12,370 nucleotides of DNA from Elainellaceae cyanobacterium. GTDB lineage: Bacteria; Cyanobacteriota; Cyanobacteriia; CAZCXK01. Made by a program: the position numbers and the translations under genes. A model generated the notes under the pieces. That model was not told where the DNA came from and searched no databases. It saw only the letters and a list, made by a program, of their open reading frames with translations. This document shows positions 1 to 12,370 of this stretch, in pieces. Numbering within the stretch: the first letter of the stretch is position 1; each line of letters starts with the position of its first letter. The stretch is taken from the NCBI GenBank assembly GCA_051117555.1, contig JBNPEG010000119.1, positions 1 through 12,370 on the forward strand, given 5' to 3'.

Positions 1-92
1 CCGTCATGCACAAACTCATCCGAATCATATACGGTGTCTTGTCTTCAGGGGAAAAATTTGACTCGGCTAAATTAGTCCCACACAACACTTGA
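1..92 (+). CDS. IS110-family (bridge recombinase-type) transposase, C-terminal fragment; 5' part lies outside the window
   Basis: Manual translation from position 3 gives VMHKLIRIIYGVLSSGEKFDSAKLVPHNT* (TGA 90-92). This matches the C-terminal AxMxKLxxIxYGVLxSGxxFD motif typical of IS110 transposases. It is absent from the ORF track because it is truncated. Confidence 0.85.
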   Translation, partial: VMHKLIRIIYGVLSSGEKFDSAKLVPHNT

Positions 93-116
93 CCTACAGT
101 GGCCTAAACAGTATCT
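1..116 (+). mobile_element. Right end of an IS110-group element, ending in ACAGTATCT (CT core at 115-116)
   Basis: Short 24-bp non-coding end after the transposase stop. ACAGTATCT (108-116) equals the left part of the IS621 donor ACAGTATCT-TGTAT. A -35-like TTGACC lies at 89-94. Confidence 0.75.
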
Positions 117-235
117 ACACAGGTCTCTACAGCACAATCAAACCGCGACGTTGTTTCTTCCTCAAACGATAGGAATATGGTCTAACACCCTCTAACATCC
201 CTCTTTACGAGTCTGAATCGGGTCTCTAGAAGATC

Positions 236-2266
236 CTAATCGGCTAGCTCTGGGGTATCAGTATCCTCGGCTGGCTCTGGGGTGTCAGTATTCTCAGACG
301 ACGAATCAGTTTCGTCTAACGTCGTGTCAATTTTATCGTCCGATTCGCCCATAATTTCCCGGACTCGCTCTTGAATTTCTAGATGTCGCTCGATACCCTC
401 AAACGCGTAGCGATCGTATCCATTTTGCTCAATTAAGGTGTCAAGATTGCGAATCCGCTCAGGGGTATCTGGATGAGTGGAAAGGGGCTCAAACGTGGAG
501 CCCCCATTTTCTTCGTATAGGGTTTGGGTGAGTCGCAGCAAGCCATCGGCAGCATAGCGAGAATTGGCTAAGAGTTGAGTACCCAGTGCGTCCGCTTGAC
601 GTTCCATCCCCCGGCTGTAGCGCAACACAGCGAGGTTGGCTGCAAAACCTCCGTAGGGAATGAACTGCAACACGTTCGCCGTAAGGTTGCCCCCGGTCAT
701 TAACTGAAAGCCGTGAGACAGCACCGCATGAGAAATTTCGTGGGCAAGCAGACCTGCCAATTCTGCCCCGGTTTCAGTTTCAAGAATCGCGCCTGCATTC
801 ACAAACACCTTTCCCCCTGGCAGAGCAAAGGCGTTGATGTCTTCATCATCGACGACATAAAACTGATAGTTAAATTCATCCCGCCCAGCCAGTTGAGCAA
901 TTTCGTTGCCGATGTCTCTGACGTATGACCGCACTTCGTCATCTCGAATCATATCGAGTTCTTGAATCGCTCGATTGGCAATGCTTTCGCCAACGGCTGT
1001 CTCGCCTCGCGCCATCGTGATGGTGGTTTCGAGGGCAGCCAGCGGACCGAACGGATTGCCCGTTAGCACAAATCCAGCCGCACCTGCCAACACGTTGCCC
1101 ACCGTTCGGCGAATCAGGCGACCTCTCATCTGCGACCGAAACCGACCTTCATACTCATCAGCAAGGGCAGAAAACTCAGATGCTTCCGAATCGTCGGCAT
1201 TGAGCAGGGCATACTGGCGAGCCGCTATCGCCGCTTCTAGCCATTGCTGATTAGCTGCCAAGAGTTCGACTCGCGCCTGCACCACCTGAGGTTCGTCGGG
1301 ATATAGGCTAGCAGCTCGTTCGAGGGTTGCCAGGGCTTCTTCCGGGCGATCGCTCTCCATCATGTACTGGGCATAGGCGATCTGCCCTGGAATAAATTCG
1401 GGATATTCGTCGCTGAGCAGTTCTAGCGGCACTTCGATGCGCGTTTCCAACCCTGTCTCCATGCCCTGCTGAACTTCGCGCCAATAGACTTGCCCGGCTG
1501 GAGATAGCTGTTCGGGATCGGTGATCGGCTGAGGACGCTCCTCGATGCCGACTTCCGCCTCGTCATCCGGTGCTTTTGCCTGCCGATAGAGCTGATCCGC
1601 TTCAGCGAATGACCCTTGCAAAAATAGGCGATCGCCCTCGATTAGTAAGGTTTGAAATTCAAGGTCGTCAGCTTCGTCGCTGTCAGCGGTTGTCGCGTCG
1701 TCTTGTTCATCGTCAGCGCCGAGTTCATCCTCGGTTTCACCGAGATCGTCATCAATCTCGTTAGCTTCGTCTAGGTCGCTATCGGTGTCTCCGAGTGAGT
1801 CGTCGATATCGTCTTCGAGGTCAGACTCATCGGGGTCGTCGATGCCTTCAAATTCATCGTCAACTCCATCGAGGCGATCGCGCTCAAGCTCGTCTAGATC
1901 GTCCAGATCGTCTTGGACATCCTCCTCCACATCCGCCAGATCGCTGACCTCGACCGGAGCAGTCGGCAAATCATTGACGTCGGTAAGCTGAATTCCTGGA
2001 TGGACGCTGAATTCGGGGAGCTCATCAATCTGCTCGACAGACTCTGTCCTAGACGGCGTAGCGTGAGCTGAAATTGGAACAGGATTGAAGATCTGAGCCG
2101 CTGTATCGCGAGTATCAATCGATTCGGTCGTAGGGTCGAGATTGGCAGACTCCGCCAACGATGGTGCTGCTGGTGTTGCAGATACAGGCAACCACAGCAG
2201 ACTCAGCGGAATTGCTCCACCCCATGCCATAAAGAGCGATCGCCAGAGGAATTTCATGATGCGCAT
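236..2266 (-). CDS. Exported M48-family zinc metalloprotease with TPR-like helical region and acidic N-terminal insert
   Basis: N-terminal signal-like peptide; INAFALPGG; HEXXH motif (AHEISH); YSRGMERQAD; STHP..ERI. TPR-like helices precede the protease domain. Confidence 0.9.
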   Translation of the reverse strand: MRIMKFLWRSLFMAWGGAIPLSLLWLPVSATPAAPSLAESANLDPTTESIDTRDTAAQIFNPVPISAHATPSRTESVEQIDELPEFSVHPGIQLTDVNDLPTAPVEVSDLADVEEDVQDDLDDLDELERDRLDGVDDEFEGIDDPDESDLEDDIDDSLGDTDSDLDEANEIDDDLGETEDELGADDEQDDATTADSDEADDLEFQTLLIEGDRLFLQGSFAEADQLYRQAKAPDDEAEVGIEERPQPITDPEQLSPAGQVYWREVQQGMETGLETRIEVPLELLSDEYPEFIPGQIAYAQYMMESDRPEEALATLERAASLYPDEPQVVQARVELLAANQQWLEAAIAARQYALLNADDSEASEFSALADEYEGRFRSQMRGRLIRRTVGNVLAGAAGFVLTGNPFGPLAALETTITMARGETAVGESIANRAIQELDMIRDDEVRSYVRDIGNEIAQLAGRDEFNYQFYVVDDEDINAFALPGGKVFVNAGAILETETGAELAGLLAHEISHAVLSHGFQLMTGGNLTANVLQFIPYGGFAANLAVLRYSRGMERQADALGTQLLANSRYAADGLLRLTQTLYEENGGSTFEPLSTHPDTPERIRNLDTLIEQNGYDRYAFEGIERHLEIQERVREIMGESDDKIDTTLDETDSSSENTDTPEPAEDTDTPELAD
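241..294. repeat. 27-bp tandem duplication in the M48 C-terminal tail
   Basis: cggctagctctggggtatcagtatcct / cggctggctctggggtgtcagtattct (24/27 identical); encodes ENTDTPEPA-EDTDTPELA. Confidence 0.8.
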
Positions 2267-2360
2267 CTCCAGACGTTGCTACTCGTTAATAAGTCGAGAA
2301 CAATTTATCAGTTGTTCCTATCATGGATGAATATAGGATAGCGAACCCAGCCAGTAAACC

Positions 2361-2872
2361 ATGAACAAATCAAGCACGAGTTATTTACTCTGGTTAGGAA
2401 TTTTGTTTGGCATCGGAGGGCTGCATCGGTTCTATAACGGCAAGATCGGCAGTGGAGTCTTTTGGCTATTGACGTGGGGAGCTTTGGAATTGGTCAACTC
2501 ATCGACTTGATTTTAATTCCAGAGATGGTTGAAGACCACAATGCCCGTCGGCTATTGCGAATGGGTGTTTCTCCGTATGGAACGATGATCGACCCGCGTA
2601 TTTTGACCACGGCGATCGCCAATCCGAATGAGCCGTCGCTGAAACCCGATCCGCCACCTGCCCCCCCTACGCCTGATCAGCTCATGATTAAGCTGCTACG
2701 GGCGGCTCAGGCACGCGATGGCAAGTTATCGGTTACTCAAGGTGTACTCGATACTGAATGCGGATTTGCCGAGGTTGAACAAACCTTAAAAGACATGGTC
2801 AAAAGCGGATACGTTACATCCCACAATGACCCAAATACGGGCGTTGTTATGTACGACTTCTTGGAACTTTAA
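2361..2872 (+). pseudogene. TM2/NINE-domain membrane protein, split by a 1-bp frameshift (pseudogene or sequencing error)
   Basis: ATG 2361 reads [40 protein letters not shown] (TM2 GxHRFY motif) and stops at 2510. The expected continuation [13 protein letters not shown]...YDFLEL is in the -1 frame. One extra G in the run at 2476-2479 restores a single ORF. Confidence 0.85.
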
Positions 2873-2908
2873 CGAGTTGGAACTTTAACGAGTCGGAATT
2901 TTACCGAC
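2861..2908 (+). repeat. 16-bp tandem repeat, three copies, overlapping the TM2 gene stop codon
   Basis: ttggaactttaacgag twice (2861-2876, 2877-2892) plus degenerate tcggaattttaccgac (2893-2908). Confidence 0.85.
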
Positions 2909-2960
2909 AAACTTGAGTGACCAATCGTCTGAATGGGGCATTGCACTGCGATGTCCCAAC

Positions 2961-3662
2961 CTAGTTCCGTACTAGCCACTTTTGGCTGTTGAGCCGCTGG
3001 ACGACATAAAACACCATCAGGTCTAAATTGACGCGCCGTTCATCGATCATGAATGACTCTAAGGTGGTTGGCTTTGCCCCGTCATCGGCGATCGCGATAA
3101 ACTTGGACGCCTTGATGTCGTCGTTTTGGAACGCCAAAATAAATTGCCGCTTGCCGCCGTCCCAATGGCCAATGACCTGCGGATAATCTGAGCCATCATC
3201 AATCCAGCCGATGGGGAGTCGCTGGGTTTCAAATTTTAGGTCTAGATCATCAATTCCTTGCTCCGCTAGTGCTTTTTTCACTTCAGGCAAGAAATGCTCA
3301 GTAATGAATTCTGGAAACGGCTTGTCTTCTGGCTCAGGCGGTTTTTCTTTCTTTTTCTTTTCGCCCGATTTAGCAGATGCCTTTTTTCCAGATGCAGGGG
3401 TCGTTTTTGATTCGTCTGATTTTTTCCCAGATGCAGGGGTCGTTTTTGATTCGTCTGATTTTTTTCCAGATGCAGGAGTAGTTTTTGATGCAGGCGTTGT
3501 TTCAGATGCACCTGACTTTTTGTCGTCAGAGGCAGGGGTTGTCTGAGAGGCAGGGGTTGTCTCAGATGCATCTGACTTTTTGCCTTCAGATGCAGGAGTA
3601 GTTTGTGATGCAGGCGTTGTTTTAGACGCGTCCGATTCTTTGTTGTTGTTTTCTTCTGCCAT
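2961..3662 (-). CDS. ndhV: DUF2996 protein, NDH-1 subunit NdhV
   Basis: KPPEPEDKPFPEFI..HFLP and ESFMIDERRVNLDLMVFYVVQRLNSQKWL match the cyanobacterial DUF2996/NdhV pattern. Start placed at MAEE (3662) rather than 3755. Confidence 0.85.
   Translation of the reverse strand: MAEENNNKESDASKTTPASQTTPASEGKKSDASETTPASQTTPASDDKKSGASETTPASKTTPASGKKSDESKTTPASGKKSDESKTTPASGKKASAKSGEKKKKEKPPEPEDKPFPEFITEHFLPEVKKALAEQGIDDLDLKFETQRLPIGWIDDGSDYPQVIGHWDGGKRQFILAFQNDDIKASKFIAIADDGAKPTTLESFMIDERRVNLDLMVFYVVQRLNSQKWLVRN
3381..3635 (-). repeat. Coding tandem repeats (60-bp and 39-bp units) giving eight TTPAS motifs
   Basis: About three 20-aa units S(D/G)AS(K/E)TTPAS(Q/K)TTPASxxKK, followed by two GKKSDESKTTPAS units. 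Confidence 0.9.
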
Positions 3663-3880
3663 TGCTTCGGTAACTCTCGACGCTGGATTAGGATACAGAC
3701 GGCTCATCAATCTGACGAGCAGGTTGACGATACTGTGTCTATGGTAAAGGGTCATTCTGCCTAAGAACAGGTCTAAGCTGGCAAACTTGTTCTAAAAATT
3801 CTAATGTTCTTGATAAGCATTTGCTTAGTCGTAATGATCGAGACTGCATCACGATGGTCGCAATGACCAGAATATAAAGA

Positions 3881-4978
3881 ATGACCCAGTTTTCTCGATT
3901 TAACCTACCCTGGAGTCGGCGTTCTGTGCTGCGGGGCATCCAGTCGGCTGTGGTATTCGCTAGCCTGGGAGTAGCGTGTCGCCAATCTGGCTCAGAACTG
4001 CCTATGCATGTCTCAACTCAGGAGTCTACCCAACCGCTTGCTGAACGGGCGATCGCCTTTTTGCAAACCCTTGACCCCGATCAGCGACGTCGAGCCGTGT
4101 TCTCATTTGACGCGGCAGAACGATTTAACTGGCATTATGTGCCGCGATCGCGCGAAGGAATTGCGTTTAAAGAGATGACGGCAGAGCAGCGTTCGGCGGC
4201 GGAAGCGCTGTTGAAATTTGCGTTGAGCGATGTCGGCTATCAAAAGGCGCAGAATATCTTTACGCTTGAATCTGTGTTGCGTCAGCTTGGGGGAAGCGCA
4301 CAATTTCGAGATCCTGATCAGTATGCGTTTACAATCTTTGGTGACCCAAATGCGCCTCCATGGGGATGGCGTATCGAAGGGCACCATTTGTCGTTGAATT
4401 TCACGATCGCAGCGTCTGATCTCGTGGCAGTGACGCCCGCATTTTTTGGAGCGAATCCGGCGCGCGTCACGATTCCTCCTCATGAGGGGCTACGCACCCT
4501 CGCTAGAGAACAAGACCTCGCCTTTGAACTCGTTCGACACTTAACCGACACGCAACAGGCTCAAGCCGTGTTAGCCGACCAGTCGTTTGGCGATATTCTC
4601 ACAGGGCCGATCCGCTCCCAGACGCTTGAACGCCCGGCAGGTCTGCCTCTGAGTGACCTCGATGAGGGGCGACGCACCCTCGCCATGCAGCTAATCGAAG
4701 ACTATGTGCGCACTATGAGGGGCGACTATGCCGATGCCCAGCTTCAGCGAATTGCCGATGCAGGGCGCGATCGCATTCATTTTGCGTGGGCAGGTAGCCT
4801 CACCCCCGGACAGCCCCACTACTATCGCCTTCATGGCCCTGTGTTGCTGATCGAGTATGACAATACTCAAAACAACGCCAACCACATCCACACCGTCATG
4901 CGCGACCCGACCGATGATTTCGGAGAAGACACGCTCCGAGCCCATTATGAGCACGGTGGTCATCAAGTCGAAGGATAA
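3881..4978 (+). CDS. DUF3500 domain protein, probable Tat-exported lipoprotein
   Basis: Motifs WGWRIEGHHLSLNFT and HYYRLHGPVLLIEYDNTQNNANHIHTVMRDP typical of DUF3500. N-terminus has twin-arginine SRRSVL and lipobox-like LGVA-C. Confidence 0.85.
   Translation: MTQFSRFNLPWSRRSVLRGIQSAVVFASLGVACRQSGSELPMHVSTQESTQPLAERAIAFLQTLDPDQRRRAVFSFDAAERFNWHYVPRSREGIAFKEMTAEQRSAAEALLKFALSDVGYQKAQNIFTLESVLRQLGGSAQFRDPDQYAFTIFGDPNAPPWGWRIEGHHLSLNFTIAASDLVAVTPAFFGANPARVTIPPHEGLRTLAREQDLAFELVRHLTDTQQAQAVLADQSFGDILTGPIRSQTLERPAGLPLSDLDEGRRTLAMQLIEDYVRTMRGDYADAQLQRIADAGRDRIHFAWAGSLTPGQPHYYRLHGPVLLIEYDNTQNNANHIHTVMRDPTDDFGEDTLRAHYEHGGHQVEG
4482..4683 (+). repeat. 22-bp intragenic direct repeat, 180 bp apart
   Basis: atgaggggctacgcaccctcgc (4482-4503) and atgaggggcgacgcaccctcgc (4662-4683), 21/22 identical. 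Confidence 0.75.
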
Positions 4979-4996
4979 ACATTCATGTCAATGTTC

Positions 4997-5028
4997 GATT
5001 TTGGATTTTAGATTTTAGATTTTGGATT
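4997..5028. repeat. Heptamer short tandem repeat (STRR-type) GATTTT[G/A]
   Basis: gattttg gatttta gatttta gattttg gatt. Confidence 0.85.
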
Positions 5029-5139
5029 GACGGCCACCAGCCTTGCTGGGGTTCTAGCCTGTTCATTGGTAGCCTTACTTCGAAGAATTGGGATTAGCAA
5101 TCACCGCATGCTGGCGTTTTGCAATTGCTGGAGGTCATT

Positions 5140-5269
5140 GAGAGCGTTTAAGTTTTCGTGTAAGTGCGCCCCGTCCTCGGTCGCGTGTTCCTTGTAGGGT
5201 CGCCAAGACGTTATGCTCCGCATTGCCAAGGGCAAACACACTTAGTTACACAAAATTCGTAACACTCTC
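5140..5269. mobile_element. 130-bp MITE with IS256-like terminal inverted repeats and 7-bp target-site duplication
   Basis: Left end GAGAGCGTTTAAGTTTTCGTGTAA versus reverse-complemented right end GAGAGTGTTACGAATTTTGTGTAA (17/24 identical). Perfect direct repeats GGTCATT flank it (5133-5139 and 5270-5276). No coding capacity. Confidence 0.85.
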
Positions 5270-5271
5270 GG

Positions 5272-6108
5272 TCATTTAGCGATCGCGGCTTTTCCCGCTG
5301 CCTCTTTAATCGGCTCCAATAATCCCAACGGCAGTCGAAACTGGTTAAGCGAGTTGCCGGGGCGATCGCCATCGGTAGCGCTCGGCCCGTGATAGTCGCT
5401 GCCCCCCGTCTTGAATAAGCCATAGTGGGCACACCACTGACTGAGCTGCACGATTTGAGAGGGGTTGTGATTGGGATGGTAGACTTCGATGCCCATCACG
5501 CCTGCCTCAACCATTTCGGGTAACACGTCCTCGACTGCTCCTCCGCGAAACAGGTAGGGATGTGCCCAGACGGGGATTGCACCAGCCGAGCGCAGCAGGT
5601 CAATACCCTCTGTGATGGAAAATTTCTCATAGTGAACATAGGCGGGTTTGTCGTCGCCCAGGAACCGCTCGAAGGCTTCTTGCGATGTTTTTACATATCC
5701 GGCTCGCACCAGTGCAGCGGCGACATGGGGGCGTCCGGGAGCCATGTTGCTGGCAAGTTGAGGCAACTCAATGGGATAGCCCATTTCACCCAGCTTGGCA
5801 ACCATGCGCTGGGCGCGTCGTTTGCGTCCTGCTAGGCGTTCAGATAAGGGCGGATTGAGCGCATCTCGGTTTGGATAAAATCCCAAAATATGAAGCGATC
5901 GCCCGTTGTGCACCGTACTAAGTTCTAGTCCGGGCACAATTTCGATGTCATACTCTGTTGCAGTGGCGATCGCCTCGTCCCAACCCGCAATCGTGTCATG
6001 GTCTGTAATTGCCAATGCGCGCACTCCGGCTTGCGCTGCAACATCGACTAATTCACAAGGCGTAAGCGTGCCATCTGAGTATGTGGTGTGGCAGTGAAGT
6101 TCTAGCAT
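5272..6108 (-). CDS. PHP-domain metal-dependent phosphoesterase (TrpH/YciV-like)
   Basis: Motifs LHCHTTYSDG, AITDHD, HILG, GRPH, AHP and GGSDYHG. Confidence 0.92.
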   Translation of the reverse strand: MLELHCHTTYSDGTLTPCELVDVAAQAGVRALAITDHDTIAGWDEAIATATEYDIEIVPGLELSTVHNGRSLHILGFYPNRDALNPPLSERLAGRKRRAQRMVAKLGEMGYPIELPQLASNMAPGRPHVAAALVRAGYVKTSQEAFERFLGDDKPAYVHYEKFSITEGIDLLRSAGAIPVWAHPYLFRGGAVEDVLPEMVEAGVMGIEVYHPNHNPSQIVQLSQWCAHYGLFKTGGSDYHGPSATDGDRPGNSLNQFRLPLGLLEPIKEAAGKAAIAK

Positions 6109-6289
6109 CCAATTCTGGCAAAGTTTTGTGAATAAAATGGGCTGTTCAGACGCGAATTCCTATGCCGTCATCATAACAATCTCCCAATTTGAAGCGAATT
6201 TGGTATCACAGTGAGCAATTTAGGGAACAATCCTGCTAAAAACCTTGCCAAAAGCCGAAAATAACTCCCAACCTTTTGATCGTCTGCCC

Positions 6290-6295
6290 TATAAT
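6290..6295 (+). promoter_or_regulatory. Candidate -10 box of the HU gene
   Basis: Perfect TATAAT ending 26 nt upstream of ATG 6322; no matching -35 seen. Confidence 0.45.
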
Positions 6296-6321
6296 GCGTC
6301 TGAGTCTTTCAGATAACCCCC

Positions 6322-6600
6322 ATGAACAAAAGCGAACTTGTTGCGGCGATCGCCGCAAAATCTCAAACCACCCAGAAGGCAGCAGATGCTGTTCTCTCAG
6401 CAACCCTAGAAGCCATTATGGACGCTGTCAGCAATGGCGATAAGGTGACGTTAGTTGGTTTTGGCACCTTCGAGGCTCGCAAGCGGCAAGCCCGCGAAGG
6501 TAGAAACCCCAGTACCGGAGAGCCCATTCATATTCCTGAAACGACCGTTCCAGCCTTTAGTGCCGGAAAAATGTTCAAGGAAAAAGTCGCCTCCAAATAA
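6322..6600 (+). CDS. hup: HU-family DNA-binding protein
   Basis: MNKSELV, VTLVGFGTF, AREGRNP.TGE and PAFSAGKMFKE motifs; 92 aa. Confidence 0.97.
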   Translation: MNKSELVAAIAAKSQTTQKAADAVLSATLEAIMDAVSNGDKVTLVGFGTFEARKRQAREGRNPSTGEPIHIPETTVPAFSAGKMFKEKVASK

Positions 6601-6645
6601 AGCGGATCTAGCCATCATCGAGCTGATCTGATTTATTCTCCTGCC

Positions 6646-6670
6646 GAGTCCGCAAGCCATTGCTGGACTC
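6646..6670 (+). terminator. Stem-loop downstream of HU, possible terminator or stabiliser
   Basis: gagtcc-gcaa-(gcca)-ttgc-t-ggactc followed by a pyrimidine-rich cttcct; weak U-tract. Confidence 0.45.
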
Positions 6671-6690
6671 CTTCCTGGTCTGAAAACACA

Positions 6691-6804
6691 GTAGGGGCGT
6701 TTATCCAAGCGCCCAATGCAAAGACAGACAATAGTCCAACCTTGCACTGGGCGAGCGACGTGCTCAACAGGAGCCCTTGCGCAACACGGATGCTGCACCC
6801 CTGC
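6691..6804. repeat. Inverted pair of GTAG-family REP-like palindromes (BIME-like)
   Basis: GTAG-G-GGGCGTTT-atcc-AAGCGCCC-type hairpin on + (6691-6714); GCAGGG-GTGCAGCA-tccg-TGTTGCGC on - (6779-6804). Confidence 0.55.
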
Positions 6805-6828
6805 GGCTAGAAATTCTTAATTTCTGCC
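6805..6828 (-). terminator. Hairpin just downstream of proX
   Basis: Minus strand GGCAGAAATT-aag-AATTTCT-a-GCC, 12 nt after the proX stop; no U-tract. Confidence 0.35.
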
Positions 6829-6840
6829 CACGTGTTGCAA

Positions 6841-7917
6841 CTATTCAGCAGCCGATCGCGCGTCTTCAACCCAGCTATCAAACTGGTCTTGGTTCTCCGA
6901 GATCCATTCTTCAGCGTGACGGCGGATATCTTCAGGGGTATCTTCTCCATCGCGCATCAGTTGATTTTGAGCGTTGATATCCTCAATGGGGATTGTAACT
7001 AGCTCAAAAAGCCGATTGGCTGCCGGATTGTCAGCAATAAACTGATCGTTGGTCAAAATACGAATTTGATCAACTGCGAATCCAAGATTTTTACCGTCAA
7101 CAGTCGTAGCCTCTTCAGAAACATCACCCTGTTCTTTGGGCAGGTCAGTATACGGTACTTCAAGCCACCGGACATCTTCGCCAGGTTCGAGTACGCTGCT
7201 TACCCAAAGCGGTGTCCACGTGTAATAGAGAATCGGTTCGCCCTGTTCGTAGCGAGTGATGGTATCTGCCATTATGGCAAAGTACTGTCCTTGGTCATGC
7301 TGGACGGTATCTTGCAGATTGTAGGCATCAAGGTGGTGTTCGATCACCAGCTCACATCCCCACCCGGGGTTGCAGCCCGTTAGATTTGCTTGCCCATCGC
7401 CATCGGTGTCAAACAGTTCTGCAATCTTTGGATCTTGAAGCTGATCGAGCGTGGTGATGTCATATTCTTCGGCGGTTGCTTGGTCAATGGAATAGCCCTG
7501 CAACGCATCGGCCACAATCACGCCTTTGCGTTCGAGCTGCTCGTCACCGCCGCTATTTTCAAAAAAGTCATTGTGCAATTGTTCCCAATGCACGGCTGTG
7601 TAGTCGATACCGCCATTCGCCAAGTCAACGTGCATGGTGGCATATTCAATTTCTTTACCGTCTTCAACCGTGTAACCAAGCTGCTCTAACCCGATGTTTA
7701 CAATTTCGGTTTGAAACATCTCTTCTAACACGCTGAAGGCCGGAGTAACGGTGGCTCCTTCACCAGGCATGGCTTGAGTCGTTTGTTCGGCTTCAGTGTC
7801 AGGAGCAGTCGCTTCTGGGGTGGGTGATCCACAGGCAGAAAGCCCTGCTAAACCAAGCGTTAGAGCAGTTACAGACGCAATGTGCTTAATGTTAAGTGTC
7901 ATGATATTTCGTTCCAT
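6841..7917 (-). CDS. proX: Glycine betaine/L-proline ABC transporter substrate-binding lipoprotein
   Basis: Lipobox LSA-C. AVHW, GCNPGWGCE and YYTWTP supply the three Trp residues of the E. coli ProX aromatic box. Alternative start at 7902. Confidence 0.93.
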   Translation of the reverse strand: MERNIMTLNIKHIASVTALTLGLAGLSACGSPTPEATAPDTEAEQTTQAMPGEGATVTPAFSVLEEMFQTEIVNIGLEQLGYTVEDGKEIEYATMHVDLANGGIDYTAVHWEQLHNDFFENSGGDEQLERKGVIVADALQGYSIDQATAEEYDITTLDQLQDPKIAELFDTDGDGQANLTGCNPGWGCELVIEHHLDAYNLQDTVQHDQGQYFAIMADTITRYEQGEPILYYTWTPLWVSSVLEPGEDVRWLEVPYTDLPKEQGDVSEEATTVDGKNLGFAVDQIRILTNDQFIADNPAANRLFELVTIPIEDINAQNQLMRDGEDTPEDIRRHAEEWISENQDQFDSWVEDARSAAE

Positions 7918-8005
7918 GTCTTTAATTCGTCAATTTTTCGATACGTCGATTTAAAGCATCGTTTGATAAACTCTGATTCGTGATTGACCTCATCAGCACT
8001 CAAAC

Positions 8006-8959
8006 TTATTGGGCAGCAGCCTTTCGAGATTTCAGCCATTGCATCAATAATCCTAAAGGTCCGCGTTCGTCCCAGGCGGGTCTTTCTTGGGGAGGTTTGC
8101 CGATCGCATGGGTAATACGATCGAGCACGATCGCCATTAATACGATGCCAATGCCGCCAACGGCAGCCAACCCGACATCGAGCCGTCCGATGCCTCGATT
8201 TACCATTTGCCCCAATCCCTCGACCGCAATCAACGAGGCAATCACCACCATCGACAGCGCCAGCATAATCGACTGGTTGACCCCGGCTAAAATTGTGGGC
8301 ATTGCCAAAGGGACTTGCGCTTCCAATAGCACCTGCCGAGGCGTTGAGCCAAATGCTAGAGCCGCCTCGACCACCTCCCCTGATACTTGTCGAATCCCAA
8401 TATTGGTCAGACGAATTAAGGGAGGAACCGCAAAAATAAATGTCACGATTACGCCTGGAACTTTCCCTGTCCCGAATAGCATCACCACCGGAACGAGATA
8501 GACAAAGGCAGGCAGCGTCTGCATCGCATCCAGCAAGGGACGAATAATTTGCTCAAATCGCTGACTACGAGCAGCCCAAATGCCCAGTGGAATCCCTATT
8601 ATTGTGCAAAGCACCACAGCCGTCATCACGAGAGCCAGGGTAATCATTGACTCGCGCCACGCGCCCATTAACCCGGTGATAAACATGGCGACTACGCTAA
8701 AAACAGCAATTCTGCGACTTGCGAGTTGCCATGCGAGCAGACCCAAGACAATGAGAAACACAATTGGCGGAATCGCCAAAAAGAAGTCTTCAATGCCTTG
8801 AAGGATTTGGGCAATAGGCCAACGAATCAGTTGAAAAATCCAGCGAAAGTTATCAACAATCCAGCGAACGGCGGTTTCAATCCAGGCACCGATTGGAATC
8901 AGCTCAACTGACTCGCCATCTAAAAACCAAGCATTAAAATTTGAAATCCAGGTATCCAT
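8006..8959 (-). CDS. proW: Glycine betaine/L-proline ABC transporter permease
   Basis: IRPLLDAMQTLPAFVYLVP, EAA loop (VVEAALAFG) and AGVNQSIMLALSMVVIAS. Confidence 0.95.
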   Translation of the reverse strand: MDTWISNFNAWFLDGESVELIPIGAWIETAVRWIVDNFRWIFQLIRWPIAQILQGIEDFFLAIPPIVFLIVLGLLAWQLASRRIAVFSVVAMFITGLMGAWRESMITLALVMTAVVLCTIIGIPLGIWAARSQRFEQIIRPLLDAMQTLPAFVYLVPVVMLFGTGKVPGVIVTFIFAVPPLIRLTNIGIRQVSGEVVEAALAFGSTPRQVLLEAQVPLAMPTILAGVNQSIMLALSMVVIASLIAVEGLGQMVNRGIGRLDVGLAAVGGIGIVLMAIVLDRITHAIGKPPQERPAWDERGPLGLLMQWLKSRKAAAQ

Positions 8960-9053
8960 GATGTAGATGAATTTGGAGAACTCGAATCCAAAATGGGATT
9001 AAAATCGGAAATCGCAACCAATTTACCGTAGCGGCGCTAGAGTCACCCCTAAC

Positions 9054-10292
9054 TTATACCGCAATCTGTGGCTGGGGCTGAAGGGGCGTTTCGTTGGAGG
9101 GTTGACTCAGGCGGCCAATGCTAGCAAAGATATCGGACTGTTCCACTACGCCCTTAAACGTGCCGTCATGCCCGACGACCGCAAGCGGAATGCCCATCTG
9201 ACAAAGATGGCAGATTTCTTCCAGGCTGGTTGTCGCGTCGACTTGGGGAAAATCAGTTTGCATGACGCGAGTGACATCTTCTTCATCCTGCTCAATTGCC
9301 TGCTGGAGTCGAGATTCATCAATGAGTCCAACGGGTTTGCCCAACCGATCAACGACGTAGATTTTGTCTCGCTGGTGAACCCGGATTTGCTCGAGTGCAG
9401 CTTTGACAGAATCACGCCCCAAAATCACAGGTACCGTTTTGCGAGTGATAGATCCGACCTTAAGCACCTGTGCTCGATTGACATCTTGAGTAAAGTCGCG
9501 GATATAGTCATCGGCAGGGTTGGTGATTAGTTCTTCTGGAGTCCCAATCTGAACGACATACCCGTCTTTCATAATGGCGACGCGATCGCCAATTTTGAGA
9601 GCTTCTTGAATGTCGTGACTGATGAACACAATCGTTTTTTGGAGCTCATTTTGCAGACGAATCAGCTCATCTTGCATTCCCCGGCGAATCAGAGGATCGA
9701 GTGCTCCAAAGGCTTCATCCATCAACAAAATGGGGGCATCAGTTGCCAAGGCGCGAGCTAATCCCACCCGCTGTTGCATCCCTCCGCTTAAGGAAGACGG
9801 AGTATAGTCTGCCCACTTTCGCAGACCTACGACTTCGAGCGTGTTGAGAGCTTTCTCGCGACGTTCATCGTGAGGAACGCCCTGCACCTTAAGACCGTAC
9901 TCCACATTTTCAGCAACAGACTTGTGAGGAAATAGCCCAAATCTTTGAAACACCATTGCAATCTTTGAGCGCCGAATTTCTCGCAGTCGCGCTTCAGAGA
10001 CGTGGGCGATGTCTTCCTCATCGACAAAGATATGCCCACTCGTCGGCTCGATCAACCGATTGACGCACCGCACCAGCGTGGACTTGCCCGAACCGGACAA
10101 TCCCATGATTACGAATAGCTCGCCTTCATTGACTGAAAACGAAACGTCGGCAACCCCTAACACATGTCCGGTTTCCTGAAGAATAACGTCTCGTGATTTG
10201 CCTTCCCGAAATAGCGTCAGTACTTGACGTGGATGATTCCCATAGATTTTGATGAGATTCTCGATTCGAATTTTGGGTTGCGAGTCGGGCAT
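9054..10292 (-). CDS. proV: Glycine betaine/L-proline ABC transporter ATPase with C-terminal CBS pair
   Basis: Walker A GLSGSGKS, signature LSGGMQQRV, Walker B LLMDE and ALDPLIR. GGAG RBS at 10299-10302 on the minus strand. Confidence 0.95.
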   Translation of the reverse strand: MPDSQPKIRIENLIKIYGNHPRQVLTLFREGKSRDVILQETGHVLGVADVSFSVNEGELFVIMGLSGSGKSTLVRCVNRLIEPTSGHIFVDEEDIAHVSEARLREIRRSKIAMVFQRFGLFPHKSVAENVEYGLKVQGVPHDERREKALNTLEVVGLRKWADYTPSSLSGGMQQRVGLARALATDAPILLMDEAFGALDPLIRRGMQDELIRLQNELQKTIVFISHDIQEALKIGDRVAIMKDGYVVQIGTPEELITNPADDYIRDFTQDVNRAQVLKVGSITRKTVPVILGRDSVKAALEQIRVHQRDKIYVVDRLGKPVGLIDESRLQQAIEQDEEDVTRVMQTDFPQVDATTSLEEICHLCQMGIPLAVVGHDGTFKGVVEQSDIFASIGRLSQPSNETPLQPQPQIAV

Positions 10293-10586
10293 TTGAAGCT
10301 CCAGACAATGTTCAACAACACTCTCTCTGTTGCAAAGAGAATGCGATCGCCAAAATAGCAGTCAATTGAGAGAATTTTTATTTCGATTGAGCATTCATAC
10401 AATTATCTAGAATAAAAGCTCAACGGACTGGGTAAACTGTGTCACCCAAAGCAAGCAAACACTAAAAAATCGAAACGATTGAAGCTAATTTAAATGACGC
10501 TATATCGTTTCCATCCGCTGTTTCGATCAGCAGTTTAGAAGCTTCTATCTGCGATTTTGGGCACTCAAATTTACAGGCGATCACAT

Positions 10587-10623
10587 GAGAACGCATCCTC
10601 GGCGCACCGGGATGCTCTTTCTC
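10587..10623. terminator. GC-rich stem-loop between the putP-like gene and proV
   Basis: gcatcc-t-cgg-(cgca)-ccg-ggatgc (10593-10615) with an outer gagaa/ttctc stem. Confidence 0.45.
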
Positions 10624-10743
10624 TCTGCACCAATTCTACCGTAGTTTCTATCGCTAAGTATAGGTCTTGAGGGGGAGCTTGTTTTCATCGCAAATCGTCA
10701 GTTTGCCGTCACAGAATAGGAGTGTTTGAAAGTCAGGAGTTTC

Positions 10744-12174
10744 TTAAACACGGGCCTCATCCTCCGGCTTTTTCTGAATAAATAGTTGACTGATCAAATA
10801 CACTAAAGTACTTGCAAGCATGCCGGGTAGCACTTCGTATATATCTCCAGAAAGGTGCAGCCCAACTCGCCATATCAGGGCAGTCGCAATGCCCGCCATC
10901 ATCATGGCGATCGCCACTTTGGGATTAACGGGTAATTGAAACACGCGAACCACCATCAAGGGGCCTAGACTTGCCGCTAATGCTGCCCACGAAAATGTCA
11001 CCATCACAAACACATTGTCGGTACTCAGGAGAGCAATTACGAGAATGATCGCTGCTGTTGCTAGCGTCCCCACCTTGGCAAGCGTATATGACTTCGACGC
11101 TTGAGGAAAAATGTCTTGGGTCAGCGCGGCTGAGCAGGATAGGAGTTGAGCGTCTGCGGTTGAAATCGTAGCAGAGAATAGACCCACCAGAACTAACCCC
11201 ACCAGGAACGCCGGCAATAGCGTAGCGGCAAGTTCAGGTAATGCCAGTTCAACGTCTCCTCCGGCTCCGAGTTCGGGCAGCAAGACTCTAGAGGTTAACC
11301 CTACAATCGTTGCGGCAATTGAGAATAGAGCGTTAAACAGGACGTAGACGTTTCGGGCATCGCCCACCCGTTCGGCGGATTCGATCGCCATGGCTCTGAC
11401 CATGATATGCGGCTGACCCACGACTCCAAATCCGGCGATCGTCCACGCCAGCACAAACGGCACGACTCCGAACTTCAGATCAGGTGGAAAAAGCCCAGTC
11501 AGAGACGGATCGATGGTATTAAGCTGACTCCATAGTTCACTCAGCCCGCCACTGGAAACAATTGCAACAACCGACAGCAAGAGCATGGAGCCCATCATCA
11601 AAATCGACTGCACCGAGCCAACCCAGATCGATGCGCGAATTCCTCCAGATACACAGTAAATCGTGACAATCACTGCGCCAAAGATAACGCCAATCGACGA
11701 ATCCCAATTGAATAGAACCGTCAAAGCTTTGCTTCCAGCTTGTAACTGTGCGGCTGCATAGGAGCCCAAGAAGGACAGCGTGACTAGCGCAGCCGTAATA
11801 GTAATCCACCGCCCACCCTGCATTTTTTGCCCCAGGAATGCCGGAATAGTCTCAGAGTCAGTTTTTTCTGAAACGTCTCGCAACCGACGATGCACCGACA
11901 GCCATGCGAGACCATCACCGACGATGTAGCCAATCGTTAGCCAGATGGCAGACAGTCCAAATTGATAGGTAAACCCAATCAAGCCGATAAACATAAAACC
12001 GCTATTTCCGGTTGCGACGGCAGATAGCGCAGTTAACCACGGGCTGACTCCTCGACTCGCGAGCAGGTAGTCTTCCGTAGTACTTTTTTTGCGAGTGCCA
12101 GAATAGATTCCAACTCCGACGAATAATGCGATGAATGTTAGGAAAGTAATTGAAATGGGTACTTGGTCTGTCAT
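10744..12174 (-). CDS. putP: Sodium:solute symporter, PutP-like (sodium/proline)
   Basis: Many hydrophobic helices; DYLLASR, LSAVAT..SGFMFIGL, GQPHI.VR.MA and SA..STAD.QLL motifs of the SSS family. Start placed at ATG 12174 (MTDQ); GTG 12195 is an alternative. The substrate is inferred. Confidence 0.85.
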   Translation of the reverse strand: MTDQVPISITFLTFIALFVGVGIYSGTRKKSTTEDYLLASRGVSPWLTALSAVATGNSGFMFIGLIGFTYQFGLSAIWLTIGYIVGDGLAWLSVHRRLRDVSEKTDSETIPAFLGQKMQGGRWITITAALVTLSFLGSYAAAQLQAGSKALTVLFNWDSSIGVIFGAVIVTIYCVSGGIRASIWVGSVQSILMMGSMLLLSVVAIVSSGGLSELWSQLNTIDPSLTGLFPPDLKFGVVPFVLAWTIAGFGVVGQPHIMVRAMAIESAERVGDARNVYVLFNALFSIAATIVGLTSRVLLPELGAGGDVELALPELAATLLPAFLVGLVLVGLFSATISTADAQLLSCSAALTQDIFPQASKSYTLAKVGTLATAAIILVIALLSTDNVFVMVTFSWAALAASLGPLMVVRVFQLPVNPKVAIAMMMAGIATALIWRVGLHLSGDIYEVLPGMLASTLVYLISQLFIQKKPEDEARV

Positions 12175-12280
12175 GCCATAAGCTTTCGTGGGCACTCTGT
12201 CCGCAGAGCGCTTTATATTTCTTCATGGTATCAGGTGATACTACCGATCTGTTAGGAGTGGTTTTCACCGCCATGATGTC

Positions 12281-12301
12281 GGCGGAAGGCAGAAGGCAGA
12301 A
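12281..12301. repeat. Heptamer short tandem repeat GGCAGAA
   Basis: ggcggaa ggcagaa ggcagaa. Confidence 0.7.
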
Positions 12302-12358
12302 GTAGGGTGCTGTATAGCCTTTCAGGCATGGCTACGCTAAAGCGCTAGCTAACGCACC
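12302..12358 (+). repeat. GTAG-REP-like palindrome with nested internal palindromes
   Basis: GTAG-GGTGC ... GCACC outer stem enclosing gcct-ttc-aggc and gcta-cgct-aa-agcg-c-tagc. Confidence 0.55.
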
Positions 12359-12370
12359 GTTGTGACAGTG

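Follow-up and report, generated by a model that had tools for sequence, protein, structure and literature searches.

Results

The Locus and Its Features

The window, by which we mean the whole 12,370-base stretch analysed here, begins at the start of contig C14 in an assembly of 6.06 Mb and 256 contigs (Table 1). The HIP1 octamer GCGATCGC occurs 9,140 times in this genome, against about 92 expected, an excess that marks the genome as cyanobacterial. An earlier note on this DNA had placed an IS110-like C-terminus at the very beginning of the window, followed by a 24-nt element end, and both assignments hold. Bases 3–89 read in frame 3 as VMHKLIRIIYGVLSSGEKFDSAKLVPHNT and run into a TGA stop at 90–92, with a match to the IS110 ORFs of the relatives described below, and the 24 nt at 93–116 finish in ACAGTATCT (108–116), a terminal motif that the relatives share. 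Since the window begins where the contig does, the rest of the recombinase gene lies off the contig. We conclude, with a probability of about 0.9, that bases 1–116 are the right end of a multi-copy IS110-family element of the IS621 clade.

Beyond the element, bases 117–132 read ACACAGGTCTCTACAG, and the insertion site lies in the spacer 3′ of a gene for an M48-family peptidase. Between 6841 and 12195, the (−) strand carries ordinary host genes, including those for a glycine-betaine-type ABC transporter (substrate-binding protein, permease and an ATPase with CBS domains) and a sodium:solute symporter; further to the left of the transporter genes lie those for PHP-domain, DUF3500, DUF2996 and M48 peptidase proteins.

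Table 1. Features at the left border of the window and contigs that end in a copy of the right end.
Feature	Position	Strand	Basis
IS110-family (IS621-like) recombinase, last 29 codons and TGA stop	3..92	+	Translation; homologous tails
TTGACC, predicted −35 box, overlapping the stop codon	89..94	+	In silico scan of the junction
Non-coding right end (RE), 24 nt	93..116	+	Identical at 10 contig ends
Left donor half-site (LD), ACAGTAT	108..114	+	7-mer recurs in the donor-binding loop region of relatives
CT core dinucleotide, putative strand-exchange site by analogy with IS621	115..116	+	A second CT flanks the left end
Right target half-site (RT), ACACA; host DNA outside the element	117..121	+	TGTGTAG in the left end, 7/7
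"End A" remnant of a TA-flanked MITE-like repeat (ACACAGGTCTC...)	117..127	+	Same 11 bases in empty and occupied copies
End-like piece of a second MITE family (consensus ...CCCTACGGCTCAATCAAACCGTGACGTTGTTTC...), including the proposed "sibling site"	126..159	+	Genomic matches
M48-family peptidase, neighbouring host gene	236..2266	−	ORF; PF01435, E 1.9e-27
Contigs ending in a copy of the right end	C14, C216, C77, C139, C105, C163, C238, C196, C150, C54		

Relatives of the Element and Its Recombinase

Relatives were found by searching 401 genomes of the class at both the DNA and the protein level; 37 of these genomes hold a homologue (E ≤ 1e-60) of the protein encoded at one such locus, L025. 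At L025, L026 and L027, the ORFs are 324–348 aa long, carry both PF01548 and PF02371, end in ...VMHKLIRVIYGVL... and have C-termini close to the tail in the window. The L025 protein matches IS621 (PDB 8wt6) with an E of 7.6e-74 and ISCro4 (9t56) with an E of 1.5e-71. When 24 nt of the left end were used to scan species-representative genomes, eight loci were found, in Nodosilinea nodulosa PCC 7104, other Nodosilinea, Leptolyngbya sp. ULC186bin1 and an Elainellales genome.

Complete elements of 1,250–1,254 bp, with ORFs of 329–339 aa, are present at four of these loci (L066–L069), in Nodosilinea and Leptolyngbya. Their ends are 90–96% identical to those of the element in this genome: 104–110 of 114–115 positions are identical over the first 114 nt, and 105–108 of 116 over the last 116 nt. 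The tails of their ORFs differ from the 29 residues in the window at as few as one position, as in the 338-aa ORF of L069 (28/29 identical). These nearest full copies carry both recombinase domains (329-aa ORF of L066: PF01548, E 4e-29; PF02371, E 6.2e-26), and the L066 ORF matches IS621 (8wt6) with an E of 3.1e-70 and ISCro4 (9t56) with an E of 2.4e-70. In the whole assembly studied here, a Pfam profile search returned 0 matches to PF01548 and PF02371. The shortest contig of this assembly is 2,018 bp, and a contig made of a repeat of about 1.2 kb would fall under a 2-kb length cut-off, which would account for the absence of the element body. Because that body (about 300 codons and the donor-binding loop) is unassembled, the domain content and the donor loop are taken from the 90–96% identical foreign copies.

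Several partial or doubtful relatives were also seen. A copy of about 552 bp in Nodosilinea nodulosa PCC 7104 (L070), partly N-masked, has both ends intact and may be an internally deleted, non-autonomous derivative. When the left end was searched for as DNA in 61 relatives, it was found only in this genome and, as an orphan stretch, in a genome of another family of the class (G009). This stretch (L015:1501–1602) is intergenic and 75% identical to nt 6–114 of the left end. In it, 7 nt of the left guide are missing, and no recombinase gene adjoins it; it is an orphan remnant of a putative bridge-RNA region. An IS110 element on an E. coli plasmid (L071), tried as a source of IS621-type ends, is a different element without such ends. 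In a soil-metagenome DNA run, contigs carry right ends of relatives that are 90–95% alike, with the match stopping at 118–119; among the sequencing runs matched by the window stretch, there was no RNA run.

Copies, Junctions and the Core Dinucleotide

Window bases 1–118 recur with 100% identity on ten contig ends and the sequences diverge beyond 118. The left end was located by clustering contig ends together with a motif search: eleven contig ends carry one identical left end, TGTATATAAGCGG..., which starts with TGTAT directly after ACCCAAC-CT, and two additional contigs terminate exactly at ACCCAACCT. This genome holds about 10–13 identical copies, a number which makes the element appear to have been active recently.

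The left junctions read ACCCAAC-CT-TGTAT in all eleven copies. Comparison of the copies, whose alignment the earlier note had suggested for deriving the target consensus, gave ten identical right ends and the right junction ACAGTAT-CT-AC in 10/10. The five nt past the right CT are ACACA at seven of the ten junctions, and ACATT, ACTGA and ACTAT at one each. Empty copies of the host repeat read ...CCTCAACCCAACCTACACAGGTCTCAT..., that is, the left flank, a single CT and the right flank, so that the unoccupied repeat (...CCTCAACCCAAC-CT-ACACAGGTCTCAT...) has one CT only. Hence, from both sets of junctions and the single CT in the empty sites, the core is the CT at 115–116, and the AC at 117–118 belongs to the host. 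The ends have no terminal inverted repeats, and CT stands on both sides with no other duplication. With the right and left ends read from the junctions, the donor of the circle would be ACAGTAT-CT-TGTAT, so that the donor half in the window is IS621-like, as had been proposed.

A TA-flanked repeat of about 75 bp on contig C111 (about 46,280–46,360, +), which contains GCCTAAACAGTATCT-ACTTTAATCC and has no element attached, holds the last 15 nt of the right end (17 nt including the AC after CT), GCCTAAACAGTATCTAC. This solo tail looks like what remains of an inserted copy that was deleted between two GCCTAAA stretches.

Putative Guide Segments in the Left End

The left end assembled here is 114 nt long and stops before the donor-binding loop. 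It contains ACCCAACCT at nt 65–73, which is the left flank and core in the same sense, and TGTGTAG at nt 91–97, which is the reverse complement of CT and ACACA. Together, the two putative guides agree with the flanks ACCCAAC-CT-ACACA at 16/16 positions, as expected from the earlier suggestion that guide segments would be found in the non-coding left end.

The same comparison was made across the relatives. Starting from 30 loci, seven without a right end resembling ACAGTATCT were dropped, as were three without a CT-TGTAT left start and two with fewer than 5 nt of right flank, which left 18 relatives and the element of this genome (n = 19). Against their own flanks, the guides agree at a mean of 13.7 of 16 positions, with at least 14 in 12/19; against the flanks of another element (n = 336), the mean is 10.9 of 16 and at least 14 are reached in 1.2%. 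The core, which the elements share, and the frequent AC both lift this non-cognate baseline. Among the cyanobacterial relatives, guides and flanks vary together.

The segments that match the flanks lie in a loop with a recurrent fold. In a MAFFT alignment, a column-wise count of pairs gave 69.8% paired cells versus 61.6% in shuffled sequences, and sliding the partner by −1 column gave a higher covariation score than the true register; because the subgroups are out of register, this count is only moderately supportive, and constrained folding of each sequence was used in its place. With the guides kept unpaired, 21 of the 22 loop segments folded into an outer stem, an internal loop and an inner hairpin, compared to 230 of 1,100 shuffled controls. 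The stems vary by subgroup (GGGGAGG/CCTCCCC, GCAGAGA/TCTCTGC, GTAAAAG/CTTTTAC and AAACCAGG/CCTGGTTT). Without constraints, the left end of this genome's element folds into the same two helices (−33.6 kcal/mol, z = −2.35). RNAalifold on ten whole left ends gave no useful consensus (−2.9 kcal/mol), and the left ends of five loci had 0 matches in Rfam at E up to 1.

The two guides differ in how closely they follow the flanks. At three of the ten insertions, the right flank fits the right guide at AC only, and the right guide of the Nodosilinea-type copies (TTCGT or CTCGT) matches their flanks (ACAGG, ACAAA) in part; pairing of the right guide beyond 2–3 nt is thus unnecessary in nature. In an alignment of this genome's left end with those of L064–L070 (A2), columns 91–93 read TGT here and in L068, TTC in five and CTC in L069. 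Among the 90–96% identical left ends, the first 100 columns include 13 that vary; three of these are the distal positions of the right guide and none falls in the left guide, whose 9 nt including the core are invariant in these near-identical sequences. In this genome, the right guide is TGTGT, a full match to the local MITE end ACACA.

Candidate Donor Loop, Predicted Junction Promoter and Proposed Mechanism

In 16 of 24 left ends of relatives, a same-sense copy of the LD is followed by ACAAG 15–90 nt further on, compared to 73 of 2,400 shuffles. This candidate donor guide changes with the right end, as in L047 (ACGGTAT) and in L058 and L060 (ACAGCAT). The left ends of four Nodosilinea-type copies have ACAGTAT and GCAAG, in which the G would form a G-T pair, by analogy with the pair between G161 and dT12 in IS621 (PMC11208158).

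Joining the two ends in silico gives TTGACC, 17 nt and TATCT|T across the junction, a match to the consensus only. A −35/−10 pair with a spacer of 17–18 nt was present in 23 of the 25 elements examined. This suggests a sigma-70-type promoter that would be complete only in the circular junction of right and left ends.

By analogy with IS621, the element of about 1.25 kb would excise as a circle, in which the joined right and left ends would form the donor ACAGTAT-CT-TGTAT. The junction would complete the promoter (−35 TTGACC, −10 TATCT|T), from which a bridge RNA would be transcribed from the left end. The loop segment ACCCAAC with CT would then pair with the bottom strand of the left target and TGTGT with AG with the top strand of the right target, and the DEDD/serine recombinase would exchange strands at the CT core of ACCCAAC-CT-ACACA.

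The Target Repeat

The natural target reads ACCCAAC-CT-ACACA. Seven such sites are occupied and 11 perfect ones are empty: the 14-mer ACCCAACCTACACA, for which we estimate about 0.05 occurrences by chance, is found unoccupied 11 times and is always followed by G/AGTCTCATATTT. At seven of the ten right junctions, the sequence past the core continues as in the empty sites. The target consists of the 3′ arm and the tail of a hairpin, GTTGGGTT-loop-AACCCAAC-CTAC, and lies 34 bp inside MITE-like repeats with the ends TA-AGTAGGTGGG ... CCCACCTACT-TA. These repeats have terminal inverted repeats, as MITEs do, and TA on both sides in 12 of 20 paired copies (78–379 bp). Their end motif occurs 73 times genome-wide. 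By lying within such repeats, the site is offered to the element in many copies. The repeat at the window is atypical, since it departs after 117–127 from the usual ...ATATTTAATTAGTCCCACCTACTTA and continues as CTACAGCACAATCAAACCGCGACGTTGTTTC.

On the opposite strand, the target reads GTAG and then a palindrome, GTAG-GTTGGGTT-loop-AACCCAAC, and GTAGG[TA]TGGGT occurs 70 times. GTAG-headed REPs are associated with RAYT transposases. The five loci in this genome with PF01797 (Y1/RAYT transposase) have no copy of this motif within 1.5 kb. The REP-like CTAC target of the earlier note stands as to form, since CTAC, the reverse complement of GTAG, trails an arm of the hairpin; as none of the Y1-transposase loci has the motif nearby, we call the target REP-like only as regards its form.

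The hairpin arm ends at the core in seven of the eight sites of the element's own clade (Nodosilinea-type copies). Among more distant relatives, a hairpin-arm target was found in 3/20, versus 34 of 1,000 random control positions, and at only three of twenty this leaves the idea of a broad REP specialist weak. From the variable right guide, the conserved donor and the frequent CT-AC (14/20 relatives), it is conceivable, if rather doubtful, that the right target guide is the fast-evolving part, retuned to the repeats of each host, and that hairpin repeats with a CTAC/GTAG tail are the specialty of the IS621 clade, in enterobacteria as in cyanobacteria. If so, the clade would track such hairpin repeats by changing its guides.

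The TA-flanked repeats themselves are modular, with differing hairpin blocks joined at GTAG/CTAC boundaries on many contigs (for example, C29 25,048–25,334 and C47 12,303–12,614), as if small elements were nested at CTAC sites. The 12-nt stretch AATTAGTCCCAC in the recombinase coding tail (window 70–81) recurs in the end of the target repeat (...TTTAATTAGTCCCACCTACTTA), a match that is compatible with chance, as we estimate about 0.7 occurrences to be expected.

Discussion

Alternative Explanations

The window copy could be a dead fragment, either a solo right end or an internal deletion, of a repeat family that consists partly of relics. The unassembled body of the element would fit this, as would the 17-nt right-end tail that stands alone on C111 and the 552-bp copy at L070. 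However, at least 116 nt of the window are identical to the other nine ends, with no mutation, and the numbers of left ends (11–13) and right ends (10) agree. Moreover, a contig-breaking repeat of about 1.25 kb that is lost under a 2-kb cut-off is what would be expected of a full multi-copy element, and we regard a dead fragment as improbable. It is less probable still that the element ends at CTAC (118) and has a 4-nt core. In favour of such a core, CTAC stands at 10/10 right junctions and the soil-metagenome relatives share the stretch to 118–119, but AC is missing from the left junctions, which are ACCCAAC-CT-TGTAT in 11/11, the empty sites have a single CTAC, and AC follows CT in only 14 of 20 relatives. 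On these three grounds, AC is target sequence, which the right guide would read.

The adjacent GGTCTCTACAG (122–132) had been put forward in the earlier note as an empty sibling site, that is, a second target of the same element. Its resemblance to a target is a CT followed by AC. Compared to ACCCAAC-CT-ACACA, the left half, which the left guide would have to match, agrees at 0/7 positions and the right half at 3/5. With the core, the 14-mer at 120–133 scores 5/14, as CT sites in the window most often do, whereas ACCCAAC is present at 11/11 left junctions. GGTCTCTACAG aligns instead with CCCTACGGCTC in a second repeat family (consensus end ...CCCTACGGCTCAATCAAACCGTGACGTTGTTTCTTTACGGCCCCTAAG), to which window bases 126–159 belong, and window 115–159 or 127–159 is matched at 11 other genomic places with 80–91% identity. 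The sibling site thus finds no support and is very improbable. There is also very little to recommend a choice of target by the protein alone, with the matches between left end and flanks as a by-product, for instance as picked-up target sequence. The role of the guides is predicted here from sequence, which leaves some room for such a by-product, but the matching segments are fixed in a conserved scaffold of stems and loops and change with the flanks in 19 elements. One guide has the same sense as the target and the other is its reverse complement, as in the solved IS621 complex, and the recombinase is a clear homologue of that of IS621. A multi-copy, IS621-like element with a CT core and a putative bridge RNA is thus the reading that we prefer.

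Comparison with Known Elements

IS621 of Escherichia coli belongs to the IS110 group of the IS110 family (PMC11208160; PMC11208158). Its left target guide pairs with the bottom strand and its right guide with the top strand, around a CT core (Hiraizumi et al., PMC11208158), and a junction promoter and an RNA from the left end are described for it (Durrant et al., PMC11208160). A donor oligonucleotide given in the methods of PMC13396178 contains ACAGTATCTTGTAT, and an extended-data legend gives the wild-type target as ATCAGGCCTAC. The element described here resembles IS621 in its pair of PF01548 and PF02371 domains (E 3e-70 in the PDB for the nearest full copy), in a CT core on both sides, a short RE, a long left end and no inverted repeats, and in a left guide with the sense of the target top strand and a right guide that is its reverse complement. 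It also has a −35 box in the right end that would need the junction for its −10 box, and a target in a CTAC-tailed palindromic repeat. From the right end ACAGTAT-CT and the left end TGTAT, the donor is letter for letter that of IS621 (14 nt).

Unlike IS621, this element resides in a cyanobacterial host, and its target specificity differs, as had been anticipated: the left half is ACCCAAC here and ATCAGGC in IS621, while CT-AC is shared. At the commonest site, the match to the right guide extends 5 nt past the core (ACACA). The hairpin that holds the target lies within TA-flanked MITE-like elements, whereas that of IS621 lies in E. coli REPs. Protein identity is only moderate, with 44% between the related L025 protein and IS110 transposases of enterobacterial plasmids. 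ISCro4 (9t56), likewise a bridge recombinase of solved structure, is the best PDB match of the nearest full copy (residues 10–324) and comes from another host.

IS4321 and IS5075, of the IS1111 group, reportedly insert in the terminal repeats of Tn21-type transposons, and so are said to share with this element a target inside the repeat of another mobile element within the IS110 family. They reportedly differ in belonging to another subgroup, in having the guide RNA in the right end and in having subterminal inverted repeats.

ISCro4 and IS621 fall in one 30% cluster in Supplementary Table 1 of Durrant et al. (PMC11208160), where the row IS621;ISCro4 includes the phylum Cyanobacteria (Durrant et al. 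2024, PMC11208160). The target lists of the same study contain natural targets with ...TCAACCCAACCTAC..., such as TGCTTCAACCCAACCTACG... and GACGTCAACCCAACCTACTTT... (PMC11208160); these supplementary lists describe neither the host repeat and copy number nor this genome. A literature search for IS110, cyanobacteria and bridge RNA returned no paper that deals with such elements by its title or abstract. The element is unexceptional within a family already known, and its mechanism is, by analogy, that of IS621; novelty is limited, as the system, its cyanobacterial members and the target motif stand in the published supplements, and the element leaves the knowledge of how bridge recombinases work unchanged. 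Its value lies in being a well-resolved natural bridge-RNA recombinase system, one in which the occupied and empty sites directly reveal a 14-nt target placed in a hairpin repeat borne by another mobile element. It may also serve as an extra orthologue for bridge-recombinase engineering.

For annotation, the element accounts for some of the breaks between contigs in this assembly. No fewer than 20 further repeat families lie at its contig ends, and groups of 12 and 11 contig ends share the terminus CTCATATCTTGCACCT. These repeat families at contig ends imply that insertion sequences cause much of the fragmentation of the assembly.
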